Position numbers and translations under genes: made by a program. The notes under the pieces are model-generated. The model was given only the letters and a program-made list of their open reading frames with translations. It was not told the DNA's origin and searched no databases. Positions 1 to 44,014 of a stretch of 44,014 bases of DNA are shown here, one piece after another. The stretch comes from a virus. Taxonomy: Duplodnaviria; Caudoviricetes. Numbering within the stretch: the first letter of the stretch is position 1; every line of letters starts with the position of its first letter. The stretch lies in the IMG/VR virus record IMGVR_UViG_3300010366_000005, positions 1 to 44,014 of that record; one strand, given 5' to 3'.

Positions 1-123
1 ACGGAACTGGCCGACAGCCTTGGCGTTTATGGCGCTCACGGCGATGAGGATGTTCCTGGCGATGTAACTTGCACCGAGGCCAAGCCTTGCCGCATGTGCT
101 TCGAGAGTGGACTTCGCGGGCGA
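1..123. repeat. Terminal direct repeat, identical to 43892-44014 (circular assembly overlap)
   Basis: 123-bp exact match at both ends; an ORF reads through the join. Confidence 0.97.
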
Positions 124-210
124 ATACTCGCAGCCGTCGAAATTGAAAGAAAACTTGGAAGGGCGGGAGAGGAGTAGCTGTTATGGGAGCGGGGCGCTTC
201 GGACGCTGAT

Positions 211-522
211 ATGGGTAGCATTTTTAAGCTGTTTTTAGGACGAGCGCTGAATCTGCTGGGATACCCTGCGCTGGTGCGTGAGTGCGATTACGAGTCCCAC
301 GCACTAGGCGCAAGAGTAAGGGTGAAGAAATTGGAACTCTTCACCCTGATTGAGGTGAATGGAATAGACGTCTACTTCAATCGGTTCACCGGCACGATTG
401 ATGGTGTAGGTATTAACCCAAGCGCTGGTTGCACGTTGGATGCAATGCGAGGATCAATGCATCCTGCCGCGCAACTCGATACTCCGGTGATACCAGCTCG
501 TATGCGAACCACTGCGGATTAG
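211..522 (+). CDS. Hypothetical protein, 103 aa
   Basis: ORF just after a junction repeat; its 3' end overlaps the antisense GIY-YIG gene. Confidence 0.6.
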   Translation: MGSIFKLFLGRALNLLGYPALVRECDYESHALGARVRVKKLELFTLIEVNGIDVYFNRFTGTIDGVGINPSAGCTLDAMRGSMHPAAQLDTPVIPARMRTTAD

Positions 523-707
523 AGCGTGCAACGCAGGTGTTCTGTTCATTTGGTCAGGTGTTGAAGAAGCCGATCGCGAATGTTTTTGGCTTCTCCGATA
601 TAGATCCAAACACCCTGATTGAAGAGCGCGTAGACGCCGGACAATTGGGATGCGTTGTCGAGAATGCTGATGCGTGTGAATTGGAAACCCTTGGTTCCTG
701 TCCACAT
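413..707 (-). pseudogene. Frameshifted small GIY-YIG nuclease-domain gene
   Basis: SGVYALFNQGVWIYIGEAKNIRDRLLQHL motif, stop at 546-548. Removing one A near 549-551 continues the frame EQNTCVARSNPQWFAYELV...LHPTCNQRLG* to TAA at 413-415. Confidence 0.75.
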
Positions 708-809
708 GATGATTGACATCTCGGTTCTGAGAACTGTAAAGTTCTCGGTTCGTAAAGGTGAAGGGCCCTGGGGGAGGGATAACTTCCCCACACTAAACAG
801 CAACTCACC

Positions 810-1025
810 ATGGCTCGATTCGCGATCCCGGCAAGGCTTGACGAATCGAGCCTTCGTGTTACGGCCTACCGACAGGGTGAGGCATTGCTGTCGGAGGCTA
901 GGCGGGAGGCTTGCGCCAGGATTGCGGATGAATTGGCAGAAAAGCTCAATTGGCCTGCTTGCGATGAGTGTGATGTGGCCAAAAGTATCGCCGCCGCTAG
1001 CCGCCAGAGAGGAGAGAGGGAGTGA
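810..1025 (+). CDS. Small hypothetical protein, possibly a 3' remnant
   Basis: Ends AAASRQRGERE, like 41672-41968 (AAAIRQRGERE). Confidence 0.5.
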   Translation: MARFAIPARLDESSLRVTAYRQGEALLSEARREACARIADELAEKLNWPACDECDVAKSIAAASRQRGERE

Positions 1026-1135
1026 GCCAAAATCCGTGGATGATGCGCGAAATGTCGAAACTAGAAGTTGCTCTATGGATTACAGCAGGAATAATTGTAG
1101 GCATAGCGTGCTTCGCGATTATTTTGTGCAGATAG
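1022..1135 (+). CDS. Small membrane peptide, 37 aa
   Basis: GTGA overlap with upstream stop; hydrophobic LWITAGIIVGIACFAIIL. Confidence 0.5.
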   Translation: MSQNPWMMREMSKLEVALWITAGIIVGIACFAIILCR

Positions 1136-1155
1136 TGCCAGAGAGGAGAGCTCCA

Positions 1156-1395
1156 ATGAATTTCATGACAGCAGAGGAACGTTACCAGCGCGACCCGCTC
1201 TTTCATCAGTTGGTAGAGATGATGTGCCACCATATAGAGGAGCTTCGATTAACGCCTACCGAAATGAGAGAAGCGGCAATGCTGGCATGTCTCAAGTATG
1301 AAAATACGCATATACGCCCAATGACCTTTGGGCCATTCCGCGATAGGGCCAAAAACATCATCCGGCTGGATTTGGCCGAGGCGGGAGGAGAGTAG
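1156..1395 (+). CDS. Hypothetical protein, 79 aa (MNFMTAEERY...)
   Basis: SD AGGAGAG before ATG 1156; ends EAGGE in a junction repeat. Confidence 0.7.
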   Translation: MNFMTAEERYQRDPLFHQLVEMMCHHIEELRLTPTEMREAAMLACLKYENTHIRPMTFGPFRDRAKNIIRLDLAEAGGE

Positions 1396-1400
1396 CTGTT

Positions 1401-1511
1401 ATGGGAGCCACCTGTAGATGCAGAAAACGACCTAGGCGTTGGTGCATGTGGCATGGACTGTTGCGCTTACTCGCGGCCCCGGCCCGCGCGCGGAAGGAGA
1501 AGGGGAAATGA
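1401..1511 (+). CDS. Mini-protein MGATCRC...AAPARARKEKGK
   Basis: Same N- and C-termini as 43626-43865 with a different middle. Confidence 0.55.
   Translation: MGATCRCRKRPRRWCMWHGLLRLLAAPARARKEKGK
1472..1511 (+). repeat. 40-bp junction repeat D, identical to 43826-43865
   Basis: cgcggccccggcccgcgcgcggaaggagaaggggaaatga at both sites. Confidence 0.95.
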
Positions 1512-1627
1512 CTTGCTACCTTTGCTGCCGCAAGGTAACGACCAAGAGCAACATTGTCTTCGTCGGTAGCCAGCCAGTCCACTTCGGCCCATGTCCTAAA
1601 AGAAAAAAGCGGAGGACTAGCCCATGA
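1508..1627 (+). CDS. Small Cys/His zinc-binding-like protein
   Basis: ATGA overlap; CYLCC...HFGPC. Confidence 0.55.
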   Translation: MTCYLCCRKVTTKSNIVFVGSQPVHFGPCPKRKKRRTSP

Positions 1628-1737
1628 AGCCTGAAGAGGTTTACGTCCCTCGGCCCTGGAAACTTATCTGGTACCAATCCGCAGCTAAGACTTGGCTGCT
1701 GAAGATCGCGCATTGGAATGGAAAGGAATGGGTATGA
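1624..1737 (+). CDS. Small Trp-rich hypothetical protein
   Basis: SD GGAGG; ATGA overlaps at both ends. Confidence 0.55.
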   Translation: MKPEEVYVPRPWKLIWYQSAAKTWLLKIAHWNGKEWV

Positions 1738-2417
1738 AGCCTGACGACATGGACGACAGGGAGTTGCTCAATAGCTACCAAAATGGTCCTTGCGAATGCG
1801 ATGACTGTAGAGTGCAACGGGCCGAAATCCTGCGCCGCATGGCTGCGGGGCGGGAGGCGGAGAAGCGCCTCAATCTAATCGCGGATGCCTGGAAAAATCG
1901 AAGCATTGATTACGAGCGGGAGGTTGCAACCGTCCAGTTCGGAGAAGCCGAGTTGATTGATGATATCTTAAGTGGCAAGTTCACCGGGGCCGCGCCCACC
2001 CCGAAGCCTAGCAAGCCTTGGGGATCGTCTGGTTACTTGGAAGTATTGCCGGACGAAGCGCCCACCCCGAAGGCAGCGCCGGAGTTCAAGGGATGGGTCG
2101 CATTCGGCTGCGGCAAGCATCCTTTCAACGCAATGGGCGCGACGGCGTACAACATCGACTGCATTGACTGCCAGAGACAGCCCAAACTAGCTTGGTTCGC
2201 GGGTAGTCTACTATCTCCAGCAGAGGCTACCCCGAAGGCACAGGAGGCGGGCTGGAAATGTGAATGCGGAGCGATATTTGTCTTTACTCCAGTATCTTTA
2301 GTGAATGGCAAAGCTGATCGCAAGCACCCCGAATTTTGCCCCTATTGTGGGAGAGAATCCAACTTCGGAGCAGAGGACAGAACTACATTCACCAAAGTCG
2401 AAACAGGAAAGGAGTAG
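1734..2417 (+). CDS. Modular hypothetical protein with several CxxC motifs
   Basis: Modules separated by APTPK/ATPK linkers; C-terminal CECG...CPYCG. Confidence 0.7.
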   Translation: MKPDDMDDRELLNSYQNGPCECDDCRVQRAEILRRMAAGREAEKRLNLIADAWKNRSIDYEREVATVQFGEAELIDDILSGKFTGAAPTPKPSKPWGSSGYLEVLPDEAPTPKAAPEFKGWVAFGCGKHPFNAMGATAYNIDCIDCQRQPKLAWFAGSLLSPAEATPKAQEAGWKCECGAIFVFTPVSLVNGKADRKHPEFCPYCGRESNFGAEDRTTFTKVETGKE

Positions 2418-2425
2418 CGCCACAG

Positions 2426-2809
2426 ATGAGCATTGAGATCGCTACGAAAGTAAGGTCGATTAGTGAAGGCATACTGATCTATTGCGCTACAACAATAGGT
2501 CTCGGTCTGCTGGCATTTAGCATCAGTAGAATAATTGATGGCACCGCGATCATTCTTAATCACACACAAGTTCCAGAATTTCGCGTGAAGTACGAAGTGC
2601 CGCCCGCATTTTCGTCCACGGGCATCTGTGTTGGCTGCAAGTTTGAACCGTGGCAGCATGTGGACATTGGAATGAATGCTCCTGACCGTATGTGGATTAT
2701 AAGCAACATTGAGATGAAGATGAACGATGACGGCACCGGAAGCATCGGCTGTACCTATCCCAAGCCAAAAGAAGTAACTTCTCCGGTGGGCATCAAGGAC
2801 AAGGAGTAA
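2426..2809 (+). CDS. Hypothetical membrane-anchored protein
   Basis: SD AAGGAG; N-terminal hydrophobic segment. Confidence 0.6.
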   Translation: MSIEIATKVRSISEGILIYCATTIGLGLLAFSISRIIDGTAIILNHTQVPEFRVKYEVPPAFSSTGICVGCKFEPWQHVDIGMNAPDRMWIISNIEMKMNDDGTGSIGCTYPKPKEVTSPVGIKDKE

Positions 2810-2814
2810 GCTGC

Positions 2815-3240
2815 GTGACTATCATTGACCAATTAAAACGCGACGAAGGCTTGAGACTCAATCCCTACCAAGACACGCTCGGGTTCTGGACGGTCGGGTA
2901 CGGGCACAAGATGGGACCGCAAGAGCATTATCCAGCCGGCATCTCGCAAGACGAGGCTGAGTTGCTGTTGCAGACTGATCTTCAGCGCTGTACGCTCGCC
3001 TTGAATGCGGCACTACCGTGGGTGGCTGGTCTAGACGATCCGCGCCAAGGCGCACTTCAGAACATGGCGTATAACATCGGGGTGCACGGGTTGCTGGGAT
3101 TCAAGCAGACATTGGCGGCAGTTGAGAGTGGCGAGTATGCGGTGGCTGCCGAGAAGATGCTTGAGTCGCGCTGGGCCAGCCAGGTCGGGCCGAGAGCGTT
3201 GAGGTTAGCGGCCCAGATGCGGGATGGAGAGTGGACTTAA
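2815..3240 (+). CDS. Endolysin, GH24 (T4 lysozyme-like)
   Basis: LKRDEGLRLNPYQDTLGFWTVGYGH (E-x8-D-x5-T triad); SRWASQVGPRA C-terminal motif. Confidence 0.93.
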   Translation: MTIIDQLKRDEGLRLNPYQDTLGFWTVGYGHKMGPQEHYPAGISQDEAELLLQTDLQRCTLALNAALPWVAGLDDPRQGALQNMAYNIGVHGLLGFKQTLAAVESGEYAVAAEKMLESRWASQVGPRALRLAAQMRDGEWT

Positions 3241-3256
3241 ATTTCAGGAGGAAAAC

Positions 3257-3421
3257 ATGACTGGACTTTGGATCTTTACCGGAGTGGTGCTGGGCGGTCT
3301 CGGAGTATGGGCCTACGACCGCTATTTCTCGTCTGTCTATATGCTCGGGGTGGAACTCTACAAGCGCGCCCAGGGGGATATTGAGAAGGCGTGGACACAT
3401 GTCCGCAAGCTGGTGCCATGA
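3257..3421 (+). CDS. Small single-TM lysis-region protein
   Basis: SD AGGAGG; hydrophobic N-terminus. Confidence 0.65.
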   Translation: MTGLWIFTGVVLGGLGVWAYDRYFSSVYMLGVELYKRAQGDIEKAWTHVRKLVP

Positions 3422-4152
3422 TGGCAGCCGCGACTCAACCACTCCCCCATTGGCACGCGCTCGCGCCCCACGTCAAGCATCTGATCATTGCTGGGTTGGT
3501 GATCGCGCTCGTCTGGGTGGGGATCGTGCGCGGCCAAGACCTTTGGATCCGGCTCAAGACACTCGATCTTCAGAAGTCAGATCAGGCTCTCCAGGAGGCT
3601 CGGGCCAGCCTCTTATCCGCACAAAGCCAGAGGGCGGAGGCCGACCAGCGCTGGGCACAGCTGGTCAGCGAGGTACAGAAACAAAACTCCGCCCTCTCCC
3701 GCCAGGTTCGAGATCGGGATGCGGCTCTCCGCGCGAGCCAGAATACCCTCCAGAATGCCACGCCTTCAGACGTTCTGGCACGCCTGCAAGCCGCTTCGGG
3801 GCTAGGCTCATCAGACGCCTCGCTCACCTCCGGCGGCCTCTCTCTTAGCGATTCTGGGGCAAGACGGGTTACGGGTCAATTAGAGACCGAGGTGGTTGAG
3901 AAGGCGGATCTCGCGGATACCCAGAAGCAACTGGCCGGGGTCGAGAGCGAGTTGGGCGGTGCTAATACGGTGATCGAGTCGCTTCGAAAGGAATCAGCCT
4001 CAAAAGATGTGGTGCTGGCTAAGCAAGTCGAAGAATGCAAGGCCGAGGTCTCGCTGGTGAAGGCCAAGGCGCGCAAAAAGAACTTCATCACCTCGACTGT
4101 CACCTATATTGGCGGGATTATTTCCGGGGTGTTGCTGGGGCGGCGAATGTGA
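3418..4152 (+). CDS. Spanin-like coiled-coil membrane protein
   Basis: N-terminal TM, long heptad-rich region, C-terminal hydrophobic segment; follows the endolysin. Confidence 0.6.
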   Translation: MMAAATQPLPHWHALAPHVKHLIIAGLVIALVWVGIVRGQDLWIRLKTLDLQKSDQALQEARASLLSAQSQRAEADQRWAQLVSEVQKQNSALSRQVRDRDAALRASQNTLQNATPSDVLARLQAASGLGSSDASLTSGGLSLSDSGARRVTGQLETEVVEKADLADTQKQLAGVESELGGANTVIESLRKESASKDVVLAKQVEECKAEVSLVKAKARKKNFITSTVTYIGGIISGVLLGRRM

Positions 4153-4379
4153 GGCAGGCCAAGCCATGTCCGTTCTGTGGGTGCACCTTGGTTCGGGCGT
4201 TGCATTATGCGGCGATGGCCTGTCACCCCGATCTAGACAGGATCTTCTGGCTGTGGAAACACGAGAATGAATGCGCCGGCCGCGAGTGCCGGGTACGGCA
4301 TAAGTTGATGGAGGTTCAAAATGGCAACAGAGCAAGAAATGGCAGCGGCACAAGCAGCGGCGGCAGCGGTGCCGCTTAA
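4149..4379 (+). CDS. Small zinc-ribbon protein (KPCPFCG, Lar-like motif)
   Basis: GTGA overlap; PCPFCG. Confidence 0.45.
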   Translation: MRQAKPCPFCGCTLVRALHYAAMACHPDLDRIFWLWKHENECAGRECRVRHKLMEVQNGNRARNGSGTSSGGSGAA

Positions 4380-4635
4380 CCAGCAAACGATAGTTGTATG
4401 CGACCCGGCACATTGCCGCCGCAACTTGCTGGTCAGCATTTGGGAGGAGGAACCGGGGCAGCTTAGCTGGTCCCGCGTGGCTTCGTCATTTACAGTCGCA
4501 ACCGCGATCGCCTGTCTCATCCATGTGGTTTGGCACAATCATGCGATTCCCGATGTCGCCACTCTCGGCGGATTGGGATCGTGGGCGGTGTTCCCATATG
4601 CGGTCAACAAGATCACGGGGATGGTGCAGAAGTGA
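4321..4635 (+). CDS. Putative holin (2 TM)
   Basis: SD GGAGG; two hydrophobic segments; lysis cluster position. Confidence 0.6.
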   Translation: MATEQEMAAAQAAAAAVPLNQQTIVVCDPAHCRRNLLVSIWEEEPGQLSWSRVASSFTVATAIACLIHVVWHNHAIPDVATLGGLGSWAVFPYAVNKITGMVQK

Positions 4636-4802
4636 GTGTCGCCATTCTGCGCTGTTCCAACAAGCGCCGCTTCGCCGATCAGGCCACTACCGAGGCGTTT
4701 ATTAAGCGCTTTGTCTTGGCGGGCGGGAGACGCGGCATCCCCAGACGCAAGGCTTACAAGTGTCCACATTGTGCTTGGTGGCATATTACCAGTAAGTTTT
4801 AA
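4632..4802 (+). CDS. Small zinc-finger protein
   Basis: C..KRRF...AYKCPHCAWWHITS, a common phage motif. Confidence 0.7.
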   Translation: MSVAILRCSNKRRFADQATTEAFIKRFVLAGGRRGIPRRKAYKCPHCAWWHITSKF

Positions 4803-5005
4803 AACAGAACGGAATGTCCTAGATTAAGGTAGACATGTTTGATAAGCTCAATCCTGCCTTGACAGGGCATCGTTAAGAGAGTCTTAATGCTGTTAGAATT
4901 GGGACCGTCCCCTCTCCCTTGTTTTTGGCGGAGAATTACTTGCCGCTCCCAAGTGTAAGTGGTATTGTCCCTGCACCTGATGGAGATTAAGGAGAGAGTC
5001 CGATT

Positions 5006-5365
5006 ATGCAAAACTTGCCTATCGCTTTCAGGCTGGAATACAAATATCGGCACGACGAGCAAGCCGATGCTTATGTTGCCTACATTCCTGTTTTGCGTCT
5101 TTTTGCCCAAGCAAAAACAGAAGATCGCCTGCGAGATGCCATAAATGACGTGGTAATCAATTTTGTGACGCTATGCCATCAGCGCGGCATACTCTCCGAG
5201 GTTATGCAAAAACGCGGTCTTCAGCGCGTAGCAAGCGAAAAGTCCGGTACCGTGAAAGAAGGGGAGCAGTTCATCATGGTTGGGAATGTGGAAGAAGAAC
5301 TCTATGAATTCCCGGTTCCCATCGCCCTGCTTGCCGGAAAGCAGGCAATGGCGGAATGTCGCTGA
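5006..5365 (+). CDS. HicB-like antitoxin
   Basis: AYVAYIPVLRLFAQAKTEDRLRDAINDVV matches the HicB N-domain pattern. Confidence 0.65.
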   Translation: MQNLPIAFRLEYKYRHDEQADAYVAYIPVLRLFAQAKTEDRLRDAINDVVINFVTLCHQRGILSEVMQKRGLQRVASEKSGTVKEGEQFIMVGNVEEELYEFPVPIALLAGKQAMAECR

Positions 5366-5622
5366 CCTTGGCCACTCCCGGAGAATTAAAAGGCGTTCTG
5401 GAACTTGAGGGATACACGGTCATAAAGGAAAGCGAGTTCTATTGGTTTATGGCAAAGAATCCCTCCGACGAACCGCTAAATATACCGAAAGAATCAAAAA
5501 GCGGTTTTGTGTCCCCTGATGTTATGGACTACATCAAGTTCGAGACGCAAATGAGTCATAACAAGTTCATGCTCTTGAAAGACTCTCTACCGGAGAAAGC
5601 CAAGGGCAAGACTCCCGAGTAA
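5356..5622 (+). CDS. HicA-like protein, divergent
   Basis: TPGELKGVLELEGYTVIKES...LNIP...; overlaps the hicB-like gene; canonical G-S-H absent. Confidence 0.55.
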   Translation: MSLTLATPGELKGVLELEGYTVIKESEFYWFMAKNPSDEPLNIPKESKSGFVSPDVMDYIKFETQMSHNKFMLLKDSLPEKAKGKTPE

Positions 5623-5636
5623 GAACGAGCATGCGA

Positions 5637-6554
5637 TTATGCGGGTTCCTGTTCCGGCAGCGGAAGCAGCATGGTCGTGTTTTTCTTCGGGAAAGCACGT
5701 TGCACCATGCGGTGAAATTGGTCCCAGTTGGTTGATGCCCGCATGAAGCCGATGATAGCGTAGAGATGCTGGGCCAGGGCGGGATTCCCGATGTCTTCCG
5801 TGAGCCATTGGTGGTGTTTAGCTGCTCGATTGCCCTTTTCATCTTTTGGGTTGCGGCGTTGCAGTTCTTCAAGGATGTTGGGGGCCAGGCGCTCATAAAC
5901 GAGATCATTGGTGTAGTGACCTACGACGGATGGGCGATTAATCTTCATCCCGCGCCACTGCCAGCCGCGAAGGCGGAACATCTCTTGGTAGAACTCGTCG
6001 GGAAATCGTTTGGCCCATGCCGCCAATTCTTTCCGGAGAAAACGGTCAAGAATGGCCTGTAGTGCCAGCTTGTCCCTAATTTCTTGGTATCCTGTGGCTT
6101 CGTCGACCAGGGCGATGATGCCAACATGGGCAAGTCCACGCATCAGTAGATCGCAGGCAAGAATGATGTGCTGATAGCGTTCCGGAACTTTGCCGGTTTC
6201 CTTTACGGAGTGGTCGCGGAATTTCAGATAAACATCGCACACCTTCGGCAACAGGTTGGCGTCATAGCCAACAGACTTAGATTTGCCGGCCTGATAAAAG
6301 ATTGGTTTCGTCGACTCTCTCAATTCTTTTGTTATGTATGGCTTAAGCACTTCTGCCTGTAAGAAAAAAGGCAAATCGTCGACAGTGCTAAGAACGCCAG
6401 TTCCGGCCTTGGGCGAACGCGCACGCCCGATTGCGCGAAGGAAACCGGCTTGATTCAAGACGCGGGTTCCATCCTCAAGCACGGCGCAAGGCAACTTGCT
6501 GTTGCCGATCGTCAGATCTCCAATATGGGTGGCTTTTCTTGTTTCATTACTCAT
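5637..6554 (-). CDS. P63C-domain protein
   Basis: LPCAVLEDGTRVL, GLAHVGIIALVDEATGYQ, WAKRFPDEFY, KHHQWLT motifs. Confidence 0.9.
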   Translation of the reverse strand: MSNETRKATHIGDLTIGNSKLPCAVLEDGTRVLNQAGFLRAIGRARSPKAGTGVLSTVDDLPFFLQAEVLKPYITKELRESTKPIFYQAGKSKSVGYDANLLPKVCDVYLKFRDHSVKETGKVPERYQHIILACDLLMRGLAHVGIIALVDEATGYQEIRDKLALQAILDRFLRKELAAWAKRFPDEFYQEMFRLRGWQWRGMKINRPSVVGHYTNDLVYERLAPNILEELQRRNPKDEKGNRAAKHHQWLTEDIGNPALAQHLYAIIGFMRASTNWDQFHRMVQRAFPKKNTTMLLPLPEQEPA

Positions 6555-7435
6555 GCGTCTACTCCTACCGCCCGTCGCAGCGTGAGATCAAATACGGCGG
6601 GATTCTTGCGATGATTGAATCTGTAGCAGAATTCGGTGATGTATTGATGGAGATGGCGAAGTGTGACTTTGTGGTACTGCCCGATGATGCCGCGCTTGAG
6701 CAGGCCCCAGAACGATTCGATGGTGTTGGTGTGGATTTCCCCGTCCACATAGCAGACTTGGTGATTGATCGTCTCGTGCCGCATGAAACTGCGGACCTTA
6801 ATGTATCCCGACCATTCATCGGTGATGAGCATGGCATCGGACACGTCAATATTTTCGCGTACAAACTTGGCCATGCTCTTGCTGCCCAGCTTGGATTTGT
6901 CCACGGCTTTAGCGATGATTCGGCCGCCACGTTCAATCATGCCCACGATGGGCTGTTTGTTGGTGCCGCGTCCGCGCTTCAATGGTGGTGCGCTCGGGTC
7001 ACGCCTGTTGCCCCTGCGCGGTTTACGCGGTCCCAAATACGTTTCGTCAGCTTCGATGATGCCTTTGAGCAATTCGCCCTGCTCAAACATGGCATTGCGG
7101 ATTCTCATGCCCATGTACCAACCCGTGTTCTTGTTTACTTCAAGATCGCGGGCAAGCTGGCGGGCAGATATGCCCTTCTTGGCGTTCAGCACAAGGGAGA
7201 TCGCCAAGAACCATTTCTGCAAGGGCAGATGGGTGTGGTGGAAGATGGTGTTAACTGTAACGCTGAACGTGGTGTTACAGGAATTGCAGTGATGCCTACT
7301 CTCTGCGGGCATCGGCGTGGTCTTGGTGGAATGGCAATACGGGCAAGCCGGAACGCCATGCCAGCGAACCTGCTCGATATGCGCGATACAATCAGCTTCG
7401 GTAGGGAATTTCTTGTAAACCGAGACGATGTTCAT
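6551..7435 (-). CDS. IS1595-family DDE transposase
   Basis: CPYC...CNSC zinc ribbon, HTH (GISARQLARDL), EADETY / ITDEW / HTNTIESFW catalytic motifs. Confidence 0.96.
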   Translation of the reverse strand: MNIVSVYKKFPTEADCIAHIEQVRWHGVPACPYCHSTKTTPMPAESRHHCNSCNTTFSVTVNTIFHHTHLPLQKWFLAISLVLNAKKGISARQLARDLEVNKNTGWYMGMRIRNAMFEQGELLKGIIEADETYLGPRKPRRGNRRDPSAPPLKRGRGTNKQPIVGMIERGGRIIAKAVDKSKLGSKSMAKFVRENIDVSDAMLITDEWSGYIKVRSFMRHETINHQVCYVDGEIHTNTIESFWGLLKRGIIGQYHKVTLRHLHQYITEFCYRFNHRKNPAVFDLTLRRAVGVDA

Positions 7436-7457
7436 GGCTACCCTTTCCTAGGACAGG

Positions 7458-7486
7458 ATTGTAGGAAAGTGGCGGTCCATTGTCAA
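7458..7486 (-). promoter_or_regulatory. Sigma70 promoter for the transposase
   Basis: TTGACA-17 bp-TACAAT on the minus strand. Confidence 0.8.
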
Positions 7487-7539
7487 GAGAATTCTTCTAC
7501 CTTAATCTAGGACATTCCGAAACAGAAAAGCGGTGCACC

Positions 7540-7917
7540 TTATTCCGCGTCAGAGGTGGGAGTCTCAGGATGAGACTTAGACGATTCCCCGGTCATGGTC
7601 TTAAACAGTGTCGCCAGAAATCCGCCGGTAAAGTTGCCGGTGATGAACGAGATCCCCAGCATGGCGAATGAGTTGTCTTGCGTCAGCTTGCCCTCTTGCG
7701 AGCGCTCGAGCACGTAATAGAGAAGCCGCAGTGAAGCCCAGCTCCCGAGAATGGCGCCACCCGACAATATCAAAAGATTCCCGCCCTTCGTATTCAAGGC
7801 GTCAATCAGCTTGACTACCTTCTCGATGGGCGGGAGCCGGTTGTGCCATTGCATGAAGGCGAGAATCAGAATCACGGCCAGGAGAATGACCTCGCCGCCG
7901 ATGGCGGATGCCGTCAT
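7540..7917 (-). CDS. Multi-TM membrane protein (holin-like or accessory)
   Basis: About 3 hydrophobic segments; last gene of the late operon. Confidence 0.65.
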   Translation of the reverse strand: MTASAIGGEVILLAVILILAFMQWHNRLPPIEKVVKLIDALNTKGGNLLILSGGAILGSWASLRLLYYVLERSQEGKLTQDNSFAMLGISFITGNFTGGFLATLFKTMTGESSKSHPETPTSDAE

Positions 7918-7945
7918 TTGAACCAATCCGGATTATGTATCTGCG

Positions 7946-8047
7946 TCATTCGCCCTCGTCATCATCCTCTTTCTTGGCGGGATCGGTGGGCGGTGGAGTC
8001 GGAGGCGGCTGGGGACCGCCCTGATCGTCTAGCTTATAATCCAACAT
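7946..8047 (-). CDS. Small Pro-rich acidic peptide MLDYKLDDQGGPQPPP...
   Basis: SD AAGGAG, ATG directly after the upstream stop. Confidence 0.45.
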   Translation of the reverse strand: MLDYKLDDQGGPQPPPTPPPTDPAKKEDDDEGE

Positions 8048-8575
8048 TTAGATCTCCTTTTCGTGGTACGAGATAACGTGCTTACAGCCGGGTCTCTGGT
8101 CGAACGTCCAATCGCGCAAGATCTCGCGCTCGCGCCAGTCTACCGAAGATTCCGGACAGATGTCGGAAATAATGGGCGACATTCTGGCCGGCTGCACGAT
8201 AAACTTGTGATCGTTGATCTTGCGATTGATGGTGACATCGGTGTAAGTATAGCGGGTTGCGGTTGCGAGCTGGTGATCGCGCCAGAGCCACCCCACAAAA
8301 AGCCCGGCAGCCAAAAGCCACAGCGACTTACCGGCCCTCATCGCTCGCGCCCTTGTGTTTATCATGTGGGCGGGGATGGCTGGTATCGTCGTCGTGAGAG
8401 TTGGTGCGTCGAGTTGCGCCACTTCCGCGCCCCCTTTTTTGAGTTCGATCACGAGCCAGGCGACGGCGCCAATAGAAAGCGCCAACACCGACAAGAGAAG
8501 CGACAAGTAGATGGGCTGTGTATAAGGCCCACCCAAGCCAAGTGTTGTCAGTAGCACTACAAGGTACCTCCACAT
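8048..8575 (-). CDS. Membrane protein with a C-terminal two-Cys domain
   Basis: SD GGAGG; 2-3 hydrophobic segments. Confidence 0.7.
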   Translation of the reverse strand: MWRYLVVLLTTLGLGGPYTQPIYLSLLLSVLALSIGAVAWLVIELKKGGAEVAQLDAPTLTTTIPAIPAHMINTRARAMRAGKSLWLLAAGLFVGWLWRDHQLATATRYTYTDVTINRKINDHKFIVQPARMSPIISDICPESSVDWREREILRDWTFDQRPGCKHVISYHEKEI

Positions 8576-8602
8576 TTCCCCTCCACCCGATTACTTCTCC
8601 TT

Positions 8603-10711
8603 TTACCGCACAACACGCCAATTGATCGTTGCCGCTGCCGGCGTTTGAGCCGTGTTTGAACAATACGCGAAGTTTACGTTGTTAGTGGTCGGCCACGCAA
8701 CCAGACCAGCATTTGATCCAGCGGGTGCCGCATTGAAGGCCCAGGTGATCGTGTCTGTAGTTGCAACTCCTGTCGCCGCTACCGTCACCGTAGTACCACA
8801 ATTGCCCGCCGTAATAGCTGCCGTGGTCATTGTGGCAGTGCCGGAACCAATAATCTGCGGAACGTTAAAGAAAGAACCGTTGTTGTAGCTGGACTTGAGG
8901 GTGTGCGATGTTGAGTCGGCATAAAGAGCTGTGGTCGAGCCTGCCGCACCGGAAGAAGTTCCCTCGTTGAATTGCATTGAGTGGTTGCCGGTAACAATTG
9001 CCGAGGTGCTGCCCCATTGGAACGGACAGCCACCAGAGCAGAGGGCGGTCCCGCCAGTCGCATTGATTGACGGCGGAGTGCCAACGATGGTGTTTACGCC
9101 AACCCCCAATGCAATACTTCCTTGTCTGTTCCGCTGCCATGTCGATTCTATCTCTTCACATCCCACGCCAGATCCACCGATTGACGAACCGTTATTATTA
9201 GACGTTGGCGCGACAGATGCCCCGGTGCAGGCCCGCCAGGTCGCACCATTATGTCCATTTACGAACAGCGGGGTACCGGGCCCGGTTAGCCCGGCCTCCG
9301 ATTGGATGCGCGTCATCTGGCAGCCGTTGATGTCAAAGCCAACTTGGTTGTTGGTCTGGACAGTGCCGCCCGATGAGTTGCCCAATCCAGATCCTGCTGT
9401 ATACTGCACGGTCAAGCCGGTTGCGGCAGTGAGCGTGAAGGTGCCATTGTAGCCGCCGACGCCAACGCCAGAAACCACAACCGATTGACCAACCGCGAAA
9501 GGAAATGTCTGGCCAGAGAAGGTCAACGTTACTGTCGTTCCGACTTCAGTTGCGGAGCTAATCGTGGGAGGGGATGCCTCAATGGTATTGGTCTCAAAGA
9601 TGTTGTTGCGGCAAGCACCAGCAATGTTGCCGGGGTTGATCGAGTTAAGTATCGTCGCGTTGCCACTCACGTCAATGTTGAAATAGTTTTCTGAGATCGA
9701 GCCGAAGGTATGCGACCCGTTGTCGGTGAACAACATCTGGAAACTGTCGGTAGAGCCACCTTTGCAAGTCGAGTTATACCAGCTATTCTGGTTCACCGCC
9801 TTGCCCGAGCCGTTAGCCTGATTCAGAAGGCATGCAAGCGTTCCCTGGAGCCCCTGGTTAACTTGCCAATTGATGAATGTGTTGTATTCGGCGCTGGAGT
9901 TCGAGGCGTCTGAGAGCGTGAAGCCTATGCCCGAGAAGTTGTAAATCTGCCCATTGCGGCCGCCACCACCCTGCACGCCATTGTAGACAATCCCGTTTGT
10001 ACCGACATTTGAGTTGCCCTGCGTGAAGTTGCAGCCATCGATGATGAAGCGTGAGGGGTCATTGACCGTGAGAAAGGTTGTATTAGTGCCTGCCGGAGTG
10101 TAGGTAATGGTTACGCCACCCGTGTTTTGGTTCACGTCTCCAGGTGTGAGGCAGTTCACAAGCACCGGATTTGCGGTAACAGGAGTATAGACAATTGAAG
10201 AGACAACCGTCTGCGACTTGGGAACGAATATCTGGCAGCCGGTTGTTATGGTCTGGCATGCGGTCAGAGCGCTCTGGAGAGTGGTTGAGGTACCGTCAAC
10301 AGTGATGACTGTCGGGCCCGTAGGAACGGTCAAATTGTAGCATTTGCCGGTAACATTTGGTCCGGACAAGCAATAGATATACGCGCCCGGCGAAAGCCAG
10401 AACCCGAAGTTGCCGAGACTGTCAGAGGTAGAGCTACAACCGCCGGCTCCGCCTGTATTGTTGGTGGGCGTAACCGGGAATCCGGAGGAGCACTGCGTCG
10501 AGAGAGTCGCATCAGTAAATGATTGCGCCTGGACAGAACAAGTCGTTCCGGTGATAGTAGCCGATCCGGCACAGAGAAAGACATTGACGTTTGCGATCGG
10601 CTTGCCCTGGCCATTGACAATCGGAGGAGCGTCGAAGCGGACTCCCTGGCTCTGCGCTATTGCGAGAACGGACAAAAGAAAGTAACCAAAGAAAAAGACG
10701 AGTGTCTTCAT
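8603..10711 (-). CDS. Tailspike/receptor-binding protein with N-terminal signal peptide
   Basis: ATG overlaps upstream stop (ATGA); MKTLVFFFGYFLLSVLAIA|QSQ; N-domain NGQGKPIANVNV...SDSLGNFGFW resembles spike head-binding domains; G/N/T/S-rich beta-helix-like body. Confidence 0.75.
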   Translation of the reverse strand: MKTLVFFFGYFLLSVLAIAQSQGVRFDAPPIVNGQGKPIANVNVFLCAGSATITGTTCSVQAQSFTDATLSTQCSSGFPVTPTNNTGGAGGCSSTSDSLGNFGFWLSPGAYIYCLSGPNVTGKCYNLTVPTGPTVITVDGTSTTLQSALTACQTITTGCQIFVPKSQTVVSSIVYTPVTANPVLVNCLTPGDVNQNTGGVTITYTPAGTNTTFLTVNDPSRFIIDGCNFTQGNSNVGTNGIVYNGVQGGGGRNGQIYNFSGIGFTLSDASNSSAEYNTFINWQVNQGLQGTLACLLNQANGSGKAVNQNSWYNSTCKGGSTDSFQMLFTDNGSHTFGSISENYFNIDVSGNATILNSINPGNIAGACRNNIFETNTIEASPPTISSATEVGTTVTLTFSGQTFPFAVGQSVVVSGVGVGGYNGTFTLTAATGLTVQYTAGSGLGNSSGGTVQTNNQVGFDINGCQMTRIQSEAGLTGPGTPLFVNGHNGATWRACTGASVAPTSNNNGSSIGGSGVGCEEIESTWQRNRQGSIALGVGVNTIVGTPPSINATGGTALCSGGCPFQWGSTSAIVTGNHSMQFNEGTSSGAAGSTTALYADSTSHTLKSSYNNGSFFNVPQIIGSGTATMTTAAITAGNCGTTVTVAATGVATTDTITWAFNAAPAGSNAGLVAWPTTNNVNFAYCSNTAQTPAAATINWRVVR

Positions 10712-11370
10712 AAGAGTGTTCTGTCGCCTCCGAGTTGGCCCCCACCCGAACCGCCCGATCCGGCATCGACGTTGGTGGTTCCGGCTCCACCGGGAATGGC
10801 GATGCCCTGTGATCCGGCGATCGAGCAAAGTGGGATGTGGCCTCTTAGCATTTGCTGTTGAGCGGCTTTGAAGTTTTGCGCCGTGTACGCCACGGCTGGA
10901 TTGCCGACCGAGACGCCAACTACTTGAGCAAAACGGATGGCTTGCAGCGATTCATCAAAGTATGGATAGAAGAAATATGTGACACCGCCGGTCAGGCCGG
11001 AAACCGCGAAGGGAGAGCCTGCTGGATTAGGACCGTATATTGTGCCGTCATCACGGCCGATGCGAAAGACTTGAGAGCCGCCAGAGCCGTCCCAGAGAAA
11101 GGTGATTGAACTGGAAACGCCATTTGAGACTACCGAGGTGATGATGGTGGTGGTGAGGGCTGAGGTGCGGGAGCCGGCTGAGATAATTTGTGAGCTGGTT
11201 GGGTCGATCTGCTTATTCTGGAGTGCCTGGAGACCGCTATTGCCGGGCGGATTGATGCCCTGCGAAGTCAGCTGGTTGACAGCCGAGACAATCCAGGCCG
11301 CGAACTGGTTCTGCTCGTCGGTGTCGAAGCGAGGAGGTACGGACCAGGGCTTGAAAGGGCCGGCGGGCAT
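10708..11370 (-). CDS. Virion/tail protein
   Basis: Position in the late operon; beta-rich, SGLTGGVTYFFY. Confidence 0.7.
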   Translation of the reverse strand: MPAGPFKPWSVPPRFDTDEQNQFAAWIVSAVNQLTSQGINPPGNSGLQALQNKQIDPTSSQIISAGSRTSALTTTIITSVVSNGVSSSITFLWDGSGGSQVFRIGRDDGTIYGPNPAGSPFAVSGLTGGVTYFFYPYFDESLQAIRFAQVVGVSVGNPAVAYTAQNFKAAQQQMLRGHIPLCSIAGSQGIAIPGGAGTTNVDAGSGGSGGGQLGGDRTLL

Positions 11371-13749
11371 TTATTTCTTTCCTCTCATTTTCAGCGCCTC
11401 CTGAAAGACTTGGCGCTTTTGGTCGAGTGTTAGTTCAGCGAAGGACTTGCCAAAGAGTTTTTGGGAGGCCGCCTCGTTGAAGTCCACGGAGCCACCACGG
11501 AGTGCGCTCTCTTGATGAATGCGATCGACAATCTGCTGGATGCGCTCTGGGGTCATGTCTTCAGCGCCCAGCTTGCCGCCTTTGCCGAAACCAGCCTTTG
11601 ACGGCCCGACTCCACCACCGCCCCGCGCAATCTCGCTTTCCGTCTGACCTTCGACAACCTGCTGTTGCTTGATACGATCCGCGAGAGCCTGACGCGCTTC
11701 TGGAGGCCAGTCTTCAATGCCGAATTTGCCGCCCTGGCCGAAACCCGTCCTCGCTGGGCCGGGAGCATAGGGATTTTCGGGACCGCGCACGCCAGCTGAT
11801 TGAGCGCGACGGATTTGTTCGGCTACGTCTTGGGCGCCGCCTGAGACGGATGGAGCCGCTTCTTGGGTCGGCACCACACCCCTCGCTTGTCCCTGGAGCC
11901 GAATCGCTTCTTCCGCCGCTTTGCCCTCGTCTACACCGACATTCTCGACTGCCTGGCGGGCGCGCGCGAGCGCCTCGGTCTTCGTCATCTTGAACTGGTC
12001 TATCAGCGTTCCGGCAACGTTCTGGACAGTCTGGAATTTGGGATCGGAGGCGGATGCTGCGGCAGCTCGAGAGAGTGGCTGGCGCGTCTCCTGAAGAGAC
12101 GGTATCTCGCCGGTTGGCTCATAGGGCTGGGCCTTCATTGCGGCTGAGACACCGCTGGCGAGAGGCGGCGCTCCACCAACCCGCTCGAGAGCGCGTACTG
12201 CGGCAATGCGAGAGGCGAGAGAACCGGCTTCAGATGCGCCGATCAGCCCGCCCAACCAAGGAGCGCCGACAGCCGAACCGAGCAGACGCCCACCAAAGAA
12301 GCCGGCCGTACCGAGTACCGGGTGCTGGGCCATCACCTTCATTTTGCCCATGAAGCCCATGCCGGTACCCTTGGCGTAGTCGTGGAGTCCCGTGTAGTCA
12401 CGCTCCAGCTTGTCGAAGTAGCCCTTGGGGAGACCGGCGGCTTCGAGGTCCGCTTGGGCGTTGGCGATCTGGCCCTTGTATTTCGGGTTGCGGAGCGTGT
12501 CGAAAAAGTCTACACCGGTCTTCGCATTCTGGAGTTTTCCGAAACCGTGGGACGTGTCCTCGTAATTGAGGAGCGTCTTCCAGAGCGAGTCGTGAGAATT
12601 GTACTGGTCGAGCTGGCCGATCTCTTCCGCGCGATCCGCGCCCTTCTCCTTAAGCGACTTGTAAAGAGAATCGAGAGCGCCACGCTCGGGAGATCCCTCG
12701 GGGGACTTTGCCATTAGCCGCCCCACATCACGGCGTAATTCCATCAGCTCTCCGAGAGAGACGTTGCCGCCACGCGAGGTAATCGCGTCTACGGCAGCAC
12801 CGAAGCGCGGGCTGGCGAGAGCGGAACGCTCGCTGCCCAGCTTGAATTGCTCGGCGGTATCAGCAAGTTCCGGGGTCATATCAGCAAGCGATATAGTACG
12901 CTCGCCATTTCCGGCCACCATGTCCGCAGCCTTGAGACCGCGCTCGAGAGCGCCAACCCGCTTTGAGATGGTCTGGTGTGGGATTTCGAGAGTACGCGAT
13001 TGGGCTGTGTTAGCAGTAGCATCGAGAGTCCGGACAGCCGAAGTCTTCAGTTGCGGATCAAAGTAAGTACCCTTGATGCGGCCTGGCAGCTTGACGCCGC
13101 TCTCGATTACTTTCGGGAGTGCCAGCTGAGTTGCGAGACCGGTAAGCCCGCCAGCCGCGCCTTTCCAATTACCAGCCTGGACATCCTGGGATGCGGTCGA
13201 GAGCGTATTACCGAAGAGTGGCACAGCTTCAAGCGACTTACCACCAGCTTGGCCAATCGTATTGACAAACTCCTGCCAGTCGGCGGGCTTAATCAACGCC
13301 TTGAATTGCTCGGGACGCATCTTGCCGCTCGTCAACTGATCGACTGGATAACCCTTGGCGCGGAGTTGGTCGACAGCTCCCTGCTGGATGTCGCTCGATT
13401 CCCGAATGCCGGAATAAAGATGCGTCGGGATACTCTTGAGCATCTCGAGCGCTTCCGGGGCAGCCGTCAGTTGCGGCATCAGCGTGTTTAAAATCGAGCG
13501 GCCAGCCGAGGGAGACGTGCCGAGCGTGTGGGGGAGTAGGCGCTGCCAAGTCGGGAGAGCCTGTTCTTTTTGCTCAATCTGGGCGCGCGCTTCTTCGGCA
13601 GGCACGCCCCAAGCCTCTCCAAAGCGCTGGCCGAAGCCCGGCTGCTCCGGTTGATCCGCCGTCATTGCTGGGCCAACACCGGGAGGCAGCGCGGATTGAG
13701 ATTGGGCCTTGACAGACGGACCAACACCCGGAGGCAAGCCATCGAGCAT
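11371..13749 (-). CDS. Large internal virion (ejection-like) protein
   Basis: A/G/Q-rich, about 790 aa, hydrophobic Gly-rich segments; position as P22 gp16. Confidence 0.65.
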   Translation of the reverse strand: MLDGLPPGVGPSVKAQSQSALPPGVGPAMTADQPEQPGFGQRFGEAWGVPAEEARAQIEQKEQALPTWQRLLPHTLGTSPSAGRSILNTLMPQLTAAPEALEMLKSIPTHLYSGIRESSDIQQGAVDQLRAKGYPVDQLTSGKMRPEQFKALIKPADWQEFVNTIGQAGGKSLEAVPLFGNTLSTASQDVQAGNWKGAAGGLTGLATQLALPKVIESGVKLPGRIKGTYFDPQLKTSAVRTLDATANTAQSRTLEIPHQTISKRVGALERGLKAADMVAGNGERTISLADMTPELADTAEQFKLGSERSALASPRFGAAVDAITSRGGNVSLGELMELRRDVGRLMAKSPEGSPERGALDSLYKSLKEKGADRAEEIGQLDQYNSHDSLWKTLLNYEDTSHGFGKLQNAKTGVDFFDTLRNPKYKGQIANAQADLEAAGLPKGYFDKLERDYTGLHDYAKGTGMGFMGKMKVMAQHPVLGTAGFFGGRLLGSAVGAPWLGGLIGASEAGSLASRIAAVRALERVGGAPPLASGVSAAMKAQPYEPTGEIPSLQETRQPLSRAAAASASDPKFQTVQNVAGTLIDQFKMTKTEALARARQAVENVGVDEGKAAEEAIRLQGQARGVVPTQEAAPSVSGGAQDVAEQIRRAQSAGVRGPENPYAPGPARTGFGQGGKFGIEDWPPEARQALADRIKQQQVVEGQTESEIARGGGGVGPSKAGFGKGGKLGAEDMTPERIQQIVDRIHQESALRGGSVDFNEAASQKLFGKSFAELTLDQKRQVFQEALKMRGKK

Positions 13750-14903
13750 TACTTTGCTCCTGTTGGCGCCGGTACAAGTGTCCAACCTTTCGGGACAGCA
13801 TAACCCTTGGCGAGTGGATGGATCTCACCGGTAGCCGGGTTCTTGACGTAGCGCTGGACTTCGCCGGATCCGGGCTTCTGGGTTGCTGTCGCGCTTGGTG
13901 CTGCCCTCTTCGGAGTCGGCGGCTTACCAAACGGAGTCCCCGAGGGTTGAGTCGATTGGCCGCCCGGAGTCATCGGCTGGACCTGGGCGCCACCAGGACC
14001 GCCTACACCATAGAACTCCTTCCAGCCGAGTGACTGGAATACTTGATCGAAGAAGCCTTGGTCCTTGTTGAGAATCGCCGCGTTGAACTTGTCGGCATCG
14101 ACCTGAGTACGCTGGGTACCGACCTGGAGAAGAACCATGTTGCCTTCGTGGCGGACGTCTACACCAGCCGCTTGTAACATCTCGTCCATGCGGTTGTGGC
14201 GCTGAGCCTCGCCTAGCTTTGACCAGTCGAGATTGAGTAGCCCTTGCTGGAATGCGATACGGCCATTCGCCACCTTATCGCGGATCTGGTTGGCCTGCTC
14301 GCGGACATTGAGCATACCTTCGTGGTAAGAGGCCATGCCAGCAGCTTGAGCCGCGCCCGTCGCGCCACGCTCTCCGGTCTCGAGTAACTTCTGGCTCTCG
14401 CCGATACCGCCTTGGACGTCTTTGATCTGGCTGGCAAGCGCTTCCTTTTGCGCTCCCCAGCGCTCCAGGCCTGGGCCAAAGTAAGCCGATTGAATAGCCT
14501 GCCCAGGACGCGTTGCGGTTGCGAGTGCCACCAGAGCGCGAGCGACTGGATTATGCGGTTGCCATGCGACCGGAGGCGGGTTGCCGGCGAGGTCCGCATA
14601 CTTCTGAACAAGTCCCTTCTCGGGAATGAGCGAGTAGCCGGTCGAGGTGGTTTCTGGACCGTAGACATCGCTGCCGTAAAGTTTCTGCATCTGACCGGTC
14701 ACGCCGGGTAGCGCCTGTTGCTCAATTCCCTTGTTGAATTGCATCTGCTCGAGAAGCGGCTGGATAGCCTCGGATGACGAGAAGAGTTGCGGCGGCAACA
14801 CTGATTGCTGAGAGTTGAAGAGGCTGGCGATGTCGGGAGACTGGGCGGGCGGCTGCCCCGCCTGAATCTGGCGTACCGCATTAGCTACTGATTTATCATC
14901 CAT
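13749..14903 (-). CDS. Internal virion (ejection-like) protein
   Basis: Q/A/G-rich; podoviral position. Confidence 0.65.
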   Translation of the reverse strand: MDDKSVANAVRQIQAGQPPAQSPDIASLFNSQQSVLPPQLFSSSEAIQPLLEQMQFNKGIEQQALPGVTGQMQKLYGSDVYGPETTSTGYSLIPEKGLVQKYADLAGNPPPVAWQPHNPVARALVALATATRPGQAIQSAYFGPGLERWGAQKEALASQIKDVQGGIGESQKLLETGERGATGAAQAAGMASYHEGMLNVREQANQIRDKVANGRIAFQQGLLNLDWSKLGEAQRHNRMDEMLQAAGVDVRHEGNMVLLQVGTQRTQVDADKFNAAILNKDQGFFDQVFQSLGWKEFYGVGGPGGAQVQPMTPGGQSTQPSGTPFGKPPTPKRAAPSATATQKPGSGEVQRYVKNPATGEIHPLAKGYAVPKGWTLVPAPTGAK

Positions 14904-14907
14904 AAAC

Positions 14908-15609
14908 TTATGATGGCGGTGCGTGGAATGCCGCTAATCCGCCGCTACTCCCAAAGATACCGCTCATGATTTGATTAAAGGATTCGGCTGCGCTCGGTCC
15001 CTGCGTCGAGCCTGGAGCCGAGATGTTGCCGAAGAGTTGCGCCGGATTAAACAGACTGGCGATTCCGGCAAGTCCCTGCGCTCCCTGTAGCGATAAATTC
15101 TCGTTGTTGAAGAGTTGCTGGAGATATTGCTCGGCAAGGGATGAGCCCTGGGCCTGGTTCATGCTGCCGATCATCGCCGCTGTTGCGCCTGATGGAGTAC
15201 CGCCGTAACCTTGGGCCGCGAGTTGCTGGCGAGCGATCCCCTGCGCGTCCTGACCCTGCTTGACACCTTGCGTGAAAGCCTCGGATTGCTTCTGTTGGTA
15301 GAACGGCGAGCCCAGATTGGCGAACTGGCCGAAGACGTTACCAGCCTGGTTGCCGTATCCGAAAAGGTTCTGCATGAAAGCCGGGATGGCCTGTAAGCGG
15401 CTACTGGCGAGAAGATTGTTGAGGCCGGCGGCGCTGCGGGTCGCATCCTTGACGTTGGTAAAAGGATTGGGCAAATTACCGGGATTGCCGGGAGAGCCGG
15501 GGATAGGCGAGAAGTTCGGAGCTGGCGCCGGAGTGAATAGATTTGACGGCTGAAAGCCGCTCGATGGGCTTGAGCCCCATCCGGAACCAATAATCGGATT
15601 AGTTGCCAT
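14908..15609 (-). CDS. Internal virion (ejection-like) protein
   Basis: Q/G/A-rich, LAAQGYGG..SG motif as in DNA-transfer proteins. Confidence 0.65.
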   Translation of the reverse strand: MATNPIIGSGWGSSPSSGFQPSNLFTPAPAPNFSPIPGSPGNPGNLPNPFTNVKDATRSAAGLNNLLASSRLQAIPAFMQNLFGYGNQAGNVFGQFANLGSPFYQQKQSEAFTQGVKQGQDAQGIARQQLAAQGYGGTPSGATAAMIGSMNQAQGSSLAEQYLQQLFNNENLSLQGAQGLAGIASLFNPAQLFGNISAPGSTQGPSAAESFNQIMSGIFGSSGGLAAFHAPPS

Positions 15610-15612
15610 ATA

Positions 15613-16065
15613 TCACTCCAGCAGATTCGGCATTCTGAATGCGTTGCCCTGGTCGCGGAAAGATGATAGCCAGTCTTGCCAATCTGTGATTCCGGTGCCA
15701 CCGCTGTTATCACTTGCGGGTTGTGGCGGCTGATACGAATAGGCTCCTCCGCCGAGCGCCCGCTCAAGCAGCGACTGGCCCTGTGGAATGTCTTTGGCGT
15801 CGGTTGGGTTGAAAGTCAAATTGCCGCCGGGACGCTGGAGGAGACCGCCTGCGTAAGTAGCAAGGTTCTGGCGATAGGACTGGTCGAAGGGACCGCCCTC
15901 GGTCGCGCGCACAGTCTCCGGGCCTAAGATATTCGACTGGCCCAGAAATTGCTGTTGGGCCTGGACTGGAGGCGAAATCCACGGCGCGGTATTGCCGGTC
16001 GGGATGTATGGACCGCCACTGCCGCCGCCCATCATTACCTGAGCCGGATTGTAGTCAAGCATCAT
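15613..16065 (-). CDS. Putative virion protein
   Basis: ATGA overlap within the late operon. Confidence 0.65.
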   Translation of the reverse strand: MMLDYNPAQVMMGGGSGGPYIPTGNTAPWISPPVQAQQQFLGQSNILGPETVRATEGGPFDQSYRQNLATYAGGLLQRPGGNLTFNPTDAKDIPQGQSLLERALGGGAYSYQPPQPASDNSGGTGITDWQDWLSSFRDQGNAFRMPNLLE

Positions 16066-18584
16066 CGCGGTGGAGCTGCTCCAAATCCCAGCTGGATCGA
16101 GCGCAGCTGAAAGTTTTGCCCGGTACTTGACGGGAATTGTACACCGAAACGCAAACGGCGCCCCATGACGAAGTTTACGCCACCAATTCTAAAGAGCTCG
16201 GGAGAGGTGCGGAAGGGAGAGCCCGAGAGCAGAGACGGATTACCGCCGAGAGTTGCCGTGTCGTTGGCGCCGGGGGTCAACGCGAGGGTCAGCGGCGAGA
16301 CAAAGGTGTAGAAGTCATCATCAATGCCATCCACTGAGAAGGTCCAGCCCTGGAATGCGAGTTGCGACGGGTCTTGGTTGGTGGTAAACCGCACCCAGGA
16401 AGGACGCTTGATGATGAAAGCCGAATCGTTACCCCAGGCGTGCGTCTTGATATTGGCTCCCTTGACCTGGATCTCGGTGCCAAAGCCGGCCTGGAAGTCG
16501 GTGTCTTGGATTAGGTCGATAGAGCCGGTGAAGAGACGTACCAGGCCACCCTGCTCATAGACAGTCTCGAGAGAGTCGCAGCGGGGAATTTGATTACCGG
16601 CAACAATCGGGCCAGGCTGCAAGACAAACCAGCTCGGAGAGTTGGTTGCCATATCGAAAGTGAAGTAAGAGGGCGAGCCGTTGGATGCGAGTAGATCGAG
16701 GTCAAGCACCAGCAAGGTGTTGTTGTAAGAGAAGCCGTTGGCCGGTACTGCGAAGACCATCCAGTTGCGGTTCTGGGTATGGTAGTACTTAGCACGGACC
16801 AGAGACATCTGGCTTGACGAGATAGTCGAGAGAATGTCCTGCCAGGGACGGCCAATGTTACGAGGAGCGTAACGATCAGTAAACAGCCAGATTTCAGCAT
16901 TGGACGTCATCCAGATGACGCCGAGCGGAGTGATTGCAACAGCGAATGGATTGGCGCAGCCGAGAGAATAGGGAAGTTGCGAGATGGTCGCGCCCTGGGC
17001 CTGCGAGGTGGTAGTCGAGACCTGGTTGTCCGAGAGCAGCCCTGTAAGCCGGAACATATCCTCTTTGTCGGACCAGATAATGAGCGAGCCGGGAAGTTCG
17101 GCCATACCGTTGATTTGAGCGTTCTGGATAGGAAGCGTGACCTGGTTGAGAGGCGCGAAGGACTCTTGCGGCAGGCCAATTGAGGTCGTTTCCTGGTTGG
17201 AATAAAAGAATGCCTGGGGAGCGCCGGAGACACCGAAAACAATCAGACGGTTGCCGTATTGGTTCAGGTACTTGCCGATCGGAGGCGGCACGTTGTTGAA
17301 TTGGGCAGTCTCGGATGTAAATGGAAAGGATGGAGGCTCGGAGTTGGCGTTATCGAAAAACTGGAGCCCGGCAGCGACAAGGGTGGTCTGCGTCGGATCA
17401 AAGGCATTGCGCTGGACGCGGAAATAAGTCGCTTGGCCGTCGCCGGTAGCGTAGAGGCGGATGTTGGTTGCCGAGGGATCGTAGATTTGGAATTGTGCAC
17501 CAACCTGAGTGACGATACCGCCAAAGGTAGTAAGCTGGGTTGCCGATTGGACCGAAATGATGATATTCGCACTCGAAGAAGGATTGCCGGCGACCCAGAT
17601 GCGGCGGCCAATCCAGGCGGAGGTAAAAGCGGTGTTGGTCCCGGTGACGATGGTCGAGCCGTTAGTGGTGACGGTTCCGGCTTCAACCAGCGCCAGAACA
17701 CCGTTCTGGCCGGCATACTTGATGTACTGAGTCGCTGGGGATGGAGCACCAACATGTACCTTGTTAGCGTTCTCCCAGGCATAAGCATAGGAGCGTCCTG
17801 TGGATTTGGTGATGTTGACATCTACCGTCCCGGTCGGCGTAAGGAGAGAGGTGTTCTGGCCTAGCTGACTCCATGTCAAAGTTGCTGTACCCGAGCCGGT
17901 AAGAACCGTGAAAGTCCCGGTAAAGCTGGTATCGCCGACGGTGATGATGACATTGATGAAACCGATGCCATTACCGCCAGGAACCGTCAGCGCCGCGCCG
18001 AGTGTAACGGTAACGACATTCGAGATACGCTGGATGTTGGTAATGGTTTGGGATGAGCCAGCATTGATGGTGATTTGCGGCGAGGCGTCAGGCGAGTCGA
18101 GGCCGAAACTCTCAATGGTAAGAGCGTTGGCGCCACGGCCTGATTGCTTGATGATGCCGTTCATCTCATAGACGATGTTTTGCAGTACTTCGCGCGACCA
18201 TGGCCCGTTATAAGAAGAGGCCACGGTGGTCAGGTAGGGAGAGACACGCTTATTGAACGAGTAGTTCTGCGTGTCCCATGAGAAGAGTTGCCCCTGGGCT
18301 GTGGTGCCACTCATGTCCACCAGCAGATAAGACGAGAGGCCGGGAAGCGCGAAATTCTTCATGCTCGTTACTGGCAGATTGAGAGGCTGGTTAGCGGGAT
18401 TCAGGATCACATTTGAGAAGCGCGAGCGTTGTACATAGCCGAAAGCTCCGGAGAAACAATTCGCCGAGCCGGGAGCCCACATCTGCGGCTTACAGAGAGT
18501 CGGATCGGTATAACCGTTGTAGCCGAGAGAAAGTTGGACCAGCATCTCGGCAGGCGACTCTTTTGCTGGCGGCCGAACAGGCAT
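16062..18584 (-). CDS. Tail nozzle/stabilisation-like protein (P22 gp10 or T7 gp12 position)
   Basis: TGATG overlap start MPVRPP; propeller-like motifs (YGNRLIVFG, FFYSN, LGCANPFAVAITPLGVIW). Confidence 0.7.
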   Translation of the reverse strand: MPVRPPAKESPAEMLVQLSLGYNGYTDPTLCKPQMWAPGSANCFSGAFGYVQRSRFSNVILNPANQPLNLPVTSMKNFALPGLSSYLLVDMSGTTAQGQLFSWDTQNYSFNKRVSPYLTTVASSYNGPWSREVLQNIVYEMNGIIKQSGRGANALTIESFGLDSPDASPQITINAGSSQTITNIQRISNVVTVTLGAALTVPGGNGIGFINVIITVGDTSFTGTFTVLTGSGTATLTWSQLGQNTSLLTPTGTVDVNITKSTGRSYAYAWENANKVHVGAPSPATQYIKYAGQNGVLALVEAGTVTTNGSTIVTGTNTAFTSAWIGRRIWVAGNPSSSANIIISVQSATQLTTFGGIVTQVGAQFQIYDPSATNIRLYATGDGQATYFRVQRNAFDPTQTTLVAAGLQFFDNANSEPPSFPFTSETAQFNNVPPPIGKYLNQYGNRLIVFGVSGAPQAFFYSNQETTSIGLPQESFAPLNQVTLPIQNAQINGMAELPGSLIIWSDKEDMFRLTGLLSDNQVSTTTSQAQGATISQLPYSLGCANPFAVAITPLGVIWMTSNAEIWLFTDRYAPRNIGRPWQDILSTISSSQMSLVRAKYYHTQNRNWMVFAVPANGFSYNNTLLVLDLDLLASNGSPSYFTFDMATNSPSWFVLQPGPIVAGNQIPRCDSLETVYEQGGLVRLFTGSIDLIQDTDFQAGFGTEIQVKGANIKTHAWGNDSAFIIKRPSWVRFTTNQDPSQLAFQGWTFSVDGIDDDFYTFVSPLTLALTPGANDTATLGGNPSLLSGSPFRTSPELFRIGGVNFVMGRRLRFGVQFPSSTGQNFQLRSIQLGFGAAPPR

Positions 18585-19042
18585 CAGGCTCCGATGTACT
18601 CCAGTTTGATGTGGACTGCGTACTGCATCGAGGTTGCGCCGGAGGTGGCGTAGCCGGTAGTCGTGTAGTTGATGTTGGTACCGCCCTTGGCTGCGACGAC
18701 TACCGTACCTGACGGGCCGGAGGTGGCCTGGGCGGAGTTTGCGCCTACTGCCGGATTGGCGGCAAGGCCGGTATTTGCCGAGCACTGGATGGTTTGAGCC
18801 GCGCCGCCATCGAATGTGGTCAACACCACGTTAGCGACAGCTAGAGTTGATGTGGTGGTGGCTTGCTGAGTCACTTCAGCGTAGGCGATGACACGGTAGA
18901 AGCCGCCATTGTTCTGCGGTACCGTGTAGAGCAGAGTGGACGAGATATTCGCGCCTTGAGCAAGAGCGTCGGCGCGAGCGACAAAAACGGAATCACCGCT
19001 CCCGACAAGTCCCTGCGCGGTTACTGCATCAATTTGTGGCAT
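18584..19042 (-). CDS. Virion beta-rich protein
   Basis: T/A-rich ORF in the late operon. Confidence 0.7.
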   Translation of the reverse strand: MPQIDAVTAQGLVGSGDSVFVARADALAQGANISSTLLYTVPQNNGGFYRVIAYAEVTQQATTTSTLAVANVVLTTFDGGAAQTIQCSANTGLAANPAVGANSAQATSGPSGTVVVAAKGGTNINYTTTGYATSGATSMQYAVHIKLEYIGA

Positions 19043-19051
19043 ATTCTAACC

Positions 19052-20065
19052 TCATCTAAGGAAGGCCCTGTTGCGGCGGCCTATGCCGTAGGGGAATCTC
19101 AGCTTCTTTGGCGGGTTATTCGATTGCCGCTCGATCAGCGAGTCCTTCATCATCTGCATATTTGATTGCGCGATGGCCGTCCACTCTTGTACGCGAGAGT
19201 CATCGCCGGCGACCGAGTACATCTTGCCCATGGCGATCGAGGCGATGACGCGGATGTGTTCGCGCGGGATCTCAGGGAGTATGGCGAGGATGTAGAAAGA
19301 GCCGGCAGCGAGAGCCGGGTTGGGCGCAGTAGCGAGAGTCAGCGAGGTATTCGATGGGATGGTCAGCACCCGGAAGATCTGAGATGGTTGCTGGGATGAG
19401 GTGGGAGTTGCGATAAATTCCGCCTGGATCTCTTCTTGGGCTTGCGTGGTTGGGATCGAGGCCGAGAAGTCGGGCTGGACAAGTTGAGTGAAAAATGTCC
19501 CGTTACCGGTGACGGTCACGCCGGAAGACGATACAGTGCCATCCTGTATATACGTCAGACCGAGAGGCCAGAACGTGTAGACCACCTCAAGTATGGTGCC
19601 GATAGCGAGCGGCATGGCGAAGTTGGCTTGGCCCCGGCCCGAGAGATACCAATAATAGGGACCGGTCTGGGTAGGCGTAGAGGACGGATTCGCGCTTACC
19701 GCGATGAAGTCGGGGTCAATCGGAGAGAGCGCCTGCGTCGATTGGAAGAGACCGCCGGCCGGAGGCTGCACGCGAATGCGCGTGACCTGGTAGAGACGGT
19801 TGGAGACAGGCGCCGAGAGGGCGGAATCAGAATTGTAAAGAAAATCGTAGGCGAACTGGGCTTTGGTGGTGGTGACGGTTTTGATGTTGGTGAAGTAGTG
19901 GTTCTTGAGCTTCGTCACCTCTTCCCAGACATGAATGTAAGCGCTGTTCAGCTCGCGTAGATACTCGGAAGGGTCGTAGCCGGGGAGACGCTGGGACAAA
20001 TATTGGACAAGCCCGTAGACGTTTGAGGGCTGGGAAGCGAGAGTGGTTGTCGAGAGTGCGGGCAT
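19052..20065 (-). CDS. Head-tail adaptor-like protein
   Basis: YLRELNSAY N-helix and PEIPREHIRVIASIA C-motif typical of podoviral adaptors. Confidence 0.7.
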   Translation of the reverse strand: MPALSTTTLASQPSNVYGLVQYLSQRLPGYDPSEYLRELNSAYIHVWEEVTKLKNHYFTNIKTVTTTKAQFAYDFLYNSDSALSAPVSNRLYQVTRIRVQPPAGGLFQSTQALSPIDPDFIAVSANPSSTPTQTGPYYWYLSGRGQANFAMPLAIGTILEVVYTFWPLGLTYIQDGTVSSSGVTVTGNGTFFTQLVQPDFSASIPTTQAQEEIQAEFIATPTSSQQPSQIFRVLTIPSNTSLTLATAPNPALAAGSFYILAILPEIPREHIRVIASIAMGKMYSVAGDDSRVQEWTAIAQSNMQMMKDSLIERQSNNPPKKLRFPYGIGRRNRAFLR

Positions 20066-20071
20066 TCATCT

Positions 20072-20677
20072 TTATTGGGTTACAGGCTTCTCTTTCTGGT
20101 CGTCCAAACGCTTCATCAGGCGCTCGAGAGCGTTGGAGATGTCTTCGGCAACCACGCGACCAGGCTCGCGCTGGGCTCGCATGGCTTCAACCGAGTAGGG
20201 TTTGGTAATGCCAAGAATGGTGTAGCACTCATCCTCGTAGAGTGTGACCTGGGACGAGACCTTCTCGCCGACTGCACGCTGCTTCAGACGCTCCTCGTAG
20301 GCTTCGACGGCCTTCATGCGGAAGGCGAGATTCGCGTCGTTGGCCTCTTTCTCGTAGCGGGCCTTTTCGTGCTCCTTCGGTTCGCGGGAGAGGACGATCA
20401 CGCCACGGGATCCCCAGCGCTCCTCGAGCACTTTGGCGATGCCCTTGATGGGCGTGCCCTGGTCGTCTTCAGAGTCGGCCATAGTCGCGGTATCGCGTAC
20501 CGGACGGTCCTTCCAGTTCCAGCGGCGGAAATTCGAGAACGAGTCTTGGACCTTTTGCCAGCCAGCAGAGAGCGGCAGACGAACACCGTTCCATTGAAAG
20601 CACTCAGGGTTGTAGCCGGGCTTGCCCATCATTGCGGGGTTTGGTAGAGACTCGACAGAATAGATCCAGTACGCCAT
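20072..20677 (-). CDS. Hypothetical late protein
   Basis: Contiguous operon ORF. Confidence 0.75.
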   Translation of the reverse strand: MAYWIYSVESLPNPAMMGKPGYNPECFQWNGVRLPLSAGWQKVQDSFSNFRRWNWKDRPVRDTATMADSEDDQGTPIKGIAKVLEERWGSRGVIVLSREPKEHEKARYEKEANDANLAFRMKAVEAYEERLKQRAVGEKVSSQVTLYEDECYTILGITKPYSVEAMRAQREPGRVVAEDISNALERLMKRLDDQKEKPVTQ

Positions 20678-21082
20678 TCATTTCCTCCAAGTTGCCGCCC
20701 AGCGATCATATCCGTTGCGATAGGCGGTGGTTGATCCCATGGTTAATGGGACGTCGATCTGGTCGGGGCCGATGGCCACTCCGTCCGTAGTGCAGGTACG
20801 GACCAGGCGAGCCGCATCTTCGAGAAAGCCTTCTTCGAGTTGGCGCTCCTGGTTGGCCTGGAAGGCGCGCGAGGTGTCCATCGCATTCTTGACAAATGTG
20901 CGGGCGTCGGTCTGCTCGCGGTCGCATTCGGCGATGGCCTTGACATCGGATTCGGTAACGCTGCCAGATTCGCAGGTACAGACCTTGTAGTCAGAGCCCA
21001 AGTCGTCTTTGCCGATGACGTCGAGTTTACCGTCTTGACGCTTGCGCGTCTTTAGCTTCCAGCTCTCGGGGAGTTCAGCCAT
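20678..21082 (-). CDS. Hypothetical late protein
   Basis: Contiguous operon ORF. Confidence 0.75.
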   Translation of the reverse strand: MAELPESWKLKTRKRQDGKLDVIGKDDLGSDYKVCTCESGSVTESDVKAIAECDREQTDARTFVKNAMDTSRAFQANQERQLEEGFLEDAARLVRTCTTDGVAIGPDQIDVPLTMGSTTAYRNGYDRWAATWRK

Positions 21083-21498
21083 TACGATCCTGAGAGCGCG
21101 ATCCAGACAACGGTCGGCGCGACGGATACCGCAGCTCCGAAACGGAAGAGGCCATAACCCTGGAGGCCGGCAATGGTGTAGCCGTTGGCGCTAGAGACGG
21201 CTGTATCTCCGGCAAATCCAGCGGCCGTAAAGGTAGTTGAAGAGCTGGCATTGGTAGGCGCCACGACTGTTGCCCATGTGATACCGCCATCAATTGAGAC
21301 TTCGAGAACCGGGGTGCCAACCGTACCGCCGACGCAGAAGATGACCAGAGTATCGAACCCGTTGGGGGTTCCAGTTAGTCCAGTTACCGTAAATTGAACA
21401 GCAGTAGTCGAGGCGTTGACCGGAAGAGTGCCGACATTGGTCGCCTTATTGCGCTGGATTACCGGAGTACCGGGACCATTTGCGATAATAGAGGCCAT
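21082..21498 (-). CDS. Putative virion/decoration protein
   Basis: beta-rich; VLEVSIDGGITWATV. Confidence 0.7.
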   Translation of the reverse strand: MASIIANGPGTPVIQRNKATNVGTLPVNASTTAVQFTVTGLTGTPNGFDTLVIFCVGGTVGTPVLEVSIDGGITWATVVAPTNASSSTTFTAAGFAGDTAVSSANGYTIAGLQGYGLFRFGAAVSVAPTVVWIALSGS

Positions 21499-21695
21499 TA
21501 TTCCTCAGTAGTTGCCGGTTCGGGTGAAATTTCGACGGCGGTCTCTTTGGCGAACCAGTCGTCGGCTGCCTTCTGGGCTTCTGCGCGGTCCGTGTATTTG
21601 TATTCGCCACGGACTTTTTGGCCGCCCTCGAGCTCGAGAGCCGGAGCCCACCAACCGTCAGCGAGCAAGACTGTCGCTTGTTTAAAGATGCTCAT
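21498..21695 (-). CDS. Hypothetical protein
   Basis: Overlapping start/stop codons. Confidence 0.65.
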   Translation of the reverse strand: MSIFKQATVLLADGWWAPALELEGGQKVRGEYKYTDRAEAQKAADDWFAKETAVEISPEPATTEE

Positions 21696-22012
21696 TTGTC
21701 AGATACTCCCATACCGCGACGGTGACGCTGGCCGCCAACCGAAACCTTGACATCATCATTGCCGACAACCTTGTCGCCGCGCATGACCTTGACTTCGCCC
21801 TCAGCTCCGGATTCATCGACGCCCTTAGACTTCGCGGCCTGGTCGATGGTTGAAGCCCAAAAGTCGGCCTGGTTGATGCCCGAGACACCCGCTGCCGGGT
21901 CGAGCGCATCAGCGGCAATCGAGAGAGCAAAGGTGTTGTCGTCGGTACCGTAGATATCGGATGACTCGGCTTTGCCGCTCTGTTCGGGTTGGTAATCGTT
22001 TTGGTGCGCCAT
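21692..22012 (-). CDS. Hypothetical acidic protein
   Basis: Contiguous operon ORF. Confidence 0.65.
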   Translation of the reverse strand: MAHQNDYQPEQSGKAESSDIYGTDDNTFALSIAADALDPAAGVSGINQADFWASTIDQAAKSKGVDESGAEGEVKVMRGDKVVGNDDVKVSVGGQRHRRGMGVSDK

Positions 22013-22013
22013 T

Positions 22014-22403
22014 TTAATGCGCCCTTACGCGCAGAGAGCAAACGAGACCGTTAAGAGTCGCAGCCGCGTTGGCCACTTCGAGCAGAGTCGCGGGACCGGC
22101 ACCGTTCGAGCCAAACCCACGGACACTACCGTGAGCCTTGTCATAGGACGCGACAAAGCATGAGGCGGCCGCGCCTGCGTTGTTGTTGGTCCACGGGTTC
22201 ACGACATCGACTGATTCGATCAGCGAGAAGGCGCCGCCGGTCAGTGTGTTGAGTTGCGTGATGCCGAACGGGTAGCCGCTGGTAGCGGTGAGCGGATACG
22301 AGTTGTCGGCCGTCACCTCGACAATCGCATCGAAGTAGGCGCCCGGCACCTTCCAGGCGTTGAAGCCCTCGCCGGGAGCGCGGGTTGCGAATGTTGCCGC
22401 CAT
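22014..22403 (-). CDS. Putative capsid-associated protein
   Basis: SD GGAGG; DNSYP..GYP, LLEVAN motifs; downstream of the MCP. Confidence 0.7.
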   Translation of the reverse strand: MAATFATRAPGEGFNAWKVPGAYFDAIVEVTADNSYPLTATSGYPFGITQLNTLTGGAFSLIESVDVVNPWTNNNAGAAASCFVASYDKAHGSVRGFGSNGAGPATLLEVANAAATLNGLVCSLRVRAH

Positions 22404-22412
22404 TCAAGCCTC

Positions 22413-22664
22413 CTAGAAGGTCTCTTGGGTATAGCCGTAGGGCAGATCAGTGCGCGTCGGACCTGCCGGAGAGCCATCCTGACCATAAGTGAATGTGGAC
22501 GAGTTACCCGAGGTCAAAGCCGCCGCCGTCGCCATATCGGCAGAAAGCAACGCGAACGAGAATCTCAACCCGCCCTGTGGACTCAAGATCTGGAAGAGAA
22601 AGTTGTTGGGCGAAGCCGAGTTCTTGGTGACGATAACGGTATTTGCCAGTAAGGTCGCGGGCAT
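22413..22664 (-). CDS. Hypothetical protein
   Basis: SD GGAGG. Confidence 0.65.
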   Translation of the reverse strand: MPATLLANTVIVTKNSASPNNFLFQILSPQGGLRFSFALLSADMATAAALTSGNSSTFTYGQDGSPAGPTRTDLPYGYTQETF

Positions 22665-22667
22665 AGG

Positions 22668-22853
22668 TTAGCCTCCCTGCTTGCCGTGGTTGCCTTCGGA
22701 CTGGGCGCGCGAGTCGGTCTCCGAGTTGATGTCGAGAGTCGGCTCGGGCACGCCGAGGATACGCGAAGAGATCGAGGTTGCGGTCGAGGTGTCGTCCTCG
22801 CCGTAGTACTGGGGATCGCAGAAATCCTTTGCCACAAAAACCTCCTGAATCAA
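22668..22853 (-). CDS. Hypothetical protein
   Basis: Overlaps the MCP stop. Confidence 0.5.
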   Translation of the reverse strand: MIQEVFVAKDFCDPQYYGEDDTSTATSISSRILGVPEPTLDINSETDSRAQSEGNHGKQGG

Positions 22854-24136
22854 TATCCGGTGGGCACGCCCAGGCCATTTATCTTGACGTGAGCATTTGG
22901 TACGTAAGTTCCCAAATTTCCCCTGAACAGCAGAAACGCCACGAATGCGTCAGTGTACTGGCCGGTAGTCGAGGACGGTACCTGGCGCAGAATCGAACCG
23001 GTGCGGTCGTCGAATGAGAGCTCGCGGGCCGTGACCTTGAACATCACGTCGCGGTCGATGGCGAAGATGTGATCCTTGGGGCAGTCGGTGTCGATAATCC
23101 AGGGGAAGCCTTCCCACTCGACTGCGGTGTAGCCCAGGTCGAGTTTCTTGTTGGCGTCGTTGAAACGCTTCAACGTCCAGCCCATGTCCATGTAGGCGTG
23201 GAGTTGGGATGGGTGCGAGATCAGCTCGAGAGACGGGCTTACGCGACCTTGCAGGATCTGGACGGTAGCGAGTGCGCGGCGCAAGTGGTCGCGGGCCAAG
23301 GCCGGCGAGCCCGACAAGGCAATGACGCCGGCATTGTACTGGTTGTTGGTCGAGCGGTTGATGTTCTGGAAGGTCGGAGTGACGGTACCGTTGTCAACGA
23401 TCAGCTTGAGCCCCGAGAGGACGTTCTGAAACGAGTCGGCGGAGTTCACGGTCGGCGAGCCGGTAACGACGATGGCATCGTTGGTATTGATAGTGGCGGC
23501 GGACGTCGCCGGGCCGACAACGATGTTGGTACCGTTCGCAACTTCGATCGGCTGGTCAAGAGAGATGATGGTTGCCGAAGCTTTCGCGGGAAGCGCGGAA
23601 CCCGTCAAAAAGTTGATGTTCATGCCGGGGCGCAGATAGTGGGCCGCCTCGATGCTGCCGGTCACGTTGATTGTGGTATTGACCGTGGTCGAGAGGGTTG
23701 CGCCCGCGCCCGCGAGAGCGAGGATTCCGGTACCGTCCAGAAACGCATAGATGTTCAGGTACTTGATGGCGTTGATGGTGGCCATCTTGATGTTGAACGC
23801 CAGAGCGCGCGCGTAGGTGGTCGCGTCGTTACCGGCGGCATCGAGAGCTGCGCCGGTCAGCTGGACTGGCAACACGAACGAGAAGAAGCCGACGAGCGCC
23901 GAGGTCAAAGCCTCGGAGCCGCCAGCCGGCAGAGTGCCGCCATCAGCAAACCAGTTGAAGACCGCGTTCGGCTGGAGATGAGTCGGAATTTCCATGCCAC
24001 GGTTCGAGATAGGGATGCCCTTGCCGTCGGCGTAGCGGTTCCACAACACAGCAGCAGAGTTGAATTGCTTGCTGATGCGGGGATTGAACATGATCTTCAT
24101 CAACGGTTGGGCCGCTGTTAAATTAAAAACTGCCAT
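22850..24136 (-). CDS. Major capsid protein
   Basis: 428 aa after the scaffold; strong SD; WFADGGTLP, FQNINRSTN, GFPWIIDTDCP, GNLGTYVPNAHVKINGL HK97-fold-like motifs. Confidence 0.85.
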   Translation of the reverse strand: MAVFNLTAAQPLMKIMFNPRISKQFNSAAVLWNRYADGKGIPISNRGMEIPTHLQPNAVFNWFADGGTLPAGGSEALTSALVGFFSFVLPVQLTGAALDAAGNDATTYARALAFNIKMATINAIKYLNIYAFLDGTGILALAGAGATLSTTVNTTINVTGSIEAAHYLRPGMNINFLTGSALPAKASATIISLDQPIEVANGTNIVVGPATSAATINTNDAIVVTGSPTVNSADSFQNVLSGLKLIVDNGTVTPTFQNINRSTNNQYNAGVIALSGSPALARDHLRRALATVQILQGRVSPSLELISHPSQLHAYMDMGWTLKRFNDANKKLDLGYTAVEWEGFPWIIDTDCPKDHIFAIDRDVMFKVTARELSFDDRTGSILRQVPSSTTGQYTDAFVAFLLFRGNLGTYVPNAHVKINGLGVPTGY

Positions 24137-24179
24137 CTTAGTCTCTCCTCAATATCTCGGGGAACGCGTTTTATCGTTC

Positions 24180-25064
24180 CTACGCTCTCGAAAGGGCAGC
24201 CGCTAACTCGCGCTCCGTTGCCGACCAGTCGTCTCCGGCGCCTTCAAGGGATTTGTCGATGTCGGATCGGGAGACAACGCCGGGACCAACCTGGAACTCG
24301 GAGAATGACTTGTCGAGTTGGCGGTCGCGGGTGGCCTTTTCGGCGTCAGCGGCGGCCTTGCGGTCGCCTGCCCATCCCTCGATAATCGACTTGAAGATGC
24401 GGGGAACATCGACAAAGTTACCATTGTTGATCCGCTTGACTGTGGCTGGGTCTTTAGCCAGCTCGGTCTGGAGATCGGAACGCATGGCCCGCTGCTCGCT
24501 CCTGGTCAGATTCAATGACTTGACGGCATCGGATCCCATCAGTTCATCGACACGGGAGGTGTAACGGCCGTGGACAAGTGCGAGTTGCTGGGCTTGGTCG
24601 CGTTGCTGCTGTTGAGTCTGGAAACCGCTTACCGTCTCGCGGAGGGCTTTGACTTCAGCCATCAGATCAGGGTCGGTTCCCTTGGCGGTGGATTTGCCGC
24701 TATTGGCAGGATCATCCTTGACTTCGTTTTCGTCAGCGAACATCCCGGCAACTTCCCAGCTAAACTTCTTCGCTGCTTCCGGGTTGACACGACGAAGCAT
24801 CCGGACAAACTCTCGAGGGTCCGTTTCAATAATGCCGTTCATGGCATTGAGCGCCCGAGCCGCCTCGGGTAGTTCGCGGGCCTGCTCCGCAGTAAAGCCT
24901 GAGTCCAGCAAAAACTGGCCGAGTTCCTGGGCCGCCTTGTCCGCAGTTGCGTCAACCGTGGTGGCGGGTTTGGTTTCGGTCGTAGTTGTGGCGTCGGAGG
25001 TAGGTGCTGTGACGGGTTTGGTTTCCGTCACAACGGCATCACGAAGAGTAGCTTCATCGGACAT
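24180..25064 (-). CDS. Scaffolding protein
   Basis: Helical, acidic, disordered N-terminus; immediately upstream of the MCP. Confidence 0.7.
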   Translation of the reverse strand: MSDEATLRDAVVTETKPVTAPTSDATTTTETKPATTVDATADKAAQELGQFLLDSGFTAEQARELPEAARALNAMNGIIETDPREFVRMLRRVNPEAAKKFSWEVAGMFADENEVKDDPANSGKSTAKGTDPDLMAEVKALRETVSGFQTQQQQRDQAQQLALVHGRYTSRVDELMGSDAVKSLNLTRSEQRAMRSDLQTELAKDPATVKRINNGNFVDVPRIFKSIIEGWAGDRKAAADAEKATRDRQLDKSFSEFQVGPGVVSRSDIDKSLEGAGDDWSATERELAAALSRA

Positions 25065-25260
25065 TCGAGTTCTCCTTGAGAGTTATCGAGGTTACGGAAG
25101 AATTGCAAAACCCGATATCGCGCTTTCGTCTCTCTTCAATGAGGCAGTTGAGCGCGAGAGCGAGTGATTGCTCGCCGGCAATACGGTAAAGATAGTCGTA
25201 GTTCTCGTTTGTGAGCCGCACCAGCAGAGGAGTCTTGGGGCCGTAGGGTTGCTGGATCAT
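25054..25260 (-). CDS. Small RHH-like DNA-binding protein
   Basis: LLVRLTNENYDYLYRIA...SLALALNCLIEE. Confidence 0.55.
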   Translation of the reverse strand: MIQQPYGPKTPLLVRLTNENYDYLYRIAGEQSLALALNCLIEERRKRDIGFCNSSVTSITLKENSNVR

Positions 25261-25382
25261 ATTGCTGGACCGCTGAACATCAGGGCTTCGCCAATCGCGT
25301 CATAGAGAGCCGCGAAGTTGGGGAATGAGAAGACGCCGCCCCGGACGATGAAGAGATAGCGCTTGCCGTCGTTCCAGATCAT
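25257..25382 (-). CDS. Small hypothetical protein MIWNDGKRYLFIVRGG...
   Basis: Fills the gap and couples to the next ATG (ATGA). Confidence 0.5.
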   Translation of the reverse strand: MIWNDGKRYLFIVRGGVFSFPNFAALYDAIGEALMFSGPAI

Positions 25383-25411
25383 ACTTTAGCTTCGCTTGCC
25401 GTCGTTCCAAA

Positions 25412-25867
25412 TCACATCGGTCTCCGGCCGTATTGGGAAAAACGCCCATTGCGAGAGTCGCGTTCACTCTTATCGTGCAGTCCTCGTCCGTATTTACTGG
25501 TGCTGCGCTCTCTGCCAATTCTGCCAGCCGCAGATGCGCCCAACGCTGGGAACATCGTTCGGCATCGTACCCAATCCTGGACTAAGGCTTTCTTAACAAT
25601 CAAATATGGAAGCACACCTTTAGCGAACTTCATACGATTAACATTGCCTGAAACGCTCAATTGCCATGTTGCAGACATCGCAATCAAATTCGTTCTCCGC
25701 TCTCGTATTTTGACCATACAAGATGTGATTCCATTGGCTGAAAGAAAGTCGCGTATTCGATAAAGGACCGCCGGCTCTTTTTGGTAAATGGACAAAATAC
25801 AGTCAGATAGACACGGTGCGAACGTACCTTCACCATCGAAGAAGCCAGCAATATACGCCCAGTTCAT
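25412..25867 (-). CDS. Free-standing LAGLIDADG homing endonuclease
   Basis: WAYIAGFFDGEG; LSIYQKE; LPYLIVKK. Confidence 0.88.
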   Translation of the reverse strand: MNWAYIAGFFDGEGTFAPCLSDCILSIYQKEPAVLYRIRDFLSANGITSCMVKIRERRTNLIAMSATWQLSVSGNVNRMKFAKGVLPYLIVKKALVQDWVRCRTMFPALGASAAGRIGRERSTSKYGRGLHDKSERDSRNGRFSQYGRRPM

Positions 25868-28245
25868 TAAGTCAACCTCTGCACACGATGCTGGTTGCCT
25901 TCCGGCGGCTGCGGACGGTTTGGCTTCGCGGCGGCCCCCTTTTGCGCACGCTGCTGGCGCTCGACCGGATTCTTCGGAATCTGGCCACCGCGCTTGCCGC
26001 CCTGGTCGGGTTCCTTTTCACCGCCTCCGCCCGGAGGTGGAACGCCCGGAGGTCCGGCGGGTTGCGGTGAGATCGCTTGCTGGGCCTGCATACCAGCTGC
26101 CGAGACCACCGCCTGCATCTGTTGGGCCTTGGCGAGATTAATGATGTGGAGCTGGGCGTGGCGGAGAACCATCTGGGCGAGTTGCTGGTTAGTATCGGCT
26201 TCATCCGAGTTCAGCCATTCTTGACACGTCTCGATATGGACTGCATCGTTGTCGCGGATGAGCATCGGCTGGACTTGCTGGCCAGAGCGCATCATCTCGA
26301 TCTCTTTCCATTGCCGCTTTTGTTGCGCGTAGAAGGGATCGAGTTCGCGCGGGAGATGGTAGAGCTCCATGGCCTTACGCTTGACGCGCGGATCTTTGGG
26401 ATCGAGGAGGTTGGATGCGACGGCTTGTGAGAGTGAGTCCTGTTCCGCCGGGTTGATGGGCATGACACGAGTGATGAGATGGATATTGTCGAGATTGAGG
26501 GCCGAGCCCTTGAGTTTCGTAAACTCCCATTTGCCGTTCAGGCCCTCGACCGCATGAATACGCTCGTCCAGCCAGTTTTCGGCGGCAAGCTTGAGCGCCT
26601 GGCGCGCCCACTTCTCGTCGGCGGTCTTCCACAGGATGAGAGCCGGGAGTTGGGCGTTGTCAGACTTCGCGGCGGCTTGTTCCTGGCCTCCGAAGGTGTT
26701 GACCCCGGTTTCGTGCGCCCCGGATGCGGCGGGCGAGTAGCGGGCGTGGGCCATCATGTCTTGTAATTGAGCACCACGCCATTGCCAGGTCTCAGCCGAG
26801 AGAGGCGAGGATTTGATCTGAGAGAATGCCTCGTTGATGGGACGGCCTGCGGATTTTGCTTCAACAATCGTGGACGGATCATTGAGGATTTCATTCTTGT
26901 CGATGCGCTGGGAGTCGATCACCAGTAATGGTGCGGAGTTGTAGCCCTCGTTGCGAAGGATGAGACGGTCGGTCTCGTCGAGTTTCAGCTGGCCGGGGAT
27001 GAGATCGTCGTCGCCATCGCCCCAGAGCCGTCCGGGAACCGGGGTGAACACGTAATGGGTCCAGTGGTCTTCGATGGTGTCGTCGCGGGCTTCGAGCAAG
27101 ATGTCGCCGGTCTTGGCGCCGTAGAGGCCGTGAGGGTATTTCTTTCGAAGGTCCGTGTCGAAGAAATATTGAGACGGGCGGATCCAGCCCTCGATCAGAA
27201 GAGCCTTGGCGGCGGCAGTGGCGCGCTCATACCACGCTGCGTATTGTGTGGGGTCTCCAGGTAAGTCCGCGAGGGATTGCAGGTAGATGAGCCCCAAGTC
27301 GCCGCCCGTGGCATAAGCCTCTCCCCCACCCTCGTCACCTGAAGGTGCAAGCTGGATCTTCGGATAATTCGATTGCAGAGCAAGACGATCAACCACCCGG
27401 TTGCGAATGATAAAAGGAGCATGCCATAGATCATAAGACGAACTCCGGCAATAGACTTCTAACGGGTTCACTACTTCCGTCATTACCTCGCCGCGCGGGT
27501 ATTGGACGGAGCCGGTGACTTGCGGCAGCTTAGCGGCGATGGGCGGAGTGGTTTCTTGGATGGGAGTTCCGCAGATCGGGCAGAACTGGAAGATACCCTC
27601 GAAGGGACCGTCGATGGGGCAGACCGAGCCGCCCTCCGAGAGTAAGACATCCTGGTCCTGGTAGACGTTCGCGGTAACGTAGCCGTAGCGGGTGTCTTTG
27701 GAGAAGTAGGCGAACCGGAAGGAGTTTCCGAAAAGACGGAGGTTGATGGCCTCGAGAACGCGGAGGTAGTCGTAGGAGACGGATTTGCGGATTACCTCGA
27801 GAGCGCCACGGGCCGCTTTCGCCGCCGCCTGGGCCGAGGGATCGTCGTTGGCGGGGGTGGCCTCGATGATGGGTTCGTTCTGGACCTGGGCCCGGACGCC
27901 GTGGAGAATGAGGGTACGGTAGTAGTTGTTGGGAAAGGCGTAGTCGCCGGAGTCTTGTTGCAGCACATCCCAGGCCACATTGATTTCCGACCACTCGAGT
28001 TCGTGATAGCCCTGGTAGATGAGAGCGTTACGCATCCACTTGCGGGCGAATTGGATCTTCTCGAACGATCCTTCGCGGTAGTAGTACTCGAGCAGCCAGA
28101 GGATACGCTTCTCCATTGACTCGGAGATCGGATATTGCGGCGAGATGTCACGCTTAGAGGGGCGGTCGGTCTTGGAGTGAAGAACCTTGTCCTTGTTTGC
28201 GAACAGGTCTTTGAGACGGCCGCCGAGACCGCTGATTGCGCCCAT
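25867..28245 (-). CDS. Portal protein
   Basis: 792 aa between TerL and scaffold; P.NDDPSAQAAAK, EVVNPLEVY, GRLWGDG motifs; Q/P-rich tail. Confidence 0.85.
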   Translation of the reverse strand: MGAISGLGGRLKDLFANKDKVLHSKTDRPSKRDISPQYPISESMEKRILWLLEYYYREGSFEKIQFARKWMRNALIYQGYHELEWSEINVAWDVLQQDSGDYAFPNNYYRTLILHGVRAQVQNEPIIEATPANDDPSAQAAAKAARGALEVIRKSVSYDYLRVLEAINLRLFGNSFRFAYFSKDTRYGYVTANVYQDQDVLLSEGGSVCPIDGPFEGIFQFCPICGTPIQETTPPIAAKLPQVTGSVQYPRGEVMTEVVNPLEVYCRSSSYDLWHAPFIIRNRVVDRLALQSNYPKIQLAPSGDEGGGEAYATGGDLGLIYLQSLADLPGDPTQYAAWYERATAAAKALLIEGWIRPSQYFFDTDLRKKYPHGLYGAKTGDILLEARDDTIEDHWTHYVFTPVPGRLWGDGDDDLIPGQLKLDETDRLILRNEGYNSAPLLVIDSQRIDKNEILNDPSTIVEAKSAGRPINEAFSQIKSSPLSAETWQWRGAQLQDMMAHARYSPAASGAHETGVNTFGGQEQAAAKSDNAQLPALILWKTADEKWARQALKLAAENWLDERIHAVEGLNGKWEFTKLKGSALNLDNIHLITRVMPINPAEQDSLSQAVASNLLDPKDPRVKRKAMELYHLPRELDPFYAQQKRQWKEIEMMRSGQQVQPMLIRDNDAVHIETCQEWLNSDEADTNQQLAQMVLRHAQLHIINLAKAQQMQAVVSAAGMQAQQAISPQPAGPPGVPPPGGGGEKEPDQGGKRGGQIPKNPVERQQRAQKGAAAKPNRPQPPEGNQHRVQRLT

Positions 28246-28490
28246 TAATCAGTACTCGCTTTCTTCATCCACTCGGTGCCTGGCAGGGGCATCGTTATGC
28301 GGTTGCGGTCCTGGCGACGCTGGATGTGGCGAGCCACCAGATCCGCTGCGGTCTTTTCTTCAGGTTGGGCGATGCCTTCGCGCGCAGCTAGCATCCGCAT
28401 CCACTCTCGGCGCTCGTAAGAGACAAGTAAAAACTGGATCAGCGATAACGCGAGAGCAAGGATTGTAATGACGATAAGTCCGGTTTGCAT
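28245..28490 (-). CDS. Small membrane protein
   Basis: N-terminal TM; coupled to the portal start. Confidence 0.7.
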   Translation of the reverse strand: MQTGLIVITILALALSLIQFLLVSYERREWMRMLAAREGIAQPEEKTAADLVARHIQRRQDRNRITMPLPGTEWMKKASTD

Positions 28491-28651
28491 ATTCGCTCCA
28501 GACGCTCCTCTTCGGTTTCAGGGCGGCCACGCTTCTTTTCAAGCTCGGCTGCGATGCGGCAGGCCCGGTCCATGTCGGCGCCCTTGAGTTCGTCGCAGTC
28601 GGTATCAAAGATACCGTATTTGTTGGGTGACTCTTCGGGGATTTGACTCAT
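28439..28651 (-). CDS. Hypothetical protein MSQIPEES...
   Basis: ATGA overlap with the upstream gene. Confidence 0.55.
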   Translation of the reverse strand: MSQIPEESPNKYGIFDTDCDELKGADMDRACRIAAELEKKRGRPETEEERLERICKPDLSSLQSLLSRYR

Positions 28652-28893
28652 AGATACCTTATACCGCAACCACAAGTGACGCCGGCCATGCGCTGCGGGT
28701 GCGCTAATTGCCCGGAACCCGGTACCAGTAAAACCGGCACCTCGACCAGATCGTCGGACCAGCTGCCGCAAACGTGACAGCGGCCAGCTTGGCCAACGGT
28801 GCGAGGTTGGAACCGCGAAACGGGAACCTTTTCGGCATTGGCGATGGCCTGGAGTTCCTGGTCGATTTGATCGAGGTTGTCTTTGGGCGGCAT
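28648..28893 (-). CDS. Zinc-binding hypothetical protein
   Basis: CHVC...CGC. Confidence 0.6.
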   Translation of the reverse strand: MPPKDNLDQIDQELQAIANAEKVPVSRFQPRTVGQAGRCHVCGSWSDDLVEVPVLLVPGSGQLAHPQRMAGVTCGCGIRYL

Positions 28894-29516
28894 CAGGCGT
28901 TCTCCAGTTCGGCGAGTAGCGCTGACCCGGTATTGTAATCGAGCCAATCATCGTCCCGCCATGCCGCGCAGACCGCGCCGTTCTCGACATCCATCTGGAG
29001 GACGCGGCAGAAGGCGGTGGGTTCGATACGCTTGTCATCGCCATCCGTCATGTAATGATCACAATCGTCGCCCCCGGACTTGCCGCCGCAGTTGGCGCCG
29101 CCCATCTTTTGTCCGGGCTTGGGAGCGTTGATCCAGCCGGGACCGAGAGTCTCGACCGACAAGATGCAGTCCGCGAATTTCTCCGCGCCCATGTTGGGAG
29201 AGCCGGGACGCCAGGCCGAGCAGCACGGCCAGTATTCGATGGGCTTTGCGTCCGAGGTTGCTGCCGGGGGATAGGTAAATTTCCGCAGCTTCACATCCGG
29301 GCCCATCAGGTAACAGGTGCGGCCGTAGTTGAACATCGGGCAGTTGTAGCAGGTCGCGGGTTCGCCGCACATCTGAGCTTCAGGGATGTATTGGACTTCG
29401 CCCTTCGACATGGTTTGCGGATCGCGGTTAAGAGGCTGGGAGAGAGCGCGGCGCTGGGCGTTCACCTTGGTCAGGTGCTTGATGCGATAGGCGAGGAAGC
29501 CGGGAGTGGGGCTCAT
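28893..29516 (-). CDS. Cys-rich protein with two HiPIP-like motifs
   Basis: CYNC...C...CCSAW and C...C...C...GAVCAAW. Confidence 0.7.
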   Translation of the reverse strand: MSPTPGFLAYRIKHLTKVNAQRRALSQPLNRDPQTMSKGEVQYIPEAQMCGEPATCYNCPMFNYGRTCYLMGPDVKLRKFTYPPAATSDAKPIEYWPCCSAWRPGSPNMGAEKFADCILSVETLGPGWINAPKPGQKMGGANCGGKSGGDDCDHYMTDGDDKRIEPTAFCRVLQMDVENGAVCAAWRDDDWLDYNTGSALLAELENA

Positions 29517-29875
29517 TTCAGCAATCCCTTCGCCCTCATCTCAGAAAGTTTCATCATCGAGTAATCACGCTGGCGCTTCAGTTCATCATACTGAACTCGC
29601 ATCCAAGTGCGCGCTGGTTCCGGGAGATCATCGGCTAGATTAGCCGCATACTCCATTGCCTCGTCGGGCGTCATCTTGATGCCTCTTCCCGAGTCACGCG
29701 CGCGCCTCCCGCAAAACCAGCAATTCGATGTCATTTGTCCGGTCTCGGCATTCCAACCGGTAACGCAGGGAAGCCCATAATTAGGCTCGAGTGGTGCGGA
29801 TGATCGCCAGCCACCAACACGACAAAACTCGCCGAAGCAATACATCGCGCGCTCTTTAATAACCTCCTCGTTCAT
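29513..29875 (-). CDS. Hypothetical protein
   Basis: Coupled ORF with CxxC motifs. Confidence 0.65.
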   Translation of the reverse strand: MNEEVIKERAMYCFGEFCRVGGWRSSAPLEPNYGLPCVTGWNAETGQMTSNCWFCGRRARDSGRGIKMTPDEAMEYAANLADDLPEPARTWMRVQYDELKRQRDYSMMKLSEMRAKGLLK

Positions 29876-30084
29876 TTCATCGTCACCTTTACCTTCGCGT
29901 CACCTTGCTTTACCTTGATCTTCTTGATGCGGGTGGCCAGCTGCTGGCCCACTATCTTATCAACGAGAGGCTTGGGTTTGGGCATCGCGTCGCCGGCCGA
30001 GGGCTGGTCGGATTGGGCGATTGAAGTATCCGATTTGAGAGTGCCTTGGAGGGCGCGGCGACCGACTCCGCCGAGGAGAGGCAT
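29872..30084 (-). CDS. Small basic protein
   Basis: SD AAGGAGG. Confidence 0.7.
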   Translation of the reverse strand: MPLLGGVGRRALQGTLKSDTSIAQSDQPSAGDAMPKPKPLVDKIVGQQLATRIKKIKVKQGDAKVKVTMK

Positions 30085-30085
30085 G

Positions 30086-30193
30086 TTATTTTACCTCCTT
30101 AATTAAGGAGATGATAATTCCGACAATAAGGAACCACCAGAGGCCGGTAAGGGCGGCGCGCAAAAGAATGAGTTGGCGATCCGATAATCTCAT
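30086..30193 (-). CDS. Small TM peptide, 35 aa
   Basis: ATGA overlap; LTGLWWFLIVGIIISLI. Confidence 0.55.
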   Translation of the reverse strand: MRLSDRQLILLRAALTGLWWFLIVGIIISLIKEVK

Positions 30194-30348
30194 TTTCCCT
30201 GTGCCTTTCTGACGCGCTTAGCCAGTGTCTTGCGGCGATAACTCTCGAGTATGGCGAGAGCCTGGGGACGGCTCTTTACGATCGGGCCGCCTTTGCCGGA
30301 ATGTAATGTACCGGCGGCGAAGTCCTTCATGATTTCATCGGCTGGCAT
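30190..30348 (-). CDS. Small basic phage protein (DUF6496-like)
   Basis: MKDFAAGTLHSGKGGPIVKSRPQALAI. Confidence 0.75.
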   Translation of the reverse strand: MPADEIMKDFAAGTLHSGKGGPIVKSRPQALAILESYRRKTLAKRVRKAQGK

Positions 30349-31907
30349 CAGTGCCTCAAATACCGCGCATACGCGGGACGCTGGAAACGCACCGGATTGC
30401 GAGATGCGAGTTTCTTCCATTCTTCTATCGTCAGGTTTTGGCGGGTGCGCGGCACGTAGCCCTGGAGCGTATCCCTGTGTTGCTCATCGGCCCGCCAGAA
30501 CTCGCGCGAGAGATGATCGAGACCCTCGGCCTCCCACTTCCTCGGCTTTGGCAGCTTGTCGGGGAGAGGCCGGAAGGTGTGGAGCATGTAGCGGATGGCG
30601 TCGGGCGAGTGTGAGGCATGGTGAGCGGTGGGACGCGAGATGGCCGGGGCTTCATCGCCGGAGGTCGATTCGCGCTCCTTGAGTGCGAGCGCTTTTTTCG
30701 ACCACTTGAACTCCAATAACTCTTGGATCGTCTTTTCGCAGGCCGAGGAGATGTAGTACCAGGGAGCGCCATCTGAGCCGAGAAACGGGTGCCGCAGCCG
30801 AGAGTCCACATGGAAGTATTGGGTGGTCTTCATCAGCCCGGCCATGATGTCCTTGTCGGCGGGGCCGGCGTTGATACCGCATTCAGCGAGTTCTATTCCG
30901 GCTTGGCGATTCGAGTAATCGTAGGCGATACCCTCGATCTTACGGCCGTCTATCTTGAGATGCACCTGGGCGGCGATATCGGAGACCAGCATATTGTTGC
31001 CGTAGACTTCGGCGTATTGGAATAACATGCCGGATGGGGCGCGCGCCGCGATGACGATCGACCACGGGTCGATGTCGGATCCCACGTCGATACCGATCAG
31101 AACCGGCCAGTTGTGAGGAGGCGATCCGGAGTCACCGAAGATGGGCCAGCGCTTTTTCACGTCCCAGACATGGGTTAATTCCGAGAACTCCTTGTAGACG
31201 AGACCCGTGAACTCGGAGAAGTTGCCGTAGACGTAGCGGTCGGCCCAGTCGGGAGGATAGGCGTTGATCATTCGCTCGACATAGCCCGGAGGATTGAAGG
31301 GATTGTCCATCGAGGTCGCGGTGATGCCGATGTTTTCCTCCTGGAGTTGGATTTTGCGCTCGGGATCGAAGAAGTGCCGCCAGATCCAGTCGTGGCCAGA
31401 GGGGTTTGACGTCAGTCGGACCACACAGCGACCGCGCCGGAGGCGACCCAGAATCCAGAAGTAAACCTTCTCCTCGATTTCGGTGGCCTCATCGACATAG
31501 GCGCCATTCAGCGACATTGATCTTAATTGCGACTCGAGTTTGGCATCGGCCATATCGAGGTGCTTGAAGGTCACGCGGTGGCCGTTCTTGAACGTCAGCT
31601 TCTTGTCGGACTTATGCCAGGCGGCGAGAGACTCGGGGATCAGCTCGAGGAGTTGCTGCATGGTCGAGTCGGCGAAGTCGGTGTAGTTGAGGCGGCCAAT
31701 GAGCGAGTGGCCGTTCGGCTCGACGAGAGAATTAAGGATAAGTGAAGTGCAGAGGGCAACTGTCTTTCCCGAGCCCTGCCCGCCGATATAGGCACAGCCG
31801 GGGTAAGGCGAGGAGATAAATTGCTTCTGCTGGGGCATACGGCAAGGCGACTCCTTGAGAACGCGGAGGACGTCCGCCAATCCGATCTGGCCCTCTAAGA
31901 TTCCCAC
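30348..31907 (-). CDS. terL: Terminase large subunit
   Basis: Walker A GGQGSGKT, Walker B AYVDEA, TSNP motif III, nuclease IGIDVG ... HSPDAIRY. Confidence 0.95.
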   Translation of the reverse strand: MGILEGQIGLADVLRVLKESPCRMPQQKQFISSPYPGCAYIGGQGSGKTVALCTSLILNSLVEPNGHSLIGRLNYTDFADSTMQQLLELIPESLAAWHKSDKKLTFKNGHRVTFKHLDMADAKLESQLRSMSLNGAYVDEATEIEEKVYFWILGRLRRGRCVVRLTSNPSGHDWIWRHFFDPERKIQLQEENIGITATSMDNPFNPPGYVERMINAYPPDWADRYVYGNFSEFTGLVYKEFSELTHVWDVKKRWPIFGDSGSPPHNWPVLIGIDVGSDIDPWSIVIAARAPSGMLFQYAEVYGNNMLVSDIAAQVHLKIDGRKIEGIAYDYSNRQAGIELAECGINAGPADKDIMAGLMKTTQYFHVDSRLRHPFLGSDGAPWYYISSACEKTIQELLEFKWSKKALALKERESTSGDEAPAISRPTAHHASHSPDAIRYMLHTFRPLPDKLPKPRKWEAEGLDHLSREFWRADEQHRDTLQGYVPRTRQNLTIEEWKKLASRNPVRFQRPAYARYLRH

Positions 31908-32303
31908 TTAGGGCGCGACCACCAACGCGCTTGGTGCGTCAACATTGTACGCAATCGACTCACGCAAGAGATTGACGGCGCGCTTGGCGATTTTGTGGGC
32001 CTGCTCGAGATTGGCAAAAGTCGCGACGGGAGTGGTGTTGGTGCCGAGGGGGCCGGCCACCGCAATCTGGACGGTCATTGGGGTTGACACCGCCGAGACG
32101 GCATCAGGGGGCGGATTACCCTGGGCGGGATCACCGGGCCATGCCTGGGCAAGAAACGAATGCGCGGTCCCGAAGACCTGGGCCTGAGTGGCCTTGGCTT
32201 CCTCGAGCGAATCAAAAGTAGTGGAGGCGCAGGTCTGGCCATCGGGTCCAGAGACCGCGATGATGACGGTACGATCGACGAGATCCTTAAAGTTGGTTGC
32301 CAT
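31908..32303 (-). CDS. Hypothetical protein with internal duplication
   Basis: SD AAGGAG; TV.IAV.GP...TF..LE.A occurs twice. Confidence 0.75.
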   Translation of the reverse strand: MATNFKDLVDRTVIIAVSGPDGQTCASTTFDSLEEAKATQAQVFGTAHSFLAQAWPGDPAQGNPPPDAVSAVSTPMTVQIAVAGPLGTNTTPVATFANLEQAHKIAKRAVNLLRESIAYNVDAPSALVVAP

Positions 32304-32433
32304 TTTTCAGCTCCTTACTTGACAAGTCTCCGCTCTCAGCGCGAGGGGCCACGGTGGCGAGGCGAGAGCGGTGTGATCTGCGCGCACTCGACGTGTTTAC
32401 CATTCAGTAACTAGTCCCAAAAACTTGAAAAAA

Positions 32434-32973
32434 TCAGTCAGAGGAATGTACCGCTAAATCAACCCCCGGCTCCTTTTGGGTGCTTGGATCGGCGGCGTCG
32501 CGTTTGCGTTGCGTCTTTACTTCAGATGGGACTAGTCCGCGCAACAGCTGAGAGAGGTCGTCGTTTGCTGCTGGTGCTGGCGGAGGGGCCACCCAAGCGC
32601 GACCGCGACGCAGCTCCGAGATTGCGCGCAAGCCGTTCATGAGCGTGCTAGATGACGCGAGCATAACTTTCGCTTGATCTGGTTCGGCAGTAGCAGCCTC
32701 GGCGGCAGTGACTAAGGCCTTGCGCCAGTAGCGCTGTTCCTCCCACAGCCCCAATACGCGCAAGTTACTCTCGTCTTTGGCCTTTTTGATGCGTCTAGGC
32801 TGTTCCGCTGCGCGTCTTTTGGTCTTTGAGAGCTGGGCCGAGGCCGGCTTGCGACCACTGCCTCTACGCTTGCCACCATGCGCGCTAGCTGAGGTACCAT
32901 TAAGGCCCATAACTTGATTGTTTTCACCCGTGCTGGAATTAATCAAGTTTGGCGCTACCTCGTTGCTTGCCAT
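32434..32973 (-). CDS. Putative terminase small subunit
   Basis: HGGKRRGSGRKP motif; upstream of TerL. Confidence 0.6.
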   Translation of the reverse strand: MASNEVAPNLINSSTGENNQVMGLNGTSASAHGGKRRGSGRKPASAQLSKTKRRAAEQPRRIKKAKDESNLRVLGLWEEQRYWRKALVTAAEAATAEPDQAKVMLASSSTLMNGLRAISELRRGRAWVAPPPAPAANDDLSQLLRGLVPSEVKTQRKRDAADPSTQKEPGVDLAVHSSD

Positions 32974-33233
32974 ACTCTTACTTCACCAGATCGGCGTGGT
33001 GCCCATCTTGATTTCAAGTTCGTCAGCTGCGCGGGGTCGCCGCGTCTATCGCGCATCCGAATTGCCTTTTGATGGTCAATGAAGAATGCGTCACCCGCAT
33101 GCACCAGGTCGAGAGCTCGACTGTAACTGATTGTCCGTGTAGCAGGAGCCCATGAGGGTTCATTCGGCGCACGAAGGGTGATTTGGTTGGATGCTGCCAT
33201 CTGTCGGCAACTGGTCGCGCTACTCGCACCCAT
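32955..33233 (-). CDS. Hypothetical protein, first gene of the late strand
   Basis: Overlaps the TerS-like start. Confidence 0.5.
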   Translation of the reverse strand: MGASSATSCRQMAASNQITLRAPNEPSWAPATRTISYSRALDLVHAGDAFFIDHQKAIRMRDRRGDPAQLTNLKSRWAPRRSGEVRVWQATR

Positions 33234-33323
33234 TAGTAGACTTGATTACCACAATAATCAAGTGAAAAATCAAGTTTTGGCTAAGTTGTTGAAAACAGAC
33301 CGAAAATAAATTGGGCTGAGCTA

Positions 33324-33352
33324 TTGACATTGGTATACCGTTGGTTTACCTT
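33324..33352 (+). promoter_or_regulatory. Sigma70-type promoter
   Basis: TTGACA-17 bp-TACCTT; contains GGTATACC and GGTTTACC boxes. Confidence 0.7.
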
Positions 33353-33393
33353 TCTGGTGTCGGGAGGTTCAACGACAGGAGAGGAGATGCGAA

Positions 33394-33549
33394 ATGGAAT
33401 ACCTTCTAACCCTGCTAATCATCGGCCTACTAGCTGGCGGAATCGCATTCAACGTATTTACCCGCGAAGGATCCGACGGACTTACCGATGCGCAGTACCG
33501 CGAGATTCGGGCAAACATGGCGCAGATGGCAAGACTCACGCGGAGGTAA
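33394..33549 (+). CDS. Small N-anchored membrane protein, 51 aa
   Basis: SD GAGGAG; MEYLLTLLIIGLLAGGIAFNVF. Confidence 0.6.
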   Translation: MEYLLTLLIIGLLAGGIAFNVFTREGSDGLTDAQYREIRANMAQMARLTRR

Positions 33550-33678
33550 TTGAAGACTGGCGTGAAGCGTTATTGCACGAAATCACTTCCCGAAGTCTAT
33601 CCGCAATTCTGATCGGTTCCAGCTCGAAAACACGTGTGCGGCCATCGAAAAGGCTATCGCCAAAGCCGAGGGTAAAAT

Positions 33679-33840
33679 ATGACCCCATCCCAAGACGATC
33701 TTTGCGATCTTTGCATGTCCTCGGGCGTGACAACTTACTGCGGCCTCACCATCGGAGTTGAGTGCGGCTGCGACCAGGATTGTGACGGTACTTGCGATCA
33801 AGAAGATTGCGAGGAATGTCAAATCGGAGGTGACGAATGA
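33679..33840 (+). CDS. Small acidic Cys-rich protein
   Basis: MTPSQDDLCDLC...CEECQIGGDE. Confidence 0.6.
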   Translation: MTPSQDDLCDLCMSSGVTTYCGLTIGVECGCDQDCDGTCDQEDCEECQIGGDE

Positions 33841-33979
33841 CCCCATCCCAAGACGCCTAATGGCGCCTCAAGCAAGAGCGGTTATTGCGCCAGAATGGCC
33901 CTGGACCGCTTGGAGAGGGATGCCGGCTCGTCTCAGTGAACGCCAGGGGGCAAGAAAGGCCATCCCAAAAGGAGGAGAG

Positions 33980-34168
33980 ATGTCAAAACAACCGTTTGAC
34001 CCGTGGCGCTTGGCTTTCGAGGGCGCACTCGCGGAGATTGACCAGGAACCAGACAAGATCCGGCTGCGCCTGATCCAACAGTCCTATGATCTCGACGTGA
34101 CCTGCGGGCATTGCCAGACGATTGGGGAGATCGGGAAGGAATGCCGGGGGTGTGGGAGACGGCTGTAA
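33980..34168 (+). CDS. Small zinc-ribbon protein
   Basis: SD AAGGAGG; CGHC...CRGC. Confidence 0.7.
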   Translation: MSKQPFDPWRLAFEGALAEIDQEPDKIRLRLIQQSYDLDVTCGHCQTIGEIGKECRGCGRRL

Positions 34169-34195
34169 AAAGCGAAACAATAGCGAATAAACGCC

Positions 34196-34335
34196 ACTCA
34201 CCTAAGCCGAATATTGAAAATCCGCTTAGGTGAAGCCCAAAATCGCATATAACCCCTATTTTCAACAACACTTTACGATTTTCACCTAAGCGGATTCGTA
34301 ACCCCTATATAGGAAGGGGTTCCGCTTAGGTGAGT
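34196..34335. repeat. Candidate replication origin: four TCACCTAAGCGG-type repeats in alternating orientation
   Basis: Copies at ~34198, 34221, 34282 and 34321; TAACCCCTAT twice; adjacent to the helicase. Confidence 0.7.
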
Positions 34336-34340
34336 CTCTT

Positions 34341-35168
34341 TCATTGCAGCGAACCGTATGCCGATTCAAGAGCAGATTTGGCGCTTTTGGTGGAGTACCA
34401 GTCATGAAAACGTATACGAAGATCTGTCCAGTCTAGCTTTACCAAGAGGGACCGGATGGGGATACCGCGCCGGACGACAAATTCCAGCCGGATTATGCCG
34501 GAAGCCCGGTTATGTACCGAGAGCATGATGTAGGAGTCGCCCTTGCCGAAGATGGCCGAAGACCCCCGGAGCTGGTCGGCGCCAAGACGGTCTCCCGGCT
34601 TACCGCAGTGGTGGGTCACAATGATCGCAACCCCATATTTGTCGCGCAGGTAGTCGAGGCCGCGCATTACCTGTTGCATCTCCGAGGCTGAGTTCTCCTC
34701 GCGGTGGTGGAACTCGATCAGGGGATCAAGGCACACGATGTCGGGCTTTACTTTAGCGATTACCGCCTCGATCTCTTTTGGTTCTTGGTCAAGACGTAAA
34801 GAGCGGTCGCAGCTGTGGACATAGAGCGAGTCCAAGAACAAGGCCTGCTGCTCGTCGGCCAAGCTGTCGGCAAGCGGCTTGAGCCGATCCTTGAGGGAGA
34901 ACTCGCCAATTTCCTGCTCGAACAAAAGAACACGCTTGGGAGAATTGACCAAGAAGGCCGCTTGGGTGTGGTTTGCATGGGATCGAAAGGCCCCAAAAAG
35001 ATTGGTTCCAGTGGTGAGGTGGTAGCAGAGCGAGTTCAGAAGGAATGACTTATAGGCTTTTGGCGGGCCGCCAATGAACATCAGGCCTTTTTCGTGTAGC
35101 AGGTTCTCGTCGATGATATAGGGGGGTTTTTCATAAATGCGGCTTATTACCTCGCGCGCTGTCGGCAT
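34341..35168 (-). CDS. RepA/AAA_25 RecA-fold replicative helicase
   Basis: Walker A GGPPKAYKS, VLLFEQE, Walker B VCLDPL, IVTHHCGK, LRGSSAI. Confidence 0.9.
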   Translation of the reverse strand: MPTAREVISRIYEKPPYIIDENLLHEKGLMFIGGPPKAYKSFLLNSLCYHLTTGTNLFGAFRSHANHTQAAFLVNSPKRVLLFEQEIGEFSLKDRLKPLADSLADEQQALFLDSLYVHSCDRSLRLDQEPKEIEAVIAKVKPDIVCLDPLIEFHHREENSASEMQQVMRGLDYLRDKYGVAIIVTHHCGKPGDRLGADQLRGSSAIFGKGDSYIMLSVHNRASGIIRLEFVVRRGIPIRSLLVKLDWTDLRIRFHDWYSTKSAKSALESAYGSLQ

Positions 35169-35176
35169 GTTCTCCT

Positions 35177-35236
35177 CTCTCCAGTTCTGGCCCTGCGCCG
35201 GAAACGCTGGAGAGTCGCCTCCGGCCGGGCCAAGAA
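35177..35236 (-). promoter_or_regulatory. Predicted pseudoknot in the helicase 5' leader
   Basis: Hairpin whose loop CUCUCCAG pairs with CUGGAGAG next to the SD. Confidence 0.6.
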
Positions 35237-35260
35237 GTGCGGCGGGGAGCCGCGTTCGGC

Positions 35261-35289
35261 ATCCTATCGCGGCACATCCCGGCAGTCAA
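35261..35289 (-). promoter_or_regulatory. Promoter for the helicase
   Basis: TTGACT-17 bp-TAGGAT on the minus strand. Confidence 0.7.
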
Positions 35290-35353
35290 CCTCTTTTCTC
35301 GAGGCCGCATCTGAAGCCGCACAAGATTTCCACAGACTAAGGCCCGATTTTAG

Positions 35354-35382
35354 TTGACAAAGGTTGTCCCATGGTATACAAA
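35354..35382 (+). promoter_or_regulatory. Early rightward promoter
   Basis: TTGACA-17 bp-TACAAA with TGGTATAC box. Confidence 0.6.
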
Positions 35383-35390
35383 TGTTACCC

Positions 35391-35549
35391 ATGGCGAAGA
35401 AGAAGGACAAGCGTAAGAATCTGGTGCGGATCAACGAGGACCAGCTCGCCGCCATCCAGAAGATCTGTAAGGCTCGGGTTGGCTATACCAAGGGCGCGTG
35501 TATTCGAGAGGCTATATCGCAATGGCTGGAGAGGCGGCAGACCGCATGA
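35391..35549 (+). CDS. Ribbon-helix-helix regulator (alternative start 35382)
   Basis: NLVRINEDQLAAIQKI...TKGACIREAISQWLE; no SD, possibly leaderless. Confidence 0.75.
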   Translation: MAKKKDKRKNLVRINEDQLAAIQKICKARVGYTKGACIREAISQWLERRQTA

Positions 35550-35860
35550 TCGACTACAAGCAGTTTGAGGGGCATACGCCGGGGCCGTGGTCAGCTAGGC
35601 GCGAAGGCGCGTTTGATTACAGGATAGCCCTAAGCCATATTGCCGAAACCGTCTGCAAGGTACGCTGCGAAGCCAACGCCTGCCTCATCGCCGCCGCGCC
35701 CGAGTTGTTGGCCGAGAACAAGAAGCTGCGGGAGGCGCTAGAAGGCATTATCGAATCCGCCGAGGATGGGCGCGATTGCCCCGAATGGCTGGAGGAGAGA
35801 ATTACCGACGCCCGTGCAGCCCTGAACACCGATGCGGAGGAATCAAATGGGCGGAATTAA
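35546..35860 (+). CDS. Conserved phage hypothetical protein
   Basis: HTPGPW...ANACLIAAAPELL motif. Confidence 0.85.
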   Translation: MIDYKQFEGHTPGPWSARREGAFDYRIALSHIAETVCKVRCEANACLIAAAPELLAENKKLREALEGIIESAEDGRDCPEWLEERITDARAALNTDAEESNGRN

Positions 35861-36074
35861 TACAGGAATGAAATATCGCAAGAGTGGCAGCCGGACGAGG
35901 ACTTCTTACTTTCTGCCGGCAAATGTTAGGGCATATCTGCGGTCGTGGCGGGAAAGTACCGGCAGCCGCGTTGCTGCTGGATACGTCATTGAGAGCCTGG
36001 TGCATCAGGCGATCTCTAGCAAAGTCCCCAAGGTGCTTCCAGCCCTGAGCACCGATGCGGAGGTCAAGCCGTGA
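35847..36074 (+). CDS. Small DNA-binding-like protein
   Basis: SD GGAGG; RTSYFLPANVRAYL. Confidence 0.6.
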   Translation: MGGINTGMKYRKSGSRTRTSYFLPANVRAYLRSWRESTGSRVAAGYVIESLVHQAISSKVPKVLPALSTDAEVKP

Positions 36075-36307
36075 AATTGAGAGATTGGTTGGCATGTCGA
36101 AGGAAGCGCTGCGATTACTACAAGCATTACCTTGCATATGGGCCTGCGGAACTCACGCATGAAGGCTTCCACTCCGCGATGGAGCAGTGCCGATATTGGC
36201 AGCAGCAAATGTCGGAATGGTACGACAAACACACAAACGACGATGTGCCTGAACCGCAACACCTTTTGCGGATATGCGAAACCTGGGAACGGAGGGTCAG
36301 AGCGTGA
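36071..36307 (+). CDS. Hypothetical protein
   Basis: GTGA overlaps. Confidence 0.7.
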   Translation: MKLRDWLACRRKRCDYYKHYLAYGPAELTHEGFHSAMEQCRYWQQQMSEWYDKHTNDDVPEPQHLLRICETWERRVRA

Positions 36308-36621
36308 ACCTAGACCGCATAGCAGAGCGCTGCAAGGCAGCAGACAGGGTGATAGAGCGCATGGATCAAAGAGAATCTGACAACGCGAGTCAGAGAGGGG
36401 GCTGCCCTTATGTAGGAGCTGGCGCACTACCCCCGGCGCGAAAGGCAGCCCCCGTTTTTACTGGCACATGCATAGAGGACATCATCCGCACGGTTGAGCG
36501 GATACAGGGCGACATTCCACAGCCGGCAGATGACGGCTACCCCGAGGACTGGTGGGACGACCGAATAAGCGACGTGAACCCAGCCGTGGAACGCTTCCGC
36601 GATCAGGAAGTGAAGCCGTGA
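36304..36621 (+). CDS. Hypothetical protein
   Basis: GTGA overlaps. Confidence 0.65.
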   Translation: MNLDRIAERCKAADRVIERMDQRESDNASQRGGCPYVGAGALPPARKAAPVFTGTCIEDIIRTVERIQGDIPQPADDGYPEDWWDDRISDVNPAVERFRDQEVKP

Positions 36622-36848
36622 TTACTGGTCTCTTTGTCGGAGCTGCGCTGATCGCCTTCTTTGCTTGGGGCCATCATGTCGGGCATGCCGCCGGCCACCG
36701 CCACCAGCAGGCGGTAGACAAGAAACGCTTCCAGCGGTTTGTGTCGCGGGTTGATGAGATTGCCGGGGAGTCCGCTTTAGACGCGATGATCCAGGCGGCA
36801 ACGGAGATTGATGAAGTTCAAGAATTAGAGGAGATGCTTGAGTCTTGA
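36618..36848 (+). CDS. Small membrane protein
   Basis: N-terminal TM. Confidence 0.65.
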   Translation: MITGLFVGAALIAFFAWGHHVGHAAGHRHQQAVDKKRFQRFVSRVDEIAGESALDAMIQAATEIDEVQELEEMLES

Positions 36849-36929
36849 GAAAGCCCCTCGAAACGCCGTTGGGCGAATGTGCCGCGCAAGCGGAGCAGCG
36901 ACGAGCGTAATCGCCCGAGGGGCTTTCCA
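36849..36929 (+). ncRNA. Candidate cloverleaf-like structured RNA
   Basis: 12-bp closing stem enclosing three hairpins, one with a GCAA tetraloop. Confidence 0.5.
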
Positions 36930-36952
36930 AAGACTTAAAGAGGAGATGCTGA

Positions 36953-37219
36953 ATGTCAAGTAATCGAGGAGCTGTAATTGAGTTGTTGAGAGAGGCGTTT
37001 ATTTCCGAGATCGAGTTCGGCGATCATGCGCCGTCTATTGAAGCCGATGTCATTCACGCCTTTGACCGTGCCTGCGTGAAGGTACTGGTGGGATCGCACA
37101 AGGCCAATCACTCGGCAGCCAAACCGAAGGCGGAGCGTAGCGAGGCCATGAAGAAAGCCTGGAAGACGCGGAAGGCGAAGAAGGCGCAAGAGACGCCAGT
37201 GGAGAGCGAGTTCGCCTGA
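36953..37219 (+). CDS. Hypothetical protein with basic tail
   Basis: SD GAGGAG; RSEAMKKAWKTRKAKK. Confidence 0.75.
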   Translation: MSSNRGAVIELLREAFISEIEFGDHAPSIEADVIHAFDRACVKVLVGSHKANHSAAKPKAERSEAMKKAWKTRKAKKAQETPVESEFA

Positions 37220-37383
37220 TGAGATCATTTTGTGCCTTTCATCGCGCCGAGTACATAGATGACTATGGTGACGATGGGGAGGCCGCTCTCGATCCGGATA
37301 ACTGCCTGAGATGCCAGGCACACCCAACTGGCTGCATCTGCGCGGACTGTTCGGGTGCAGAATTGACTTCGGAGAATGACTGA
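37219..37383 (+). CDS. Small Cys-rich acidic protein
   Basis: TGATG overlaps at both ends; CLRC, CICADC. Confidence 0.6.
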   Translation: MRSFCAFHRAEYIDDYGDDGEAALDPDNCLRCQAHPTGCICADCSGAELTSEND

Positions 37384-37451
37384 TGCAACTTTTAGTCACC
37401 ATTCCCGGTACCCCGCTTTTGTTGTTGACAAGAGTCACCAATTGTGGCTAA
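37383..37451 (+). pseudogene. Orphaned original rusA 5' end (MQLLVTIPGTPL...*)
   Basis: Peptide nearly identical to the RusA N-terminus at 38046. Confidence 0.75.
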
Positions 37452-37454
37452 TGT
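37425..37454 (+). promoter_or_regulatory. Promoter of the HNH insert, predicting a leaderless mRNA
   Basis: TTGACA-18 bp-TAATGT, with ATG 7 nt downstream. Confidence 0.55.
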
Positions 37455-37461
37455 ATACGTC

Positions 37462-38061
37462 ATGATTGATGTCCGCCATTGCCTGAGATGTGACCGTGAT
37501 TTTGTGATGAGGCCGAACCGAAAGACCAGCCGATGCTCTTTATGCCGGTCTCGCTATTGGGATCGACCGCGAACGGGTAAGTGGCTGGCACGAGGCAGCA
37601 CAAATGAAGAACGGTTTTGGGCCAAGGTAAATCAGGGATTGCCGCACCAATGCTGGATCTGGATCGGAGCCGTTGCGAGACGAAGTGGAATTTTTCATCT
37701 GAAGATTAGAGGCAAGAGAAAGATGATTTCAGCACCGAGATTCGCGTACTTCCTCCGGCATGGCAAGCACCTCTCGTCAAAGTTATATGCTTGCCACACT
37801 TGCGACAATCCGCTTTGCGTGAACCCTGCTCATATTTTTGCCGGTACTTCACAGGATAATTCGACCGACATGGTATTAAAAGGCCGGAGCTGCGCTGGTC
37901 CACTCAATCGCGGAGCCAAGCTAACAAGTCAACAAGTTCAAGACATTCGCAAACGCTATAAGCACAGAAGTCCAGATAATCGCGCTCTTGTCGCGGAGTA
38001 TGGCGTAGATCGTCACACGATATCTCGTATCGGATTGGGGTACACATGGCGCAACTTTTAG
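37462..38061 (+). CDS. HNH homing endonuclease
   Basis: ERFWAKV, CWIWIG, CHTCDNPLCVNPAHIFAGTSQDN, AKLT C-terminal HTH. Confidence 0.92.
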   Translation: MIDVRHCLRCDRDFVMRPNRKTSRCSLCRSRYWDRPRTGKWLARGSTNEERFWAKVNQGLPHQCWIWIGAVARRSGIFHLKIRGKRKMISAPRFAYFLRHGKHLSSKLYACHTCDNPLCVNPAHIFAGTSQDNSTDMVLKGRSCAGPLNRGAKLTSQQVQDIRKRYKHRSPDNRALVAEYGVDRHTISRIGLGYTWRNF

Positions 38062-38570
38062 TAACTATACCCGGAGTACCCTTAGCTAAAAAGCGGCACA
38101 GATCGGTCCCGATGCACCAGTGCCTCGGCTGTCACAAGACCGTCCAGGGGATGTATTCGGTTTGTCCCACCTGTGGCGGCGGGTTGCGGTTTCTGAAGAA
38201 TATCTCGTATCCGGATTCCGAGTCGGTACGGTATGAGAATCTGGTTGCGTATTCGTTGAGACAGGCCATGGACAAGGCTGGGATCCAGATGTTGAATAGC
38301 GGGTTGAAGATGCGGTTGACTTTCTTGTTTCCGATGCCCGATAGCCGCCAGCACCGGCCTGGCGCTCCATGCCCCGGAAATGGGTGCAAGAAGCTGCACA
38401 CGGGCGACTCGCACACCCAACGTCCCGATCTCGATAACTGCATCAAGTCGATTCTGGATGGCGGCAATGGGGTCTTGTATGCCGATGATGATGTGATCTG
38501 CGAGTTGAGCGCGCGGAAGATCTGGGCGAGCGAGGGAAAGACGGAGATAATTGTGGAGACACTCAGTTGA
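38046..38570 (+). CDS. rusA: RusA Holliday junction resolvase
   Basis: RPDLDNCIKSILDG...YADDDVI. Confidence 0.92.
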   Translation: MAQLLVTIPGVPLAKKRHRSVPMHQCLGCHKTVQGMYSVCPTCGGGLRFLKNISYPDSESVRYENLVAYSLRQAMDKAGIQMLNSGLKMRLTFLFPMPDSRQHRPGAPCPGNGCKKLHTGDSHTQRPDLDNCIKSILDGGNGVLYADDDVICELSARKIWASEGKTEIIVETLS

Positions 38571-39508
38571 ACCTCTTTCTTGATGCTACCTCGATCACCG
38601 CTTTCTTGCGCTGCAAGGAAGAGTTTCGTCAAACATATCTGGTAGGACGCGCGAGTCGCTATATCGCAATTCATAGATCCAGCGGGATTGCAGTTCACCG
38701 GGGCATCGAGTCGCTCTGGCGAGGCAAGACCTTTACCGAGGCCCAACACGTGATGATGGACTACTTTCTGAAGATTGACGAGTCGCGTATCTTGCCCACC
38801 GATCTGAAGAAATGGGGCGAGTTGAAGGAGATGGCGCCTGAGCAACTTGCGGTCTACGCGGACGGTACCGAGATCATTCCGGGGTGTGCGCTCGAGCACG
38901 AGTGGACGTGGAAAGAGCCCTTCGGGATCGCGGAGTTGACGCTTGGAGGCCGGATGGATCGAGTTGAGCTCGGGGGATCTGGCTTGAGTGCTCCTCTCTG
39001 CGAGACGCCACACCCTGCCCGTTCCGTAAAACTCATCGATATCAAAACCGCATCGGAGATCGACGGCTATGACGAATTTGGAAAGAAGGTCGGCTGGGAG
39101 CGTTCTTACCGGGCTCAGATGTGCAAGGATGTGGGCCTCGGTCTATATGATTGTTATCTGCGTAAGATTGGACTCGTACCTACGGCGGTGGTTTTAGAGG
39201 TCATCACCAAGCCGAGCGAGCGGTATGGGAAGAAGTGCCGGCTGGTGAAGATGGAGCTGCCCGAGGTGCTGGCCTATCGGGAGCGCTTCGATATGTTGCT
39301 GGAGCTCACTGCGCGCGAGATCTTGCACTACGTCCGCCATTACCGCGAGATGCAGCCCTGGCCGATGAATGTCTCAGCTTGTTCGGGGAAGTTTGGGAAT
39401 TGTTCCTTTTACGCGCTGTGCAATCTGGGACTCAACCCGAGGACGGAGAAGCTGTATGGGAAGCGGGAGGAGCATCTGAGTATCAAGGAGAGAATCAGTG
39501 GTATTTGA
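38567..39508 (+). CDS. PD-(D/E)XK exonuclease (Cas4/RecB-like, 4-Cys)
   Basis: GIAVHRGIE, GRMDRV, IDIKT; N-terminal C plus C-terminal C..C..C. Confidence 0.85.
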   Translation: MNLFLDATSITAFLRCKEEFRQTYLVGRASRYIAIHRSSGIAVHRGIESLWRGKTFTEAQHVMMDYFLKIDESRILPTDLKKWGELKEMAPEQLAVYADGTEIIPGCALEHEWTWKEPFGIAELTLGGRMDRVELGGSGLSAPLCETPHPARSVKLIDIKTASEIDGYDEFGKKVGWERSYRAQMCKDVGLGLYDCYLRKIGLVPTAVVLEVITKPSERYGKKCRLVKMELPEVLAYRERFDMLLELTAREILHYVRHYREMQPWPMNVSACSGKFGNCSFYALCNLGLNPRTEKLYGKREEHLSIKERISGI

Positions 39509-39770
39509 CCCAGAAGATCAACGTTATACGTCTAGACATTTGTCTAAGACAAGTATCTTAGACAAGTCCCAGGAGCGGCATGTGCCGGTCTCGAAGAAGT
39601 CGATCGACATGCTGGAGTCGGCGATCGGACAGCTGGTTGAGCGGGAGCCGGAGTGGACGGAGACAGCGCGGGTCTTTGCCCAGAAGGCCGGACTGAAGCG
39701 GGTGCTGAAGCTGATCGAGTTTCGCCGCGAACAAATCAAGCAGCAACAGGAGACACTGAAATATGACTGA
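39498..39770 (+). CDS. Hypothetical protein
   Basis: SD AAGGAG, GTG start. Confidence 0.65.
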   Translation: MVFDPEDQRYTSRHLSKTSILDKSQERHVPVSKKSIDMLESAIGQLVEREPEWTETARVFAQKAGLKRVLKLIEFRREQIKQQQETLKYD

Positions 39771-40488
39771 ACCTACTGCACAGCAACAACTCGCCGTCCA
39801 GAAAGCCGATGGCCTTGAGAAGCGTCTTGCGGCCTTCGATGATCTTGCCGACTTCAACTGGAAGACACTGAAGCCAAATGTGATGGCGCGCGTCCTGATG
39901 AAGAAACCCTATCGCGGCAAGACAGGCGAGCCGGATTACTATCTCACTCCTGAGCAGGCGTTGGTCTTTGCCATGCGCTCTTTCGAGTTGGGGCTGTCGC
40001 CGCTCTCATCCGAGGTCTGGTTCGACCGGGACCGCTGGTCCACCAATGTCACGCTTGAGGGAAAGATCCGGCTGGCGCGGGAGCGCGGGATCACCGGGGC
40101 GCCGACCTTCAAGGAAGAGAAGAGGCCATGGAGGAAGGGATCGCCAGCGCTTCTCGGGTACGCCGAGGAGCCGGGGATTACCGCGACCATCAAGGCCGGA
40201 GACAGCGAGTGCTCGTACACGGTGTGGTTGAGCGAGTGGATGGTTTCGACGTCGCCGGTCTGGAAGGCCAAACCAACTCACATGATGATGGTCAGAGCCT
40301 ACGACAAAGTACTCGCATTCGCAGCCGGGGTGGGAGTAAGTTCCATGCCCGACGAGAAAGAGATTCAAGCGGAAGACATCCCGGCGCTGCCGACGCGACA
40401 GGAGTTTACCTCACCTGAGATCAGCCGTACTGAGTTCTCGGACATGGAACCGATACTCAAGAAGTCGATTGAGGCGGTGAAGAAGTAA
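39763..40488 (+). CDS. RecT/Red-beta-like single-strand annealing protein
   Basis: LGLSPLSSEVWF, LEGKIRLA, SPVWKAKPTHMMMVRA. Confidence 0.85.
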   Translation: MTEPTAQQQLAVQKADGLEKRLAAFDDLADFNWKTLKPNVMARVLMKKPYRGKTGEPDYYLTPEQALVFAMRSFELGLSPLSSEVWFDRDRWSTNVTLEGKIRLARERGITGAPTFKEEKRPWRKGSPALLGYAEEPGITATIKAGDSECSYTVWLSEWMVSTSPVWKAKPTHMMMVRAYDKVLAFAAGVGVSSMPDEKEIQAEDIPALPTRQEFTSPEISRTEFSDMEPILKKSIEAVKK

Positions 40489-40499
40489 AGATGTTCGAC

Positions 40500-40641
40500 G
40501 CGGAGGGGATTTTTATGCAGGAAGCGATGCGGCGCTGTACAAAATCCGGGCCAGCGGTTTTTAGGGGATTCCGCTCCGGTGCAGGCGGCGGCCAACAAGC
40601 GCTCCGCGAGGGCGGCAACTCCTGCTAAAAATCCCCTCCGC
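40500..40641 (+). ncRNA. Candidate structured RNA with 22-bp closing stem
   Basis: gcggaggggattttta(t)gcagga / tcctgctaaaaatcccctccgc. Confidence 0.5.
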
Positions 40642-40669
40642 AATAATTCCAATTTGGAGAATATAACAA

Positions 40670-41344
40670 ATGCCAATTGACTACAACCAATACTCAACCT
40701 CGGGCCAGGGCGATCTCTCGCCTCTGCCTGAAGGCGTCTACACCTCTAACCCGAAGTCGAAGGACAAGCGGGGAGAGTCACTGAAAATCATCAAAGAACT
40801 GGCCGTCAAGGAAGTCAAGGGCGGCGCCACCCGGCACACGTTTCTAGTCGGATCGGATGACGAGCGTGGCACCGGCTTTCTGAAGATCGATCTGCACCCC
40901 TGGTCGCTGCGTCCGGAGACCATCGCCATGGCTCTCGGCAAGAAGCCCAAGGACGCGAGCGGTAACGGCCACTTCTTCATTTCGCCTGAAGTTTTGGCGC
41001 AGCTCGATGCGGCAGCCGTGGACTCGACCCAGAAAGAACTCGAAGAGATTGCGACGGCGAAGGTCGCTGAAGCTAACACCCCGGATGAGCAGGTCGGCGA
41101 GGCCATCAGCGCGACTCTTCACAAGATGCTGGTACAGGTCCAGATCAATGTCGGGACCATCTTCCGGTTGCAAGACTGGGCCGGCTACGCGCGCAATCCC
41201 GAAGAGGCGCTTTTGAATCTTGAGGGCGTGTACTTCGAGGGATCAGTTAAGGCCGGTCTCAACGATTCAGTCGAGATCTCGGTGTTCTCGAAGAAGAAGG
41301 ATGCCGCGCCAGCAGCGAAGGCGACGGACTTTCCCGTGGAATGA
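40670..41344 (+). CDS. Putative ssDNA-binding protein
   Basis: PLPEGVY N-motif; C-tail ending DFPVE; follows the annealase. Confidence 0.55.
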   Translation: MPIDYNQYSTSGQGDLSPLPEGVYTSNPKSKDKRGESLKIIKELAVKEVKGGATRHTFLVGSDDERGTGFLKIDLHPWSLRPETIAMALGKKPKDASGNGHFFISPEVLAQLDAAAVDSTQKELEEIATAKVAEANTPDEQVGEAISATLHKMLVQVQINVGTIFRLQDWAGYARNPEEALLNLEGVYFEGSVKAGLNDSVEISVFSKKKDAAPAAKATDFPVE

Positions 41345-41433
41345 GTTGAGGCATAGGGGCGGTACTTTTAAAACGCCTGGCGATAGAGGCCATGGTTCAC
41401 GAACCGACGCCGCCCCCTTTTAGGAGTTCAAAG

Positions 41434-41679
41434 ATGCTGGGTGAAGATGTGGTTTCGATGTTGATGCGCGGCTACTCGATCAAGGTTGCCGCAGCGGAAC
41501 TCGGGATCAAGCGCCACGTGGCGGATCTCGCGCTCAAAATACTGAGGCGGCAAGAAGGGTGTCAGACCACGACTCAGCTGGTTTGCAAGTTAAAGCGGCG
41601 GGTCAGAGAGCGTGACCGGGAGTCGAGGGCCGATTACATGAGACAGTGGAGATTGCGGAAAGCGAGTCGCCATGCCTGA
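41434..41679 (+). CDS. LuxR/GerE-type HTH protein
   Basis: GYSIKVAAAELGIKRHVA...TTTQLV; SD AGGAG. Confidence 0.7.
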   Translation: MLGEDVVSMLMRGYSIKVAAAELGIKRHVADLALKILRRQEGCQTTTQLVCKLKRRVRERDRESRADYMRQWRLRKASRHA

Positions 41680-41968
41680 CCTAGCCAAGCTGGAGGAAGA
41701 AGCGCGCAAGTTCGCAGACGAGAAATATCCTGGTGGCGATTTCGCGCAGTATGGCGATCCCATTGACGAACTTGTGCAACGCCTGAGTGAGTTCGCCCGC
41801 GACAAGATACTGGAGGAGCGGGAGCGCGGGGCAGAGATTCGCAGAGCCGCCGAACATTTGCTGGAAATGCGTTGGCGTGATGGTTCGGTGGACGTGGAAG
41901 ATGCCGTCGAGAAACTTGGAGAGCTGCTTCGTGCCGCCGCCATCCGCCAGAGAGGAGAGAGGGAGTGA
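41672..41968 (+). CDS. Hypothetical protein
   Basis: Ends in junction repeat A. Confidence 0.75.
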   Translation: MPDLAKLEEEARKFADEKYPGGDFAQYGDPIDELVQRLSEFARDKILEERERGAEIRRAAEHLLEMRWRDGSVDVEDAVEKLGELLRAAAIRQRGERE

Positions 41969-42138
41969 AAACTGAGCAGGAAATAGAAGCATTATTGCGC
42001 CGCAGAAAATTGGAGTTAGAAAAAATCAGAAAGCGCTTCAACAAATATGACAATTACGACGATCTAAAACTCATTGATGCACTTATTGTCGAAATCGGCG
42101 CACTTGGCTGGGTATTAGGCGGAAAAGATAATATCTAG
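41965..42138 (+). CDS. Hypothetical protein MKTEQEIE...LGWVLG
   Basis: GTG start lies within junction repeat A. Confidence 0.7.
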   Translation: MKTEQEIEALLRRRKLELEKIRKRFNKYDNYDDLKLIDALIVEIGALGWVLGGKDNI

Positions 42139-42232
42139 CCCTGCATAGCGGGCCGGAGGGAATGATGATAGCCCCGAGTCGCTGTCATTCCTGCGATGGC
42201 TTGGGCGGTCCGCTATGGAGGACTTAGACGTT

Positions 42233-42376
42233 ATGAGCCGAGAAGCGGAGAATATTTTCGATAAAGTTTCCAGGGAGCTATTCGGCAAACCTTGGGCAGA
42301 TTTGGCCGAAACGCCTGAGCGCGAACAGGTTAGAGTACGAATCAATGAAATATTGCGGTTGCGGAGCGTTAACTAA
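42233..42376 (+). CDS. Small protein MSREAENIF...
   Basis: SD GGAGG. Confidence 0.55.
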   Translation: MSREAENIFDKVSRELFGKPWADLAETPEREQVRVRINEILRLRSVN

Positions 42377-42377
42377 A

Positions 42378-42557
42378 ATGCCGGTTATTAAATTCACGTC
42401 CGGAGAAGAGGTAATTAAGCTCACTTTTCGTAACCTGCCGACGCCAATGGTGGAGTGGAGCGGAACAGCCAAAGAACTCCATGACATCATCTTTGGGGCA
42501 TGGCTGAATTCGGACAAATCCGAAGAGGATTCGGCGCTGCGCCAGAGAGGAGAGTAG
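42378..42557 (+). CDS. Hypothetical protein
   Basis: Ends RQRGE in a junction repeat. Confidence 0.55.
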   Translation: MPVIKFTSGEEVIKLTFRNLPTPMVEWSGTAKELHDIIFGAWLNSDKSEEDSALRQRGE

Positions 42558-42562
42558 CTCCA

Positions 42563-42808
42563 ATGCCAAAAATAGGCACGTTTGATGTTCTGAAGGTAAT
42601 GTGTGAGCGCAATTTGGACATTCGCCTTTCGACGCTCAACAACATCAGCGACATGCGCAAAGTCAAGGCTGGGACAAAGGTAACAATCGGTGTGGCAGGC
42701 GATGTACTCAATCCGATCTGGCGTGGCGAGTTGGTGGGCGGATTTCTGCTGGCCGATAAGAAGCAGTTTGAAGACATTAAGCGCGAACTTGAGGCAGGAG
42801 GAGAGTAG
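42563..42808 (+). CDS. Hypothetical protein
   Basis: Bounded by two junction repeats. Confidence 0.75.
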   Translation: MPKIGTFDVLKVMCERNLDIRLSTLNNISDMRKVKAGTKVTIGVAGDVLNPIWRGELVGGFLLADKKQFEDIKRELEAGGE

Positions 42809-42813
42809 CTCCA

Positions 42814-43011
42814 ATGTTGGGTAGCATCTTGGATTCCGGTGAAGTGCCAACTTTGCGGCACGAATTATGCGGGTTGGAGATTGCGAGCCGGATGTTGACG
42901 GAGAAGGTTCGCTGGGATGTCCACTGCCAGATTGCGGCGGACTCGTTAGAGAGCAAAATAAATGGCACAGAGTCGGTAACGGAACCGCAAAAGGACGCAT
43001 ATAGAGAGTAG
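42814..43011 (+). CDS. Hypothetical protein
   Basis: ATG lies within a junction repeat. Confidence 0.6.
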   Translation: MLGSILDSGEVPTLRHELCGLEIASRMLTEKVRWDVHCQIAADSLESKINGTESVTEPQKDAYRE

Positions 43012-43020
43012 GAGGATGAC

Positions 43021-43434
43021 ATGAAAACATGCGATTTTTGCGGTAATACTGAAGGACAGTGCAACTGTGCAAGCCCAATGTTTTCAACAAAGAAGGAGAC
43101 TATTATGAAGCAGCTATTCGGAGTAGATGTTAAAACCGCCAGTTTGTCGGATGGCCACCCGTGGCGGGCGTGGTTAGATCGAGAGACGCCGCAACCTGAT
43201 GTATTTGGCGAAGGGATTACCGAAGCCGCCGCCATTATCGACCTTGCGAATAAGCAGGGAGCAAAGCGTAAAGATGTAGCGACTCATTGCCAAGAGTGCG
43301 AACGGCCAATTCCCGATCATGCTACCTATTGCATCCTGCTTAACGATGAGGACTTTTGGTTCTGTACGAACTTTTGTATGGCGCAATGGGCAAAAGCCTG
43401 TTTGCTAGGGAGCCCTGAGGCGGGAGGAAAGTAG
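43021..43434 (+). CDS. Cys-rich modular hypothetical protein
   Basis: SD AGGAGG; CQEC...FCTNFC. Confidence 0.7.
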   Translation: MKTCDFCGNTEGQCNCASPMFSTKKETIMKQLFGVDVKTASLSDGHPWRAWLDRETPQPDVFGEGITEAAAIIDLANKQGAKRKDVATHCQECERPIPDHATYCILLNDEDFWFCTNFCMAQWAKACLLGSPEAGGK

Positions 43435-43439
43435 CTGTT

Positions 43440-43622
43440 ATGGGACAGGATTGGGATAAGCCCTACGAAGCGCCCGAAGGTAAGATTTGGGTCTGCGGAG
43501 CCTGTGGAAAGAGCGGCAAGAATCGGACTACGATTGGGGATGAAGCCTGTTTTCTAAATGCCGTACTCTGCTATGAGCAGAAGGATTTGGCGACTGGAAA
43601 TTGGAAAGCAGAGGAGGAGTAG
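43440..43622 (+). CDS. Small zinc-ribbon protein
   Basis: WVCGACGK; bounded by junction repeats. Confidence 0.7.
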   Translation: MGQDWDKPYEAPEGKIWVCGACGKSGKNRTTIGDEACFLNAVLCYEQKDLATGNWKAEEE

Positions 43623-43625
43623 CTG

Positions 43626-43865
43626 TTGGGAGCCACGCGGACCCAGCAAAAGATAGAGCGCATTCATCAGCGATTGATGGATTTGCGCGATTCCACGCCA
43701 TCGCGGAGAGGTCACATCGTCGCCGGAAAGAAGTATGTTGCGGTTTACCTGAAAGCCTACAACACCAACCATCTAACCGAATTCTACGCCGCCGCCGAAC
43801 GATACAGACACTTTTTGCAAGATGGCGCGGCCCCGGCCCGCGCGCGGAAGGAGAAGGGGAAATGA
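43626..43865 (+). CDS. Hypothetical protein (TTG start)
   Basis: MGAT...AAPARARKEKGK. Confidence 0.65.
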   Translation: MGATRTQQKIERIHQRLMDLRDSTPSRRGHIVAGKKYVAVYLKAYNTNHLTEFYAAAERYRHFLQDGAAPARARKEKGK

Positions 43866-44014
43866 GCATTGAGACGCTTTCGGACATCATCACGGAACTG
43901 GCCGACAGCCTTGGCGTTTATGGCGCTCACGGCGATGAGGATGTTCCTGGCGATGTAACTTGCACCGAGGCCAAGCCTTGCCGCATGTGCTTCGAGAGTG
44001 GACTTCGCGGGCGA
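43862..44014 (+). CDS. Hypothetical protein spanning the circular join (continues to TAG at 175-177)
   Basis: MSIETLSDII...CRMC...RAGEE*; open across the terminal repeat. Confidence 0.7.
   Translation, partial: MSIETLSDIITELADSLGVYGAHGDEDVPGDVTCTEAKPCRMCFESGLRGR
43892..44014. repeat. Terminal direct repeat, copy 2
   Basis: Identical to 1-123. Confidence 0.97.

Follow-up and report, generated by a model that had tools for sequence, protein, structure and literature searches.

Ordered coding linkers as likely crossover points in the small-gene array of a phage genome

A small-gene array in the soil phage genome analysed here is threaded with ordered linker blocks of ~20–45 nt, at which general homologous recombination probably places its crossovers; the phage's RecT-like annealase, itself a prediction, and its exonuclease are the predicted agents. 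The order of the blocks is preserved in related soil sequences while the genes between them differ, which makes the blocks the likely seams at which genes are swapped. Each linker holds the tail of one protein, a ribosome site and the start of the next gene, or else an in-frame joint within a modular protein. Linker-mediated exchange region is a better name for this arrangement than dedicated system.

Results

Repeats at gene boundaries

The window, that is, the whole stretch of 44,014 nucleotides under study, closes into a circle of 43891 bp through a terminal overlap of 123 nt. Its repeat-bearing array spans 3619 nt, with a repeat at 11 of the 17 gene starts (Table 1), the other 6 being free of any within-genome repeat. 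An earlier note on this DNA had counted eleven such boundaries and placed on them the blocks A (41944 = 1001), B (42541 and 1137), C (43417, 43611, 162 and 1378) and D (43826 = 1472), along with a site at 42791–42816 made of the left half of C and the right half of B, and a left half common to A and B. The count, the positions and the shared halves were all verified; block A is exact over 25 nt (41944–41968 = 1001–1025) and 94% identical over 36 nt, and the left half that A and B have in common measures 14–15 nt. An AGGAG core lies a few nucleotides before the start codon in the array repeats. Since D has AGGAGA alone in common with A, B and C, and reads it in another frame, it forms a separate linker class. 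The proposal that translation remains coupled after any swap is valid inside each class (A/B/C, and D) and fails between the two.

The A, B, C and D repeats are confirmed as real and far above chance. Exact repeats of at least 13 nt number 14 in the array, versus at most 3 in any equally long stretch elsewhere (n=74) and at most 4 in order-3 Markov simulations (n=1000), and at least 12 nt are common to 14 of the 136 pairs of array junctions versus none of the 1081 pairs drawn from 47 other gene starts. The order A-B-C-D had been reported to occur twice with unrelated genes inside. The genes are indeed unrelated, no pair of slot proteins being similar at E 0.05 among the 20 compared (16 from the window and 4 from the related locus L061) with linker-encoded ends trimmed, but the two clean copies dissolve into the order A-B-(C|B)-C-C-D-C-A-B-C-D-E.

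Table 1. Linkers, genes and other features of the window.
Feature	Position	Strand	Remarks
Linker A1	41933..41968	+	Tail AAAIRQRGERE, Shine-Dalgarno, GTGA stop/start overlap
Linker B1	42533..42565	+	Tail ALRQRGE, TAG, 5-nt spacer, ATG
Hybrid linker C|B	42791..42816	+	Left half of C (EAGGE), right half of B
Linker C1	43417..43445	+	–
Degenerate linker C1b	43611..43638	+	Next gene from TTG 43626 with GAT head
Linker D1	43826..43865	+	Tail AAPARARKEKGK, Shine-Dalgarno, ATGA overlap
Linker C*, between the two blocks	160..190	+	Opens 8-codon mini-ORF, then ATG 211
Linker A2	990..1025	+	One X1 contig departs at 1028 into other sequence
Linker B2	1137..1158	+	Without TAG; upstream gene stops at 1135
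Linker C2	1378..1411	+	MGAT head; alternative alleles of X1 and X4 have their left border here
Linker D2	1472..1511	+	Identical to D1, 40 nt exact
Block E	1609..1654	+	Junction and start of the 1624 gene
RusA Holliday-junction resolvase	38046..38570	+	Upstream of the array
PD-(D/E)XK nuclease	38567..39508	+	PF12705, 24.9 bits, above cut-off
RecT/Bet-like single-strand annealing protein	39763..40488	+	Predicted
C-to-D slot gene, allele 1	43626..43865	+	79 aa
Gene after D1	43862..44014	+	68 aa; crosses the circular join to 177
Antisense GIY-YIG-like gene	411..803	-	Frameshifted near 546; no linker at either end
Deleted stretch, 752 bp	533..1284		Subpopulation deletion in X1, also X4
B-to-C slot gene	1156..1395	+	79 aa; EAGGE tail in 0/5 homologues
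C-to-D slot gene, allele 2	1401..1511	+	36 aa
Modular 227-aa protein	1734..2417	+	Three APTPK-type linkers
Set-aside short matches, e.g.	41095-41131, 41179-41220, 41462-41498, 41686-41721, 42510-42546, 878-914, 1215-1250, 2090-2125		Outside linkers

The same linkers around different genes

Linkers of the window recur in L061 and in contigs of the sequencing runs X1, X2, X4 and X5, which represent at most three samples and of which X1 is possibly the window's own source; the X1 and X4 comparisons cover ~84% and ~48%, respectively. As the earlier note had expected, synteny breaks in this related DNA (L061 and the contigs of all four runs) coincide with the repeats, although contigs that share just a repeat necessarily break there. 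The block order in L061, B-B-C-D-E, is that of the window, and none of its four slot genes is related to any window gene. Identity at the linkers themselves is close: 27 nt of B1 match L061 435–461, 28 nt of C* match L061 932–959, and the D blocks of the two differ at two positions, both synonymous. Block E is where L061 (87% over 46 nt) and an alternative allele in X1 both rejoin the window, and at B1 two X5 contigs diverge from it into other sequence.

Among the pieces listed, D has six different upstream flanks (two in the window, and one each in L061, the 762-nt X1 allele, a 249-nt X4 contig and an X2 contig), with C lying upstream in five of the six, and its downstream flanks comprise four read directly and that of the 762-nt allele. 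The upstream flank in L061 is the same as in a 310-nt contig of X1. The 762-nt allele replaces 1412–1621 at a depth of 7.4 versus 20.7 and retains C and D. A single C-to-D gene is in frame in four of five alleles, two of which are the window's own, the 762-nt allele being out of frame.

Events away from the linkers

Two observations stand against crossovers at linkers: the 752-bp deletion and the GIY-YIG-like insertion (E 5.7e-4 to PF01541, below the cut-off) both lie away from them. The deletion has a depth of 10.7 versus 19 in X1, about a third, and shows a 3-nt microhomology. Because it has long flanks in common with the window on both sides, the 762-nt allele need not have used linkers in its latest crossovers and could have recombined in those flanks. 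These three cases favour a reading in which illegitimate or microhomology exchange takes place anywhere, selection retains those products in which stop, ribosome site and start are undamaged, and the blocks survive as stumps of ancestral junctions with a minor part in crossovers. In PMC3233612 and PMC3029335 this reading is the usual alternative to the boundary model. Yet D is identical at 40 of 40 positions between unrelated genes, no 12-mer is common among the genome's other gene starts, and such stumps should have diverged at silent sites, which they have not in a related phage pair (below). We consider the passive reading unlikely, though it deserves to be kept in mind.

Linkers in other lineages

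The phage pair G008, which is one record joining two genomes, contains eleven blocks, all colinear (11/11), of 20–45 nt and 89–100% identity, which differ from those of the window; seven of the eleven lie inside one modular protein. Between blocks, all nine testable segments score no better than shuffles, the tenth being an empty-versus-filled site. Within identical runs defined by amino acids, 65 of 69 linker codons are identical at the DNA level versus 145 of 302 (48%) in 42 core-gene runs, and this excess points to conservation of the linkers as DNA, which lends indirect support to exchange by homologous recombination inside the blocks. The result rests on the amino-acid-defined test, since a four-fold-site comparison on nucleotide-defined blocks (48/48 versus 325/869) is biased by the choice of blocks.

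Linker sequences differ from lineage to lineage. The window's own were not detected in 12 capsid-related records with the mismatch limits applied, and among five near-complete capsid relatives, three (G007, G016 and G017) yielded no internal repeats of the junction type at E 0.05. A C-like core occurs once in G015.

In viral_contigs, pattern scans for D (31 nt exact), for C and for B and C jointly gave no loci, a degenerate D pattern gave one locus, judged unrelated, and protein scans with 40670–41344 and 1156–1395 found no relatives; nor did a capsid-protein scan of genome_contigs. In metagenome_contigs the degenerate D pattern gave 29 loci: two in the window, L061, and 26 that were set aside because they have only the purine-rich core in common, L067 and L068 matching over no more than 24–31 nt. 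Short matches of ~80–88% identity with loose ends off the linkers were also set aside, being ascribed to homologous modules, to other organisms or to chance. No GenBank phage matched 41900–44014.

Tails belong to the array

The window tails occur in none of ten homologues of three slot genes (0/3, 0/5 and 0/2), which assigns the tails to the array and not to the gene families; for allele 1 of the C-to-D gene, the core is common to all three homologues and the AAPARARKEKGK tail to none. It might be argued that tails and heads are conserved as peptides, serving as signals for degradation, targeting or termination-reinitiation, and that the DNA repeats are secondary. The blocks are indeed read in frame as tails, and because both L061 differences in D are synonymous, a protein-level constraint on D is conceivable. 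However, silent sites are conserved as well, tail-less homologues exist, and two B linkers persist where no tail is translated, namely B2, whose left half is untranslated as a tail because the upstream stop precedes it, and the first B of L061. Conservation as peptides is thus a very improbable explanation of the repeats.

Continuity of the assembly

Concern that the assembly has fused two strains at D, and so created the pair of A-B-C-D blocks, is understandable: D, at 40 nt, exceeds the unitig k-mer and leaves its node ambiguous, none of the contigs listed bridges D1 with 31 letters on each side (a 520-nt X4 contig has 15 on the left), and the records of another assembly have these genes on two separate contigs, one of 42411 nt and one of 1368 nt. 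Depth flow is nevertheless consistent along the window path (32.3, 35.6, 19+10.7, 20.7+7.4, 21.8+7.4, 32.1), the 762-nt allele joins 1356 to 1622 without an exact D node, and the reuse of linkers in L061 and G008 stands even if the tandem is an artefact. Unitig continuity and depth flow thus disfavour this objection, which we regard as extremely improbable.

The X1 unitig from 40500 to 43855 is unbroken by variants, with no A-A, B-B or C-C deletion seen. The contigs give no clear depth excess for D-D or other repeat-to-repeat circles, D-D events being visible at this k-mer size only through depth, and contig joints from 1511 to 1 arise from D1 mapping onto D2. The excision or deletion between A copies or D copies that the earlier note had envisaged was accordingly not seen in these contigs.

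Recombination proteins

An annealase, a nuclease and a resolvase are all encoded upstream of the array, in agreement with what had been proposed, the annealase as a prediction. In the family of the latter, 9 of 44 members match PF03837 at E<=0.1 (best E 4.2e-4); the protein itself does not, and it has no direct Pfam or PHROG match and no PDB sequence match. Its assignment draws on likeness to RecT-bearing clusters (Atlas features 0.96; model TM 0.70 and 0.49). The PD-(D/E)XK nuclease is likely its partner exonuclease. Across five records the annealase types are ERF (3/5), AAA_24/Sak4-like (1/5) and none found (1/5), a variety that fits a sequence-independent enzyme; searches of 22 capsid relatives gave no exonuclease match.

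The region had been described as integrase-free, which is borne out by the lack of any PF00589 or PF00239 match, that is, of a tyrosine or serine recombinase, while PF00589 search controls were positive in 14/14 genomes. Integron arrays use a tyrosine recombinase (IntI) and attC hairpin sites of a single family, and their order is shuffled. The window resembles them as a row of small unrelated genes with repeats between, and differs in having no tyrosine recombinase, hairpin or single site family and in keeping its slot order. A dedicated system of this kind, with an unrecognised recombinase reading the junctions and moving genes as excised circles, would explain the sharp borders and gene-sized slots, and since most of the phage proteins have no family there is room for such an enzyme. 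Against it, the junctions are several unrelated sequences with wholly different sets in relatives, none of six junction folds beats shuffles (z -1.07 to +1.06; no attC-type hairpin), and no circle is needed to balance the depth through the D node. We find it quite improbable.

No other signal was detected in the linkers: promoter-like matches, scored for the sigma70-like type only, numbered 2 and 2 versus 2.1 and 2.2 expected, none within a linker, a scan of the linker region found no plus-strand terminator-like sites, and Rfam had no match in the window.

Discussion

The principle that appears to operate here is old and amounts to one form of the 'boundary sequence' hypothesis put forward long ago. 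As summarised in PMC3029335, PMC3233612, PMC2327257 and PMC2839356, the boundary or 'linker' sequences of lambdoid phages are short, conserved at mosaic borders and proposed as sites of homologous recombination, and a mycobacteriophage case has ~50 bp common to two gene C-termini (PMC3029335). As described there, these sequences and the array both have short conserved blocks that keep their position at the borders of unrelated modules in some relatives only. Unlike them, the array consists of dense, ordered and distinct linkers at the scale of microgenes and parts of genes, lies in coding tails and heads, is tandem-duplicated in one genome and has alternative alleles that coexist in soil samples. 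The PeSLs of the T4-type phages RB49 and phi1 are likewise repeats that mark gain, loss and replacement in a variable small-gene region without an integrase, but PMC2839356 presents them as one family of non-coding promoter and terminator units that form mini-circles, whereas the window linkers are coding, of several ordered types, and have no promoter or terminator signal and no circles seen in contigs. The SAS of Cluster K mycobacteriophages (PMC3203893) are asymmetric AGGAG repeats just 5' of non-structural gene starts, as in the array; they follow one 13-bp consensus across the cluster with a proposed role in translation initiation, while the window blocks are longer, lineage-specific and of several types, reach into both flanking genes and mark swaps. 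The literature searched, which included few subscription journals and no supplements, yielded no description of ordered in-frame coding linkers.

If the linkers are crossover points, they would often be the sole homology left in the region between co-infecting relatives, and crossovers would fall there. An exchange between like linkers would swap the content of a slot and preserve the frame and the next ribosome site, so that most products would be viable, and every exchange would copy the linker anew and hold it nearly identical. Crossovers between like linkers out of register may have produced the hybrid C|B site and the tandem block, the latter probably at C* (160–190), its candidate crossover point. 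New genes probably first enter a slot through microhomology events, which would be rare, with selection then favouring in-frame fusions. The lengths in common within A, B and C (14–31 nt) are at or below the minimum homology of ~30 bp given for Red-beta in PMC3945230; RecET, according to PMC2327257, acts on 5–13 bp at low efficiency.

A bolder and rather doubtful possibility is that in-frame DNA linkers form a positional 'grammar' that this phage family maintains, giving it a combinatorial library that needs no recombinase, in which microgenes and sub-gene modules would occupy numbered slots, newcomers would receive slot-specific heads and tails, constant exchange would keep linkers identical despite core genes saturated at silent sites, and selection for evolvability would act on the architecture itself.

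A long-standing question is whether short conserved sequences direct recombination to the mosaic borders of phages or whether selection filters the products of random recombination (PMC3233612 and PMC3029335). The question becomes directly testable here, given linkers of 25–40 nt, natural alleles, an adjacent candidate annealase and recoding that can separate DNA homology from peptide function.

Besides reordering genes, the same seams can build chimeric proteins. The description of a whole-gene cassette system was overstated in this respect, because blocks of this kind also connect modules within proteins and the unit of exchange is not just the whole gene. In record P0065 the 22-aa module flanked by two APTPK linkers is missing exactly; this record was set aside as proof of module loss, as it has no contig, its joint is absent from the four runs and it may be an assembly mis-join. 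The 227-aa protein of the window has a 15-nt exact repeat at 1992 and 2058, with a third near 2223, and its modules are found separately in other proteins.

Results

The linker array is a real feature of this phage genome. The record is that of a complete circular phage (43891 bp plus a 123-nt overlap) encoding terminase, capsid, primase/helicase, RusA, HNH and endolysin proteins, and the sequencing runs that best hold its sequence are soil metagenomes. The four repeat types A to D lie at the small-gene junctions where the earlier note had placed them, and a repeat is carried at 11 of the 17 gene starts in the array. The types do recur, but their actual order is A-B-(C|B)-C-C-D-C-A-B-C-D-E, not A-B-C-D twice. 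Exact repeats of at least 13 nt number 14 in the 3619-nt array; none of 74 other windows has more than 3, and none of 1000 Markov simulations gives more than 4. Similarly, 14 of 136 pairs of array junctions have at least 12 nt in common, against 0 of 1081 pairs among other gene starts, so that a shared Shine-Dalgarno sequence alone is an insufficient explanation. None of six junctions folds better than its shuffles, and promoter- and terminator-like sites stay at chance level.

Features of the array and of the rest of the genome
Feature	Position	Strand	Remark
Small-gene array	to ~2800 across the circular join	plus	downstream of the 38046, 38567 and 39763 genes
RusA gene	starts 38046		upstream of array
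PD-(D/E)XK nuclease gene	starts 38567		upstream of array
Predicted RecT-like protein gene	starts 39763		upstream of array
224-aa protein gene	40670-41344		after the annealase; weakly resembles DUF669-type protein clusters (Atlas 0.89, 18% of members); as a lead only, may be a single-strand DNA-binding protein
GIY-YIG-like gene	411-803	minus	frameshifted near 546; antisense inside the plus-strand array; without linkers
Deletion of 752 bp	533-1284
Start of the 1734 gene shared with a run X2 contig	1735-1767		33 nt, 2 differences
Modular protein gene	1734-2417
15-nt direct repeat coding APTPK	1992-2006, 2058-2072
IS1595-family (ISXO2-like) transposase gene, then P63C-domain gene	5637-7435	minus	within the phage genome
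Short repeat outside the array	33679, 33837		19 nt exact, begins ATG
Short repeat outside the array	35817, 36040		24 nt at 96%

Each linker encodes the C-terminal end of the preceding protein, a purine-rich ribosome site, a stop and, in many cases, the opening codons of the gene that follows. The common core of A, B and C is read in a single frame and the left and right halves of these linkers occur in several combinations; a crossover inside the core would therefore leave both genes translatable. D is a separate class whose core is read in a different frame, and the claim that any swap keeps translation coupled holds within A, B and C and within D, but not between the two classes. The protein bodies in the slots between linkers show no pairwise similarity (n=20). 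Homologues of the 43626-43865 protein keep its core as far as FLQD or FLQDG, beyond which their ends differ (3/3), EAGGE is absent from all five homologues of the 1156-1395 protein, and those of 42563-42808 in two capsid-related phages (G015 and G016) have different heads and tails. The tails therefore belong to the array rather than to the genes, and from such comparisons it appears that genes acquire a slot's ends upon entry.

The population evidence for the array is unusually direct. That synteny would break at the repeats in related DNA was borne out by a 1385-nt metagenome contig (L061) and by contigs of four soil runs (X1, X2, X4 and X5). L061, whose letters agree with the loose end of an X1 contig at depth 3.8, reads B-gene-B-gene-C-gene-D-gene-E; it matches the window's DNA in the linker blocks alone, and none of its four slot genes is related to a gene of the window. 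A 762-nt X1 contig (depth 7.4) departs from the window in C2, has 299 other letters before a D and returns to the window at 1622; a 249-nt X4 contig runs from C through 111 other letters to D and a different gene start. An X2 contig adds an upstream flank of D, two X5 contigs depart directly after B1, and one X1 contig departs directly after A2. In total, D has at least six upstream neighbours, and in five of these six C lies ahead of D. Four of the five C-to-D alleles, two of the four being the window's own, are in one frame from an MGAT head to a AAPARARKEKGK tail. All these runs amount to at most three samples. An X2 contig shares with the window just the start of the 1734 gene, both flanks being other sequence, and this stretch may be a further head-type linker.

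The tandem arrangement was examined in X1, which may be the window's source. Here, 40500-43855 is a single unitig (depth 32.3, zero differences), and the sole ambiguous node is D. Depth is 32.3 into D1 and 35.6 out of it, then 19+10.7, 20.7+7.4 and 21.8+7.4, and 32.1 at 1622, a pattern that fits the window's path and disagrees with a separate D-D circle. No contig formally bridging D1 is among those listed, nor was the envisaged excision between like repeats, as circles or deletions from D to D or A to A, detected in them.

Other observations speak against a tidy cassette system, as do the junction folds, the chance-level promoter- and terminator-like sites and the undetected excision described above. 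The 752-bp deletion, present in X4 too and accounting for roughly a third of the depth in X1, uses a 3-nt microhomology and ignores the linkers; lost with it are A2, B2, half of the 1156 gene and the greater part of the antisense gene. The antisense gene, which likewise has no linkers, probably splits an older gene that ran from 211 to ~1025. Searches of the window for tyrosine and serine recombinases found none, in agreement with the description of the array as integrase-free.

None of 12 capsid-related records (most at 73-79% capsid identity) contains the window's linker blocks, but the architecture recurs in relatives with different sequences. In G015, both tail and head blocks are repeated and peculiar to that phage; internal repeats of the junction type were not found in G007, G016 and G017. 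The record G008:C1:1-78747 consists of two related phage genomes concatenated at a shared 127-nt stretch (1-127 = 44883-45009). Structural proteins of these two phages are 39-61% identical in seven of eight pairs (79% in the eighth) and four-fold sites are near-random. In their small-gene regions the two phages have 11 colinear blocks in common, which measure 20-45 nt and are 89-100% identical. The spacers between blocks are unrelated in 9 of 9 testable cases, and one site is filled in just one of the two genomes. Of the 11 blocks, seven serve as in-frame linkers within a single modular ORF. In amino-acid-defined runs, codons are identical at 65/69 positions in linkers against 145/302 in core genes; this favours a recent exchange of DNA over constraint on the peptide.

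Modularity is also seen in the 1734-2417 protein of the window itself. Its 13 matches comprise one near-self record, six that fall mainly in the module flanked by the second and third APTPK-type linkers, five restricted to the module after the third, and one that spans more. P0065, a protein record without contig, is the 1734 protein lacking the 22 residues between the APTPK repeats and terminating at the third linker; it may reflect a real deletion or a mis-join.

Discussion

The data show ordered coding linkers that recur beside unrelated genes, alleles that coexist, silent sites that are nearly identical and a recombination module adjoining the array. Modules of annealase, exonuclease and RusA typify temperate phages, although no integrase was found here. 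We consider it probable that the linkers are sites of general annealase-driven homologous recombination that preserves frame and re-homogenises the linkers. In co-infecting relatives, crossovers would fall in the linkers because these would be the homology still remaining; exchange would replace slot contents in register, with frame and ribosome sites preserved, and would re-homogenise the linkers, while out-of-register events would give rise to hybrid sites and to tandems. Rad52-like recombinases of phages are described in PMC3945230 and PMC2327257 as active on short, diverged sequences, and the former cites a Red-beta minimum homology of ~30 bp, which the length of D fits and for which A, B and C are marginal. 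It is rather unlikely that the blocks are passive relics, that is, leftover ancestral junctions with exchange by illegitimate recombination; the two readings are compatible, since a gene's first entry probably needs illegitimate events.

In their working, the linkers resemble the boundary or linker sequences of modular theory, as presented in passages of PMC3029335 and PMC3233612 and in the Discussion of PMC2839356, and two testable features of such sequences were found here: conservation at the borders of unrelated modules and a position kept in a subset of relatives. By the features tested, they differ from PeSL, from integrons and from SAS as covered in part of PMC3203893. The literature searched, largely outside subscription journals, yielded no account of coding linkers that are ordered, lie in frame and come with sub-gene modules.

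Relatives encode ERF or Sak4-like proteins in place of RecT, a further point against a tidy cassette system. One relative, G022, carries several copies of palindromic sites containing CGTTTAAACG (G022:C1:20234-26130) and has a gene for a protein homologous to the RecT-like one.
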